Part shown: positions 1-63,406 of the stretch, in pieces
How positions within the stretch are numbered: position 1 is the stretch's first letter
Layout: every line of letters starts with the position of its first letter
Source: Deferribacterales bacterium
GTDB taxonomy: Bacteria; Chrysiogenota; Deferribacteres; Deferribacterales; Geovibrionaceae
Assembly: GCA_050251945.1 (NCBI GenBank)
Contig: JBFWLW010000014.1
Coordinates: 1-63,406, forward strand
Direction of reading: 5' to 3'
DNA: 63,406 nt
Made by a program: the position numbers and the translations under genes
The notes under the pieces: generated by a model
What the model saw: only the letters and a program-made list of their open reading frames with translations
Database searches by the model: none
What the model was told of the DNA's origin: nothing

Positions 1-29
1 TCTTCGGGGGTAAACTCACGTTCGAGCAT
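1..29 (-). CDS. N-terminal fragment of a gene running off the left edge (MLEREFTPE...)
   Basis: ATG at 29-27 on the minus strand preceded by AAAGGAGAG RBS; too short to identify. Confidence 0.5.
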
Positions 30-60
30 GAACTCTCTCCTTTAAATTTAGTGTATACGA

Positions 61-96
61 AAAAAAGCCCTTTAGCTATTCGCTAAGGGGCTTTTT
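61..96. terminator. Intrinsic terminator hairpin (A/T tracts both sides)
   Basis: AAAAAGCCCTTTAGC-TATTC-GCTAAGGGGCTTTTT. Confidence 0.75.
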
Positions 97-143
97 ATTA
101 GTGTCCTAATTTAAGGATACAGTTCAAAAGGCGGGTTTATTTA

Positions 144-629
144 TTATTCCGGCAGTTTCTGCTCAAAAGCTTTCAGTAAGCTGTTCAGTGAGTCTATCTG
201 CTCTCCCGTCAATCCGCCGGTTATGCGCGCTTCTTCCTCAATATGGGCTTTAAGACACATGGTGACAGTTTCAAATCCTGTATCCGTGAGCTGTACGGGC
301 AGGCTTCTTTTGTCGCTGCTGTCTTTAATTCTTTTTACAAGCCCTCTTTTCTCCAGATGGGTCAGTCTGTTCGTCATAGTTCCAGAAGTCACCATCAGCG
401 TGTCGAAAAGTTTTGTGGGACTGAGGCAATAGGGTTCGCCGGATCTGCGCAGTGTCGCAAGAACATCAAATTCCCATCGGGTCAGTCCGAACTTTGCAAA
501 ATTCTCCTCAAGCAGTTTTGATAGAAGAGTATAAAGTCTTGTCATTCGCCCCAGAAGCTCCATGGGGGCAAGACTCTCGGTTATCCCTTCGTCTTTCCAT
601 TGCTGAATTATTCTGTCAACTGCGTCCAT
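144..629 (-). CDS. pecS: MarR-family regulator, PecS/UrtR (urate-responsive) subfamily
   Basis: N-terminal helix DAVDRIIQQW, EFDVLATLRRSG, SGTMTNRL; divergent from a PecM-like exporter. Confidence 0.8.
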   Translation of the reverse strand: MDAVDRIIQQWKDEGITESLAPMELLGRMTRLYTLLSKLLEENFAKFGLTRWEFDVLATLRRSGEPYCLSPTKLFDTLMVTSGTMTNRLTHLEKRGLVKRIKDSSDKRSLPVQLTDTGFETVTMCLKAHIEEEARITGGLTGEQIDSLNSLLKAFEQKLPE

Positions 630-633
630 AGTT

Positions 634-691
634 ACCTCAATTTATCTTGACATTAAGATAAATATGTCTTAACGTCAAGATATATTGAGGT
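634..691. promoter_or_regulatory. Two PecS-type operators (643-660, 665-682) inside a 58-bp inverted repeat
   Basis: TATCTT-N6-AAGATA and TGTCTT-N6-AAGATA between divergent pecS and pecM. Confidence 0.8.
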
Positions 692-1562
692 GATGATAAT
701 GCAAAACGGAAAATTAATCCAGCTAAGTTTGCTTACGGCTCTTGCACCCATGATATGGGGTTCCACATATATTGTTACGACTGAGCTTCTGCCGGAGGGC
801 AGACCGTTCATCGCAGCGGCGATAAGGGTTCTTCCTGCGGGGCTTTTTCTTCTTTTAATAAGCAGAAAACTTCCTTTATGGAAAGACCTGCCGAGAGTGC
901 TTCTGCTGTCGTTTCTGAACATAGCATTTTTTCAGGCGATGCTTTTCGTTGCCGCCTATAAACTGCCGGGCGGAATAGCGGGTGCGATCGGTTCTGTCCA
1001 GCCGCTGTTTGTGATATTTTTCATATGGTTTTTTGAATCGGCGAAACCGAAACTGACGTCCCTTATTTTCACTTTGACCGCGATGGCAGGTATGCTGATG
1101 ATTCTGGTTCGCGGCAATGTTGAGCTTAATACGGCGGGGGTTGTATGCGGCTTTGCAGGCGCCGTTGCTATGGCACTTGGCATATATCTGTCATCAAAAT
1201 GGAAATTCGGGGTGTCAAACCTGACGTTTACCGGGTGGCAGCTTCTTTTCGGCGGTATAATGCTTCTGCCTGTGGCGCTTATTCTGGAACCGCTTCCGGA
1301 GGCGCTGGTTCTCAAAAACTATATCGGCTACGCATATCTCTGCGTTTTCGGCGCGCTTGTCAGTTATTTCCTGTGGTTTCGCGGGATAACAGGAGGTTTG
1401 CCGCCGCTGGCGGTTGCTTTGCTCGGTTTTTTAAGTCCTGTGACGGCTATTTTCAATGACTTGCTGTTTCTTGACAAGAATCTGACCGCAATTCAGTATG
1501 CAGGCTTTGTTCTTGTCCTTTTCAGCATAGCAATGGTTCAGAAAAGCGTGTTGAAAAAATGA
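690..1562 (+). CDS. pecM: EamA/DMT exporter, PecM-like (likely start ATG 699)
   Basis: LTALAPMIWGSTYIVTTELLP N-terminus, two EamA repeats, ~10 TM segments. Confidence 0.8.
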   Translation: MMIMQNGKLIQLSLLTALAPMIWGSTYIVTTELLPEGRPFIAAAIRVLPAGLFLLLISRKLPLWKDLPRVLLLSFLNIAFFQAMLFVAAYKLPGGIAGAIGSVQPLFVIFFIWFFESAKPKLTSLIFTLTAMAGMLMILVRGNVELNTAGVVCGFAGAVAMALGIYLSSKWKFGVSNLTFTGWQLLFGGIMLLPVALILEPLPEALVLKNYIGYAYLCVFGALVSYFLWFRGITGGLPPLAVALLGFLSPVTAIFNDLLFLDKNLTAIQYAGFVLVLFSIAMVQKSVLKK

Positions 1563-1758
1563 ATTGCAGCCTAGGCTGACACTTTAAATATTGTTGTGCA
1601 AAAAATACTCAATTATGTTGCTTTATTCTTCCGATATAAGTATAACTGATGTTGGAAAAGGCTGTTGTATAAAGGATAATTTTCCCCATAATTAAACTTC
1701 CTTAACTTTAAATAATCGTTTAATTTACTAATAGCCAGAATAATATTGCGGATAATTT

Positions 1759-3591
1759 ATGAACAAAATTAAATTTCGTCCATTCGGTTGGTTTATTCTT
1801 GCCAACTCTTTTATGGCTGTTCTTGTTGCAGCCCGTTATTTTGAATTTTTTCCCGGTGATTCTTTTACAGTTCTTTCCCGTTTATTTGCTTTAGCATCAA
1901 CCTTTGGACATATGGCATTTCTTGCCGCTGTGCTTGGGCTGGTGTTTTTTCCTGTTGTTCTGATAAAAAACAGTTTACTGCGCAGGGCGGTTTTGGCCTT
2001 TGCGGGTGCCTTTGGTTTGACTGTTCTGTTCATCGACACCATTGTGTTCGCACAGTACCGATTTCATATAAATTCTGTTGTGCTCGGGCTTATAATGTCC
2101 GGTGATATAGTTTCGTTCCCGCTTATTATGTGGGCTACTGTTACAGGTGCTTTCATAGCCGTTGTTGCTCTTGAATACGTCATAATATATCTGCTGGAAA
2201 AACGCATATACTATATACGCCTGCGGGTCGGGCGCACAATTGGCATCTGTTTTCTTCTGGCGCTTCTCGCGGCAAATCTCATAAACATATGGGGAGTTGC
2301 CAATGCCAACCAGTCGGTTGCAATGGTCAAACGCTATCTGCCTTTGTATTACCCTGCCGCCGCAAACTCGTTTCTTGCAAAATTCGGACTTGTAGACCTT
2401 TATGCTCTTGATGCACAGCAGACTCTGACGGCAGAGGAAAACGGCGATCTGAACTATCCTGTTAATCCGATACAGGGCTCAACCGTGAAGCAGCCTAAGA
2501 ACATAATGTTTATAGTTATAGATTCATGGCGGTACGATACGCTTACGCCTGAGATCGCTCCCAACATCTGGAAAGAAGCAGAGAAGGGGGTTCTTTACAA
2601 AGACCATATGTCTACTGGTAATTCCACAAGAACAGGTATATTCGGTTTGTTTTATGGGATTCCGGGGACGTATTGGCACTCTTTTGCGGCGAATAGGCGC
2701 TCCGCTTCCATCATGGACAGGATGCAGGCGCTGGGTTATCAGACGGGAATATTCGCGTCAGCACAGCTTATCAGACCTGAATTTAACCGAACCGTTTTCA
2801 GAAATATCCCGAATCTGCGTATAAAATCTGACGGTGAATCTGCATCCGAAAAGGACAGAGACATTACGAACGACTGGAAAGAGTGGTTCGCAAAAGCAGA
2901 CCATAAAAAGCCGATGTTTACGTTCCTGTTCTATGATTCGCCCCACGCATACGACTTTCCGGCTGATTTTAAGCCGAAATTCGAGCCGATGCTTGAGGAG
3001 ATGAACTACCTGAAACTGGACAACGACACTGATCCGACTCCGCTTTTTAACAGGTATAAGACAAGTGTGCGATACACTGACAGCCTTATCAAAGAGGTTC
3101 TGGATACGGTGCGTAAAGCGGGAATAATGGAAGATACTCTTATAGTTTTTACAGGTGACCACGGACAGGAGATGAACGACAATAAACTCAATTTCTGGGG
3201 ACATAACGGAAACTATACGAACGCGCAGATAAAGGTACCTTTTGTCCTTGTGGGACCGGATGTTAAAGAGAAGGCAAACCCTGAATATTTCAACGCGCTG
3301 ACCTCACACGAAGACCTTGTTCCGACAGTTATGAAGAACTATCTCGGCGTGACAAACGATACGAGAGATTATTCAACAGGAACAGACCTCTATGGCGGTT
3401 ATAAGAAAAGAGACTGGGTGATATCGTCAAAATACAGCGGCTATGCCGTGATTACGGATGAGAATATAGTCGAGATAAGCTCAATGGGCGGCTATGAGAT
3501 TCTGGACAAGACCGGTCGCCCTGTCAAAAAGAAACTTGATACCTCCAGTATGAAGGACGTGCTTAAGGAGATAAGCAGATATCTGAAATAA
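1759..3591 (+). CDS. YejM/PbgA-like inner-membrane protein (DUF3413 TM region + sulfatase-fold periplasmic domain)
   Basis: Five N-terminal TM helices, DTIVFAQYRFHIN, NIMFIVIDSWR, TGDHGQEMND...WGHN. Confidence 0.8.
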   Translation: MNKIKFRPFGWFILANSFMAVLVAARYFEFFPGDSFTVLSRLFALASTFGHMAFLAAVLGLVFFPVVLIKNSLLRRAVLAFAGAFGLTVLFIDTIVFAQYRFHINSVVLGLIMSGDIVSFPLIMWATVTGAFIAVVALEYVIIYLLEKRIYYIRLRVGRTIGICFLLALLAANLINIWGVANANQSVAMVKRYLPLYYPAAANSFLAKFGLVDLYALDAQQTLTAEENGDLNYPVNPIQGSTVKQPKNIMFIVIDSWRYDTLTPEIAPNIWKEAEKGVLYKDHMSTGNSTRTGIFGLFYGIPGTYWHSFAANRRSASIMDRMQALGYQTGIFASAQLIRPEFNRTVFRNIPNLRIKSDGESASEKDRDITNDWKEWFAKADHKKPMFTFLFYDSPHAYDFPADFKPKFEPMLEEMNYLKLDNDTDPTPLFNRYKTSVRYTDSLIKEVLDTVRKAGIMEDTLIVFTGDHGQEMNDNKLNFWGHNGNYTNAQIKVPFVLVGPDVKEKANPEYFNALTSHEDLVPTVMKNYLGVTNDTRDYSTGTDLYGGYKKRDWVISSKYSGYAVITDENIVEISSMGGYEILDKTGRPVKKKLDTSSMKDVLKEISRYLK

Positions 3592-3648
3592 GTTAATCCT
3601 GAGTGCATTGCCGCGTACAGGTGGTATACTATACTATGAGGTGCGGGC

Positions 3649-6276
3649 ATGTTCCATAGTTTGGATGTTAAACAGGCTTTGGAAAGATCGGGCAGCTTGG
3701 AAAACGGGCTTTCTTTTCCGGAAGCTGCCAAACGCCTTGAACTATACGGCAGAAACAGGCTTGCTGAACCAAAAGGCAAAAGCCGTTTTGCTATGTTCAT
3801 TGAACAGTTTAAAAGTGTCCTCATTGTCATCCTTCTGATTGCAACGGTTATTTCCTTTGCCGTGGGCGAAGTTATGGACGCGATAGTCATATTCGCCATC
3901 GTTGTTATGAACGCCGCCATCGGGTTCTATCTCGAGATCAAAGCCGAAAAATCCATAAATCTTCTGAAACAGCTCCTTTCTCTCAGAGCCAGAGTTCTGC
4001 GCGGCGGCGAAATTTCCGATATCGATTCGGAATACCTCGTTCCGGGAGATATAGTTTTGCTTGAAAGCGGCAGCAGAGTGCCTGCCGACCTTTATATTAT
4101 TGAATCGGCGGATATACGCGTGGACCAGTCAGCACTGACGGGTGAATCGGTTCCTGTTGGGAAAAACGTCTGTGCTTTGCCTCCTGAAACGCCTTTAGCG
4201 GACAGGCAGAACGTTGCATGTATGGGTACCACCGTCACTGCCGGACGGGGCAGCGGACTCGTTTTCGGAACGGGCATGAACACTGAGTTCGGCAAGATCG
4301 CCGGACTGGCACAGAGCATGGAAACGGGCGACACCCGCCTTAAACAGAAGCTGGACAAGCTGGGACGCAAACTTGGGATGATTTCCCTTCTTATTGCGTT
4401 CGGAATTTTTCTTCTGGGTATTTTTCAGGAGCGTGGTGTTCTTGAAATGTTCCTGCTGGGCGTTTCTCTTGCCGTAGCCGTTATTCCGGAAGGTCTGCCT
4501 GCCGTTGTTACAATAACCCTTGCGCTGGGCGTTCGCAGCATGGTGAAAAAAAACTGTCTCATCCGCAACCTCTCCGCCACAGAGACGCTGGGTGAGGTTT
4601 CCGTTATATGCACTGATAAAACGGGGACACTGACTCAGAATGAAATGACTGTCAGAAAAGTGTATTTTGACGGAAAGATATACGACGTGTCCGGCAGTGG
4701 ATATGAGCCGAATGGAAGTTTCTCGTTTGAAGGAAGAACTGTCGAACCCGCTGTGCCGGAAGAACTTATCCGCGCGGGAGTCATGTGCAACCATGCGGTG
4801 ATAAATAAAAAAGAGGGAAGATGGGTTTCTATCGGGGATTCCACAGAAGGTGCGCTGATTGTTCTGGGGATGAAGGCCGGAATTACAAAGGATATGAAAC
4901 CTGTTCGTGAGGTGGCGTTTACCTCTTCCAGAAAGCGTATGACATCAGTGTTCTTTGACGGGCGGAAATTCAGAATATATGCGAAGGGTGCGCCTGAACA
5001 GATTTTGCCGCGCTGCACAGGGTATATTAAAGACGGTGTTGTCGAGAGACTTGATAATACCGATGCACTTATGTACGTTTACAATTCACTCGCCGGCGGC
5101 GGTCTGCGTATACTGGCTCTGGGCAGGCGCGAAGCGGAGAGCGTTGATGTTTCCGACGAGGAGCTTGAGAGCGGTTTCATCTTCCTCGGTTTTTCCTGCA
5201 TCGCCGACCCGCCCAGACCGGAAGTTCCGGAGGCTGTCAGAAAAGCCCATGATGCGGGGATAGATGTTATCATGGTGACAGGTGATTCGCCTGTTACGGC
5301 GAAATCTATAGGCGCTGAGATAGGTATACAGACTTCAGAGGTTGTTACCGGTGTTGACCTCGACAGAATGGACGATGGGGTGCTGGCGGAAAAACTTAAA
5401 TCATGCCGGATCTTTGCGAGGGTTACACCTGAGCATAAATTCAGGATTGTGGAAGTGCTGCAGAGAAACGGACGTGTCACAGCCATGACAGGGGACGGTG
5501 TGAATGATGCGCCCGCACTTAAAAAGTCGGATGTCGGCATCGCAATGGGTATCCGAGGAACGGATGTTGCAAAGGACGCTTCGGATATGATTCTGGTGGA
5601 CGACAACTTTGCAAGCATTATTGATGGTGTGGAAGAGGGACGAAGGCAGTATGAGAACATACAGCGGGTTACACGCTATCTGCTTTCGGCAAATTTCGGC
5701 GAAATAGTCACTATTCTTACCGCCATGCTGCTTAAACTGCCGGTTATACTGTTTGCCGTGCAGATTTTATGGATAAATCTTGCCACTGACGGAGTGCTGG
5801 CGCTGGCGCTGGGTACGGATTCGTCCGCAAAGGACAGTATGAAACAGCCACCCAGAAATCCGAATACCGCTATATTGACAAAAGAGGTCATGGCGTATCT
5901 GCTGACGATGGGAGTGTGGATTGGCGGGCTTACTGTGGGGATATTCGCCTATCTGCTTTATTGCGGTGAACCGGAGACTGAAGCGAGAAGCGCAGCCTTT
6001 GTGGGGCTTATCATCTTTGAGATGGTGCACATTTTCAATTTTAGGGATATCAATACTTCCGTGTTCAAAAAAAGCTATTTTGACAATATGAACCTGAATA
6101 TTGTATGGGCTGTGACCTTTGCCGCACAGCTTTTCATAATATATCTGCCTGAGGCTCAGGAACTTTTTTATACGATGGATATGACACTTTCAGACTGGTT
6201 TGATATCGCACTGCTGAGCGCTTCCGTTATTCTTATGACCGAGGTGTACAGAGTGGCTGTCAGATACAGGCTTTAG
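3649..6276 (+). CDS. Cation-transporting P-type ATPase (P2A/Ca2+-type)
   Basis: TGES, IPEGLP, DKTGTLT, KGAPE, MTGDGVNDAPAL. Confidence 0.92.
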   Translation: MFHSLDVKQALERSGSLENGLSFPEAAKRLELYGRNRLAEPKGKSRFAMFIEQFKSVLIVILLIATVISFAVGEVMDAIVIFAIVVMNAAIGFYLEIKAEKSINLLKQLLSLRARVLRGGEISDIDSEYLVPGDIVLLESGSRVPADLYIIESADIRVDQSALTGESVPVGKNVCALPPETPLADRQNVACMGTTVTAGRGSGLVFGTGMNTEFGKIAGLAQSMETGDTRLKQKLDKLGRKLGMISLLIAFGIFLLGIFQERGVLEMFLLGVSLAVAVIPEGLPAVVTITLALGVRSMVKKNCLIRNLSATETLGEVSVICTDKTGTLTQNEMTVRKVYFDGKIYDVSGSGYEPNGSFSFEGRTVEPAVPEELIRAGVMCNHAVINKKEGRWVSIGDSTEGALIVLGMKAGITKDMKPVREVAFTSSRKRMTSVFFDGRKFRIYAKGAPEQILPRCTGYIKDGVVERLDNTDALMYVYNSLAGGGLRILALGRREAESVDVSDEELESGFIFLGFSCIADPPRPEVPEAVRKAHDAGIDVIMVTGDSPVTAKSIGAEIGIQTSEVVTGVDLDRMDDGVLAEKLKSCRIFARVTPEHKFRIVEVLQRNGRVTAMTGDGVNDAPALKKSDVGIAMGIRGTDVAKDASDMILVDDNFASIIDGVEEGRRQYENIQRVTRYLLSANFGEIVTILTAMLLKLPVILFAVQILWINLATDGVLALALGTDSSAKDSMKQPPRNPNTAILTKEVMAYLLTMGVWIGGLTVGIFAYLLYCGEPETEARSAAFVGLIIFEMVHIFNFRDINTSVFKKSYFDNMNLNIVWAVTFAAQLFIIYLPEAQELFYTMDMTLSDWFDIALLSASVILMTEVYRVAVRYRL

Positions 6277-6292
6277 ATAACGCCCCCGGCAT
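6276..6292. repeat. att-like 17-bp direct repeat of the tRNA-Arg 3' end
   Basis: GATAACGCCCCCGGCAT, identical to 11219-11235. Confidence 0.8.
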
Positions 6293-6317
6293 AGTCAGCT
6301 TCTTTACTGACTTTTTT
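6293..6317 (+). terminator. Hairpin + U-tract after the ATPase gene
   Basis: AGTCAG-CTTCTTTA-CTGACT followed by TTTTT. Confidence 0.5.
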
Positions 6318-6402
6318 CGGAACAATAATAATCCGCCGCGGAGTAGAAACAAAGACGAAACATGTTTATCATAAAAAGTCTTATTCTAAAGCGGGGGATC
6401 AA

Positions 6403-7608
6403 GTGTATAGAGAAAGAACGGTTAAAATTTCAGAGCTTATTTTTTTAGGGTCACTGTATATTACACAGACGATTGGTTTCAGCTTTTTCATAGAGGCGCT
6501 GGTTTCAATTCTTCGTAAAAACAACGCGCCTCTCCAAAATATCAGCTTCATTTATCTTCTTGGCTTCTTTTGGCTGTTCAAATTCCTCTGGGCGCCTGTT
6601 GTAGACAGATTTTCCCCATTGAAAAGATGGAAGTACAAAGGGTGGCTTATACTGATACAGCTTCTGTCCATAGCTACTCTGATCGCAACGGCAGGCTTCA
6701 GCGTCAAAAATGATCTTATACCCATTGCCATGATGGGGCTCTCCATCGGCTTTTTGTCGTCGACCCATGATGTGGTTGTGGATGCGCTCGCATACGGACT
6801 TCTCAGCGAAAAGGACAGAGGCATAGGCAACGCTGTTAAGACCGCAGGAGGCATGCTCGGCGCTATGGTCGGCGGCGGTATAGGGCTGATGCTTTACGAA
6901 TATTTCGGCTGGGAAATCTGCATATATATCCTTACTGGAGTTACGTCTGTTTCGCTGCTGCAGCTTTTCTTATTTAAAGAGCCGGAATTCAGACCGCAGG
7001 TGCAAAGCAGAAGCGGCTATGTTACTTATTTTTTCAGATACTGGAAACAGGGCAGGCTTAAATGGTTTATCCTGCTTCTTTATTATCCCATCGGTATTTA
7101 CATAGGCTATTCTCTGATCGCTCCTATACTGGTTGACAGCGGATGGAGGCTTGACGCCATCGGACTGGTGGTTAACTTCATCGGAGCCGCAGTCGGTGCA
7201 GTCGCGGCTTTTATGACAGGTTATATTGTCAGGCGTTTCGGGCGCAGGAACGTTCTCGTCTGGCTTTCGGTTTTTCAGGGCGTCGCTATTATGCTTCTGT
7301 TGCTAATCACAAAGGGACACAATAATGTTTTTATCGTCCTTTTGTCCGTCTGTTTGATAATCATAACATACAGTCCATCGGCAACGATTCTTTTTACAAT
7401 CATGATGGATCAGGTTTCTGCCGAAAAACCTGCCACCGATTATGCCATGCAGCACAGTCTTTATCTTATGGTAGGATTTATCAGCGGCTTTGGCGGAACC
7501 GCTCTGTCAGGGTACATTGGATATAGTTCCGTTGTTGCCGCCGCCGCCTTGCTGGCATTCGGCTCAGCCTTAGCCTCTGCTTTCCTTTACAGACCCCATA
7601 CAGTTTAA
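6403..7608 (+). CDS. MFS permease, AmpG/RhtX/FptX siderophore-transporter type
   Basis: KFLWAPVVDR, SSTHDVVVDA (cf. ATQDIAVDA of the AmpG family), ~12 TM; adjacent to a TonB receptor. Confidence 0.75.
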   Translation: MYRERTVKISELIFLGSLYITQTIGFSFFIEALVSILRKNNAPLQNISFIYLLGFFWLFKFLWAPVVDRFSPLKRWKYKGWLILIQLLSIATLIATAGFSVKNDLIPIAMMGLSIGFLSSTHDVVVDALAYGLLSEKDRGIGNAVKTAGGMLGAMVGGGIGLMLYEYFGWEICIYILTGVTSVSLLQLFLFKEPEFRPQVQSRSGYVTYFFRYWKQGRLKWFILLLYYPIGIYIGYSLIAPILVDSGWRLDAIGLVVNFIGAAVGAVAAFMTGYIVRRFGRRNVLVWLSVFQGVAIMLLLLITKGHNNVFIVLLSVCLIIITYSPSATILFTIMMDQVSAEKPATDYAMQHSLYLMVGFISGFGGTALSGYIGYSSVVAAAALLAFGSALASAFLYRPHTV

Positions 7609-7638
7609 GCAAAATAAAGGCTCCCGTTCGGGGAGCCT

Positions 7639-7779
7639 CAGACTGATGACAAAGTCAGGAAAATGCGAGATCGCGTCGTCGCATGCGCTCCTCGCGAAGA
7701 CAAAAACCGTCTCTGCGAGGAACATGGCGACGAAGCAGCCTCATTGGATTTCATCAAAATTGAGTTTGTCAAAAACCTG
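7639..7779 (+). mobile_element. MITE copy A (IS1182-like ends, REP-like doublet inside)
   Basis: Ends CAGACTGATGACAAA / TTTGTCAAAAACCTG; flanked by duplicated hairpin AGGCTCCCGTT(C)GGGGAGCCT at 7618-7638 and 7780-7799. Confidence 0.8.
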
Positions 7780-7861
7780 AGGCTCCCGTTGGGGAGCCTC
7801 TTAATATCTCTTTGTCCGAAAGACCTGCAGTTTTCAGACAGGAGGAATGTGTTCTGATTTA

Positions 7862-9940
7862 TCAGAATCTGTATGTAACTTCCATACCGACAGTTCTGGG
7901 TTCGCCCATATAGTTGAACGCAGTTCCTGTTCCGCCGTCACGCATCCATGTGAAATATTCCCTGTCAGTCAGGTTTCTTACGAAAAGGTAGATATCATAT
8001 CCTTTCTCCGATTCATAACCGGCTTTAACATTGAGTATCTCGTATGAATCCTCGGTCTTATCAGATGAGTTGGATTTTGTGTAGTATGTCTTGCCAGTGT
8101 GCTTTATGTCGAATATGCCCACAAGTCCGGAAGAGTGTCTGTATGAAACTCCGGCAGTTCCTGTGAATTTTGGTGCGCCGACCATGTATTTTCCGTCATA
8201 ATCAATCGAATCCACAACAAAATCATCATATTTCGCTTCTGTAAGCCCTGCTGTGGCGAATATATCCAGTCCTTTGGCAACGCGTGCGGCAAAGTCTGTC
8301 TCTATACCGGTAGTATGTGCCTTTCCGGCATTTTTGATAACGACGATGTTTGATGCGTAGAGAGTTTCGAGAACCTGAAGATCGTCATATTCCGTGTGAA
8401 AGACGTTTGCATTGAGCATTATCCTGTTGTCCATAAACTTGGATTTAACGCCTATTTCATAGTTGACTGATTTGGTTTCGTTGAAGTCTGCATAATCTTT
8501 GTCAGATGTGCTGTAATTGAAACCGCCCGGAGTGTAGCCCTGCGATATAAGAGCATAGAAATTCAGATTGTCCGCTGGTTTGTATGTCAGCGCAATCTTG
8601 CCCAGAGCAGCAGACCAGTTCTTGTCAACCGAGTAGCTATCGTCTGACAAAGCGGAACCGTTCATCAGCATTTCAAGCCTGTAATCCATCTCTCTTTCTG
8701 TTTTCTCATAACGTCCGCCAAGGGTGAGTGCGAATTCATCTGAGAAAAGAGGTATGGTTGCTTCCGCAAATGCCGCTGTGGTTTCAGAATCAATCTCCGG
8801 CATGTAGTTGTAAGTGTAGTTCACGGAACCCATGTCAAGGATGTTTGAGAACTTGTTGACGTCCATTTTGCTGTTGTCATAGTACAGACCGCCAAGCCAT
8901 TTTATACGGCTTTTGCCGGTGGAGCTTATCCTTAATTCCTGCGTATAGGTTGGCAGTTCAAAATCCTGTATCCCGACAAGATATGCATAGCCGTATTGGT
9001 AACCCATCAGATTGGTTTCGTCTGTATCAACGTTCTTGTATGAGGTGATGGATTCTATATTGAAATTGTCCATAGCGAATCTCATGTTGAGAAGCAGTAC
9101 GTCTGTGGATGATTGTGAATCATCATACTGATCCTTGGTATAACCGGTGTAAACGTCGTATGTGTGGGAGTCCGAGAACACAAGGGGCGGGTTGTTGCCC
9201 GTTGCTTTGTCGTGAGCGTATTTCAGCGTTATATCGCTGTTTTGTGTGGGTGTGGCGCGCAACTTTGCAGAATAGAAATATTTCTTGCTTCCGGCTATGT
9301 CCTTTTCGCCGCCAGGGGTGTGATCTTCAATATAGCCGTCAGTTTGCGCATAACCTCCGGAAATTCCGAAATACAGCTTATCCTTTTTTATGGGACCGGA
9401 AAGCGCGAACTTTGTTTTGAAAGTATCGCGTTCCTCCACGGTGAAGCCGATGCTTCCGGTATAAACATCTGCAGGCTGTTTTGTTACAACGTTGATAACG
9501 CCACTCATGGCGTTTTTACCGTAAAGTGTTCCCTGCGGTCCGCGAAGAACTTCAATACGCTCAATATCCTCAAACGTGAAGTTATACCCGTAGTTGCTGT
9601 CGCTGGGCAGACCGTCCACGTTCAGCACCATCGGCGTTGTGGCGAGATACTCGTTCGATGTCATTCCTCTGGAAACGATCCACGTCTGGTTAAGACCCCA
9701 GTTTGAATCTATAACAACGTTGGGAACGTATCTGCCGACATCGGAAACCTTATTCATTCCTGCATCCTGAATAAAAGTATCGGTCATAACATTCATGGGT
9801 ACAGCTACCTGCTGAGCGTCCTCGGTACGCTTGCCCGCCGTTACGTTAATTGTTTCAAGCTGAATCTCTTCTGCTTTTGCTGTACCTGCAAACAGTGCTG
9901 CCACCATTACGGCACAGATAAGATACGAAATCCTCTTCAT
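7862..9940 (-). CDS. TonB-dependent (siderophore-type) outer-membrane receptor
   Basis: GGAGGAG RBS before ATG 9940, signal peptide, TonB box ETINVTA, IERIEVLRGPQGTLYG, C-terminal YRF. Confidence 0.92.
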   Translation of the reverse strand: MKRISYLICAVMVAALFAGTAKAEEIQLETINVTAGKRTEDAQQVAVPMNVMTDTFIQDAGMNKVSDVGRYVPNVVIDSNWGLNQTWIVSRGMTSNEYLATTPMVLNVDGLPSDSNYGYNFTFEDIERIEVLRGPQGTLYGKNAMSGVINVVTKQPADVYTGSIGFTVEERDTFKTKFALSGPIKKDKLYFGISGGYAQTDGYIEDHTPGGEKDIAGSKKYFYSAKLRATPTQNSDITLKYAHDKATGNNPPLVFSDSHTYDVYTGYTKDQYDDSQSSTDVLLLNMRFAMDNFNIESITSYKNVDTDETNLMGYQYGYAYLVGIQDFELPTYTQELRISSTGKSRIKWLGGLYYDNSKMDVNKFSNILDMGSVNYTYNYMPEIDSETTAAFAEATIPLFSDEFALTLGGRYEKTEREMDYRLEMLMNGSALSDDSYSVDKNWSAALGKIALTYKPADNLNFYALISQGYTPGGFNYSTSDKDYADFNETKSVNYEIGVKSKFMDNRIMLNANVFHTEYDDLQVLETLYASNIVVIKNAGKAHTTGIETDFAARVAKGLDIFATAGLTEAKYDDFVVDSIDYDGKYMVGAPKFTGTAGVSYRHSSGLVGIFDIKHTGKTYYTKSNSSDKTEDSYEILNVKAGYESEKGYDIYLFVRNLTDREYFTWMRDGGTGTAFNYMGEPRTVGMEVTYRF

Positions 9941-10019
9941 ATACTCCTCCGGAAAATTCTTAATAAATTTACGCATTTTCTTGCAAATGTTTCTACCCAC
10001 CGGTGGAGCAACAGTTATC

Positions 10020-11069
10020 CTAAACGGAGTATTTAATATTGTGGTGTATCATCTCGTTTTTCACACAGAAGAGCATCTGTCCGGGCGTCACTCTATAGTG
10101 CTTTTTGAATGCCTTTATAAAATGACTGACGTTTGTGTACCCGACGTCCCATGCAACCTCGCTGACAGAGCGGTCGCCTGTCTCAAGCATCATCTTTGCT
10201 TTTGCCATCTTTTCTTCATGGATAAAACCATAAATGGTTGTTCCGAATACTTCTTTAAAACCTGCCTTGAGCTTGAAATCGTTTATGCCTGATATTCGGG
10301 AAAGCTCTGTCAGGCTCGGAGGTGTGTCCATACATTTAAGAAGGTAACCTTTTATATTTTTAATCTTTTCAACCTCTCCGGGCTGAAGTACGGATTTTTT
10401 GTTTGAATTTCCGCCTGCTATGATAAATTCCGAGAAGACATAATTGAGCAGTTCATGCACTTTTGAACTTAGAAAAAGTTCCCTTTTGGGTGATGTGAAG
10501 GGACAGGAGAAAATTGCTCTGGCAGCCGCCAGAAGGATAGGGGAGGCTGTGTGGGTCTCCTCATAGAAGCTGTCGTTCTTGCCGAAATAATCTTCATATG
10601 CAGGTTTAACAAAATGCATATGACCGCGGAACAGTATTTGGGTGAGGCTGCTGTCAAAAACCACGCTGACAATTTTTATAGCTTTGCCGCTCTTTTTGAT
10701 GAACCTGCCGGATGTGTCGTTTGTTTTGCTGATGATAAGACTTCCGCTCTGCTTCTTTTCCCTTAATATCTCTTTGCCGTTTTTATAGTAAATACTTTCG
10801 TGGTCACATTCCAACGTTATCCCGAAACCTATCGGACAGTCGGTTGTCTTATATTCCATTTCCAGCTCGACTTCTGCGGGAATATTTATAAGAAAAAGTG
10901 AAAGTCCGTTCTGTATTTTTATCTCTTCGACGTATTTTCTGAAACCGAACATTTCATAATCATGACCACCAACCGTCATTTCATCACAGGAACCGGATTT
11001 GTTTTTAAATCTGTATATTGTAGAATTTTTATCAGGAACAATACTCATTAACGGGAATTTTTCCTTCAT
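10020..11069 (-). CDS. AraC-family regulator, PchR/YbtA-like
   Basis: PPSLTELS...KLKAGFKEVFGTTIYG...VSEVAWDVGYTNVSHFIKAFKKHY. Confidence 0.88.
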   Translation of the reverse strand: MKEKFPLMSIVPDKNSTIYRFKNKSGSCDEMTVGGHDYEMFGFRKYVEEIKIQNGLSLFLINIPAEVELEMEYKTTDCPIGFGITLECDHESIYYKNGKEILREKKQSGSLIISKTNDTSGRFIKKSGKAIKIVSVVFDSSLTQILFRGHMHFVKPAYEDYFGKNDSFYEETHTASPILLAAARAIFSCPFTSPKRELFLSSKVHELLNYVFSEFIIAGGNSNKKSVLQPGEVEKIKNIKGYLLKCMDTPPSLTELSRISGINDFKLKAGFKEVFGTTIYGFIHEEKMAKAKMMLETGDRSVSEVAWDVGYTNVSHFIKAFKKHYRVTPGQMLFCVKNEMIHHNIKYSV

Positions 11070-11096
11070 CTTTGAACCTCGGATTTCTTAAAGACT

Positions 11097-11119
11097 GTGA
11101 TAATGAAAATCATTATCAC
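11097..11119. promoter_or_regulatory. Fur box
   Basis: GATAATGAAAATCATTATC (11099-11117), 18/19 match to GATAATGATAATCATTATC, upstream of the AraC gene. Confidence 0.88.
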
Positions 11120-11223
11120 TTTAGTGAAAATAGTGTATATAGTCAATAAAAAACTGGTTATGTGATTAATGGCAGTTGTATAGATGTTTTGTGTTCAGAC
11201 AGTCGGCAATATTTTAACGATAA

Positions 11224-11297
11224 CGCCCCCGGCATGACTCGAACATGCGGCCTCTGGATTAGGAATCCATCGCTCTATCCGCCTGAGCTACGGGGGC
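11224..11297 (-). tRNA. tRNA-Arg(CCT), CCA not encoded
   Basis: GCCCCCG acceptor stem, TAGCTCAG D-arm, anticodon loop TT-CCT-AA, GTTCGAGTC T-loop. Confidence 0.93.
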
Positions 11298-11375
11298 GTG
11301 AAAGAAAAAACTATAGATTGAAGAAGTTTTTGTCAAGATATTTCTTTTTTTTGAAAAGTCTGCTATGTTGTTGCC

Positions 11376-12386
11376 ATGAAAAAACTACTACTTGTTATAT
11401 TTCTTATTGTATCAATTATTTATAATTCTTTTGCAGAAGCTCCCGTAATAGACAAAGATGTCATATCAAAAAGGATGGTCATGGTGGGTTTCCATGCCAC
11501 GGATTACAGGGATGAGGAGCTGAACGAGCTGAAAGACCAGATAGAAAAGGGGCTTGTAGCCGGCGTTGTGTTTTACGGCTATAATATCGAGTCCAGAAAA
11601 CAAGTGAAAAGGCTTATAGCCGAGCTTAATAAACATAACCACTCTTTTATTCCTCTGCTTATGGCAGTGGACGAAGAGGGCGGGCGCGTGCAGAGGCTCA
11701 CTGTCGATAAAGGCTTTGTTGAGGAGCCTACAGCTCAATATATTGCAAGGCACATGACACCTGAACAGGCCGAAAAGGTGTATGAGCTTACAGCACGCGA
11801 CCTTGCGGATGTCGGTTTCAATGTGAACTTTGCTCCGGTGATCGACCTTAACATCAATCCGTCCTCCCCTGTAATCGGTGCTATTGAGCGCAGTTACTCT
11901 GCGGACGTTGACACCGTTGTCGCATATGCCAAGGCTTTCATAGATGCACACAGAAAATACGGAATAATCACCTGCCTTAAACATTTCCCCGGGCATGGCA
12001 GCGCTAAAAAAGATTCACATCAGGGTTTTACAGATGTTTCAACCACGTGGAACGATATAGAGCTTGAGCCGTTTCAAAGGCTAATCAACGACGGTTATGC
12101 TGATATGATAATGACAGCACACGTTTACAACTCAGGCATAGACCCCGATTATCCCGCGACGCTTTCCAAAAAGACCATATCGCTTTTGCAGGACATGAAC
12201 TTTAAGGGGCTGGTTATAAGTGACGACCTCCAGATGGGTGCCATCACGGATAACTACAGTTTTGAGGACACTGTCAAGCTGGCTGTCGATGCCGGAAACA
12301 ATATTCTGTTGTTCTCAAACTACTTTTTTTATGAAAAACATTATCCCGAAAAAGTGCGTCAGGTTCTGGGAATACTGCTCAATTAA
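11376..12386 (+). CDS. Secreted GH3 beta-N-acetylhexosaminidase (NagZ-like)
   Basis: Signal peptide, DEEGGRVQR, KHFPGHG...DSH, ISDDLQM. Confidence 0.88.
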   Translation: MKKLLLVIFLIVSIIYNSFAEAPVIDKDVISKRMVMVGFHATDYRDEELNELKDQIEKGLVAGVVFYGYNIESRKQVKRLIAELNKHNHSFIPLLMAVDEEGGRVQRLTVDKGFVEEPTAQYIARHMTPEQAEKVYELTARDLADVGFNVNFAPVIDLNINPSSPVIGAIERSYSADVDTVVAYAKAFIDAHRKYGIITCLKHFPGHGSAKKDSHQGFTDVSTTWNDIELEPFQRLINDGYADMIMTAHVYNSGIDPDYPATLSKKTISLLQDMNFKGLVISDDLQMGAITDNYSFEDTVKLAVDAGNNILLFSNYFFYEKHYPEKVRQVLGILLN

Positions 12387-12486
12387 ATTTGATTTTTTAA
12401 TGACATGCCGTATGGTTTCTGATATAAAAAATCTTCCGATACAGGTGCGTCCAAAATCTGAAATAAACATATAAAAGGTGTCTTTA

Positions 12487-12720
12487 ATGAAAGCAAAAGT
12501 GTATGTCAGGCTTAAGAACGGCGTTCTCGACCCTCAGGGACAGACGATCCAAAGCTCAATCGAAAGAATGGGTTATGAATTCGCGAAAGAGGTAAGGGTT
12601 GGCAAGGTCTTTGAAATAGAGGTTAAGGATGAATCCTGCCGCAAAGATCTTGAGAAGATAGCCTCCACAATGCTTGCAAACATGATCATCGAAGAATATT
12701 CCATAGAGTTTGAGGCGTAA
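12487..12720 (+). CDS. purS: FGAM synthase subunit PurS
   Basis: GVLDPQG, VRVGK, LANMIIEEY; first gene of the pur cluster. Confidence 0.93.
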   Translation: MKAKVYVRLKNGVLDPQGQTIQSSIERMGYEFAKEVRVGKVFEIEVKDESCRKDLEKIASTMLANMIIEEYSIEFEA

Positions 12721-12722
12721 GC

Positions 12723-13421
12723 ATGAAAGCCGGAGTAGTTGTTTTTCCGGGGTCCAACTGTGACCACGACTGCTATCACGTTTTAAAGCATGTCATTGGA
12801 GCCGAAACGGTTTTCCTGTGGCATAAGGACACCGACCTTCAGGGTGTTGACCTTGTGGTATTTCCCGGCGGGTTCTCATACGGAGACTACCTGCGCTGCG
12901 GAGCTATTGCGAAGTTTTCCCCCATCGTAAACGAGGTCATAAAATTCGCCGAAAACGGCGGGCACGTACTTGGTATCTGCAACGGATTTCAGGTGCTCAC
13001 TGAATCCGGTCTGCTCCCCGGCGCACTGATGCGCAACAAGGGGCTTAAATTCAAATGCGAATATCTGAACCTGCGCGTGGACAATTCCGACACTCCATAT
13101 ACAAATATGTATGCCGACGGAGAGGTTATCAGCATCCCGATAGCCCATGCCGACGGCAATTACTATATTGATGAAGAAGGTATGAAGGAGCTTGAGGAGA
13201 ACAATCAGATAGTTTTCCGCTATTGCGACGAGAACGGAACTGCGGAGGACGACAGCAACCCCAACGGTTCGCTGGGCAACATCGCCGGAATAATCAATAA
13301 AAAGGGCAACGTCCTTGGTATGATGCCTCACCCCGAAAGGTGTGCGGAGGGTGTTATGGAGACCCGCGACGGTTACTTCCTTTTTGAATCCATAGCGAAA
13401 TTCATCGGGGGCATAAAATGA
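12723..13421 (+). CDS. purQ: FGAM synthase glutaminase subunit PurQ
   Basis: [31 protein letters not shown]. Confidence 0.97.
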
Positions 13422-15649
13422 GCGTATACGAAAAATTCGGTTTCCCCGAGGTAACGGCGGAAGCGGCAAAGGGCATGGGTCTTTCCGCGTCCGAGTTTGA
13501 AGGTGTTAAGAAACTTCTGGGCAGAACGCCCAACTACATAGAGCTTGGTGTCATTTCATCAATGTATTCCGAGCATTGCAGCTATAAGTCAAGCCGCGTG
13601 CATCTTGCGAAATTCCCCACAACAGCCCCCTGGGTTGTTCAGGGTCCCGGCGAGAATGCCGGTATCATAGAGGTGGACAACGAAGGGCTGTGCGTATGCT
13701 TTAAGGTTGAATCCCACAATCACCCGTCATTCATCGAACCCTTTCAGGGTGCTGCCACAGGCGTCGGCGGTATCCTCCGCGACGTTTTCACGATGGGAGC
13801 AAGACCCGTGGCGGCGATGAACTCGCTTCGTTTCGGTAAGCTGGACAAACCGAAAAACCGTCAGATATTTGAAGGTGTCGTTGCAGGAATTTCCCATTAC
13901 GGCAACTGCTTCGGCGTTCCCACAGTCGGCGGCGAGGTTTACTTTAACAGTTGCTATGACGGCAACCCTCTCGTAAATGCGTTTGCTCTTGGCGTTGTAC
14001 AAAAAGAAAACATTTATCTTGCGAAGGCGGAAGGTCTCGGCAACCCCGTTATCTATGTCGGAGCGAAGACAGGCAGAGACGGTATCCACGGAGCCACAAT
14101 GGCATCCGAGGAGTTCAACGAAAACAGCGAGGCGAAACGCCCCAACGTACAGATAGGCGACCCTTTTAAAGAGAAACTTCTGCTTGAGGCATGCCTTGAG
14201 CTTATGAAAACCGACTACATCGTCGGTATACAGGATATGGGTGCGGCAGGACTGACCAGTTCGTCATTCGAGATGGCATCCAAATCAGGTTCAGGCGTAA
14301 GACTTGACCTTGATATGGTGCCTATGCGTGAAAAGGGCATGAATCCGTATGAGATAATGCTTTCCGAGTCACAGGAGCGTATGCTTATGGTGGCGAAGAA
14401 GGGTTATGAGGATAAGGTAAAGGCTATATTTGAAAAATGGGATCTGGACGCGGTTGTCATCGGAGAGGTGACAGACGACGGATATGTAAGGCTGTTCTGG
14501 GACGGCGAAGAGGTTGCGGCTCTTGAGGCGGCGCCACTTGCAGACGAAGCGCCGAAGTACAACAGACCTTATGCCAGAGGCGAATACATGGACGAGCTTC
14601 AGCGTCTTCCCAAGGTGGAATCGCCTGAGAACCTTCAAAAGGTTCTTGAAGACCTGCTCGCAAACGAAACAATAGCTTCAAAATGCTGGGTGTGGAACCA
14701 GTACGACCATATGGTTCGTGTGGGTACAGTACAGCTCCCCGGTTCCGATGCGGCTGTGATAAGGCTGAACGAATCCGAAAAGGGTATTGCCATATCAAGC
14801 GACTGCAACAGCAGATTCTGTCTGCTCAACCCTTATGAGGGCGGAAAAGCGGCGATTGCCGAATCAGCACGCAACGTAGCTGTGAGCGGCGCGCGTCCAA
14901 GAGCGTTCAGCAACTGCCTTAACTTCGGAAACCCCGAAAAACCTGATATCATGTGGCAGTTCGTGTCAGCAGTGGAAGGCATGGCGGAAGCGGCGAAAGT
15001 GCTTGAAACGCCTGCTATCAGCGGTAACGTATCCCTCTACAACGAAACTGAGGGCAAACCGATACATCCGACGCCGACTATTGTTATGGTGGGTGTATTC
15101 GACGACGTTACAAAACGTATCGGGTCATATTTCACAAGCATGGAGAGCGCTGTCTACCTTCTCGGCGAGAACACCGGATACATCGGCGGCAGTGAGTATC
15201 TAGCGGCTGTACACGGATACGAACGCGGTGACGCGCCATGTGTTGACCTTGAGCGCGAGAAGAACATAATCGACTTCATGTGTGCGGCGGCTGACAAAAG
15301 ACTTGTAAAGGCAGCCCACGACATTTCAGAGGGCGGTCTGGCGGTTGCTCTGTGCGAGATGTGTTTCGGCGGCGACAATGTGGGTGTGAATGTAAAGCTT
15401 GAAAGCGGCATAAGAAACGATGCGCTTCTGTTCGGTGAAAACCACGGACGCGTCATTCTGGAAATAGACGTTAACAACGCACAGGCGATAACAGCTCTTG
15501 CGGAAAAATATAATCTGCCTATATCGAAGATAGGGCGCACATGCAGCAGTCTCATCGAAATTTCCAACAAAACCCAAAAACTGGTCACGTTGAAAGTGTC
15601 TGAGGCTGAAAAAATCTGGAAAAACAGTATCGGAGACAGAATGAAATGA
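13418..15649 (+). CDS. purL: FGAM synthase subunit PurL
   Basis: [32 protein letters not shown]. Confidence 0.97.
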
Positions 15650-17016
15650 TTTTTGATAAATTTCACGAAGAATGCGGGGTTGCAGGGGTTTACGGAAATA
15701 AAGAGGCGGCGAATCTTGTTTATCTGTCGCTGTATTCACTCCAGCACAGGGGACAGGAGGGTGCCGGTATAGCCGTCACCGACCGCAAACATATATCCTA
15801 TGAAAAAGGTATGGGGCTTGTGGCTGATATTTTCAGTCAGGAGAAGCTGGACAAGCTTCAGGGAGATGTTGCCATCGGGCATAACAGATATTCCACATCG
15901 GGAGTATCCGCTCTGGCTAACACCCAGCCCATAACCGTTACGATAAACTTCGGCGAAATATCTCTTGCTCACAACGGAAATATTGTGAACGCAGACGAGA
16001 TAAAGGACGGACTTGTGGCGAGGGGTGCGATATTCGGCTCCACGTCGGATTCAGAGGTTATTGTCCACCTCATCGCCAAATGCGGCAAAGATAATCTTAT
16101 TGATGCCATAACCGATTCTCTGCGCAAGCTTAAGGGCGCTTTTTCACTGCTTATCATGACAAACGACAAGATGATAGGCGTTCGAGACGCTATGGGCATG
16201 CGTCCGCTGGTTTTGGGTAAACTGAAAAACAGCGGATATATACTCGCTTCAGAGACTGTCGCACTCGACCTCATCGAAGCCAGCTTTGTCCGCGAGATAG
16301 AGCCGGGCGAAATGGTCATTGTCGACGATGACGGAATAAAATCCATCTTTCCGTTTGAGAAGACAACACCGAAACCCTGCATATTTGAGCATATATACTT
16401 TGCACGTCCAGATTCATACCTGTTCGGTCGCAACGTATACGAAGTGCGCAAAAAATTCGGCAGATGGCTTGCAAACGAAACACCGGTTGAAGCGGATGTG
16501 GTAATCCCCGTTCCGGATTCAGGTGTTGTTGCAACACTGGGCTATTCAGAAGCCAGCGGCATACCGTTTGAAATGGGACTTATGCGTAACCACTACGTCG
16601 GCAGGACGTTCATAGAACCCAGCCAGTCCATCAGACACTTCGGTGTTAAGATAAAACTGAACCCCGTAAGGGAAGTTATAGAAGGAAAAAGGGTTGTGGT
16701 TGTTGACGACTCCATCGTAAGGGGTACCACAAGCCGTAAGATTGTTAAAATGCTCCGCGAGGCAGGTGCTAAAGAGGTGCATATGCGCATCAGCTCACCC
16801 CCCACGATGTTTCCCTGCTTCTATGGCATAGATACTCCCACCAGAAAGGAACTGATAGCCTCTACCCACACGATAGAGGAGACCAGAAAATACATAACCG
16901 CTGACAGTCTCGGGTATTTAAGTCTTGAAGGACTGCTGGATTGTGTCGGCAGTACGAGTTACTGCCATGCGTGCTTCTCCGGTCAGTATCCGACGATCTA
17001 TAAGAAAGGTGAATAA
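15646..17016 (+). CDS. purF: Amidophosphoribosyltransferase
   Basis: EECG propeptide junction, [23 protein letters not shown]. Confidence 0.97.
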
Positions 17017-17028
17017 CGGAGTGATTTT

Positions 17029-17379
17029 ATGGAAGAGATGATCGTTATCCGTATGTTCGGCAGCAGCATGGAGTTTGTTTCAGGCTGAAGCCCATCGTAT
17101 TTTCCCACAGGTTGTGGGACACACGACGACCCCTACGAACAGCTTTCCTACAGGCTGGACGCGCTTCTGACACAGGAGTATGGACTCGGAAGGATTGATT
17201 TCAGGTATATCGACGTTTCATCGCCGGAGATACTTGATTATATCAGTGACATCGAAACCATTGTGGACGGAAGGCTCCCGCTGCCCTATGTTTCTCTGAA
17301 CAAAAAGCCCCTTTGCTGGGGACTTTCCGAAGCGGAGGACATTGTTACAAGGGTTAAGCTGAAATTGGATGAGAGTTAA
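17029..17379 (+). CDS. Candidate selenoprotein (116 aa, Sec at codon 20), probable thioredoxin-like fold; absent from the ORF track
   Basis: GGAG RBS, ATG 17029, single in-frame TGA 17086-17088, then 96 open codons to TAA 17377-17379; SECIS-like hairpin at 17103-17119. Confidence 0.68.
17103..17119 (+). promoter_or_regulatory. Putative bacterial SECIS hairpin
   Basis: TCCCACA-GGT-TGTGGGA; apical GGU 22-24 nt after the UGA. Confidence 0.6.
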
Positions 17380-17403
17380 TCAAGCCGCTCAACAGAGCGG
17401 CTT

Positions 17404-17563
17404 CAGTTTGTTGACAAAGTCATAATTTTCATTTTTCTCCCTCCTTTAGAAAAAGGAGGGTTGGGGTGGATTTGATTTGATTGATGTTTAATCAAAATCC
17501 CCCTTAATCCCCCTTTTGTAAAGGGGGAGACAGTAACGTAAAATCCAATTTGTCATCAGTCTG
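17404..17563 (-). mobile_element. MITE copy B (same ends, different REP-like cargo)
   Basis: Ends CAGTTTGTTGACAAA / TTTGTCATCAGTCTG; duplicated hairpin AA(G/A)CCGCTCAACAGAGCGGCTT at 17382-17403 and 17564-17585. Confidence 0.8.
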
Positions 17564-17707
17564 AAACCGCTCAACAGAGCGGCTTCTTTTATCTGCCGTT
17601 GATATGCTTCGCTCTGCTGCGTCGGTTTTTTCCCGCTCGCAACACACATCGTCATCAGCGGTTTTATTTTCCCTTGTTGCCAAAATCTTTATCATTTATA
17701 CTGACAT

Positions 17708-18835
17708 ATGATAAATACTCACTTTGCACCAGCCGAACGGGATCACATGGAAAAAATTCTGGCTGTTTATACGCTTATTGCATCCGAACCGATATTTAAG
17801 GCGCTGATGGATAGGCTCGAACAGAATATCCTTGTCCTCAACGACAAACGGCAGACCGTTTTTGTCAATAACGCGGTACTTAAAAGCTATTCCGTAGAAA
17901 AACCGGAAAATATTCTCGGACTGCGCCCGGGCGAGATATTTAAATGTGTGAACTCAAAGGAAGACGGCGGCTGCGGAACTGCTCTGTTCTGCAAAGATTG
18001 CGGCGCAGTGAATGCTATTCTTGCAACTCAGCTTAAAGGTGACGAGTGTATAGAGGAATGTGTCATAACTTCCGCGGACGGCGAGACGTATGAACTGCAG
18101 GTGAGCAGTAAGCCGTTTGAGTTTAAAGGTGTTCAGTATACTCTGTTTTCTCTTTGCGACATCGGACAGAAGAAACGCATGAAGGTGCTTGAACAGATAT
18201 TTTTTCATGACGTTTTAAACATCGCCGGAGGCATACATTCCATGCTCCAGCTGATTATGGACGGAAGCCTCATCGAGGACAATGCCGAGCGGGACAAACT
18301 TAACAGACTGCTTGTTTCGACCTCCGAACAGCTTATCAATGAACTTTCTGCGCACAAGATGCTGAAAGCGGCGGAGATGAATGAGCTGATAGTGAGCAGA
18401 TCAAAAATTATGTCCACTGACATTCTCGGCAGTGTGGTCGCCATGTCTGAAAACCTTAAAAGTGCCTACGGCAAGATAATATATCTTGATGCCGCCAGTG
18501 ACAGTTTTGAAATTGATACCGACGAATCTCTGCTGACCCGCGTGCTTCTGAATATGCTGACAAACGCGCTTGAGGCGTCTGATATCGGCGATAAAGTCAC
18601 TGTCTGCGCAAGAATCAGCGATAATATTGCCGTTTTCAGTGTTCGCAATAAACAGGTAATTCCCGAACAGAACAGGCATCTGATATTCCGGCGTTCATTT
18701 ACCACTAAAAAACGCGGTTCAGGTCTCGGAACCCACAGCATAAAGCTTCTTACTGAGAGATATCTTAAAGGCAGAGCCGACTTTTTTACAGACGAAAAAA
18801 CCGGCACAGTCTTCCGTATTCATATCCCCCTTTAA
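17708..18835 (+). CDS. Cytoplasmic sensor histidine kinase with a Cys-rich PAS-like N-terminus
   Basis: FFHDVLN H-box, NMLTNALEAS N-box, FTTK-GSGLG; C-x8-C-x5-C-x2-C motif. Confidence 0.85.
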   Translation: MINTHFAPAERDHMEKILAVYTLIASEPIFKALMDRLEQNILVLNDKRQTVFVNNAVLKSYSVEKPENILGLRPGEIFKCVNSKEDGGCGTALFCKDCGAVNAILATQLKGDECIEECVITSADGETYELQVSSKPFEFKGVQYTLFSLCDIGQKKRMKVLEQIFFHDVLNIAGGIHSMLQLIMDGSLIEDNAERDKLNRLLVSTSEQLINELSAHKMLKAAEMNELIVSRSKIMSTDILGSVVAMSENLKSAYGKIIYLDAASDSFEIDTDESLLTRVLLNMLTNALEASDIGDKVTVCARISDNIAVFSVRNKQVIPEQNRHLIFRRSFTTKKRGSGLGTHSIKLLTERYLKGRADFFTDEKTGTVFRIHIPL

Positions 18836-18992
18836 CCCTGAAACCTTCGCCGGTGGCGTAATTATCGCACTTTCTAATTGTGGTTAAATTTTGGTTTATA
18901 ATTGAAAAGAGTTTAATACTGTAGTATTTAATATCATAGCATTGAAATTTCCTATGTAATGTATTCAATTTTCATTTTGAGGAGACTTTTGC

Positions 18993-20675
18993 ATGATATC
19001 TAAATCACTAAAGACCAAGATTTTACTGCTTGTGTTCTTTCCGGTTATGATCGCCGCCGCAATGGTTGGTGTTTCAAACTTGATAACACTCAAGAAGCAG
19101 ACAGCGGTGGAGCTTCAGGAAACGAGGGAGAGACTTATGGAAGAGAAGAAAGACACGCTTAAACAGCTTGTCGATCTTTTCCTTTCGGCATCGGACAAGA
19201 TAATGAACGACCAGAACCTTACTGAACAGGAGGCGAGGGAACGTATCAAATATCTTGCGTACAGTATTAATTACGGCTCGGACGGGTATTATTTTCTTTA
19301 CGAAACAGACGGCACTCTTGTGGCGAACCCGATGACTCCCAAGCTTGAAGGGAAAAACCGTATCGACGTTAAAGACGACGAAGGGGTTGAATATATCCGC
19401 CTGATGATTGAAGAGGCACAGAAAGGACAGGGATATGTCCCTTACAAGAAATTTAAAAAATCCAAGGACGCAATCATGCCGAAGATGAGCTATGCGGCGA
19501 TGGTTCCGGGCGTGAACTGGATGGTGGGAACCGGATTTTACGTTGACGACATCGACGACGTTATTGCAGAGGTTAAAGCGGCGGCTGATGCCCGAGTGGG
19601 CAGGATGGTTATTATGACGGCTGTGGTTTCAATTTTCGCCGCTCTGGTATCCGTTGTGCTTGCCGGATTCCTGCTTAACACAGTTGTGGGAAACATCCGT
19701 CTGGTAAGCAGTACCCTTAAAGAGATATCCACAGGGGAGGGCGACCTTACCCGCCAGCTTCCGGTAACAAGCGCAGACGAGGTGGGAAGCCTTTCTGTCT
19801 ATTTCAACACCTTTATTGCGAAACTTAAAGAGATAATCTCATCTGTACAGTCTTCTTCTCATTCAGTGGCGTCAGGAAGCGCTGAGCTTGCCTCTGCCAC
19901 AGAGGAACTGTCTGTCACCATAAAGGATCAGGCTGCGCAGATTTCAGGCGTTGCTGCCGCCACAGAGGAGATGAGCAGGTCTTCCGAACAGATAGTTCTG
20001 AACCTGAACACCAACGTTGAGCTTGCCGGAAAGACTGAACGAAACACAGAACAGGGAAGTCTCATGTTGCAAAAAGCTGTGGACGAGATAGTCGGTATAA
20101 AACAGCAGGTTGACGAACTTGGAAAGGCTATAAGCAGTCTTGCCGATTCCTCACAGGAAATAAATGTAATCCTTAATGTCATAAGCGATATAGCAGATCA
20201 GACGAACCTTCTGGCGCTCAATGCTGCCATAGAGGCGGCGAGAGCCGGAGACCACGGAAGAGGTTTTGCGGTGGTTGCCGACGAGGTGCGCAAGCTGGCG
20301 GAGAGAACCCAGTCTGCCACAGGGGAAATAAGCTCCATAGTTGATAATTTCCGCAGAGAATCGGTCAAAGCGTCCGGCGATATGAGTTCTGCTCTGGTGC
20401 ACGTGGACAGCGGTGTTGACAGCATGAGGTCGATATCTTCATTTTTTGATGAGATCGTGGCTTCGGTTAAGTCCATGAACGAGATGAACAGCGTGATAGA
20501 AACTTCCATCCGCGAACAGCTTTCCGCTATATCGGGAATAAACGACAATACGCAGACCATTTCCGCAGGGATAGAGCAGAGTTCAAACGCCCTGCATGAG
20601 ATATCCAGAACCGTCAACGATCTTGAATCACAATCCGGAGATATGCTGAACGTGGTCGGTAAATTCAGGGTTTGA
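18993..20675 (+). CDS. Methyl-accepting chemotaxis protein (Cache sensor, HAMP)
   Basis: Two TM helices, YGSDGYYF Cache-type region, [20 protein letters not shown]. Confidence 0.95.
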
Positions 20676-20696
20676 TAAGAACTTATTTTCAGATAT

Positions 20697-20726
20697 AAAA
20701 AAAGCCCTCGTTTCGGCGAGGGCTTT
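20697..20726. terminator. Bidirectional intrinsic terminator between the MCP gene and ppiD
   Basis: AAAGCCCTCG-TTTCGG-CGAGGGCTTT. Confidence 0.8.
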
Positions 20727-20731
20727 ATCAT

Positions 20732-22636
20732 TTACTTTGTATAGTACTGCTGGTATTGAGGGCTGACCTCAATTTTCGCTTTCTTCTTAAGAGCATCCAC
20801 ATAATCTTTCAGCGCTTCGTTCTGTTTAACGCCGAGAAGAGCGGAGACTATCTGATCTTTCTGTTCAGCCGCAACAGGAGCCGCCGGAGGCGTCAGGCTT
20901 ACAACCTGAACAAGGAATACTTTGCCGCCCACTGTGTAGGGTTTTGCAAGGAAAGATCCGGGTTTGGCTTTGAAAACAGCATCCATAAGGTCGTTGTTCA
21001 TACCAAGATTCTCAATGGGTTCGTTGCGGTTGAAAGCTTTGGGAGTGACAAAAGTTTTGCCTGTTTTGGAAGCCGCTTCCTGAATAGATGCAAGTTTGCC
21101 CGCTTCCGCAGCCGCTTTTTCTGCAGCTTTGACGCTTTCCTGTGCTTTGTATTCACCCTCGACCTGAGCTTTGATGTCTTCAAACTTAGGAATATAAGAG
21201 GGGAACTTGTCAGTCATTTCAAAAATGACCTTTTTGTCGTCAAAGTCAATTATCTGGCTGACTTCTGTTTTTGTCATTGACATCAGCTTTTTGGCGATGT
21301 CGGGTTTACCTTCAAGTGCTGTTCCTGTACCTGTTTCGGTAACACCGTTGATTGTTGCGAGAGGAAGTTTTCCGCCGTTCTTTTTATTGAACGCCGTGAT
21401 GTTGGATTCGGCAACAATCTCTTTGTATTTGTCAAAGACGAAGCTTTTGAAAGCCGCCTGACCTTTTTCTTTTTTGATAAGTTCGGTTATCTGAGGTTTC
21501 GCCTGTTCCATGGTGGGGCTTGTCTCAATTTTGTGATCGGTCACTTTAATGATGTGGTAGCCGAACTGGGTTTTGACAATACCGGAAATTTCGCCGGCTT
21601 TAAGTTTGAAAGCTTCCGCTTCAAACTGGGGAACCATCTGACCTTTGGTGAAATAGCCGAGATCGCCGCCGTTTTGTCCGCTTGAATCTGCGGAGTATTT
21701 TTTAGCAAGCTCTGCAAAGTCGCCGCCCGTTTTGACCATTCCGAGAACTTCTTTGGCAAGTTTTTCTTTTGCTTCCGCGTCCTGTTTGTTGTTCCAGTTA
21801 TCGACTTTGAAAAGGATGTGGGATGCTCTCACGCTTTCCGGCTGTGTAAGAGATGCTTTGTTTCTTATGAAGTAGTCTTCCACTTCTTTATCGGAAACCG
21901 GAATCTCGAGGTTTTTCATCAGTGCGGGGTCAAATACCAGTGCGATGAAGTTTGCTTTTTCGGGAACTCTGTATTCTTCTTTGTTATCTTCGTAGTATTT
22001 TTTTACAGCTTTTTCGTCGATTTTGACTGACGCAGTAAAGTCGTTAGCATCGAACTCTATATAGTTGACAGTGGCGCTTGTGTTACGGAATTTGTATTCC
22101 ATATCCACTTCTTTGTCGGTTACAGACACGCTGTTTTTTATTATTTCAGACATCTTCTGGTTTGTGATGTCCTCTTTGACCTTTTGTTCAAATGCAGCGG
22201 GTGTCATTCTGTTTCTGGCAAGGATTCCGGTGTATTGCTCAATGTTGAACTGACCGTCAACCTGAAACGACTGCATATTTTGGATATACATCTGAACTTC
22301 CGCATCGGAGACGGGAATGTTCAGCCTTTTTGCCTCTTCAATGAGGAGCGCCTGACCGATGAGGTCGTTCATGACTGTTTTTTCGAGCAGGTTGTCTTTC
22401 ATAAGCTGATCGACCTGATTTCCGAAAAGACTGCGGAAATTCTCTCTGGTGGCGTCAAGTTTCTGGCTGAAATCTGCGTCGGATATGACAGTGTCGTTGA
22501 CCTTTAAAGCGTAGTGGCTTTGGGCAACCTTATCGCCTATACCCCATGCGAAAAAGATGGTAGCAACAAAAGCCGCTATCACAAACCAAAGGGCAAAAAC
22601 TGTCATCTTTTTTTGTTGTCTGAGTCTGGAGATCAT
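20732..22636 (-). CDS. ppiD: PpiD-like membrane-anchored parvulin chaperone (SurA N-terminal domain)
   Basis: N-terminal TM anchor, VRASHILF, GGDLGYF, FGYHIIK. Confidence 0.82.
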   Translation of the reverse strand: MISRLRQQKKMTVFALWFVIAAFVATIFFAWGIGDKVAQSHYALKVNDTVISDADFSQKLDATRENFRSLFGNQVDQLMKDNLLEKTVMNDLIGQALLIEEAKRLNIPVSDAEVQMYIQNMQSFQVDGQFNIEQYTGILARNRMTPAAFEQKVKEDITNQKMSEIIKNSVSVTDKEVDMEYKFRNTSATVNYIEFDANDFTASVKIDEKAVKKYYEDNKEEYRVPEKANFIALVFDPALMKNLEIPVSDKEVEDYFIRNKASLTQPESVRASHILFKVDNWNNKQDAEAKEKLAKEVLGMVKTGGDFAELAKKYSADSSGQNGGDLGYFTKGQMVPQFEAEAFKLKAGEISGIVKTQFGYHIIKVTDHKIETSPTMEQAKPQITELIKKEKGQAAFKSFVFDKYKEIVAESNITAFNKKNGGKLPLATINGVTETGTGTALEGKPDIAKKLMSMTKTEVSQIIDFDDKKVIFEMTDKFPSYIPKFEDIKAQVEGEYKAQESVKAAEKAAAEAGKLASIQEAASKTGKTFVTPKAFNRNEPIENLGMNNDLMDAVFKAKPGSFLAKPYTVGGKVFLVQVVSLTPPAAPVAAEQKDQIVSALLGVKQNEALKDYVDALKKKAKIEVSPQYQQYYTK

Positions 22637-22685
22637 ATTGAAGTACCTCGTGAGGCAATATTTGACTGATATATTAAAAATTTAA

Positions 22686-22789
22686 GACCCGACAGGGTGG
22701 CTCCGGCACACAAATTAACCCACTACCGTTGCTTTCTTCCGAACCTGGCGGGGTTCGCGGGAAATTCATTGCAGAGACCCCATCGGGCC
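22686..22789 (-). ncRNA. ffs: Signal recognition particle RNA (small type)
   Basis: Minus-strand GAACCCCGCCAGGTTCGGAAGAAAGCAACGGTAG domain IV motif in a long hairpin; follows tRNA-Ser. Confidence 0.9.
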
Positions 22790-22819
22790 AGCCTGATATT
22801 TATTTTTTAAGCATCAAAG

Positions 22820-22908
22820 CGGAGAGGGAGGGATTCGAACCCTCGGAACGCGTTAACGTTCACACACTTTCCAGGCGTGCTCCTTCAGCCTGACTCGGAC
22901 ACCTCTCC
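22820..22908 (-). tRNA. tRNA-Ser(GGA), CCA not encoded
   Basis: GGAGAGG acceptor stem, anticodon loop CT-GGA-AA, long variable arm, GGTTCGAATCC. Confidence 0.94.
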
Positions 22909-23001
22909 TTTGTGATTCCAAAAAGGAATCAAATGTATATCAGGCTTTCACTTTAATGTCAATAGCGTGGTTTGATTCTCCACGCATTATTTTGCGCCCT
23001 G

Positions 23002-23415
23002 CTATTTAACGATTATTTTAGCAGGTTTGTCGGTCTTTTTTATCTTGTAATAAACGTACGGAGCATACCATTCGTTTGAGCATGCCACAGGTTCCGCATA
23101 AACTACAATAGATTTCTCAGTTTCGTCGATGCGGTATACCTTTATGCATGAATCGCCCGCTGCCTTGCCGAAATAGGCGACCATCAGCGAGAAATTCTCA
23201 TAATCAAACGGTTGCGTGCTTTTGTTTATGATAGTTCTTGCCCTGTGGAAAGCATTGTATTCTTCGTCCGAATTGAATATCTTAACACCATAAACAGGGC
23301 GTCCCACAGGAGCGAAACCGTTTACCTTTTCAAAAGAAGAGAGTGTGCTCCTGTCGCCCATGGCAAAAGCAATGGCGGCAGTGCAAATTAATATTGATAT
23401 AATTATGGTTTTCAT
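23002..23415 (-). CDS. Small exported protein, PrcB C-terminal-domain-like
   Basis: Signal peptide; FDYENFSLMVAYFG...YAPYVYYKIKK resembles PrcB_C (from memory, not searched). Confidence 0.5.
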   Translation of the reverse strand: MKTIIISILICTAAIAFAMGDRSTLSSFEKVNGFAPVGRPVYGVKIFNSDEEYNAFHRARTIINKSTQPFDYENFSLMVAYFGKAAGDSCIKVYRIDETEKSIVVYAEPVACSNEWYAPYVYYKIKKTDKPAKIIVK

Positions 23416-23502
23416 GTCACACCATTGAGGTATTAATTACTTTGTAGTAGCATACTAATATGATAATATCACGACAAAACAGTTCACGTCACGAGGTCAT
23501 TT

Positions 23503-24510
23503 ATGATTGCAAAATTTAAATTGTTGATTCTTGCCGCATTTCTGTCGGTATCTGTTTTTTCTGCTTCGGCTACGGATGTTACCGCCAAAATTATAGGAGG
23601 CACAACGGTTTCAAGCGGAGCTTACCCTTTTGTTGTTGCCATTCTTGATACCACAGGCGGTTCCACGGATTATAGCCAGCAGTTTTGCGGCGGAACGCTT
23701 ATCGACTCCCAATGGGTTATGACAGCTGCACATTGTATGGTTGATTACACCACAACAACAGCTATGAGCCACCTTCGCATTTTGACCGGAACCAATACTC
23801 TTTCCACAACAACGACAAGTTCGGGAACAAAGGTCAGTGTTTCCGCTGTTTATGTTCATGAAAGTTACAACAGCACTACATATGAAAACGATATCGCTCT
23901 CGTTAAACTGAGCTCTGCTGTTTCGTCTGACCCCATTGACAGTCTTTCAACATCCACATACACGGGGTTTGTTACCGGAGATGATGCCACGGTTGCGGGG
24001 TGGGGTTCAACAGCTTATCCTGCCACAGCCCATTCCTATCCGACCGATCTTATGGAAGTTGACCTGCCTATCGTGTCAAACGCAACTTGCAGCGGAAGCT
24101 ACAGCACTATCACCGATAACATGCTCTGTGCCGGCTATTCTTCCGGCGGCAAAGATTCATGCTCCGGTGACAGCGGCGGTCCTCTGTTTGTCAATGACGG
24201 TTCATCAAATATTGTTGTCGGCATCGTCAGCAACGGCACCGGCTGTGCGCTTGCCGGATACTACGGCGTATACACCAGAGTCTCTCAGTATGCCTCATGG
24301 GTTGATGGAAAGATGAGCGGCACATCCACCGACAGTGGAAGTACCGATTCCGATACGGACAGCAGCACCGACACTGATTCCGGTTCAACAGACAGCAGTT
24401 CCGGCGGCGGTGGAGGCGGATGTTCTGCATCAAGAGACGGTTCGCCAATCGCTCTGGTTCTTATGTTCATTGCAGGCGGAATATACCTGATACGCAGAAA
24501 AAGAGCATAA
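23503..24510 (+). CDS. Secreted trypsin-like (S1A) serine protease with a C-terminal Gly-Cys/TM/basic sorting signal
   Basis: K|IIGG activation site, TAAHC, NDIAL, KDSCSGDSGGP; Ser/Thr/Asp linker; GGGGGGCSA + TM + RRKRA. Confidence 0.9.
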   Translation: MIAKFKLLILAAFLSVSVFSASATDVTAKIIGGTTVSSGAYPFVVAILDTTGGSTDYSQQFCGGTLIDSQWVMTAAHCMVDYTTTTAMSHLRILTGTNTLSTTTTSSGTKVSVSAVYVHESYNSTTYENDIALVKLSSAVSSDPIDSLSTSTYTGFVTGDDATVAGWGSTAYPATAHSYPTDLMEVDLPIVSNATCSGSYSTITDNMLCAGYSSGGKDSCSGDSGGPLFVNDGSSNIVVGIVSNGTGCALAGYYGVYTRVSQYASWVDGKMSGTSTDSGSTDSDTDSSTDTDSGSTDSSSGGGGGGCSASRDGSPIALVLMFIAGGIYLIRRKRA

Positions 24511-24549
24511 CTCTTTCAGATACAGAAAAAGGCAGCTGTCCGGCTGCCT

Positions 24550-24689
24550 CAGACTGATGACAAACAATTTAAAACCAATGAGATTGCCGCGTCAGCCGAT
24601 AGGCTTCCTCGCAATGACAGCAAATTATGTCTTCGCGAGAAGCGTAGCGACGAAGAGATCTCGTCTTTTTTATACTTTGTCAAAACCAA
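24550..24689 (+). mobile_element. MITE copy C
   Basis: Left end CAGACTGATGACAAA, degenerate right end TTTGTCAAAACC; duplicated hairpin AGGCAGCTGTC(C/A)GGCTGCCT at 24530-24549 and 24690-24709. Confidence 0.78.
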
Positions 24690-24731
24690 AGGCAGCTGTC
24701 AGGCTGCCTTTTTTAATGGTCTTTTAATCTT

Positions 24732-25943
24732 TTACTGTGCTTCCAGAACCTGCATACCGAAATCTCTGCCCCATTGATAAGCCTCTCTGAGCTCATGCTC
24801 TGAGGGAGTCATCTTCACTTTGAAGGAAGGCAGTGGAGTCTTCATACGCATGGTCTTCATGATATCCTCAGACACCTTGACGCCTTCGCCGCTCCAGCCG
24901 TATGAGCCGAAACACCCGCCGAGCCTGTTCACAACGTTGAGAACAACGAAATATGAGAAAAGCTCAAGCACAGGGTGGGGCGCCTTTGCGTTGAGTGTCG
25001 GTGTCCCTATCAGCACGCCGTGGGATATCTCTATAGAGTCGATAAGAGTCATTATATCAGTTGTTGCGGAATCGTACATGTCAACGCGTACGCCGACCTC
25101 TTCGATGCCTGCGCGTATCTGGTCGGCAAGCTTTTTGGTGTTGCCGTATGCTGTAGCGTAGACCAGAGTGACCTGACGGTTCGTCATGTTCTTATAATAG
25201 CGGGCGGCAGATTTTTCATAGAAATCTATGTAAAAACCGATATCTTCCACCAGAACAGGACCGTGGGAAGGGCATACCATATCAATCTTAAGCCCTTCAA
25301 TCTTTTGCAGAGCTTTGGTTATATGTTCTTTGTAGGGGCGCATGATCATGGAATAGTAGAAGCGGAACGCCTCTTTTGCCGTTTCTTTTTCCGCTATGTC
25401 TTTGTTCAGCAGTATTTCATCTTTGGGACAGTAATGCGCACCGAGAAAGTCGCAGGGAAAGAGCATTGCCTCTTCCACCAGATAGGTGAACATCGTGTCC
25501 GGCCAGTGCAGGAAAGGCGTATGGAAGAAACGAAGCGTCTTCCCGCCGAGATCTATAACATCCTCATCCCCTACGGCTCTTCCTTTAAAGTCACGGTTGA
25601 CTATATTTTCAACGAAAGTCTTTGCCGTTTTGGAATAGATGACCTCCATATCCGGGTTGAGATCAAGCAGTACGGGCAGCGCGCCGGAGTGATCCGGTTC
25701 GTTGTGGTTCAGAATGATATAATCAATCTCGCTCACAGGCACGATCTCTTCTATTCGGGCTATGTATTCCTTCTGAAAATTAAGCTTACAGCCTTCTATC
25801 AGGGCAGTTTTATCTTTGCCTATAACAAGATAGCTATTGTAAGTCGTTCCGTGTTCCGTGGGGATAACTATGTCGAAAATCTCAAGCTCCGGGTCTTTAA
25901 CACCAACCCAGTAAACATCCTTTTTCAGCAGAGTAGCATGCAT
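24732..25943 (-). CDS. fprA: Class A flavodiiron protein (O2/NO reductase)
   Basis: GTTYNSYL, HNEPDHSG, HWPD, PSHGP, flavodoxin domain FGSYGWSG. Confidence 0.9.
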   Translation of the reverse strand: MHATLLKKDVYWVGVKDPELEIFDIVIPTEHGTTYNSYLVIGKDKTALIEGCKLNFQKEYIARIEEIVPVSEIDYIILNHNEPDHSGALPVLLDLNPDMEVIYSKTAKTFVENIVNRDFKGRAVGDEDVIDLGGKTLRFFHTPFLHWPDTMFTYLVEEAMLFPCDFLGAHYCPKDEILLNKDIAEKETAKEAFRFYYSMIMRPYKEHITKALQKIEGLKIDMVCPSHGPVLVEDIGFYIDFYEKSAARYYKNMTNRQVTLVYATAYGNTKKLADQIRAGIEEVGVRVDMYDSATTDIMTLIDSIEISHGVLIGTPTLNAKAPHPVLELFSYFVVLNVVNRLGGCFGSYGWSGEGVKVSEDIMKTMRMKTPLPSFKVKMTPSEHELREAYQWGRDFGMQVLEAQ

Positions 25944-25966
25944 ATTTCCTCCAAGAAAAATAAGTG

Positions 25967-26002
25967 AAAAAAAGCCGCCGTAATTCTATGCGCGGCGGCT
26001 TT
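25967..26002 (-). terminator. Hairpin + U-tract between the rubredoxin gene and fprA
   Basis: AAAGCCGCCG...CGGCGGCTTT, with a T7 tract on the minus strand. Confidence 0.65.
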
Positions 26003-26007
26003 ATTTC

Positions 26008-26169
26008 TTAGTCCTGATAAGCCTCAAAGCTGTCTTTGCCTACGCCGCATTCGGGGCAGACCCAGTCTTCGGGGATATCTTCAAAAGCTGTTCCGGGGTC
26101 GATACCGCCATCGGGATCGCCCACTTCAGGGTCATAAATCCAGCCGCAAATTGTGCAGATATACTTCAT
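26008..26169 (-). CDS. Rubredoxin (53 aa)
   Basis: [10 protein letters not shown]...WVCPECG; AGGAGG RBS before ATG 26169. Confidence 0.95.
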
Positions 26170-26213
26170 GGTTGCCTCCTTATAATAAGAGTATACTGGT
26201 CTTTTTATGCAAG

Positions 26214-27203
26214 TCAAATCTTTTTAGTTTCAGTGTTCTTAATACCTATCTTCTTGAGCAGTCTGTCTTTTATAGTGCTTATCACTGTGCTGTAATCCTT
26301 GTCTGCAAGGTTAAGCTGACCGCCGGCAGATTTCATATGTCCGCCGCCTGTTCCAAGCCCTTTGACAAGACCTATTGCCATTCTGCCCACTGCCGTTCTT
26401 GTAGATTTTGAACGGAGGGAGAAAAAACCGCAGTTATCTATTCTGCCTACAACGAACGTCCATTTTATGTCTCTCATGCGAAGCAGAAAATCGCTCGTTT
26501 CCGCTATCAGGTCAGCGTTTCGCACTTCGCCCAGATCGCAGAAGATCAGGCTTTCGATTATCTCGGAACATTCTACTGCTTTTTTCAGGTTTTTGAAATA
26601 GTATCTGGGGACTTCGGGGTTTTCAATTTTTGTGAGTTTTTTGTGTGAGATATAGGGGAAAATGTAGGACATCATAGCTTTGTCTTCGCAGGTGTTCGTA
26701 CGCCCCGAACCGACTGTGTCGGTCTTTATGCCGTAATAAAGTGCCGTTGCCGTGTCCGTGTCCGGAATAATGCTCAGGCGCTTCATGTATTCGGTGATTA
26801 TGGTGCTTGTGCTGCCTGCATCCTGTCTTACATCGTGCAGGCGGATTTCCGAGGTTGTATGCCTGTAGTTGTGATGATCAATCACCACATCTGCTTTAAA
26901 CCCTTCCGGAATATAAACGTTTCCTGCCTTGGGCTGAGTATCCACAACTATGAGGTAGTCGTATCTGGCAAAGTTCAGCTTTGCAGAGCTGTGCATCTCT
27001 ATTTTGCATAAACGCAGAAGCTCACGGTTCTCGGCTCTGCCAACGATACCGTAAAATCCTATTGTACATCGTTTTTTGAGTTTAGCGGAAAGGATATACT
27101 TCATTCCGGTGGCAGCCGCAATGGTATCAGGATCAGGGTTGTTATGAGTGAGTATCAGAACCTTTCGCTTAGGTTTGATATCGTCTAGTATCCTGTCTAT
27201 CAT
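26214..27203 (-). CDS. DHH-family phosphoesterase (DHH + DHHA1)
   Basis: HNNPDPD, IDHH, GIKTDT, GGGH. Confidence 0.88.
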
Positions 27204-27214
27204 GATAAAGATTA

Positions 27215-28243
27215 TTACTCCTGCGAGGTAAAATCAAGGAGAATATTCCCGCCTTCAAGTTTTGACGCTGTGAAACCGTATTCTTTCTGTATGCCTTGCA
27301 GTTTTTTAAGAAGCATATCCGGTGAAACGTATATTTCCGCTTCAATATCCAGAGATTTTTCGGCGAAACCTTTTATGCTGTAATTAGTTATAAAAGTTTT
27401 CCTTTTGAGTGCTTCCATGAGGTTCTTGGGGGTTGCAAAGTTGGCGTAATTAGCTGCTGTAAGAGTTATTTTTGTGAGTTCTCTGTCCAGAGATGGAGTC
27501 GGGATTGCTCCTGCGCGTACTGAATAGAGAGCAAGATCCATTGCGCTGTATATTGCTGATGCCACACACGAAACTTCAGACTGTCCCGTTCCTTCACCGG
27601 ATGTTTTAACCGCGGGGAATTCCTTTGCTTTTCCGGCAACACGGATACTCACCGTTGCGGAACATTTTCCGTCTCCAGCGACCGTATCTGTTTTTATATC
27701 AAAGAGGTACTGAGCTTTTGAATTCTGGAACGCTTCATACACCAGATCGGGCATAGCGCTGTCGGCGACTGTCGAAAGGAAATCCATCTGATATTTTGTA
27801 CTGAACGCATTCTTTTTCAGTGCGTTTGTTATGGCGGCATTATTTTCATAGTTATCGTGCAGTTCGTCTATGACATAAACTGCGTTATCTGTTCTGGATT
27901 TAATCATATATGCCACATCTGAAAGGCTCAGCTTGTCAACGTCCGCTATCACTGTATAGGTTATGGTGCCGTGGTTATATCTTCTGTCCACTATCTTATA
28001 GCTTCTGATGAATTTGAGGTATTCGGATGTTATCTCCGGCATGTCGGAATCGGGCTGATCCTCCTGCTGTCTTGAGAAATAGTTATAGAGAGCATTCAGC
28101 AGGGCGCTGTTCTTTGCTGATGTGTCCGCCTGTTTTATGTTGTCGTTATGAACTGTCACAGTTGCGGAACCGTTAACGACCGTTGCGTATGCATTTATTG
28201 TAAGGAGCAGAAAAACCGCACCTGTTGCCAGTAACTTATTCAT
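27215..28243 (-). CDS. Exported hypothetical protein, FlgT-N-like N-terminus
   Basis: Signal peptide, GGAG RBS, overlaps the lptD stop; family call tentative. Confidence 0.65.
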   Translation of the reverse strand: MNKLLATGAVFLLLTINAYATVVNGSATVTVHNDNIKQADTSAKNSALLNALYNYFSRQQEDQPDSDMPEITSEYLKFIRSYKIVDRRYNHGTITYTVIADVDKLSLSDVAYMIKSRTDNAVYVIDELHDNYENNAAITNALKKNAFSTKYQMDFLSTVADSAMPDLVYEAFQNSKAQYLFDIKTDTVAGDGKCSATVSIRVAGKAKEFPAVKTSGEGTGQSEVSCVASAIYSAMDLALYSVRAGAIPTPSLDRELTKITLTAANYANFATPKNLMEALKRKTFITNYSIKGFAEKSLDIEAEIYVSPDMLLKKLQGIQKEYGFTASKLEGGNILLDFTSQE

Positions 28244-30416
28244 TATTGTCTCCGTTCTCATTCGTTGTTGCAGTATACACAGACGATGTGTATTTTCCGA
28301 GACCTCTGAGTCCTATTGTCAGCATCACTATGTGTTCAACGTCGCTGTCGTTGCTGACTGAAACGTCTTTGATTTCTGTTTTTCTTTTGTATGTGATACC
28401 CGCTTCCCAGCATTCGCTCTTGTAAAGCAGATTGATCGCATCATCCACGGACGATTCTGCTTTCCATGAAAGCTTGTTGTTCCAGCCGGAGCTGGTTCTG
28501 CTGTAAGACAGGTCATACTTGGGAGTAGTATATGTCACTGTTCCCTGTATGGTAGTGTTTTTATCGTCGCTGGTTTCTTTATCGAACGCGTATTTGCCTG
28601 AAACTACTATTTTACCAAGTGATAAGCTGAGTCTGGTGAGGAGGAAATCCGCGTCTTTATCATAGTAGTTATATTCGTGTTCAAAATAGCTGTAAAAGCC
28701 GCCTGTTGTTGAAAATTCTATTTTGCTGACAAGGGGCTCATAGCGATGTTCCGCTCTTGTCATCTCATAGCCCTGAGTGTTCTCAAGTTTCAGCGCCCAG
28801 TCCGGGGATTTGAAATAGTTTTTAAGTGAGTAGGAATAGTTTTTCGTTTCGTCTATAACGTCCTGATCAATATAATCGAAAAGATTTGTCTGATCGACCT
28901 CCGGTGTCTGAACGTATCTGACAGTATTATATATTGAGTGGCGGAAGCCGCTGTAATTCTTATATATTTCCGCGAATGCAAACGAGTAGTCGATAGTATA
29001 CATCTGCCTGGTTATGGAATCTTCGTCAACGTCCAGATATGCCGTTCCGGAGTGGTTGTCGGTGCTTGGCATTGTAAGGTCGTAGTTGCTTTCGAAATCA
29101 TACCATTTGGTGTAATAACCGGTGACGGACGGTGTGAACGTACCAACATAAAGAGAGATAGGTTTGTAAAACATCAGGCTTACGTGGTCTCTGGTATAGT
29201 CCAATTTTTTGGTTTCCTTCGTATCAAGGTCATAGTCGTATATGAATTTTGTGTTTCTTACTTCATCATGCGCGGCGTAATACCTGACGTTCACCGGAGC
29301 AAGCGATATGTCTTTCTGCGCCGAAAGCTCGGGGCGAAGGTAGGTATGCTCTTTAAGGTATGTGCTTGTTATTGTGTATGACATTACGTCGTTGTATTTA
29401 AGTTCAAGGTCGCTGTATTTTGTTTCATACTGAAGCTGTAAGCTGTTGTAATATGTTTCGTCTTCGTTGTCGTAATCCTGGGCTATGGAATAGTCCTCAT
29501 AATCGTCCTGATAACTGTAATCGGATACCGCTTCCAGATCGATCTTAAGCCTGAGTTTGTCGGTTATGGCGATGCTCGACTTGTTATATATGAAAAAACG
29601 ACCGGAATCCGTTTCCGGGCCGGATATCTGTGCTTCTTCCGTGGGGGACTTTCTGTCTTTGGCTACGTACTCGAAATAGTTGTATATTTTAGTGTCTGTG
29701 CTGGGCGTCATGCGGAACTCATTGGCATAGAGTGTGTTTTCGTCCTGCGAAAAGGTAGCCGCAAAGGTTGTGTCTTTATCCACGTCGATGTTATAAAAGA
29801 ATTTCGGCTGAACGAACATTCCCAATGTTGAGCTGTAGCCCATACTGGGGATGAGTAAGCCTGTCTCTCTTTCGCTCTTTATAGGGTATATAATATAAGG
29901 TGAATAGAACACCGGAACGCTCTTTGCCCATCCCGCCACGTTAAAAGCCGAAAAATAGCCCCCTACGTCTATTTTTGCAGAGGATGCGGAGAGCGACCAT
30001 GCCGGGTCATCGCCGGAACAGGTGGTGAATGTGGTGTCGAAAAGCTTATAAGAATTCTTGCCTGTTTTGTGAACTTCTTTGGCGGAGAACCAGTTATATG
30101 GCTGAAGAAAAGCATCCGCATCATAAAACTTTCCGGTCTCTGTTTCGGTGTTGTATTCCATTCTCTCGCAGTCCACTGTTTCGTCTGTTTCCGTCATACG
30201 GACGTTGCCGTTCGCTTCCATATATCCTCTGTCCTTATAATAGAGAAGATCGTCGGAAGTGAGCGTGCGCTCGCCCTGAAAAACCTTTACGTTACCGGAT
30301 GCGTGATAGAAGTTCTGGTCGGACGAATCGACATTGTCCGCTTCAATAGTGACATTTTCAGCGGCATAAGACGACATACAGATGCAGACAATTATAATGG
30401 AGAGAATAAGTTTCAC
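28236..30416 (-). CDS. lptD: LPS-assembly protein LptD
   Basis: GTG start overlapping the folC stop, OstA-like N-domain, FTTCSGDDPAW, RETGLLIP, Tyr-rich barrel, ECW near the C-terminus. Confidence 0.85.
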   Translation of the reverse strand: MKLILSIIIVCICMSSYAAENVTIEADNVDSSDQNFYHASGNVKVFQGERTLTSDDLLYYKDRGYMEANGNVRMTETDETVDCERMEYNTETETGKFYDADAFLQPYNWFSAKEVHKTGKNSYKLFDTTFTTCSGDDPAWSLSASSAKIDVGGYFSAFNVAGWAKSVPVFYSPYIIYPIKSERETGLLIPSMGYSSTLGMFVQPKFFYNIDVDKDTTFAATFSQDENTLYANEFRMTPSTDTKIYNYFEYVAKDRKSPTEEAQISGPETDSGRFFIYNKSSIAITDKLRLKIDLEAVSDYSYQDDYEDYSIAQDYDNEDETYYNSLQLQYETKYSDLELKYNDVMSYTITSTYLKEHTYLRPELSAQKDISLAPVNVRYYAAHDEVRNTKFIYDYDLDTKETKKLDYTRDHVSLMFYKPISLYVGTFTPSVTGYYTKWYDFESNYDLTMPSTDNHSGTAYLDVDEDSITRQMYTIDYSFAFAEIYKNYSGFRHSIYNTVRYVQTPEVDQTNLFDYIDQDVIDETKNYSYSLKNYFKSPDWALKLENTQGYEMTRAEHRYEPLVSKIEFSTTGGFYSYFEHEYNYYDKDADFLLTRLSLSLGKIVVSGKYAFDKETSDDKNTTIQGTVTYTTPKYDLSYSRTSSGWNNKLSWKAESSVDDAINLLYKSECWEAGITYKRKTEIKDVSVSNDSDVEHIVMLTIGLRGLGKYTSSVYTATTNENGDNNE

Positions 30417-31549
30417 AGCCTGTCCTTGAGCAGTATTTCTCTGACCGCTGCACAAAGATACAGCGAACCGCATACGAGTATATCAGTATTTCCTGTAAGT
30501 TCAACGGCTAATTTAACGGCGTCGCGGACATTTGCGAGCTTGTTTATATCCATATTTAAGTCATTGACATCAATGCTTCTTTCATTATCCGGTATCTGTG
30601 TAGCAATTATTCTGGAAGAGATATTTTTTAATATATTTATGTGTTTTACAGCGTCTCTTTCCTTTGTGCATGAAAAGATCACAATCGGGTCTTTGCCATT
30701 ATAATGCTGAGCAAGCCTGTTCAGTCCGTCTTCATTGTGTGCGCCGTCAAGAACAAACCTGCCGAATCGCTCCATTCGGCACATAGGCAGTCTCAGGGTT
30801 TCAGGCATACCGCCTTTTTTTATGTGGTCGCAGACAGCTTCCGCCAGCCTGAGGTTATTTGAATAAGGGTCGTCATAACCGCGATAAGGTTCTTCGGAAT
30901 ACTGGGGTTCTATGATGGTCTTGTCAGAAAACTCTTCATAGACGTGGTTTCTGACTTCTTCAGTATTTCTGCCCAGAAAGAAAACCGGATTGAATTTGAT
31001 TATCGCAAGCTTTTCGTTTGCAATGGTGATGATATCGTTGCCGAGAAATTCAGTGTGATCCATTGATATACTTGTTATCACAGGAATTTTTGTATTCAGG
31101 ATGTTTGTGGAGTCAAACCGCCCGCCAAGTCCGGTTTCAATCACCGCAGTGTCGATGCCCTTTTCCTTATAGTAATAGAATGCCATGAGCGTCAGCGTTT
31201 CAAAATAGGATAGGGTATATTTTATCACGGCGTGCTCGACGGCGGAGAATACCCTGTTGAAATCAACCGGAGAGATGTCTTCGTCGTTCAGTTTTATCCG
31301 TTCCCTTACATTTAATATATGCGGTGATGTGAACAAACCTGTGGAATGCCCTCTGTGGCGGAGTATCTGGTCGATGAAATAGGAAGTGCTGCCTTTTCCG
31401 TTAGTACCTGCTATGTGTATGATGTTTTTGGCGATGTCGTCATGTATATCTAATGAATATGCCGCATTCCGTATACGGTCAAGGGTGAGTTCAAGATTCT
31501 TGAACTCACCGCGTTGTCTGAAAAATGATTCAAAAAGAGAGTGAGGCAT
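30413..31549 (-). CDS. folC: Folylpolyglutamate synthase/dihydrofolate synthase
   Basis: HIAGTNGKGS, ETGLGGRFDSTN, LDGAHN, CGSLYL. Confidence 0.93.
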   Translation of the reverse strand: MPHSLFESFFRQRGEFKNLELTLDRIRNAAYSLDIHDDIAKNIIHIAGTNGKGSTSYFIDQILRHRGHSTGLFTSPHILNVRERIKLNDEDISPVDFNRVFSAVEHAVIKYTLSYFETLTLMAFYYYKEKGIDTAVIETGLGGRFDSTNILNTKIPVITSISMDHTEFLGNDIITIANEKLAIIKFNPVFFLGRNTEEVRNHVYEEFSDKTIIEPQYSEEPYRGYDDPYSNNLRLAEAVCDHIKKGGMPETLRLPMCRMERFGRFVLDGAHNEDGLNRLAQHYNGKDPIVIFSCTKERDAVKHINILKNISSRIIATQIPDNERSIDVNDLNMDINKLANVRDAVKLAVELTGNTDILVCGSLYLCAAVREILLKDRL

Positions 31550-32400
31550 CAGCCAAAGAATTCAAGGACCTTGGATATCTCAGATTTCCAGTCCTGTCTG
31601 TGGAGAACCATGTCCACCATTCCGTGTTCAAGAAGGAATTCTGAACGCTGGAACCCTTCGGGAAGGGTCTGGCGGATGGTCTGTTCGATAACTCTGGGTC
31701 CCGCAAAGCAGATAAGCGCGCCCGGTTCGGCAATGTTAATGTCGCCGAGCATTGCATAACTGGCGGTGACGCCGCCTGTTGTGGGGTCAGTGAGCAGGGA
31801 TATATGTCCAAGTCCCTTCTGACGCAGTTTCACGAGTGCCGCAGACGTTTTTGCCATCTGCATGAGAGACAGTATGCTCTCCTGCATCCTTGCTCCGCCT
31901 GAGCAGCTTATAGTAATGACATGTGTGTTCTTTTCAATAGCGCTTTCGATAAGTCTGACTATCTTTTCGCCGACAACACTGCCCATGCTACCGCCGAGGA
32001 AGCCGAACTCTATGCCGCCGATATGTACGGGTTTGTCGTTGATGCGGGCTATGCCTGAGACGAAAGCATCGTTCATGCCTGTTTTTTTCACAGCGGCTTT
32101 AATTCTGTCCTGATATTTTTTAGAGTCTTTGAATTTGAGCGGGTCGAGCGATTTCAGGTTTTCGTCGATCTCCTGAAATGTACCGGGATCTATGATAATG
32201 TCGATCTTTTCCCTTACTGTGATAGGAAAGTGCTTCCCGCACTTGGGGCAAGTCTGGAGAGCTTTGGTTACCTCTTTGTGGTAGTTGATCTCTCCGCATC
32301 CGCTGCATTTCATCCAGAGCTTTTCGTCAATTTCCTTCCTCTGCTGGTCAGGACTATTAACTTTCTGGACTTTATCGCGTAAAAAATCTCTGATGCCCAT
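31549..32400 (-). CDS. accD: Acetyl-CoA carboxylase carboxyltransferase beta subunit
   Basis: C4 zinc finger, GGSMGSVVGEK, SGGARMQE, FAGPRVIEQT. Confidence 0.96.
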   Translation of the reverse strand: MGIRDFLRDKVQKVNSPDQQRKEIDEKLWMKCSGCGEINYHKEVTKALQTCPKCGKHFPITVREKIDIIIDPGTFQEIDENLKSLDPLKFKDSKKYQDRIKAAVKKTGMNDAFVSGIARINDKPVHIGGIEFGFLGGSMGSVVGEKIVRLIESAIEKNTHVITISCSGGARMQESILSLMQMAKTSAALVKLRQKGLGHISLLTDPTTGGVTASYAMLGDINIAEPGALICFAGPRVIEQTIRQTLPEGFQRSEFLLEHGMVDMVLHRQDWKSEISKVLEFFG

Positions 32401-32498
32401 ATTTTCTCCGTGTTTCTGTGTCAATTAACCATAATGAAGACGGTATCTGAAAGTTGAATAATAAAACTGTTCCCTTTTTTTTGCAAACGTTTTCTTTT

Positions 32499-33116
32499 TT
32501 ACCTGTAAATATGGAAGGCTTGCCTATATCGTGTGAATAACTGCGCAGGTGTGCATATGTTTTCGTTGGTCAATTTCTTCAAACAGATACAAAGGAGCAG
32601 TGCTGTGTGAGCTGCGTCAAATAGTGCGCGGTGGCGGTAAGAATCGGGAAGTGGAATTTTCATGTCGAAATGATGTATAAGATTATCAAGGGAATAGCTC
32701 TTAAGTCCTTTTTCAGCCGCCCTTGATAATTTTACAGTATCAATTACACATCTGAGGTTAACAGGCAGTCCCTTTTCCTCCATGTGGTGTGTCAGAAAAG
32801 CATAGTCGAACCCTGCGTTGTGGGCGGCGGCCACGCTTTCCCCCGCAAATTCGAGAAATTGCGGAAGCACTTGATAAGCTTCCGGTTTATCCGCTACCAT
32901 GCGTGTGTTTATGCCATGAATGGCATACGCCTGATAAGGAATATCGGTTTTGGGATTTATAAGCGAGCTGAACGTATCCTGCAGGTCGATAACAAGTCCG
33001 GGTTTAACTTTGACAGCGGCTATTTCCACCAGCCTTGCACCCTTTTGCGGTGACATGCCTGTGGTTTCGGTGTCAAACACCGTAAATGTCATCTCCGAAA
33101 AGGGGGTATCACGCAT
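32499..33116 (-). CDS. DEDDh 3'-5' exonuclease (Pol III epsilon-like)
   Basis: VFDTETTG, AHNAGFD, HRALFDA. Confidence 0.9.
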   Translation of the reverse strand: MRDTPFSEMTFTVFDTETTGMSPQKGARLVEIAAVKVKPGLVIDLQDTFSSLINPKTDIPYQAYAIHGINTRMVADKPEAYQVLPQFLEFAGESVAAAHNAGFDYAFLTHHMEEKGLPVNLRCVIDTVKLSRAAEKGLKSYSLDNLIHHFDMKIPLPDSYRHRALFDAAHTALLLCICLKKLTNENICTPAQLFTRYRQAFHIYR

Positions 33117-33915
33117 CGTAACACTCGAAAAGTTTTATGAAATCCGCAACGGTCATCTGTTCCCCGCGGATGTTCTGCGCAAGTCCGGCTTTTTCCAGTA
33201 TTTCTTCTATATTCTCAATGGTTTTCATGAGATTATTCTTAAGCGTTTTGCGCTTGAGAACGAAGGAGCTGCGTACCATATTCAGAAATCGTTTCTCCCG
33301 CTCAGGCTCGAAATAGCGCTCTCTTGGGTAAAACTCCAGAACGGTTGAACGCACTTTTGTATTTGGCCAGAACTGACCGCCGGATATATCTTTCAGCTTT
33401 TTCATTGTAAAGTAATAGGAAGATATTACAGACAGAGAAGAGTATTCTTTGCAGTTAGGTTTAGCGTTAATTCTGTCCGCAACTTCCTTTTGGAACATAA
33501 AGGTCATTTTTTCTATGCGGTGAAAGAACTTTACGCAGTGCATCAGTATCTCCACCGAAACGTTGTACGGCAGGTTTCCTGCGAAGGCTATTTTGCCTTC
33601 GGGAAGCTGTGACTCTTCTATAAGCATAAAGTCAGAGTGTATCAGCTTAAATTTCGGATAGATGAAAAGATAGCGGGGCAGGAATTTTGCGAGGTCTTCG
33701 TCTATTTCGACAGATGTAACGCTGACACCTTTTTCAAGCATGGCGATGGTAAGCACGCCGCACCCGGGGCCTATCTCCAGAACGTTTTTACATTCCGCGT
33801 CAGCGAGTGACTGGGCAATGTCTTCAATAGTGTGTCTGCTGGTCAGAAAGTGCTGACCGAACTTCTTTTTCGTATATCCGTATTCGTTCTTATAAATATC
33901 AAGCAAGTCGAGCAT
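33109..33915 (-). CDS. rsmA: 16S rRNA m6,2A dimethyltransferase
   Basis: KKKFGQHFL, EIGPGCG, GNLPYN, MFQKEVA. Confidence 0.94.
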   Translation of the reverse strand: MLDLLDIYKNEYGYTKKKFGQHFLTSRHTIEDIAQSLADAECKNVLEIGPGCGVLTIAMLEKGVSVTSVEIDEDLAKFLPRYLFIYPKFKLIHSDFMLIEESQLPEGKIAFAGNLPYNVSVEILMHCVKFFHRIEKMTFMFQKEVADRINAKPNCKEYSSLSVISSYYFTMKKLKDISGGQFWPNTKVRSTVLEFYPRERYFEPEREKRFLNMVRSSFVLKRKTLKNNLMKTIENIEEILEKAGLAQNIRGEQMTVADFIKLFECYDA

Positions 33916-34861
33916 TTTTCACCATTTCCGCCGCCACTTCGGAGGCTCTTTTTATGCTGGTGCAGGAGGCTATGCCTTTTCCGGCAATGTCAAATGCCGT
34001 GCCGTGGTCAACCGACGTCCTTATTATGGGCAGGTTGAGCGTTACGTTGACTGCGTTGCCGAAGGATTCCATTTTAACGGGAATAAGCCCCTGATCGTGG
34101 TACATTACCACAACGAAATCATATTCTCCTTTTGCCGCCTTAACAAACAGAGAATCGGCTGGAAATGGACCTTCGACGTTGATTCCTTCCGCCTGTGCAA
34201 TTTCGACCACAGGTGATATGAGAGTTATCTCCTCGTCGCCCAGTGCGCCGTGATCGCCCGCATGGGGATTCAATCCGCATACGGCTATTTTGGGTCTGCG
34301 CTTTCCGCAGAAGAACTGTCCGGCTGCGTCCGCGTTGAGTATTGCGTTCATTATCGCTTTTTCATCAAGCTTTTCCACGAGATGTTCCATGGGAACGTGG
34401 GTGGTGGCAAGCACACAGCGCACCTTGTCGCCCACCATCAGCATGGAGAAGTGTTTTGATTTCGTCAGATACCCCAGAAACTCTGTATGTCCGGGGAAGT
34501 CATATCCGCCTTCTCTGATGGAGGCTTTGTTTATCGGACAGGTAACGACTGCGTCGGCTTCTCCGTTCTGTACCATGCGCACCGCTTTTTCCACGAACAG
34601 CATGGAAGCTTTTCCGTATTCGGGTTTTATTTCGCCGTATTCTATGCCGAACGTGAGCTTCTCGTCAGGCTCGACAATGATAAGGTCGGGCATCGGTCTT
34701 TTCAGCAGTGTTTCAAAAGTGTGTCTTATGATATATTCATAGGATACAAGAATAATTTCATATTCATCGTTCTCTTTGATGTTTTCCGCAAATTTGCATG
34801 CGATCTCCGCACCTATGCCTGCGGGGTCGCCTGTTGTTATGGCAAGTTTTATCTTTTTCAT
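33899..34861 (-). CDS. pdxA: 4-hydroxythreonine-4-phosphate dehydrogenase
   Basis: GDPAGIG, FPGHTEFL, GLNPHAG, MYHDQG, RTSVDHGTAFDIAG. Confidence 0.95.
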   Translation of the reverse strand: MKKIKLAITTGDPAGIGAEIACKFAENIKENDEYEIILVSYEYIIRHTFETLLKRPMPDLIIVEPDEKLTFGIEYGEIKPEYGKASMLFVEKAVRMVQNGEADAVVTCPINKASIREGGYDFPGHTEFLGYLTKSKHFSMLMVGDKVRCVLATTHVPMEHLVEKLDEKAIMNAILNADAAGQFFCGKRRPKIAVCGLNPHAGDHGALGDEEITLISPVVEIAQAEGINVEGPFPADSLFVKAAKGEYDFVVVMYHDQGLIPVKMESFGNAVNVTLNLPIIRTSVDHGTAFDIAGKGIASCTSIKRASEVAAEMVKNARLA

Positions 34862-35015
34862 AACCGGAAGGATATAGCATCCGCCACCTTGTTTCAAGAG
34901 TTAAAAACTTGCACAAAAATATCAGCTAAATATTATATGTATTATTTGAAATGAAAGACAAAAGTCTGTAAGATAGAGCGCCCGATGGTTATGCGACAGA
35001 AGGTAAGGAGATAAA

Positions 35016-37853
35016 ATGCCCCAGCTTACTAAGAACATATTCGATGAGCTTACGGAGAATATCCGAGGCGAAGTATATACAGATGCGGTGCGGAGATATC
35101 TGCACTCCACCGACGGATCCATATTCAGAGTTGAACCCGCCTGCGTAGTCTACCCGAAAGACACTTCAGACGTCGTTGAAACGGTGCGATTCGCAAATAA
35201 ATACGGATTGTCCGTCCACTCAAGAGGTGCCGGTTCAGGTCTCTGCGGCTCCTCAATAGGCAGAGGAATAATCATAGATTTTGCGAAATTCATGAACAAA
35301 CTTATAGATATAGATGAAGAACAGAAAGCGTTCGTTTGCCAGCCCGGATACAGATTCGGCGAGCTTGAGGTTGAGCTTAAAGGCAAAGGACTCTTTTTTC
35401 CGCCGGATCCTTCCAGCGGCGAATATGCCACCTTCGGCGGGATGTTCGGTACAAACGCCAGCGGCGCGCACTCCGTTAAATACGGCAACGTATCCGATTA
35501 TATAGAGGATGCCGAGTTTGTCACGGCAGAGGGCAAGGTTTATACTTTCAGCCAGATAGCAGGTACCGATTATGACAGCCTTGACGAACCTTTCAGAAAA
35601 CTTTTCGATCTTTACAGCGACAACAGGGACAAAATAGAGAACGGTTATCCCGCAATCCGCTTCAACGTGGCAGGATACAACCTTAAAAGCCTTGTGGACA
35701 GCGGAAAACTGACGCTGGGCAAACTCATCGGCGGTTCCGAAGGGACGCTGGTCATAACAACCAGCCTGAAATTCAGACTGCTGAAAAAACCGTCTCACGA
35801 CAGCCTTGTGGTTGCGTATTTTGACAATATAATCAATTCCGCAAAGGCGACGCAGGCTATTTTGCCGCTTAACCCCGCAGGAATTGAGATAATGGATAAG
35901 TCGCTTCTTAAATTTGCGAAGGAGTTCGACGAAAAGCTTAACGAAGCGATACCGGACGGCTACGACAACGTTTGTATGTTCGAGTTCGACGGCTTTTCGG
36001 AAGAGGAGACCACAGAGCTTGCGGATCGTGCGAAAGCGATACTGAAAGAACAGAATCTTTCACCGCTTATGCATACTGCGGCGACAAACGAGGAGAAGGA
36101 ACAGTTTTGGGCAGTGCGCAAAGCGGCAGTGCCGATACTGTATAAGATAAAGGGCGACCGCAAGATTCTCGCATTGATAGAGGATGCGGCTGTTCCCACC
36201 GATAAGCTTGTGGAATATTTCGAGGGTCTTTACGAGATACTCGAACGCCACGAGGCGAAGTTTGTCATCTACGGTCACATAGCAAAAGGGCTTCTGCACA
36301 CCAGACCCCTGCTCGATCTTAAAGACCCGCACGATATAGAGCTTCTGCGTGTTCTCGGTGACGAAGTGTTCGGACTGGTAAACCGTCTCGGCGGAGCAAT
36401 CAGCGGCGAACACGGCGACGGCAGGCTGCGCAGTAAGTACATCAAGAAGCAGTACGGTTCGCTTTACGATGTGTTCATGGAAACGAAGAACATACTGGAC
36501 AGCGGGCATATGCTGAATCCCGAAATAAAAACCCAGCACGACGAAAACCAGATGATGAAGTTTCTGCGCTACGGAAAGGATTACCGGAGCGAAGACATAC
36601 AGAGCAAAAACCTTAACTGGGCTGAGGGGTTTGTTACGGAGGCTGAGAAATGCCACGGTTGTTCAAAATGTACCACAGTGACCTCCGCAACAAGGATGTG
36701 TCCGGTATATAAGATAACCCGCGACGAATATTCCGCACCGAAGGCAAAGGCTAACATTCTGCGCGCTCTCATAAGCGGCGCCGTGGACGACAGGGCGCTT
36801 TACGAAGAGGCGCTGCAGGAGGTCATAAGCCACTGTGTGAACTGCGGGAGCTGTCACATCGAGTGTCCCTCTGCGGTGAACATCCCGAAACTGAGCATCG
36901 AGGCTAAATCCCAGTATACGGAGCGTTTCGGCGTACCGATGAAAGACAGGATACCCACCAGACTTGAAAACATGGGGCGCAGTCTGCGCAAAGTGACGTG
37001 GATGCTCGAACCTGTTATGAAACATAAACTCGCCAGAAACATCATGGAGATAGTTTCAGGCATCTCCGCCGAAAGAGAGTTCATGCCGCTGGCGAAGAAC
37101 TCGCTTTATGACAGGGTGAAAGACCGTTCCAGACTGAAAAGCGACCGCAAAGTGCTTTACTTTGCCGGATGCTACGCAAGCTACGTCCGCCCGCAGATAG
37201 GCGAGGCGATGATAAGGGTTCTTGAGGCGGCAGGTATAGAAGTATTGGTTCCCGAACAGCACTGCTGCGGTATTCCACACCTTTCAAAAGGTCTTGTGGA
37301 CGGCGCAAAGGATAAGGTTGACCAGAACCGCAAAAGCTGGGGCAGTCTCCTCGACGAGGTTGACTACGTTGTCACAACCTGCACATCGTGCGGTCTGTCC
37401 CTTTACAAAGAGTGGGGATTCCTCCGTGACGACGATTTCACTGCAAAGGTCAAAAGCAAGCTGATACACATCAGTACACTTGTAAATATGAATATGGACA
37501 GGCTTGAGTTCAACGAAAACAAGCTCAGTCTGGCTTACCATAAGTCCTGCCACATGCGCGCACTGCCCGACAACGGCAGTTCGATGAAGATGCTGTCCTG
37601 TCTGAAAGGTGCTGTCGTTGAGGATCTGGCAAGCAACTGCTGCGGTATGGCTGGAAGCTGGGGCATGAAGGCTGACAACTACGACCTCAGTACGAAGATA
37701 GGAACGCCGATGACAGACAAACTGAAGGCAAGCGGCGCGGATATCGGCGTAACGGACTGCCCGACATGTACCATCCAGATGGAGCATATGAGCATGAAAG
37801 AGGTAAAGCATCCCATTGAGGTGATGGCGGAATGTTTAAAAATAGCAAACTGA
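35016..37853 (+). CDS. FAD-linked oxidase fused to [4Fe-4S] and CCG domains (GlcD/GlcF-type 2-hydroxyacid dehydrogenase)
   Basis: GSEGTL, ISGEHGDG, CHGCSKC, CVNCGSCHIECP, two CCG motifs. Confidence 0.88.
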   Translation: MPQLTKNIFDELTENIRGEVYTDAVRRYLHSTDGSIFRVEPACVVYPKDTSDVVETVRFANKYGLSVHSRGAGSGLCGSSIGRGIIIDFAKFMNKLIDIDEEQKAFVCQPGYRFGELEVELKGKGLFFPPDPSSGEYATFGGMFGTNASGAHSVKYGNVSDYIEDAEFVTAEGKVYTFSQIAGTDYDSLDEPFRKLFDLYSDNRDKIENGYPAIRFNVAGYNLKSLVDSGKLTLGKLIGGSEGTLVITTSLKFRLLKKPSHDSLVVAYFDNIINSAKATQAILPLNPAGIEIMDKSLLKFAKEFDEKLNEAIPDGYDNVCMFEFDGFSEEETTELADRAKAILKEQNLSPLMHTAATNEEKEQFWAVRKAAVPILYKIKGDRKILALIEDAAVPTDKLVEYFEGLYEILERHEAKFVIYGHIAKGLLHTRPLLDLKDPHDIELLRVLGDEVFGLVNRLGGAISGEHGDGRLRSKYIKKQYGSLYDVFMETKNILDSGHMLNPEIKTQHDENQMMKFLRYGKDYRSEDIQSKNLNWAEGFVTEAEKCHGCSKCTTVTSATRMCPVYKITRDEYSAPKAKANILRALISGAVDDRALYEEALQEVISHCVNCGSCHIECPSAVNIPKLSIEAKSQYTERFGVPMKDRIPTRLENMGRSLRKVTWMLEPVMKHKLARNIMEIVSGISAEREFMPLAKNSLYDRVKDRSRLKSDRKVLYFAGCYASYVRPQIGEAMIRVLEAAGIEVLVPEQHCCGIPHLSKGLVDGAKDKVDQNRKSWGSLLDEVDYVVTTCTSCGLSLYKEWGFLRDDDFTAKVKSKLIHISTLVNMNMDRLEFNENKLSLAYHKSCHMRALPDNGSSMKMLSCLKGAVVEDLASNCCGMAGSWGMKADNYDLSTKIGTPMTDKLKASGADIGVTDCPTCTIQMEHMSMKEVKHPIEVMAECLKIAN

Positions 37854-39046
37854 TACTTGTAATTGCATTTTTCTGTGCTTCTCTGGCGTATGCCGGAGAC
37901 GACGACTACATCCTCGGGCTGAACGCGTTCGGCGACGGGCTTTATTCCATCGCGGCACCTGCGCTGGAAAAATACCTCAAAGGCGGTCAGGACGTACAGA
38001 AACGCAATTATTCAAAATATCTTCTATATAAGACATATATGAAACAGGGAAAAACTGCCGACGCGCAGAAGTACCTGAGAGAAATAGCGGACGTGGACGA
38101 TTCGCGCTTTGACAAGGTTCAGATGTCAGCGGACAACATGTCCATCCTTACGTCAACCGACTGCGCAAAGGCTTCCTCTTTTGCTGCGGGACACCCGCAG
38201 GACGCGGTTTTTGAGGCTTATCTGAATTCAAAATGCTCTGTTGACGATAATCTTTTTAAGGCGATGCTTGACGGATCCAAAAGCGAATCTGTCCGGATGA
38301 AGCTCGTTTCAAAATTTACCGATAAACCGGAGATGGTGAACAGGGTGTTCGATTCAACTCCTCTGTCCACTCTGTCTGCGTCTTCAAAACGCTATTTCGG
38401 AGTATTTTTTTACAGGCAGAAGGATTTTGTCCGTTTCGACAAGGTGAAGGCAGACTATATGGATGCTGACCTTGCGGGGCTTGAACTTGACAGATACTGG
38501 GTCAAGGGCGACAAACAGGGATACATGGACAGGTTTGCCGCGCTTAACGCAAAACACGACATAACGGGCGCCCCGGTGTGCCGCGCTATAGAGCTTTACA
38601 ACGAAGCGGGCAGGGATTTTGACTGCAGCCTTGTGAATAAGTGTATAACAGAATATACGGTTGAATTCGTAAAGGTGAAAGGTGCTTGCGTGGCGGGCAA
38701 AAAAGATGCTAAAGCCATGACAGCGTTTGCCGATTCGCTGGGTACGAAGATATTTTCCGGTCTGTGCGGTTACGGCGAATTTATATTTGCAAACTCACTG
38801 TACACCGGTGAAAAGGAATCAAAATTTGCCGCTTGCGACAATAAGTTCCACATAGCGGACGTTATGGCGCAGAAGCGCAACTATAAAGGGCTTGTGAACA
38901 TGTTCAAAGGCGGTTCAGACGATATGGACAGGTATTACACTGCCATAGGCTACGCCGGACTGGGCAAAAAGAAAGAGTCCGCAGACACGGCGGCAAAGAT
39001 AAAAGATACCTATCTCAGATCAAAGCTTTCAGGAGCTGCTAAATGA
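37832..39046 (+). CDS. Exported Cys-rich helical (TPR-like) hypothetical protein
   Basis: Signal peptide, long ORF overlapping both neighbours. Confidence 0.7.
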   Translation: MFKNSKLILVIAFFCASLAYAGDDDYILGLNAFGDGLYSIAAPALEKYLKGGQDVQKRNYSKYLLYKTYMKQGKTADAQKYLREIADVDDSRFDKVQMSADNMSILTSTDCAKASSFAAGHPQDAVFEAYLNSKCSVDDNLFKAMLDGSKSESVRMKLVSKFTDKPEMVNRVFDSTPLSTLSASSKRYFGVFFYRQKDFVRFDKVKADYMDADLAGLELDRYWVKGDKQGYMDRFAALNAKHDITGAPVCRAIELYNEAGRDFDCSLVNKCITEYTVEFVKVKGACVAGKKDAKAMTAFADSLGTKIFSGLCGYGEFIFANSLYTGEKESKFAACDNKFHIADVMAQKRNYKGLVNMFKGGSDDMDRYYTAIGYAGLGKKKESADTAAKIKDTYLRSKLSGAAK

Positions 39047-39756
39047 AAAGGTTTCTGATACTGCTGGCGGTTATTGCCGTTGCGGGATACGGTGTTTACT
39101 ACACCTTCACATCGAAAAGCTACGAGCTTTCCCGCGAGGCGGAGAAACTTTATAACGAAGGTAAATACCGCGAGGCATACGGTCTTGCGGATGAAGCGCT
39201 TAACCTTAACAAGCTGAACAGAAAAGCTATCGCACTGCGTCCGAAACTGCGGCGTATCGTTGAGGGTGAAGACATGCTTAACGAGGCTAAGACCCTTTAT
39301 GAAGACGGGGTAAACCTTGGGCTTGAAGGCAAAGTGGATGAAGCCAAGTTGAAATTGTCCAGAGCTTATAAAATTGCTACGGATATTCCCGGGCTTTCCC
39401 CTTCAAAACCGGAAGCTAAGGAACTGATGAAAAAGATAAACCGCGATACTGAACTTATAATTGAGCGCGGACCCGAAGTTCAGTACCGCGAGGCTATGAA
39501 ATATGTCGGCGGCGGCGATCTGACGCGGGCTTACGAAGCGCTCGGCAACATTGACCCGCAGAACGAGAAGATACAGCGCAAACGGAGCGAACTTGCTTAC
39601 CAGATAGGTATGCAGAGATATGAATCCGTTATCAGCGGTATGGGTAATAAGGGCATTGCTCAGGACGGAATCTATTGGTTCTCTGCCGTTCAGCAGTTCG
39701 ACGAGAACTACGCGGACGCGCAATATAAAATATCAGAGCTTAAAAGGCTTAAATAG
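39043..39756 (+). CDS. Membrane-anchored TPR-like hypothetical protein
   Basis: N-terminal TM helix followed by helical repeats. Confidence 0.7.
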   Translation: MKRFLILLAVIAVAGYGVYYTFTSKSYELSREAEKLYNEGKYREAYGLADEALNLNKLNRKAIALRPKLRRIVEGEDMLNEAKTLYEDGVNLGLEGKVDEAKLKLSRAYKIATDIPGLSPSKPEAKELMKKINRDTELIIERGPEVQYREAMKYVGGGDLTRAYEALGNIDPQNEKIQRKRSELAYQIGMQRYESVISGMGNKGIAQDGIYWFSAVQQFDENYADAQYKISELKRLK

Positions 39757-39763
39757 GTGACAG

Positions 39764-41176
39764 ATGTCATTGTATGATTTTTCAGGGGCGAAGGTGCTTG
39801 TCGCAGGAGACCTTATGCTGGACAGGTACCATTTCGGTTCCGTTTCCCGCATCTCTCCGGAGGCTCCGGTTCCCGTTGTAAATGTTAAAAGAACAACACA
39901 GACACTTGGCGGGTCCGGCAACGTTGTCAACAACATTGCCCATCTGGGAGCAGGTGCGGTTATGATGGGCGTTTGGGGAGAGGATGCCGACGCGCAGATA
40001 CTCAAAGGCATGATGGACAGCATAAACATAGAATGTGACATGCTTGTAACTGATGCACCCACAACCACCAAACTTCGCGTGATAGGCGAAAAACAGCAGA
40101 TAGTCAGGCTCGACTTTGAAGAAGTTACTCCGCTCACCCGCGAACAGGCAGGTGTTGTCTCCACACGCGTTAAAGAACATATAAAAACATGCGGAGCGAT
40201 TGTAATATCCGATTACGGCAAGGGTTTCTGCACTCTGGACGTGTGCGAGGAGATAATCCGTCTGGCGGAGATACATCACATACCAGTGATAGTTGACCCG
40301 AAAGGCAGCGACTGGCGCAAATATGCCGGAGCAACCACGGTTACGCCGAACGTTAAAGAGCTTGCAGAGGCAGTGGGCAGATACGTTCCCAACGAGGACG
40401 AGGCTATAGTTCTTGCCGCACGCGAGATAATTGACAGAGTTCGTCTTAAATATCTGATAGTTACCAGAAGTGAAAAAGGTATCACCGTTGTCGATGGCAG
40501 TGACTTCATGCACTTTCCGACACAGGCGAAAGAGGTTTTCGATGTATCAGGTGCGGGCGACACTGTTGTGGCTTCGCTTGCGCTTGCGCTTGCGAAGGGT
40601 TTTTCACTGAAGGATGCGGTCACTGTTGCGAACAGGGCAGCGGGTATTGTTGTCGCGAAGATAGGAACTGCTCCTGTTCTGCTTTCAGAGCTGAACAGCT
40701 CTCACGATGTGAAATCAAAGCTTATGCCCCTTGACGCACTGCTCATTGAGCTTGAAAAAGCGCGTATTACAGGCAGAAAAATAGTTTTCACCAACGGATG
40801 TTTCGATATACTGCACAAAGGGCATGTTACATACCTGAAAAAAGCCGCGGAAATGGGTGATATACTTGTTCTGGGACTTAACAGCAACGATTCCATCCAC
40901 AGGATAAAAGGACCTGAACGTCCTATAAACAACGAGAACGACAGAGCCGAGGTTCTGGCGGCACTTGAAAGTATCAGCTATATTACCATATTTGATGAAG
41001 ACACCCCCAAAAAACTCATAAAGGCGATAGCGCCGGACATACTTGTCAAAGGCGCGGATTACAAAGTTGAAGAGGTTGTGGGCAGGGAGTTTGCAAAGAA
41101 AACGGTTCTTATAGATTTTGTGCAGGGATATTCCACCACATCAGTAATTAAAGCTATGCAAGGAGATAAGAAATGA
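39764..41176 (+). CDS. hldE: Bifunctional heptose-7-P kinase / heptose-1-P adenylyltransferase
   Basis: RISPEAPVPV, DVSGAGDT, FTNGCFDILHKGH. Confidence 0.95.
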   Translation: MSLYDFSGAKVLVAGDLMLDRYHFGSVSRISPEAPVPVVNVKRTTQTLGGSGNVVNNIAHLGAGAVMMGVWGEDADAQILKGMMDSINIECDMLVTDAPTTTKLRVIGEKQQIVRLDFEEVTPLTREQAGVVSTRVKEHIKTCGAIVISDYGKGFCTLDVCEEIIRLAEIHHIPVIVDPKGSDWRKYAGATTVTPNVKELAEAVGRYVPNEDEAIVLAAREIIDRVRLKYLIVTRSEKGITVVDGSDFMHFPTQAKEVFDVSGAGDTVVASLALALAKGFSLKDAVTVANRAAGIVVAKIGTAPVLLSELNSSHDVKSKLMPLDALLIELEKARITGRKIVFTNGCFDILHKGHVTYLKKAAEMGDILVLGLNSNDSIHRIKGPERPINNENDRAEVLAALESISYITIFDEDTPKKLIKAIAPDILVKGADYKVEEVVGREFAKKTVLIDFVQGYSTTSVIKAMQGDKK

Positions 41177-42117
41177 TGATAGCCGTAACAGGCGGCGCGG
41201 GGTTCATAGGAAGCAACCTTGTTAAAGGACTGAACAACGCGGGCTATAAAGACATAATAATAAGCGACAACCTGAAAAAGAGCGAGAAACACCTGAATCT
41301 GAACAGACTGGATTTCACCGATTATGTCGATAAAGAGGATTTTATCGAGGTTTTCGACGAACTGGCTCCCGAAATAGACGTGCTTTTCCATCAGGGCGCG
41401 TGTTCCGACACAATGGAGACCGACGGTCACTATATGATGAAGAACAACTACGAATACACATGCGCGCTGTTCAATAAATGTATCGAACACAACGTCCGCT
41501 TTATATATGCGTCGTCCGCATCCGTTTACGGAAACGGAGACACCGGCTTTGCGGAAAAACGCGAGAACGAATATCCGCTTAACGTATACGCTTTCAGCAA
41601 ATTTATGTTCGACAACTATCTGAGGCGCTATCCCGACAACGTGCCGATTCAGGTTGCGGGACTCAGATATTTCAACGTTTACGGTCAGCAGGAGAACCAC
41701 AAGGGAAGAATGGCGTCTGTTATCAGGCACTTCTTTAACCAGTACAGAGACTCCAAAGAAATAAAGGTTTTTGAAGGCAGTGCCGATTTCCTTCGTGACT
41801 TCATCTATATTGACGACGTTGTTGCCGTTAACCTCTATCTGCTGAACAATCCCAAAGTGTCCGGTATTTTTAACTGCGGAACGGGCAACTGCCGCAGCTT
41901 TAAGGACATTGCGGATATCTTTTCAAAACGCTATCCGGATGCGAAGATAACTGAGATACCTTTCCCTGAAGCGCTGAAAGGGAAGTATCAGAAATACACT
42001 CAGGCTGACCTGACAAATCTGCGTTCAACCGGATGCGATGTTCAGTTCACAGGGCTTGAGCAGGGTGTTAACGCATATCTGGACATCCTTGAGAAAACAG
42101 ACGGCTATATTCTTTAA
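41173..42117 (+). CDS. hldD: ADP-L-glycero-D-manno-heptose 6-epimerase
   Basis: TGGAGFIGSN, HQGACSDT, YASSASVYG, HKGRMAS, KYQKYTQAD. Confidence 0.95.
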   Translation: MMIAVTGGAGFIGSNLVKGLNNAGYKDIIISDNLKKSEKHLNLNRLDFTDYVDKEDFIEVFDELAPEIDVLFHQGACSDTMETDGHYMMKNNYEYTCALFNKCIEHNVRFIYASSASVYGNGDTGFAEKRENEYPLNVYAFSKFMFDNYLRRYPDNVPIQVAGLRYFNVYGQQENHKGRMASVIRHFFNQYRDSKEIKVFEGSADFLRDFIYIDDVVAVNLYLLNNPKVSGIFNCGTGNCRSFKDIADIFSKRYPDAKITEIPFPEALKGKYQKYTQADLTNLRSTGCDVQFTGLEQGVNAYLDILEKTDGYIL

Positions 42118-43181
42118 TGTTTCATAAACGCACCGGCAGGCTTTCGAGATTCCTTGACAGAACTGCCGGTGTCTTTTTGCTCTTTATAATCTCAATCTTT
42201 TTAAGAAAACGCAGTAGACCTGACAACCCGCAGAGTTTTTGTTTTATAAAAACCGGCGGAGTGGGAGATATGGTGCTTTTGTCCGCCGTGATAGGGCAGA
42301 TACGGGCAAAATTCCCGTCGGGAAAGATGACGCTTGTCTGTTCGCCGGAGAACAGAGACATGGCGGAATATATGACCGATTGCCGGGTGATAGCGGTTTC
42401 TCATAAAAATCCTGTTCATTGGCTTGCTCTGCGCCGCGTTGAAAAGGCTGATGTGCTGATTGATTTCGGTGCATGGGCGAGATTTGATGCGTTCCTAAGT
42501 TTGTTTGTACCAGCCGCCTTTCGCATTGGTTTTAAAACGGAAGGGCAGTACAGGCATTTCTGTTATGACTGTGTTGTTGCACACGACAGAGAGAAACACG
42601 AGCTTGATAATTATTATGCACTGGCAGAAGGTTATTGCGAGCAGACGGGTGTTCTGCCGAAATGTGAAGAGGAACCGGATCACAGTATTAAAGACATGAT
42701 AATAATGCATATGTATTGTGCCGGAGCCAGATATATGTGTCGGATGTGGAGTTTTGAAAATTGGGAAAAGCTTGCAAATTTAATAAAAAATAACGGATTT
42801 TACCTTGGTTTTACTTCATATGATGCAGAATCAGATCATCTTAAAGCATTTTTACACGGGAAATGCATTACAGCTCAAGTTTTAGCGGATAGATCCCCCG
42901 ACAGGTTAGCCTCCAAATTTTGCTCCTGCCGGGGGGTCGTTTCCGTTAACTCCGGTATCTCCCATTTTGCATCTGCTTGCGGTGCAAAGGTTTTGGAACT
43001 GACAGGCTCTGTTAATCCCAAAAGATGGGGGACACTTGGCAATCAAATATACCATGTTATCCCGCCGGATGTAAAAAAAATGTTGTGTTACGGTTATGAA
43101 AAAAATGCCGAAGAACACAGCATGGACAGGGTTACTCCCGAAGAAGTGTTTGAGATGGTGAAAAAAGTATTTCCCTTATAG
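42117..43181 (+). CDS. GT9 glycosyltransferase (heptosyltransferase-like)
   Basis: GGVGDMVL, VNSGISHFASA, PKRW; follows hldED. Confidence 0.82.
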   Translation: MFHKRTGRLSRFLDRTAGVFLLFIISIFLRKRSRPDNPQSFCFIKTGGVGDMVLLSAVIGQIRAKFPSGKMTLVCSPENRDMAEYMTDCRVIAVSHKNPVHWLALRRVEKADVLIDFGAWARFDAFLSLFVPAAFRIGFKTEGQYRHFCYDCVVAHDREKHELDNYYALAEGYCEQTGVLPKCEEEPDHSIKDMIIMHMYCAGARYMCRMWSFENWEKLANLIKNNGFYLGFTSYDAESDHLKAFLHGKCITAQVLADRSPDRLASKFCSCRGVVSVNSGISHFASACGAKVLELTGSVNPKRWGTLGNQIYHVIPPDVKKMLCYGYEKNAEEHSMDRVTPEEVFEMVKKVFPL

Positions 43182-43225
43182 CCGCGATTCATTATATTGA
43201 AGTTTCAGGAAAAATAAGGAGCGTC

Positions 43226-44545
43226 TTGTTGCGTAAATACTTTATTCACACGATGGGCTGTCAGATGAACGAATACGATTCGCTGCGCATAGCCTCAATA
43301 CTCGAAAAAATGGGTTTCGCCCAGGCAGAAACAATGGAAGAGGGCGACTACCTTATCGTAAATACATGCAGTGTGAGGGAAAAGCCAAAGCATAAGGCGG
43401 ATTCATCCATCGGCAGGTTCAAACAGATCAAAAAGAAAAGACCGGATGTCAAAATAGGCTTCTGCGGGTGTGTGGCACAGCAGGACGGCGAGAAAATACT
43501 CAAAAACAGCAAATATATAGATTTCGTTGTGGGCACAGACGGACTGGACAGGATGGAAGAGGTCATCGCCTGTGTCGAAAACGGACAGAGAACCTGTGAC
43601 ACGCAGGTGAACGACGGAGAGCTTTCCATAGGCAGTTTCCGCCGCAGTGTCAACGTATCCTCTTTTGTGACCATTATGAAGGGCTGCGATAATTTCTGCA
43701 GTTACTGCATAGTTCCCTATGTCAGAGGGCGCGAGAAGAGCCGCACTGTTGAAGAGATTATGGACGAAGTTAAGTATCTTGCGGATAACGGAGCGCGTGA
43801 AATTACCCTTTTGGGACAAAATGTAAACTCCTATGGAAAAGGACTTGAAATATCAGTCTCTTTTCCCGAACTTATAAACAGGGTGAGCAGTGTTGAGGGC
43901 ATCAGGCGCGTCCGGTTCGTGACATCGCATCCCAAAGATTTTTCTGAAGAGCTGATAGACTTAATCAGAGGCAATGAGAAGGTGTGCGAATACCTCCACC
44001 TGCCTTTGCAGGCGGGAAGCGACAGGGTTCTGAAAGCCATGAACCGTAAATACACCTATGAGAAATATAAAGATATGGTCATGCGCGCAAAGGCAAAGAT
44101 GCCGGATATCGCGCTTTCTTCGGATTTCATAGTCGGCTTTCCCGGCGAAACGGAAGAGGACTTTGAATGTACCCTCAGGGCACTGCGCGAGATAGAGTAT
44201 GACTCCATTTTTGCTTTTGCATATTCCGTGCGACCGGGTACGGCGGCGGAAAAGCTTGTCGACGACGTTCCGGAACAGGTTAAGAAGATGCGCCTTGCAA
44301 AGGTGCTGGATCTGCAGAAAGAGATAATCGCCAGACGCTCAAAGGCGTATGAAAACACCGTTGTCGAGGTTATGGTCGAAGGCAGAGGCAAAAGAGATGA
44401 GAATCAATTCAGCGGTAGAAACCGTCAGAATAAAGTGGTAAACTTCTCAAGCGATAAGGAACTTAATATCGGCGATTTCGCCAGAGTATACATTACACAG
44501 GCAAGACCAAACAGCCTGTACGGAAAAGCTGTCGAGGGAGAATAA
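43226..44545 (+). CDS. miaB: tRNA i6A37 methylthiotransferase
   Basis: GCQMNEYDS, NTCSVRE, CDNFCSYC, TRAM domain. Confidence 0.95.
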   Translation: MLRKYFIHTMGCQMNEYDSLRIASILEKMGFAQAETMEEGDYLIVNTCSVREKPKHKADSSIGRFKQIKKKRPDVKIGFCGCVAQQDGEKILKNSKYIDFVVGTDGLDRMEEVIACVENGQRTCDTQVNDGELSIGSFRRSVNVSSFVTIMKGCDNFCSYCIVPYVRGREKSRTVEEIMDEVKYLADNGAREITLLGQNVNSYGKGLEISVSFPELINRVSSVEGIRRVRFVTSHPKDFSEELIDLIRGNEKVCEYLHLPLQAGSDRVLKAMNRKYTYEKYKDMVMRAKAKMPDIALSSDFIVGFPGETEEDFECTLRALREIEYDSIFAFAYSVRPGTAAEKLVDDVPEQVKKMRLAKVLDLQKEIIARRSKAYENTVVEVMVEGRGKRDENQFSGRNRQNKVVNFSSDKELNIGDFARVYITQARPNSLYGKAVEGE

Positions 44546-44548
44546 AAG

Positions 44549-44950
44549 ATGTACGAAGTGAAGGTCTATAAGGTTATCAGAGAACCGCTTACGTCCAGAT
44601 ATCTTCTTATTCTGGATTCAGTTGACATGACAGAGGAATCTGTTCTCATCCCAATAGGTAAATACGAAGCTGAAAACATTCACTCCAGAAAGTGTACCGG
44701 AGGCAAATGCAAGAAATCCGCTTACGATATGCTTTCGCCCATACTCGACGCCGTTGACAGCGTTACGTTCCACAAACTTGTAATAGATAACTGCGACTGC
44801 GGAATCTATAAAGCTAATCTGTTCATGGCATCCGGCGGAAAAGATATGAAGATTGACTGCCGCCCGTCCGACGGTGTTTTGCTTGCCATGGACAGAAACG
44901 TTCCGATATTTGTAAAGCATCCGTCAGAGTGCTGTGAAATAAACAACTGA
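44549..44950 (+). CDS. Bifunctional nuclease (DUF151) domain protein, divergent
   Basis: IPIGKYEA, IDCRPSD, VPIFV. Confidence 0.75.
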   Translation: MYEVKVYKVIREPLTSRYLLILDSVDMTEESVLIPIGKYEAENIHSRKCTGGKCKKSAYDMLSPILDAVDSVTFHKLVIDNCDCGIYKANLFMASGGKDMKIDCRPSDGVLLAMDRNVPIFVKHPSECCEINN

Positions 44951-44980
44951 AATTATTATCATTAATTTAGTGGGGGTCTA

Positions 44981-46000
44981 ATGAAGAAGGTTGCCGTTGA
45001 GGATGCCGTAGGGTACGTCCTCGCATACGATATTACCGAAGTCAATCTTGCCAAAGGGCTTAAACACAGAGCCTATAAGCGCGGGCACATTATTGCCGCG
45101 GAAGAGGTTGAACATCTTAAAAGTCTCGGCAGAAGATCAATTTTCATCGAAGACGGTAATTCAACCGGAGTTCACGAAGACGACGCGGCAAGGATCGCGG
45201 CGCCGCTCATCGCAGGAAAAAACATAAAATACGACGCGGAAACTTCAGAAGGAAAGGTCAGCTTTTATGCTGAAACAGACGGGCTTTTCAAAGTTGACGA
45301 AGAGCGCCTTTTTGAAATAAACAACATCGGCGTACCTTCGCTGCCCACCATACATAATAATATGAGTGTGGAAGCGGGGAAACAGGTTGCCGCATTCCGC
45401 ATAATCCCCCTTGTCTGCGACCAGAGCGTTATGGACAGAGTGAAGGATATACTCGATACGCCTCTCATTGAGGTTAAACCGTTTGTAATTAAGACCGCTG
45501 CCATGCTCATCACAGGAAGCGAAGTTTACGAAGGACGCATCAAGGACGGTTTCCGTCCGAAACTCGAACCGAAACTCAAAAGATGGGGCGTTGAGCTGGT
45601 GGATTACCGTGTTGTTCCAGACGAACCGGAAGTGGTCATCAGCGCCGTCAAAGAGATGGCGGAAAAAGCGGATATGCTTATCACAACGGGCGGTACGTCT
45701 GTCGACCCTGACGACATTACGGCTCAGGCGCTTCTTGACGCGGGCGTTACATACGAAATGAAAGGTTCCCAGATACAGCCGGGAAATAACATGACCATGG
45801 GCTATTACGGCGACAAGCCGGTATGCGCGATACCTGCTGCGGCTCTGCACTTCACAGCCACAAGCTTCGACATACTTCTGCCCAGAATACTTGCCGGCGA
45901 AAAGATCGGCAAAAAAGATATGGCGCTCCTCGCACACGGCGGGCTTTGCCATTTCTGCAGTAAATGCGTTTATCCCATCTGTCCTTTCGGGAGGGGCTGA
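44981..46000 (+). CDS. Molybdopterin-binding (MoeA-like) protein with a C-terminal Cys cluster
   Basis: VHEDDAA, ITGSEVYEG, TGGTSVDPDD, CHFCSKCVYPICPF. Confidence 0.85.
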   Translation: MKKVAVEDAVGYVLAYDITEVNLAKGLKHRAYKRGHIIAAEEVEHLKSLGRRSIFIEDGNSTGVHEDDAARIAAPLIAGKNIKYDAETSEGKVSFYAETDGLFKVDEERLFEINNIGVPSLPTIHNNMSVEAGKQVAAFRIIPLVCDQSVMDRVKDILDTPLIEVKPFVIKTAAMLITGSEVYEGRIKDGFRPKLEPKLKRWGVELVDYRVVPDEPEVVISAVKEMAEKADMLITTGGTSVDPDDITAQALLDAGVTYEMKGSQIQPGNNMTMGYYGDKPVCAIPAAALHFTATSFDILLPRILAGEKIGKKDMALLAHGGLCHFCSKCVYPICPFGRG

Positions 46001-46003
46001 CAA

Positions 46004-47182
46004 ATGAAAGTTTCAAGACATAAAGCAAAAGAGATACTCTATTCCATAGCATGCATGCCCGAAACGGAAGAGGTTGACGTGCGCGACAGCTATATGCGTG
46101 TTCTGGCGGAGGATATTCTTACTGAAAGGGATTACCCCGACTGCCGCAAATCTGCTGTGGACGGATATGCGCACATCCCCGGGCACTCAAGCTATGACCA
46201 GATAGGCGAAACGGGTGCAGGACGCAAAGGCGCGGAATCTATAAGCGGCGACGAAACTGTTTTTGTTATGACAGGCGGAAACGTGCCTGACAATGCGCTT
46301 GCTGTAGCCCGTGTGGAAGACTGCAAAATTGAGAACGGCAGGGTGGTTATCCCTGAATGTAAAAACGGCGAAAATATCAATAAAATTGCGGAAGAGAACT
46401 CAAAAGGCGACGTTGCCGCTTCAAAGGGCAGTGTTGTGACCGACGGGCTTTTCCCTGTGCTGTTCTATCTGGGCAGGGGCAGGGTTAAAGTTTACAAACG
46501 TCCGAAGATCGGCATTTTTGTCACAGGTGACGAGATACTTGAAGCGGGTGAAGAATACCGCAAAGGGTTTGTTTATAATACGAATAAATATATCCTCGAA
46601 TCCATGTTCAGAAAACACGGGTTCGATTTTGAATACGCTGGACATGTGAAAGACAGCAAAGAGGACGTTGCCGAAGCGTTTGAGATGATGTCCGAAAAAT
46701 ACGATATTATCATCTCGTCCGGCGGCATTTCCATGGGCAAATATGACTATGTGAAAGAGGTTTTCAATACCTGCGGGTACGAGATACTCTTTTCAAGAAC
46801 CGGCATAAAACCCGGAAGTCCCCTCATGACTGCCAAAAAAGACGGATGCACCTTCATCGGAATGCCCGGATACCCCGCGGCTTTCATGACAAATCTGGTG
46901 TTTTACATCATACCGTTTCTCAAAAAATGTTACGGATACGAAACTTTTGAAAATGAAGAAGTGAATGTTGTTACGGGCGGTAAAACCTCATGCAAAGAGG
47001 GCAGGTTCGACATAAACCGTGCAGTGGTGCGGGCTGAAAACGGCGTTCTGACGGCTTTTGATGCGGGTACGCAGAAGACGTCGCACTTTATAAGTTTTGC
47101 CCGTGTGAACGCACTTCTGCTTCTGGACGAAGAGACGGGAAGCCTTGATAAAGGGGATTCAGCGAGGGCAATTTTTCTGTGA
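46004..47182 (+). CDS. moeA: Molybdopterin molybdenumtransferase
   Basis: SAVDGYA, TGDEI, SGGISMGKYD, IKPG, GMPGYP. Confidence 0.9.
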   Translation: MKVSRHKAKEILYSIACMPETEEVDVRDSYMRVLAEDILTERDYPDCRKSAVDGYAHIPGHSSYDQIGETGAGRKGAESISGDETVFVMTGGNVPDNALAVARVEDCKIENGRVVIPECKNGENINKIAEENSKGDVAASKGSVVTDGLFPVLFYLGRGRVKVYKRPKIGIFVTGDEILEAGEEYRKGFVYNTNKYILESMFRKHGFDFEYAGHVKDSKEDVAEAFEMMSEKYDIIISSGGISMGKYDYVKEVFNTCGYEILFSRTGIKPGSPLMTAKKDGCTFIGMPGYPAAFMTNLVFYIIPFLKKCYGYETFENEEVNVVTGGKTSCKEGRFDINRAVVRAENGVLTAFDAGTQKTSHFISFARVNALLLLDEETGSLDKGDSARAIFL

Positions 47183-47301
47183 TTGTTAAATTTTAACCTT
47201 GTAATTTTTTTGCTGGGTTATTTTCGATAAATATTGTTCTTTGTTGAAATATAAGCTATACTCCTCATGTAATAAAACTTATTTAATGAGGAGAATAACA
47301 T

Positions 47302-48831
47302 ATGGGCAAGCAGCTTGTGCACAACTTTCTTGGCGAGGCTCCGAACTGGTATAAACTTACTGTTTTGGGCTTTTTAGTTGCCAATCCTTTTCTGCTTGCA
47401 ATATTCGGGTCTTTTTTCACTGGCTGGGTAATAATTGCAGAATTCATATTCACCCTTGCCATGGCTCTGAAATGTTATCCTCTGGCTCCCGCTGGTCTCA
47501 TAGCTCTTGAATGTGTTGTGATGGGACTTACTTCACCGGCAACGGTCTATCACGAAACACACGCAAATTTCCCCGTTATCATGCTTCTGATGTTCATGGT
47601 GGCGGGCATACACTTTATGAAGGACGGACTGCTGTTCGTATTCACAAAACTCCTCATAAACGTCAGGTCAAAGGTTTTTCTGTCGCTTTTGTTCTGTTTT
47701 GTCAGTGCTTTTCTTTCGGCATTTCTTGATGCTCTTACGGTTACTGCTGTGATAATAGCGGTTGCATACGGTTTTTATTCCGTATACCACGCGTATGCTT
47801 CAGACGATGAAGCGGAAGAGTATGCGGTCGACGACGACAGTCTGATTCTTGATGCACACAAGGCTGATATGGAACAGTTCAAAGGTTTTCTGCGTAATCT
47901 TATGATGCATGCGGCGGTGGGTACTGCTCTTGGCGGTGTTACAACAATGGTCGGCGAGCCGCAGAACCTTATTATCGCTGAAAAGATGAAATGGCACTTC
48001 GCAGACTTTATTGTTCATACATACAGAGTTACGTTTCCCGTTCTGATATCCGGTCTTGCAACATGCTGGGCACTTGAAAAGACAAAGATATTCGGCTACG
48101 GTTATCAGCTTCCTGAAAACGTATACGATGTTCTTAAGAAGAACGTTGAAAAACAGGCGGAAGAGATAGATGCCTCTGGCAAAATGAAGCTTATCGTTCA
48201 GGGAGTTGTGGGCGTTCTGCTTGTTCTTTCCCTTGCGCTTCACCTTGCGGAGGTCGGAGTTATCGGTCTGTTCCTCATAGTTCTTCTGGCGGCTTTCAAC
48301 GGCGTTATCAGCGAACACGAGATAGGTCACGCTTTCACTGAGTCTCTGCCGTTCACGGCTCTTCTGGTTGTGTTCTTTGCCGTGGTTGCAGTCATACACG
48401 ATCAGCATCTTTTCAAACCTGTTACGGACTACGTTCTTGCAATGTCAGGACACGCACAGCTCGGGGCATATTTCGTTGCCAACGGCGTTCTTTCTGCTGT
48501 TTCCGACAACGTATTCGTTGCGACTGTTTATATGAACGAAACCATAAGCGGTTTTAAAGACATAGTTCCTCTTCTCGGCACCCATGAGGGTCTCACACCG
48601 GAACAGGCGGGAAGAATCGAACACCTCTCAAAACTGGCAGCCTCCATCAACACCGGAACCAATATTCCTTCCGTTGCCACACCCAACGGTCAGGCGGCGT
48701 TCCTTTTCCTTCTGACATCTGCTCTCGCGCCTCTGATAAGGCTTTCATATGTTGAGATGGTAAAACTGGCTCTGCCCTACACCATAGTTATGAGCATAAC
48801 AGGCTTTGCCGCGACGATCTACCTTCTATAA
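47302..48831 (+). CDS. nhaB: Na+/H+ antiporter NhaB (copy 1)
   Basis: [43 protein letters not shown]. Confidence 0.93.
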
Positions 48832-48944
48832 TTATTTAAAAAGTAAGGCTTATTTTTGTAGAGGACATATTTTCTCCCTTGTTTTTAAACTTGTGATTCT
48901 GTAAAATCGCGTATTGTGTGCTATACGCATGAGGAGAATACACA

Positions 48945-50483
48945 ATGAACATGGGTAAGGTATTCACTGCCAATTTTTTAGGTGATGCGCCCAAGTGGTA
49001 TAAGCTCACCATTCTCTGTTTCTTAATTCTGAACCCGATCCTGCTTTTAACTGTCGGCTCATTTATTACCGGCTGGGTGCTGATCATTGAATTTATATTC
49101 ACCCTTGCCATGGCTCTTAACTGTTATCCGCTCCCGCCTGCAGGACTTCTTGCAGTGGAGGCAGTTGTTTTGGGCATGACATCCCCAGCGACCGTTTATG
49201 AGGAAGCACACGCTAACTTTCCGGTTATCATGCTTCTGATGTTCATGGTTGCCGCTATCTACTTTATGAAGGATATGCTGCTCTTCATCTTTTCCAGACT
49301 GCTTGTGAATATACGTTCAAAGATGATGCTGTCGCTTTTCTTCTGCTTCGCCGGAGCATTTCTTTCGGCATTTCTTGATGCGCTCACCGTTACAGCGGTG
49401 GTCATCTCTGTTGCATATGGATTTTACAAGGTTTATCACGAGTATGCGTCATCGCTTAACGATGTTGAATACAGTGTGGGCAACGACGGGAATATCCCTG
49501 CGGAACACCTTGACGACCTTGACCAGTTCAGAGGCTTTCTGCGCAATCTTATGATGCACGCCGCCGTCGGTACGGCTTTGGGCGGTGCATGTACGCTGGT
49601 TGGCGAACCGCAGAACCTTATTATCGGTGAAAAGATGAAATGGCACTTTGCCGATTTCTTCATCCATGCCGCGCCCGTTTCCATACCTGTTCTGCTGACG
49701 GGGCTTGCCACCTGTCTTCTGCTTGAAAAGATTAAGATAATGGGTTACGGTTTTCAGCTTCCGCAGAATGTTTATGAAGTTCTGAAACGCAACGTAGAGA
49801 AAGACGCCGAAAAGATGGACACATCCAGAAAGCTGAAACTCATCATTCAGGGGATTCTGGGCGTTGGACTTGTTCTTTCGCTGGCGTTTCATATTGCAGA
49901 GGTCGGCGTTATCGGTCTGACACTCATCGTCCTGCTTACAGCTCTTAACGGTATTGTGAGCGAACACGATATCGGTCACGCCTTTACTGAGGCGCTTCCC
50001 TTCACGGCTCTGCTGGTTGTTTTCTTCGCCATAGTGGCTGTCATACACGATCAGGAGCTTTTTAAGCCTGTTATAGGCTACGTTCTCAGTCTTCACGGAC
50101 ACGCTCAGCTAGGTGCATATTTCGTTGCTAACGGGGTGCTGTCTTCAATTTCTGATAACGTTTTCGTTGCGACTGTGTATATGAACGAGACCATGAGTCA
50201 TTTCAGTGATGTTGCTCCGCTTCTCGGACATCATTCAACTGATCTTTCGCCTGAAAATTTCCAGAGACTGGAACATCTTGCTAAACTTGCGGTGTCTATC
50301 AACATGGGGACCAACATCCCTTCTGTTGCCACACCTAACGGTCAGGCAGCGTTTCTGTTCCTTCTGACATCGGCTCTTGCGCCTGTCATAAAGCTTTCGT
50401 ATATGGAAATGGTGAAGCTGGCTCTGCCGTACACTGTAACAATGAGTATTGCAGGTTATCTGGCAACAATATACCTTTTGTAA
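48945..50483 (+). CDS. nhaB: Na+/H+ antiporter NhaB (copy 2)
   Basis: Same motifs as copy 1; tandem paralogue. Confidence 0.93.
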
Positions 50484-50524
50484 GCAATTGTTAAATAAAA
50501 TAAACCTGCCCAGACGGGCAGGTT

Positions 50525-50663
50525 CAGTTTGTTGACAAACTAAGCTTAGTAAAAAACAATGAGACTGCTTCGTTGCTAAGCTCCTCGCAGAGACGTTTTT
50601 TCTTTCCGTCTTTGCGAGCGGAGCGAAGCAATCTCGTCTTTATAAGATTTTGTCATCAGTCTG
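50525..50663 (-). mobile_element. MITE copy D
   Basis: Ends CAGTTTGTTGACAAA / TTTGTCATCAGTCTG; duplicated hairpin at 50503-50524 and 50664-50685 (3 mismatches). Confidence 0.8.
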
Positions 50664-50765
50664 AACCCGCCTAAACGGGCAGGTTTATTTATTTTTATAT
50701 CATTTATGTATCATTTAGCTTTTTATATACACAAAATAATGCTAATATTAATTATTCGGTGATCA

Positions 50766-52070
50766 ATGCAAGAAGACAGATTTTCAAACATAACAATTCT
50801 TTATGTGGAAGATGAACCAGCTATCAGAGAAGGGCTTCAAAGGTTTTTTCAACGCCGCTCCGGCACTATCTATCTTGGGGCAAACGGGCAGGAAGGACTT
50901 GAGCTTTTTGAGAAGCACAAACCTGACATAGTGGTTACGGATATCCGTATGCCCGTTATGGACGGGCTGGCGATGTCCCGCAGGATAAAAGAGGTGTCTC
51001 CAGACACTCCCATAGTCATCACAACAGGTCATAACGATGAAGAGTTTCTGCTTAAGGCGATTGACGTCGGCGTTGACAAATACATCAAAAAACCTGTTGA
51101 TTTCAAGGAACTTATGAAGGTCATACTGCATCTTTCGTCTGCAGTTCACTATAAAAAACAGCTTGAAGAACAGAACAAGTTCTTTCGCGAGCTGATGGAT
51201 CTCAACCCCAATTTTCTGGCAACAATCGAAGGCTCGCAATGCACTTATATAAACGATTCTTTTCTGAGCTTTCTCAAGTGTACAGGGCTTGAGGATTTCA
51301 ATCTTCGTTACGGTTCTCTGGAAAAAGCTTTTGTCGATAAAGACGATTCGTTTTACGCAGGGAAAAAGATAACCGAATGGATTGACACCGCCGCACAGGA
51401 CAGGCAGACAAGCCGTATCGTTGTCATGAGACCGGACACCAGCGTTGATGATGACGAATCCACTTTTATCCTCACTGTCAGGCACGTTCCCGGCAAGAAC
51501 GAATATCTTCTGTCTTTTGCCGACGTTACCCATCTTGAAATGGAGAAACAGCTTTATATGATACTGTCTCTTCAGGATCCGCTTACAAAAGTATATAACC
51601 GAAAAAAATTCTTCGACGAGATAGAGAAAGAGGTGGAGAGAGTCAACCGTTACGGACAAAAACTCTCCCTGATAATGATGGATGCCGACTACTTCAAAAA
51701 TATTAACGATATCTTCGGTCACTCTGTGGGAGATAAAGTGCTGATACAGCTTACGGAGCTTATCCGTAAAGGTATACGCAAAACGGATATTCTTGCCCGT
51801 TACGGCGGCGAGGAGTTTGCCGTGCTTATGCCCGGAACGGATGCCGAGGGTGCTTTTGAAATAGCCGACAGACTGCGCAACTCCATAGCGTCGTATGAAT
51901 TTCCCATCTGCAAGGAAGTAACCTGCAGTTTCGGTGTCGCCGAGTTCGCAGAGACCGACACCATTGACAGTTTCGTACAGAAAGCGGACATTGCGCTTTA
52001 TGAGGCTAAGAGCAAAGGGCGCAACAATGCCCAGATGTTTGAAGGCGGCTCATTCAGATGCAGCATGTAA
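50766..52070 (+). CDS. Response-regulator diguanylate cyclase (REC-PAS-like-GGDEF)
   Basis: VEDE...TDIRMP REC domain; RKTD I-site and RYGGEEF. Confidence 0.92.
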   Translation: MQEDRFSNITILYVEDEPAIREGLQRFFQRRSGTIYLGANGQEGLELFEKHKPDIVVTDIRMPVMDGLAMSRRIKEVSPDTPIVITTGHNDEEFLLKAIDVGVDKYIKKPVDFKELMKVILHLSSAVHYKKQLEEQNKFFRELMDLNPNFLATIEGSQCTYINDSFLSFLKCTGLEDFNLRYGSLEKAFVDKDDSFYAGKKITEWIDTAAQDRQTSRIVVMRPDTSVDDDESTFILTVRHVPGKNEYLLSFADVTHLEMEKQLYMILSLQDPLTKVYNRKKFFDEIEKEVERVNRYGQKLSLIMMDADYFKNINDIFGHSVGDKVLIQLTELIRKGIRKTDILARYGGEEFAVLMPGTDAEGAFEIADRLRNSIASYEFPICKEVTCSFGVAEFAETDTIDSFVQKADIALYEAKSKGRNNAQMFEGGSFRCSM

Positions 52071-52150
52071 CCCTTTCAGTTTAATATTGATTAAAGCTTT
52101 GCTGTGTGTTAGTTTCTGGTGTGGTACAGTGTACCTGACTGGAGTTTATC

Positions 52151-53161
52151 GTGGAAAATCTCTTCGCAAAAGACTTTCTTACGCTTGGCAGACAGGCGGA
52201 TGATATAAGACAAAAGTTGTGGGGCAAAAAAAGCTTTTTTGTCCGCAACCTTCACCTTAACTATACTAATATCTGTGTGAGTAAATGCCGTTTCTGCGCA
52301 TTCGCAAAGGATATCGGGGACGACGGTTCATATCTTTATGAAATAGATCACATGGTTAAATATGTCGATGAAAAAGCTCCCGATGCCAGAGAGATACATA
52401 TCGTAGGCGGTTTACACCCTGACAAACCTTTCAAATTTTATACCGACGCGGTTTCCGCACTGAAAACTGCGTATCCCGAGAAGACCATCAAAGCGTTCAG
52501 CGCTGTTGAGATAGACTATTTTTCTAAAATATCAAATCTTTCTGTTACAGAGGTGCTTAAAGCACTCAAACAGTCCGGGCTTGAAATGATGCCCGGCGGC
52601 GGCGCCGAGATATTCGACCCTGAAGTCAGAAACATTATCTGTCCGGAGAAGATACCCGCAGAAAGATGGCTGGAGATACACAGGACAGCTCACGGACTGG
52701 GTATATTGACCAATGCCACCATGCTTTACGGGCATATTGAGAAAGATGAACATAAGATTCGCCATCTTGAGACTCTGCGTGCGTTACAGGATGAAACAGG
52801 CGGTATTCAGGCTTTTATCCCGCTCTCTTTCCACCCTGCCCACACCTTTCTTAGCCATATTCCGGCGTCTACTGGTGTTGAAGACCTTAAGACCATAGCC
52901 GTTTCCAGAATAATTCTGGATAACGTACCCCATATAAAAGCTTACTGGGTGATGCTCGGCGAGAAGACCGCTCAGGTTGCTCTGCGTTTTGGCGCGGATG
53001 ATCTTGACGGAACGATCGTTAAGGAGAATATAACCCACGCCGCCGGAGCCATGAGCAGCGAAGGGCTGACAGTGAACCAGATGGCGGATTTTGCGCGTTC
53101 CGCGGGACTGACCGCAGTTGAGCGCGATGCGTTCTATAACGAAATAGAGGTATACGGCTGA
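52151..53161 (+). CDS. mqnE: Aminofutalosine synthase (radical SAM, futalosine menaquinone pathway)
   Basis: CVSKCRFC, IHIVGGLHP, KAFSAVEI, HIKAYWVM, FGADDLDGT. Confidence 0.85.
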   Translation: MENLFAKDFLTLGRQADDIRQKLWGKKSFFVRNLHLNYTNICVSKCRFCAFAKDIGDDGSYLYEIDHMVKYVDEKAPDAREIHIVGGLHPDKPFKFYTDAVSALKTAYPEKTIKAFSAVEIDYFSKISNLSVTEVLKALKQSGLEMMPGGGAEIFDPEVRNIICPEKIPAERWLEIHRTAHGLGILTNATMLYGHIEKDEHKIRHLETLRALQDETGGIQAFIPLSFHPAHTFLSHIPASTGVEDLKTIAVSRIILDNVPHIKAYWVMLGEKTAQVALRFGADDLDGTIVKENITHAAGAMSSEGLTVNQMADFARSAGLTAVERDAFYNEIEVYG

Positions 53162-53164
53162 TAT

Positions 53165-53980
53165 ATGGCTGATTACATATTCTTAAACCCGTCACCTAAC
53201 CTGTTGAAAGTAGCGGAGAATGTCCGCAACAGAGGCTTTGATGTCAAGCTGGTGAAGAACGAGCAGTTTCCCGATATCACTGCGGAGAACGTTCATGTGT
53301 TCTTCGACGGCGGCTATCGCACGTTCTATCAGAACGAACCGGGACTTGGCAACTCAAAGCGCTTTATGAAACTTAAAAAATCATTTCTGCCCGGTTTCAG
53401 CGTTCGCGGAGTGTCCGGCGAACTGCGTGGAATTTCCAAAGGGCTTGGCTGCGGCGATATAATCGACCTTTCACTGTTCAGACGTCAGGCGCTTGAAGAT
53501 AACAACATTGTCACGTCGCCTGTGTCCAGCGCTTCCAGCTTTTCCGCCATTGCAGAGGACAACGGCAACGCCGTTATTGTTACAGGCTATCTTGAGTTTG
53601 TGGCGGGAAGCGAAAAACTTTCATTGTATGACACCGATTTTGATATAAACGATGCCCTTGGCAACGACTATATAATTTTCATGTGCGACGGTCGCAGGAT
53701 TGAAATGTGCCGCTCAGGCAACAGGCTTGTGATAATCGGCAGTAAAAGTTCCGATAACCTCGCATTTTTAAGCTCTAAACTGCATTTTCTGAACAAATTC
53801 AGCTTTAAAAGGGTCAAAGAGCTGGTAATCTCACGCAACAGAATGCCGTGGGTGATGAACAGTCTGGACAAAAAGCTGATATTGCTTAACGACTTCAGTT
53901 ATTTTAACATTTCCGTTAAGCTGACCTCCGAATGGTTTGATAAGGTAGGTAAACAGATATGCGCAGACAGGCAGCGGTAG
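53165..53980 (+). CDS. Hypothetical protein
   Basis: 271-aa ORF tightly packed between mqnE and the MEMO1 gene; no recognised motif. Confidence 0.7.
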   Translation: MADYIFLNPSPNLLKVAENVRNRGFDVKLVKNEQFPDITAENVHVFFDGGYRTFYQNEPGLGNSKRFMKLKKSFLPGFSVRGVSGELRGISKGLGCGDIIDLSLFRRQALEDNNIVTSPVSSASSFSAIAEDNGNAVIVTGYLEFVAGSEKLSLYDTDFDINDALGNDYIIFMCDGRRIEMCRSGNRLVIIGSKSSDNLAFLSSKLHFLNKFSFKRVKELVISRNRMPWVMNSLDKKLILLNDFSYFNISVKLTSEWFDKVGKQICADRQR

Positions 53981-54768
53981 CGGGATATTTCTATCCGGCT
54001 GATAAAGACGGGCTTACAGAATTTTTCAAAGAAAACACTTTCACACTTCCTAAAAAAAATGCGCTGATGGTTATTGTGCCGCATGCCGGCTATGTCTATT
54101 CCGGAGCGACCGCTTTTAAGACTTTGTCATCGGTCAATATTCCGGAGCATGTCGTTATTATGGGACCGAACCACTCCGGTGCGGGTGCCGTTCTTTCGGT
54201 TTATCCGGAAGGCGAATGGGAAACCCCTTTCGGCGATGCAATAATTGACGAGGGTATTGTGAACACCCTTTGTTTATCAGGTATCTTTGAAAGGGACACA
54301 CAGGCTCATCGCAGGGAACATTCTGTGGAAGTTATCGTACCTATGCTCAAGTTTTTGCGTCCTGATGTAAAAATTACATGCATAACAGTAAAAAATATGC
54401 ATAAAAACACTTTAAAATCTGCTGCGGAAGTATTATTTTCATCTGTTAGAGACAAAAATGCGCTGATCGTGGTGAGTTCTGATATGAATCACTTTGAAAA
54501 TGCGCAGATAACAGAGCAAAAAGACTCGATTGCAATTGATGCTCTGTTGAAATCCGATGAAAATATGCTGTATAATAGCGTGTTTACGAACAGTATATCA
54601 ATGTGCGGCATCTTCCCAGCTTACATTGGTTTGCACTATTGCGGACTTTGCGGCGCACATAAAGCAGAACTGGTCGAACACACACACAGCGGCATCGTTT
54701 CCGGCGACTTTAACAGTGTTGTTGGTTATGCCGGATTAATATATTCAAAGGTGATTCATGAGAGTTAG
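53959..54768 (+). CDS. amrB: MEMO1-family protein (AmmeMemoRadiSam protein B)
   Basis: AVAGYFYP, PHAGYVYSG, EHSVEV, SSDMNH, VVGYA. Confidence 0.9.
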   Translation: MRRQAAVAGYFYPADKDGLTEFFKENTFTLPKKNALMVIVPHAGYVYSGATAFKTLSSVNIPEHVVIMGPNHSGAGAVLSVYPEGEWETPFGDAIIDEGIVNTLCLSGIFERDTQAHRREHSVEVIVPMLKFLRPDVKITCITVKNMHKNTLKSAAEVLFSSVRDKNALIVVSSDMNHFENAQITEQKDSIAIDALLKSDENMLYNSVFTNSISMCGIFPAYIGLHYCGLCGAHKAELVEHTHSGIVSGDFNSVVGYAGLIYSKVIHES

Positions 54769-55621
54769 AACAGCAGTATTTCCTGTTGCGGGGCTTGGAA
54801 CAAGGCTTTTGCCTGCGACAAAATCCATCCCGAAAGAGATGGTTACGCTTATCGACAAACCGCTGATACAATATGCAGTTGAAGAGGTTATCGCGGCAGG
54901 CATAGAGCGGGTCATCTTCGTTTCCGCCAGAAGCAAACGCGCTCTGGAGGACTATTTCGATAATACGCCGGAGCTTGAATATCAGCTTGAATCTAACGGA
55001 AAGGTGAAGGCTCTGGAGGAGATGCGCAGAATATCCGAAATGTGCGACATCACATACGTCCGCCAGAAAAACCCTAACGGGCTTGGGCATGCAGTTCTCT
55101 GCGCAAAGGATGCTGTCGGCAATGAACCGTTCGCTGTGATACTGCCCGACGATATAATAATGAGCAAAGTGCCTGTTACTGCGCAGCTTGTAGAACAGTT
55201 CAACCGGACAAGGAAATCCGTTATCTCTCTTATGGAGGTACCGGACGAGGATACTTCTAAATACGGAATTGTCGTTCCCGGGGAAAGAGTTGACGACAGG
55301 ATGATGAGACTTGAGGGAATGGTGGAGAAACCGAAGAAGAATCCGCCGTCAAACCTTGCGATAATCGGAAGGTATATACTGACCAGCGAGGTTATGGACG
55401 CTCTTCAAACCATACCAAGAGGTGCCGACGGCGAGATACAGCTTACGGACGCCCTTCTCGAAGTGGCAAAATCTAGCAGAGTATACGGCTATAGTTTTGA
55501 AGGAAAAAGATTTGACTGCGGTAATAAGTTCGGGCTGTTCGAGGCAGCTGTGAACTTTGCGCTGGACAGGGAAGATATGCGCGAACACGCAATAAAAATT
55601 ATAAAAGGTATGCAAATCTGA
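54758..55621 (+). CDS. galU: UTP-glucose-1-phosphate uridylyltransferase
   Basis: AGLGTRLLPATK, GLGHAV, VEKP, GEIQLTDA, FDCG. Confidence 0.96.
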   Translation: MRVRTAVFPVAGLGTRLLPATKSIPKEMVTLIDKPLIQYAVEEVIAAGIERVIFVSARSKRALEDYFDNTPELEYQLESNGKVKALEEMRRISEMCDITYVRQKNPNGLGHAVLCAKDAVGNEPFAVILPDDIIMSKVPVTAQLVEQFNRTRKSVISLMEVPDEDTSKYGIVVPGERVDDRMMRLEGMVEKPKKNPPSNLAIIGRYILTSEVMDALQTIPRGADGEIQLTDALLEVAKSSRVYGYSFEGKRFDCGNKFGLFEAAVNFALDREDMREHAIKIIKGMQI

Positions 55622-55632
55622 CACCGTGAGAG

Positions 55633-56049
55633 GTGGGTCAAATGCAGGACAGAATTGAGAAAATTAAATTCATCCACGGATTATTCAAAAAAGAACTGGA
55701 TGAGCTTTTAAGGTTTGCAAACTCTGCCAAAGCAAGTCTGACAGAGACGCAGGGTCCCCCTATGGACATTGTTATAAGTGATAAGGATGTCAGTATTTAT
55801 GTCGAACTGCCGGGGATTTCCTCTGAGGATTTCACCGTTTACCAGTTGGACGATCTTGTTGTTGTGGAAGGCATGAGACCGAAAGAGAGTATGGAACAGG
55901 TACGATATATACGTGTTGAGCGGGAAACGGTATGGTTTCGCAGGGTGGTTCGTTTGCCTTTCTGCGTTAACGATTCCGATACCACCGCAAAACTGAAAGA
56001 CGGAGTGCTTACAGTCAGAATATCCAGATGCGCTTGCGAACTTGAGTGA
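55633..56049 (+). CDS. Hsp20/alpha-crystallin family protein
   Basis: PPMDI, VELPG, FRRVVRLP, AKLKDGVL; directly upstream of lon. Confidence 0.85.
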   Translation: MGQMQDRIEKIKFIHGLFKKELDELLRFANSAKASLTETQGPPMDIVISDKDVSIYVELPGISSEDFTVYQLDDLVVVEGMRPKESMEQVRYIRVERETVWFRRVVRLPFCVNDSDTTAKLKDGVLTVRISRCACELE

Positions 56050-56065
56050 TTGAGAGGAGATAAAC

Positions 56066-58402
56066 ATGGAACAATTCGAGCAGGAAATAAACATACCCGA
56101 TGAGCTTCCGCTCCTTCCCGTAAGGGACATTGTGGTTTTCCCATACATGGTTCTGCCGCTTTATGTCGGCAGGGAACAGAGCATCGCCGCCGTTAACGAG
56201 GCGCTGAACGAGGACAGGCTGATATTTCTTGCCTGCCAGAAAGATGCATCTGTAGAAGACCCAGAAAAAGACGAGATATACAAGGTCGGCACAGTTGCCG
56301 TCATTCTGCGTATGCTCAAGATGCCGGACAGCAGAGTTAAACTGCTGATTCAGGGTATCAAACGCGCGAAGATAACAGAATATGTTGAGAGCGATCAGGG
56401 TATGCGCGTTAAGATAGAGCAGATAAACGATTCCGCCAAACAGGAGAACATCGACGAGCAGGCGCTCCTTCGCCACTCAAAAGAGCTTCTCAGCAAAGCG
56501 GTTTCACTTGGCAAACCCATGCTTCCGGATCTGCTTGCGGTAATCGACAGTATCGACGAACCGGGTAAACTGGCGGATATAATCGTGTCCAACCTCGGAC
56601 TTAAGATGGACGAAGGGCAGGAGGTTCTTGAGATAGAAAATCCTGTGGACAGGCTGAAAAAAGTAGGCGAACTGCTCAACCGTGAGATATCCATTCTGGA
56701 AGTTCAGCAGAAGATAATGAACGATGCCAGAGGTGAGATAGACAAGAGCCAGAAAGAGTATTTCCTCCGCGAACAGCTCAAAGCCATCAAAAAAGAGCTG
56801 GGAGAAGAGGACGACTTTCAGGTCGAAATGGATGAGTACGCCAAAAAGATAAAGAAATGCAAAATGCCGAAAAAGGTGAACGATGAGGCGGTGAAACAGC
56901 TCGACAGGCTGTCGAAGATGCACCCCGATTCTGCCGAGGCAACAGTTGCAAGAACATATCTCGACTGGATGGTGGAGGTGCCTTGGAGCAAAGCCACCAA
57001 AGATATGATAGATATTAAGAACGCAAAGAAGATATTGGATGAGGATCACTTCGGTCTGGAAGAGGTGAAGGACAGAATTCTGGACTTCCTCGCTCTGCGC
57101 AAGCTGAAAAACGACCTGAAAAGCCCGATCCTCTGCCTTGCGGGACCTCCCGGAGTGGGCAAGACCTCGCTGGGCATGTCCGTTGCGAAAGCCATGGGAA
57201 GAAAATACGTCCGCATGTCCCTCGGCGGCGTTAGGGACGAAGCGGAAATACGCGGTCACAGGAGAACGTATATCGGTGCGCTCCCGGGCAAGATAATTCA
57301 GGGGATGAAGACAGCGGGAACTAACAACCCTGTCTTTATGCTGGATGAAATTGATAAGCTCGGCTCCGACTTCCGGGGCGACCCGTCGTCCGCTCTGCTT
57401 GAGGTGCTTGACCCCGTGCAGAACGTGTCCTTTACTGATCACTACATGGGCGTGCCTTTCGACCTGTCGAAAGTGCTGTTCATCACCACTGCGAACTACC
57501 TCGACCCGATACCTCCGGCGCTTAAGGACAGGATGGAGATAATCAACATCCCCGGATATACGGAAGAGGAAAAGATAAAGATAGCCGAAAAATATCTGAT
57601 ACCCAGACAGAAAAAAGAGAACGGCATAGACGACCACGAAGTGACGTTCACCAAAAAAGCTCTGTCTGAACTTATCTCCGGCTATACAATGGAGAGCGGA
57701 CTGCGTAACCTTGAGCGGACTATCGGTACTGTGTTCAGAAAAATAGGGCGCAAGATAGCGGAGGGCGATAAAGCGGCATCGTTTGTCGTTACCGACAAAT
57801 CACTTGAAAAATATCTCGGTCCTATAAAATTCCTCGGCGAAGACGCTCTGAAAGAGAATGAGGTCGGTGTTGTAACGGGACTTGCGTGGACACCGGTCGG
57901 CGGGGAAGTGCTTTTTGTCGAATGTACTAAGTTCAAGGGAAAGGGCGTGCTGAACGTTACAGGACAGCTCGGCGACGTTATGAAAGAATCTTCAAGAGCC
58001 GCAATGACGTATGTCCGTACCATCGGTGAAAAATACGGCATAACCAACGAGGACTTTGAAAGTTTAGACATACACGTTCACGTTCCTGCCGGAGCGATAC
58101 CGAAAGACGGCCCCAGCGCTGGTATAACAATGGCGACTGCTATTCTGTCTTGTCTGACAGGAAAAAAAGTGGAAAAGAGCCTTGCTATGACAGGCGAGAT
58201 AACCATCACAGGGAAAGTCCTGCCCATCGGCGGACTTAAAGAAAAACTGCTGGCGGCAAAACGCCACGGCATTAAAAAGGTACTGGTTCCCGCGAAGAAC
58301 GAAAAAGATCTCCGCGGTCTTCCGAAATATGTAACTAAAGCTCTTGAGATAGTTTACGTCAGCACGTTTGACGAAGTTGTCCCGCACGCGCTTATTGATT
58401 AA
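56066..58402 (+). CDS. lon: ATP-dependent protease La
   Basis: GPPGVGKT, RGHRRTYIG, PKDGPSAG, GGLKEK. Confidence 0.97.
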   Translation: MEQFEQEINIPDELPLLPVRDIVVFPYMVLPLYVGREQSIAAVNEALNEDRLIFLACQKDASVEDPEKDEIYKVGTVAVILRMLKMPDSRVKLLIQGIKRAKITEYVESDQGMRVKIEQINDSAKQENIDEQALLRHSKELLSKAVSLGKPMLPDLLAVIDSIDEPGKLADIIVSNLGLKMDEGQEVLEIENPVDRLKKVGELLNREISILEVQQKIMNDARGEIDKSQKEYFLREQLKAIKKELGEEDDFQVEMDEYAKKIKKCKMPKKVNDEAVKQLDRLSKMHPDSAEATVARTYLDWMVEVPWSKATKDMIDIKNAKKILDEDHFGLEEVKDRILDFLALRKLKNDLKSPILCLAGPPGVGKTSLGMSVAKAMGRKYVRMSLGGVRDEAEIRGHRRTYIGALPGKIIQGMKTAGTNNPVFMLDEIDKLGSDFRGDPSSALLEVLDPVQNVSFTDHYMGVPFDLSKVLFITTANYLDPIPPALKDRMEIINIPGYTEEEKIKIAEKYLIPRQKKENGIDDHEVTFTKKALSELISGYTMESGLRNLERTIGTVFRKIGRKIAEGDKAASFVVTDKSLEKYLGPIKFLGEDALKENEVGVVTGLAWTPVGGEVLFVECTKFKGKGVLNVTGQLGDVMKESSRAAMTYVRTIGEKYGITNEDFESLDIHVHVPAGAIPKDGPSAGITMATAILSCLTGKKVEKSLAMTGEITITGKVLPIGGLKEKLLAAKRHGIKKVLVPAKNEKDLRGLPKYVTKALEIVYVSTFDEVVPHALID

Positions 58403-58417
58403 ATATTCAAATATTCA

Positions 58418-58448
58418 AAAAGCCCTCTTGTTTTTCAGGAGGGCTTTT
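58418..58448 (+). terminator. Intrinsic terminator after lon
   Basis: AAAAGCCCTC...GAGGGCTTTT. Confidence 0.75.
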
Positions 58449-58451
58449 CTT

Positions 58452-58474
58452 ATATTGATGTTGAATATCAATAT
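58452..58474. promoter_or_regulatory. Candidate metalloregulator operator upstream of copA
   Basis: ATATTGATGTT-G-AATATCAATAT, 11-1-11 inverted repeat with one mismatch. Confidence 0.45.
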
Positions 58475-58491
58475 TTTTTGTCGGAGTTATT

Positions 58492-60675
58492 ATGTCCTCA
58501 AAACTTATAGAAAAAAGCTTTAACATAGGTGGAATGACCTGTGCGGCTTGTGTGCGCCGTGTTGAGAAAAAGCTCGGAAAGGTTGAAGGAGTCAATTCAG
58601 TTGCTGTCAATCTTGCGACTAATTCTGCCGCAGTCGAATACGATCCGTCGGTTGTTGATATAGACGATATAGCGCAGGAGATAGAGCGTATCGGTTATGT
58701 TTACAAAGGCGTGGACAAGGACATTACTGACGACGAGACGGAAACATATTATGCAAAATCTCTGAAACTTTCGGCTCCAGTGGCATTTATAGTCTTTCTG
58801 TTTTCAATGGTCATTATGCCGCCCCACGAATATATGGGTATTACGAACTGGGTGATGATGTTCCTTTCCCTTTATGTCATGTATTTCGGCGGGCGTTCAT
58901 TCTATAAGATAGCGTGGAAAAACCTTAAAAACCGTACATCGGACATGAACACTCTGCTGGCTCTGGGTACGCTGTCAGCGTTCTCATATTCGGCTGCGGT
59001 GACAATATATCCTAAATTCTTTGAGCAGCAAGGCGCGGCACATGTTTACTATGACGCGTCAGTGGTTATCATCACGTTCATACTGCTTGGAAAACTCCTT
59101 GAAACCAGAGCCAAAAAGAAAGCGGCAGGCGCCATTGAGGCACTCCTTAACCTTGCGCCTAAGACCGCTACGATAATTGAGAACGACGGCGAACGCGAAG
59201 TTGCCGCTTCAACGCTTAAAATAGACGACGTTATCCGCGTTAAACCGGGCGGTTCCATCGCTGTTGACGGCATTGTGGAACACGGTCAGGGCAGTGTGGA
59301 TGAGTCTATGCTTACGGGCGAATCCGTACCGGTTTCAAAACGGTTGAACGACAGCCTTTTCGCCGGAACAATACTGACATCAGGAACTCTTCTTTATAAA
59401 GCGACCTCCGTCGGTACGGACACCGTACTTGCGGGAATCATAAAGGCGGTTAAAGGTGCAACAGCGTCCAAACCGCGCGTGCAGAGAATGGCGGATCAGG
59501 TTTCCGCAGTGTTTGTCCCGACAGTTCTTGTAATCGCGGCTATAACGTTTCTGGTATGGATAACCATGGGACCAAGCCCTGTGCTGACCAACAGTCTGCT
59601 GGCTTTCGTCTCCGTGCTTATAGTTGCGTGTCCCTGTGCGATGGGACTTGCAACCCCGACGGCTGTTATGGTTGCCACGGGGCGGGGCGCATCCGAGGGA
59701 ATACTTGTCAAGAACGGAGAAACCCTTGAAAAGGCGTGCAAGGTCAACAGAGTGATATTTGATAAAACAGGCACACTGACAACCGGAAAACTGAGGGTCG
59801 AAGACGTGCATACGGCTGTAGGATATACAGAAAACAAACTTCTTTCTTATGCCGCATCTCTGGAAACGCTGTCTGAGCATCCTCTGGCAAAGGCGGTTGT
59901 TACTTTTGCCAACGAGAAAGGCGCTGTGATTCATGGAGTTGAAAGCTTTATAAACATAGACGGCGAGGGCGTGAAAGGGAAAATCGAAGACAGAGAAGTT
60001 CTTGTAGGTAAACTGGATTTTCTTAAAAGCAACGGTGTTGAAGCTCCTCAGTCTGATTTTTCCGGTTCGCATGTGTACGTTGCTGTGGATGGAGTTTACG
60101 TCGGTTTGTTCGGTGTGGCGGACACCGTTAAAGAAGATGCGGTCGATACGGTGGCGAAACTTAAAAAAATGAACATAGTTCCTGTAATAATTTCCGGAGA
60201 CAATGCAAAATCTGTTAAGAGCGTTGCAGAAAAACTTGATATATATGAGTATTTCAGCGGTGTAAGTCCCAAGGGCAAGCTTGAAAAACTCCATGAATAC
60301 AGAAACAACGGCGACGTGGTTGCCATGGTCGGCGACGGTATCAACGATGCGGCTGCTCTGGCAGCGAGCGACGTAGGTTTCGCCATGAGCGGCGGAACAG
60401 AGGTTGCCATGCAGTCGGGAGATATAACCATCATCGGCGACAAAACCGACAGAATTGTTAAAGCTATCAAACTGTCAGGTTACACGCTGGCGATAATAAG
60501 AGAGAACCTGTTCTGGGCATTTTTCTATAATATAGTGCTTATACCCCTTGCGGCAGGCGTTTTTTACCCTGCTTTCGGCATACGTCTGATGCCTATGTAT
60601 GCGGGCGTAGCTATGGCGTTCTCTTCAGTAAGTGTTGTAAGTAACTCTCTGAGGCTTAAAATTAAGAAGCTTTGA
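58492..60675 (+). CDS. copA: Cu(I)-exporting P1B ATPase
   Basis: GMTCAAC HMA domain, TGES, CPC, DKTGT, SEHP, YN and MAFSS. Confidence 0.92.
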   Translation: MSSKLIEKSFNIGGMTCAACVRRVEKKLGKVEGVNSVAVNLATNSAAVEYDPSVVDIDDIAQEIERIGYVYKGVDKDITDDETETYYAKSLKLSAPVAFIVFLFSMVIMPPHEYMGITNWVMMFLSLYVMYFGGRSFYKIAWKNLKNRTSDMNTLLALGTLSAFSYSAAVTIYPKFFEQQGAAHVYYDASVVIITFILLGKLLETRAKKKAAGAIEALLNLAPKTATIIENDGEREVAASTLKIDDVIRVKPGGSIAVDGIVEHGQGSVDESMLTGESVPVSKRLNDSLFAGTILTSGTLLYKATSVGTDTVLAGIIKAVKGATASKPRVQRMADQVSAVFVPTVLVIAAITFLVWITMGPSPVLTNSLLAFVSVLIVACPCAMGLATPTAVMVATGRGASEGILVKNGETLEKACKVNRVIFDKTGTLTTGKLRVEDVHTAVGYTENKLLSYAASLETLSEHPLAKAVVTFANEKGAVIHGVESFINIDGEGVKGKIEDREVLVGKLDFLKSNGVEAPQSDFSGSHVYVAVDGVYVGLFGVADTVKEDAVDTVAKLKKMNIVPVIISGDNAKSVKSVAEKLDIYEYFSGVSPKGKLEKLHEYRNNGDVVAMVGDGINDAAALAASDVGFAMSGGTEVAMQSGDITIIGDKTDRIVKAIKLSGYTLAIIRENLFWAFFYNIVLIPLAAGVFYPAFGIRLMPMYAGVAMAFSSVSVVSNSLRLKIKKL

Positions 60676-60919
60676 CACAGAAGCGCTTCATCCTCGCGCC
60701 GAGAATCTGACCGGCAACTGAGAACAGAAGGAAAAGCGGAATGTATGTCCACGGGGTATGCGTTGCTATGCGGATGACCGCTACGACCGGAATAGGTGCG
60801 TGAACGCAGGCGAACCATGCCAGAGAAAACTTTCTGGTATTGGCTCTTATCCAGCCGAAAGGTAAATTCAAAATAAATGCAATCACACATATTGCAATAA
60901 CGCCTTGAATTGATGTCAT
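60662..60919 (-). CDS. Small conserved membrane protein (85 aa)
   Basis: NLPFGWIR...KFSLAWFACVHAPIP, three hydrophobic segments; start 60919 chosen to avoid overlapping crcB. Confidence 0.7.
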   Translation of the reverse strand: MTSIQGVIAICVIAFILNLPFGWIRANTRKFSLAWFACVHAPIPVVAVIRIATHTPWTYIPLFLLFSVAGQILGARMKRFCVKAS

Positions 60920-60953
60920 AGTTTCTATATAAGACTGAAATGAGGTTTTGTAA

Positions 60954-61328
60954 ATGAAAATTTTGTTAATCGGTATAGGCGGATTTCTTGGAGCCATCGC
61001 AAGGTTTTATACTACAAAATGGACGAATAGCCTGATAACAGACAGGATTCCGTTTGGAACAGTGGTCGTTAACGTTATCGGTTCTTTCATTTTGGGTCTT
61101 GTTGTTGTGCTTTCAGTGGAAAAGCTTGTAGCGAGTGAGGATCTCAGACTGTTTATAGGTGTCGGCATGCTTGGCGCGTTCACAACCTTTTCAACTTTTT
61201 CTGTTGAAACGGTCTACCTGCTTGAAGATGGTGCAATAATTCCCGCTTTCGTGTATATCGCATGCAATCTTTTTCTTAGCCTTCTTGCGGCATACGGCGG
61301 TGTTTTGCTTGCCAGACAGTTGGTGTGA
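60954..61328 (+). CDS. crcB: Fluoride channel Fluc/CrcB
   Basis: GGFLGAIAR, GTVVVNVIG, GAFTTFSTF. Confidence 0.95.
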   Translation: MKILLIGIGGFLGAIARFYTTKWTNSLITDRIPFGTVVVNVIGSFILGLVVVLSVEKLVASEDLRLFIGVGMLGAFTTFSTFSVETVYLLEDGAIIPAFVYIACNLFLSLLAAYGGVLLARQLV

Positions 61329-61921
61329 TGGGATTTTTGAAGAGCGTCAAATGTCCGGTTTTCAATGCCGAGCGCATCAAAGAGGTACCCGAAAGGACTG
61401 ATTATACCATTCAGATCGGTGGCGAATGTGAGAAGACGGGCATATATAAATTGGATGAATTTCTGTCCAATTTTAAGATACGCACGGTCACCAGCAGACT
61501 GACCTCTGTTTCCAAATGGAGTGTCAGAGCGGACTGGCAGGGAATTCTGTGGCAGGATTTTTTAGATTGGGCGAAACCGACGGCTGACTATAAATATATG
61601 TATACAGAGAGCTGGGGCGGTTATAAAACATCTCTGGCGGCGGAACTCCTAATGAACCCGCGTGTTATAATATGCACAGGTGTGGCAGGAGAAGAGATTG
61701 AACACGAATATGGCGGTCCTTTGCGGATGGTCATTCCGAATCAATGGGGTTTCAAAAGCTGTAAATGGCTTAAAAAGATATATTTTACAGATGAGTATGT
61801 CAGAGGCTTCTGGGAGGCGAACGGTTACGGCGACGACGGAACCATTCTTCCATGTATGGTTGAGGACGTAAATACGGGAAAACATGTCCGCATCAAAGGC
61901 GGAGAAGTTACGGAGTTTTAA
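61325..61921 (+). CDS. Sulfite-oxidase-family molybdopterin-binding domain protein
   Basis: EHEYGGPLRMVIP, FKSCKWL, GFWEANGY. Confidence 0.82.
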   Translation: MMGFLKSVKCPVFNAERIKEVPERTDYTIQIGGECEKTGIYKLDEFLSNFKIRTVTSRLTSVSKWSVRADWQGILWQDFLDWAKPTADYKYMYTESWGGYKTSLAAELLMNPRVIICTGVAGEEIEHEYGGPLRMVIPNQWGFKSCKWLKKIYFTDEYVRGFWEANGYGDDGTILPCMVEDVNTGKHVRIKGGEVTEF

Positions 61922-61922
61922 T

Positions 61923-63002
61923 ATGGCTGGAAATACATTCGGAAAGAATTTTACCATAACGACATTCGGCGAAAGCCACGGCAAAGCGGTAGGCGTTGTA
62001 ATTGACGGCTGCCCGCCTAGCGTTGAGCTTTCATTGGAATATGTCCAGAAAGAACTGGACAGACGCAGACCGGGACAGAGCGAGGTATCAACACCCCGCG
62101 ATGAATCCGATACTGTGGATATCTACAGCGGTATATTTGAAGGCAAGACAACCGGAACCCCTATAATGATGATGGTGTTCAACAAGAACCAGATGTCCAG
62201 AGACTATGACGCAGTCAAAAATCTGTTTCGCCCCGGACATGCTGATTTTACATATTTTTCTAAATACGGTATCCGCGACCACAGAGGGGGCGGGCGTTCA
62301 TCAGCCCGTGAGACTATCGGACGCGTTTGCGGCGGCGCAGTGGCAAAGGCTGTGCTGACACAACTTGGTATAGACATTAAGGGATATGTCATTCAGGTGG
62401 GTCCTCACAAGGCTGTTAAAAGAGATTTCGATTTTATAGAGAAGAATATCATCAGAACCTGTGACTCCGATGCGGTGCAGGCTATGACTGATTATATATT
62501 GGATGCGAAGAATGACGGCGATTCTGTCGGCGCTATTGTTGAGGTCACAATAAAAGGGGTGCCTGTCGGTGTGGGCGAGCCTGTATTCGACAGACTGAAC
62601 GCTAACCTCGCTAAGGCGATACTCTCCGTCCCTGCCGTTAAAGGGATAGAGTTCGGCAGCGGTTTTGCGGCGGCTCTCATGCGCGGCAGTGAACACAACG
62701 ACGAAGTGACCAGATACGGCTTCCTTTCAAATAATGCAGGCGGTACGCTAGGCGGTATGGCAAGCGGACAGGATATTGTGTTCCGTTTCGTTGTTAAGCC
62801 GGCAAGCTCCATAACTGTCCCCAAAAGAGGGATTGATCTATACGGGAACGAGAAGATAATTATAACCGAAGGTCGTCACGACCCATGTGTCGCTCCCCGT
62901 GTCGTACCAGTAGCAGAAGCCATGTCCGCAGTCACTGTTCTCGATATGATAATGTCAGACAGGGCGATAGCGAAGTTTTTAAATGGCGTCATAAACAATT
63001 AA
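61923..63002 (+). CDS. aroC: Chorismate synthase
   Basis: TFGESHG, RRRPGQ, RPGHAD, RSSARET, GRHDPC. Confidence 0.97.
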   Translation: MAGNTFGKNFTITTFGESHGKAVGVVIDGCPPSVELSLEYVQKELDRRRPGQSEVSTPRDESDTVDIYSGIFEGKTTGTPIMMMVFNKNQMSRDYDAVKNLFRPGHADFTYFSKYGIRDHRGGGRSSARETIGRVCGGAVAKAVLTQLGIDIKGYVIQVGPHKAVKRDFDFIEKNIIRTCDSDAVQAMTDYILDAKNDGDSVGAIVEVTIKGVPVGVGEPVFDRLNANLAKAILSVPAVKGIEFGSGFAAALMRGSEHNDEVTRYGFLSNNAGGTLGGMASGQDIVFRFVVKPASSITVPKRGIDLYGNEKIIITEGRHDPCVAPRVVPVAEAMSAVTVLDMIMSDRAIAKFLNGVINN

Positions 63003-63026
63003 ATTAAAAAAAATTGAAATAAGTGG

Positions 63027-63318
63027 TTGACTTCATAAGTCAGATTAGATATAACACATCTCCGCTTGAGACACACCTTGAATGGTGAAAAAGTTCAGAC
63101 GGAAAAAGTTGATAGAAAAAGAAAAAAGTAGTTGACAAGGCGGGTTGAATCAAGTAAGCTCACCCTCCTGCAAGAAGCCGTAAGGCGGAAGACAGGCAAC
63201 GAAGAAGATGTTAGAAAATGCGGCATCGCAAGATGCCGATTGCTTTTTAAAAGGTCTGAAAAAGATTTTTAAAAAAGCTAAAAAAGAGATTGACAAAGGT
63301 GAGTAAGTTTGATAGATT
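63027..63318 (+). promoter_or_regulatory. Three tandem sigma70 promoters with A-tract UP elements, probable rRNA operon leader
   Basis: TTGACT-17-TATAAC (63027-63055), TTGACA-17-TAAGCT (63132-63160), TTGACA-17-TAGATT (63290-63318); C-rich discriminators; no ORF in the region. Confidence 0.75.
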
Positions 63319-63406
63319 CACCAGCCGCTTGAAAGAGCGGGAAGCTCGAAAGACCAATGCTGACAAGGTGCAGGACGCACCTCGCGGAGACCGAACGAAA
63401 TGCTTT

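Follow-up and report, generated by a model that had tools for sequence, protein, structure and literature searches.

Thioredoxins carry a CxxC motif between strand 1 and helix 1. The catalogued thioredoxin-like selenoproteins, including Trx, Grx, UXX-star 1/2, SaoT, Sec.1 and Sec.2, share a small thioredoxin fold with selenocysteine (Sec) placed after strand 1 and a SECIS element within the coding region, and they display UxxC, CxxU or UxxT motifs. Among proteins of similar topology, the small YuzD/DUF1462 proteins (PF07315), represented by SA0798 (PDB 1XG8), carry CxxC, and the metallochaperone ArsD (PDB 3MWH) also adopts a thioredoxin-like fold. For the recoding signal, a bacterial SECIS consensus model with four criteria is given in section 5 of PMC13188914. 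The deep-Sep paper, in the parts covered here, states as a limit that pipelines require Cys-containing homologues, because of which standard pipelines miss families lacking them.

In a window of 63,406 nt from a Deferribacterales genome, we analyzed a gene behind purF whose predicted product resembles the catalogued thioredoxin-like selenoproteins in its small thioredoxin fold, the position of its putative Sec after strand 1 and its intragenic SECIS-type hairpin, but differs from them in its motif, S-G-U-x8-C. The features are as follows.

12478..15649, + strand: purS, purQ and purL, named from their translations; upstream part of the gene run
15646..17016, + strand: purF, encoding an Fe-S-type amidophosphoribosyltransferase; 6LBP and 1AO0 are its best matches in the PDB
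17018..17021, + strand: ribosome-binding site GGAG, 7 nt upstream of the ATG at 17029, read from the sequence
17029..17379, + strand: candidate selenoprotein gene of 116 codons with one in-frame TGA; product predicted to be thioredoxin-like
17086..17088, + strand: TGA codon 20, likely Sec
17103..17119, + strand: hairpin of the bacterial SECIS type; stem of 7 bp, with the GGU loop at a distance of 21 nt from the UGA
17113..17115, + strand: codon of Cys29, the candidate resolving cysteine, TGY in 27 of 27 orthologues; within the 3' arm of the SECIS-type hairpin
17284..17286, + strand: Pro86, just before strand 3 (residues 87-90 in the model), invariant in 20/20 and 14/14
17382..17403, + strand: terminator-like hairpin directly 3' of the stop, z -3.8; consensus match only

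The gene behind purF

The initial annotation had proposed that the gap behind purF holds a GGAG site and an ATG reading frame whose only internal stop, TGA at codon 20, would give 116 aa upon read-through; every coordinate was found to agree, and the frame was reproduced from the sequence. The ATG is separated from the end of purF (17016) by 12 nt, the read-through frame is terminated by TAA at 17377-17379, and the first in-frame start 3' of the TGA is codon 79, while the ORF listing under translation table 11 contained no ORF of at least 60 aa in this gap. GGAG/GAGG-type sites were also seen upstream of the start in most orthologues. The core of the terminator-like hairpin was repeated at 17567-17582 with a further inverted repeat between, and the pair is possibly a small repeated element.

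Orthologues were detected in 27 of the 68 genomes of the phylum (26 of the 41 relatives), representing 7 genera with identities down to 43%. Codon 20 was TGA, never Cys, in all 27 orthologous loci, and TGA was likewise present in L077 and five true metagenome loci. The pN/pS values, calculated from 30 loci (L087 and L088 were omitted because of indels in homopolymers, and L089 because it duplicates another locus), were 0.32 upstream of the TGA, 0.33 for the loop and 0.36 downstream of the TGA, with purifying selection acting along the whole protein length. Directly upstream, at about -1 to 15 nt, purF was found in 33/33 orthologous loci, some of which belong to the same strain, and the end of purL precedes purF at loci of two genera. 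From this spacing, the gene is likely co-transcribed with purF. A functional link with PurF is possible, although lying next to purF is no proof of a part in purine synthesis, and the gene may just make use of a common housekeeping promoter.

No orthologue in Cys form was present among the database records and genomes searched. The database matches were mostly fragments starting after the TGA, such as RefSeq WP_132874537.1 and WP_231841010.1, which are C-terminal fragments of the purF-linked protein. Two full-length records, P0006 and P0038, carry Trp at the Sec site and run past the family end through a second Trp, as would be expected if the gene caller had translated TGA as Trp; both are probably miscalls.

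Two further loci were observed in the course of this survey. In genome G007, L050:1438-1788 (- strand) encodes a divergent paralogue (27% identity) that does not adjoin purF and displays C-x3-U, with no Cys downstream of the TGA and a Cys four residues before it instead; its RefSeq fragment is WP_162139896.1 (74 aa). In G005, purF and the gene occur in two copies (contigs C7 and C16), the products of the latter being 92% and 95% identical to this protein; the bin may be mixed.

The hairpin and the decoding of codon 20

The 7-bp stem with a GGU loop that had been placed 15-31 nt after the UGA was located at exactly this distance (17103-17119), and was shown to fold at -9.7 kcal/mol. Its z-score was -1.97 over 65 nt, and -2.77 when a 28-nt stretch, selected post hoc, was used. 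Under a loose rule, GG-loop hairpins were found at 8157 of the 116432 all-frame TGAs in this genome (7%); the hairpin by itself proves little, since such structures commonly arise by chance.

The orthologues provided evidence of another kind. At the four four-fold codons within the hairpin, the third-position entropy was 0.21-0.84 bits, versus 1.24-1.94 bits at the other 22 in the gene; these four positions were the four most constrained of the 26 (p ~0.001, with columns that are non-independent and share the same phylogeny), and the synonymous constraint was confined to the hairpin. Across 26 sequences, pairing was retained in 93.4% of cells, versus 88.4% upon shuffling and 38-59% with slid partners, and two stem pairs changed on both sides. 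RNAalifold, unaided, recovered six of the seven stem pairs. As compared with the consensus model (section 5 of PMC13188914), the element shows a 3-nt loop, a 7-bp stem, a GG-U loop closed by A-U, a spacing of 21 nt and the above folding energy, and it differs in that one stem position carries a pyrimidine mismatch, breaking the pair, in 10 of the 26 orthologues. The hairpin is thus constrained as RNA and agrees with the model in all four respects. In the paralogue L050, S-G-TGA is likewise followed at the same spacing by a 7-bp stem with a 3-nt loop of different sequence, whose folding energy was no better than that of shuffles.

The genome (99.97% complete), whose nearest named relatives are Seleniivibrio genomes (93-98% protein identity), was revealed to encode selA, selB, a selD with an in-frame TGA, and tRNA-Sec (selC), each above the curated cut-off. 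The initial annotation had named three results that would speak against its proposal, namely a genome lacking Sec machinery, homologues with Trp, Arg or Gly at the site, and a TGA and hairpin not kept in relatives; the DNA evidence gave none of them, the TGA and hairpin both being retained across 7 genera.

The distribution of the gene was then compared with that of the machinery in 41 related genomes. selA and the gene occurred together in 25 and were both absent from 13. The gene was seen without selA only in G035, which is 87% complete and retains a Sec-type selD, and selA without the gene in G020, which also has selB and Sec-type selD and gave no match to the gene, and in G031, an assembly that also lacks purF. 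selD contained TGA in 29/29, including all 26 carriers, and none of the 12 selD-less genomes carried the gene. In the sister genus g3 of the same family (99-100% complete), selA, selB, selD and the gene were absent in 4/4, and no remnant was present behind purF in the three genomes examined; the gene was thus lost with the machinery, not converted to a Cys form. As the carriers are kin, this pattern amounts to roughly one gain and one loss rather than 41 independent tests.

Two alternatives would deny the protein a catalytic Sec. In one, the TGA would be a genuine stop, the lesion of a pseudogene or, under another genetic code, a Trp codon, in line with the databases holding only the part after the TGA and with Trp at the site in P0006 and P0038. 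However, TGA ends 975 of the 2553 script-called genes in this genome and the sole tRNA with a TCA anticodon is tRNA-Sec, and therefore a Trp code is excluded here; moreover, internal starts are not conserved, codons 21-79 being devoid of any in 4 of the 30 loci, strand 1 of the predicted fold precedes the TGA, and the gene tracks the Sec machinery. Taken together, these points render this reading barely tenable. In the other, the UGA and hairpin serve mainly as a Se-dependent translational switch, the protein being a non-catalytic sensor or adaptor with a KaiB/SasA-type fold. The gene is, however, the last in its run with a terminator-like hairpin behind it, the downstream genes differ between genera, and selection acts along the entire protein, so that a switch is very improbable. 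Codon 20 is very probably decoded as Sec, with SelB binding the hairpin and Sec-tRNA reading the codon.

A second candidate and the use of the Sec machinery

Among formate-dehydrogenase-like matches in the 41 genomes, with at most 21 candidates scored in each genome, only one of 78 had a TGA (G015:C12:124288-126312), and none of the six over the cut-off did. To this genome (G000) we applied two heuristic scans combining a coding score with a hairpin, gene junctions being set aside by eye; scans of this type may overlook a recoded gene that is small, that overlaps another or whose TGA falls close to either end. Three plausible recoded genes emerged, namely selD, the purF-linked gene and the following.

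G000:C8:88929-89102 (= L119:2430-2603; relatives L121-L140), - strand: second candidate of 58 aa with an in-frame TGA

In this second candidate, a hydrophobic N-terminal stretch (a predicted membrane anchor) is followed by the motif G-U-x(4 or 6)-C-S-I-E-D-R-Y and then by a tail rich in lysine; its gene overlaps the start of a kdsA-like gene in this genome. It was present in 29 of the 68 genomes, all with the TGA and belonging to the same 7 genera, including 27/27 carriers of the purF-linked gene. Its hairpin (7 bp, GGA loop) was identical in 19 of the 20 loci listed, the other one pairing by G-U. No match was obtained in NCBIfam or Pfam, and no profile similarity was detected between this peptide and the purF-linked protein. 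The 58-residue membrane-anchored peptide is accordingly put forward as a candidate for a second uncatalogued selenoprotein.

Several side observations were made on these genomes. In G020 and G021, selB was matched and selD is of the TGA type, yet both of the small candidate Sec genes are absent. G000 gave 18 molybdopterin oxidoreductase matches, and none to PF00462 (glutaredoxin) or PF01521 (A-type Fe-S carrier). A repeated intergenic element, likely REP-like, occurs at four sites on its contigs C1, C2 and C3 and yields nearly the same short peptide on translation.

Predicted fold and candidate function

The product is predicted to adopt a thioredoxin-like fold nearest to that of SA0798. With the predicted model, which was folded with Cys in place of Sec, 1XG8 ranked first in both searches, and YuzD/DUF1462 gave the best match by structure as well as by profile; residues 15-31, holding U20 and C29, had pLDDT below 50. 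Of 20 aligned members, 17 gave a PF07315 hit with E no higher than 1, the best being 1.3e-5, while this protein scored 12.4 bits versus the gathering cut-off of 25, which was reached in one of the 68 genomes (25.7 bits). SA0798 has CxxC in a shorter loop, whereas the purF-linked family has U-x8-C in a longer one, at 18-19% identity; distant YuzD proteins carry CxxC in the same loop as Sec, in an uncertain register. The family is therefore best regarded, from these comparisons, as related to DUF1462 and not as a member. Of the two relationships suggested by the initial annotation, that to YuzD/DUF1462 held as distant homology, and that to ArsD was reduced to a weak Foldseek match of the fold (rank 48, E 0.027), with no ars context seen at the purF-linked loci. 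Pro86 occupies what we take to be the cis-proline site of the thioredoxin fold. The conserved G-C-G is encoded within the SECIS stem, so that conservation of Cys29 may in part reflect the RNA.

Neither a DUF1462/YuzD-like entry nor a U-x8-C motif was found among the 119 families of Table 1 in the 2026 catalogue (PMC13188914), where names and motifs served for comparison with families that have no model. Nor is a selenoprotein linked to pur genes described in its Table 1, sections 5 and 9 and part of section 7. With E limited to 1, this protein had no match in NCBIfam 20.0, and single members reached the UXX-star models only at E 0.13-0.14, none scoring better than E 0.13. Deferribacter is not mentioned in the covered parts of deep-Sep, BSepDB and PMC5029168, nor are DUF1462 and YuzD in those of the deep-Sep and BSepDB papers (the BSepDB family table being outside this comparison). 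A full-text literature search, the coverage of which excluded most subscription papers, found no description. The purF-linked gene thus seems to represent a real and apparently uncatalogued selenoprotein family, predicted to be redoxin-like with a thioredoxin fold.

With a probability of roughly 0.6, we consider the protein to be a selenol-based thiol-disulfide reductase in which Cys29 is the resolving residue. In the proposed mechanism, SelB would read the hairpin and Sec would be inserted at codon 20; Sec20 and Cys29 would lie on the long, flexible loop that joins strand 1 to helix 1, near the invariant Pro86, as predicted by the model. The Sec20 selenolate would then attack an oxidised cysteine of a client, Cys29 would resolve the mixed bond, and the protein would be recycled by a cellular reductant, for which the membrane-anchored Sec peptide is a possible candidate, conjectured from its shared distribution.

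From its position, PurF may be tentatively conjectured as the first candidate client. The Arabidopsis and Bacillus enzymes are the nearest to this PurF, which keeps the catalytic Cys10 along with Cys 245, 391, 440 and 443, presumably the Fe-S ligands as in the Bacillus enzyme. Since these four Fe-S-type cysteines are also retained by the PurF of genomes that lack the gene, the enzyme is not dependent on it. The PurF proteins of g3 (L083-L085, L146), the genus devoid of Sec machinery, have 11-12 cysteines versus 6-9 in full-length carriers, with gains at 383, 429 and the C-terminus in 4/4, but this gain (+3 in the aligned part) ranked only 10th by rate of 97 orthologue pairs, within the ordinary range of the 97-protein control.

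Two other functions would also employ a true Sec. U20 and C29 might bind or carry a metalloid or metal (Se, arsenite, Cu) in the manner of ArsD, possibly exchanging it with the membrane Sec peptide. The placement of both reactive residues in the flexible N-terminal loop of the model, the presence of ArsD 3MWH among the fold matches, the similar G-U-x(4 or 6)-C spacing of the second candidate in all 27 carrier genomes and the 18 molybdopterin oxidoreductase matches are consistent with such a carrier, whereas ArsD ranks far below 1XG8 and the thioredoxins, neither a transporter gene nor an ars gene was seen to recur consistently beside the gene, whose downstream neighbours vary, and the two Sec proteins share no profile similarity; we regard this as unlikely. 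A protein that carries, repairs or shields an Fe-S cluster, with the Fe-S-type PurF as dedicated client, is yet less probable. The constant adjacency of purF (33/33 loci) and the absence of A-type carrier and glutaredoxin matches agree with it, and the extra PurF Cys433 is present in 33/33 carriers and 0/4 distant non-carriers; however, this residue is also kept in five of nine non-carriers (four g3 and G020), and the g3 cysteine gain is unexceptional. In Firmicutes, yuzD is situated near nfu and sufA, a neighbourhood that would favour an Fe-S role but was not confirmed in literature look-ups.

A thiol-disulfide reductase remains our preferred reading, and the family, with probably a second, would be an addition to the bacterial selenoproteome. 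Cultured carriers of the gene exist, among them Seleniivibrio woodruffii and Denitrovibrio acetiphilus, and DUF1462-like proteins gain a testable chemistry. The finding also offers an answer to why the order keeps Sec machinery though its formate-dehydrogenase-like genes almost never carry TGA: the purF-linked selenoprotein may be one reason for this retention. More speculatively, Deferribacterales might keep the machinery for two tiny, Sec-only, uncatalogued proteins that would form a redox relay from membrane to cytoplasm, with clients such as the Fe-S-type PurF, and that, being irreplaceable by Cys forms, would be lost together with the machinery.
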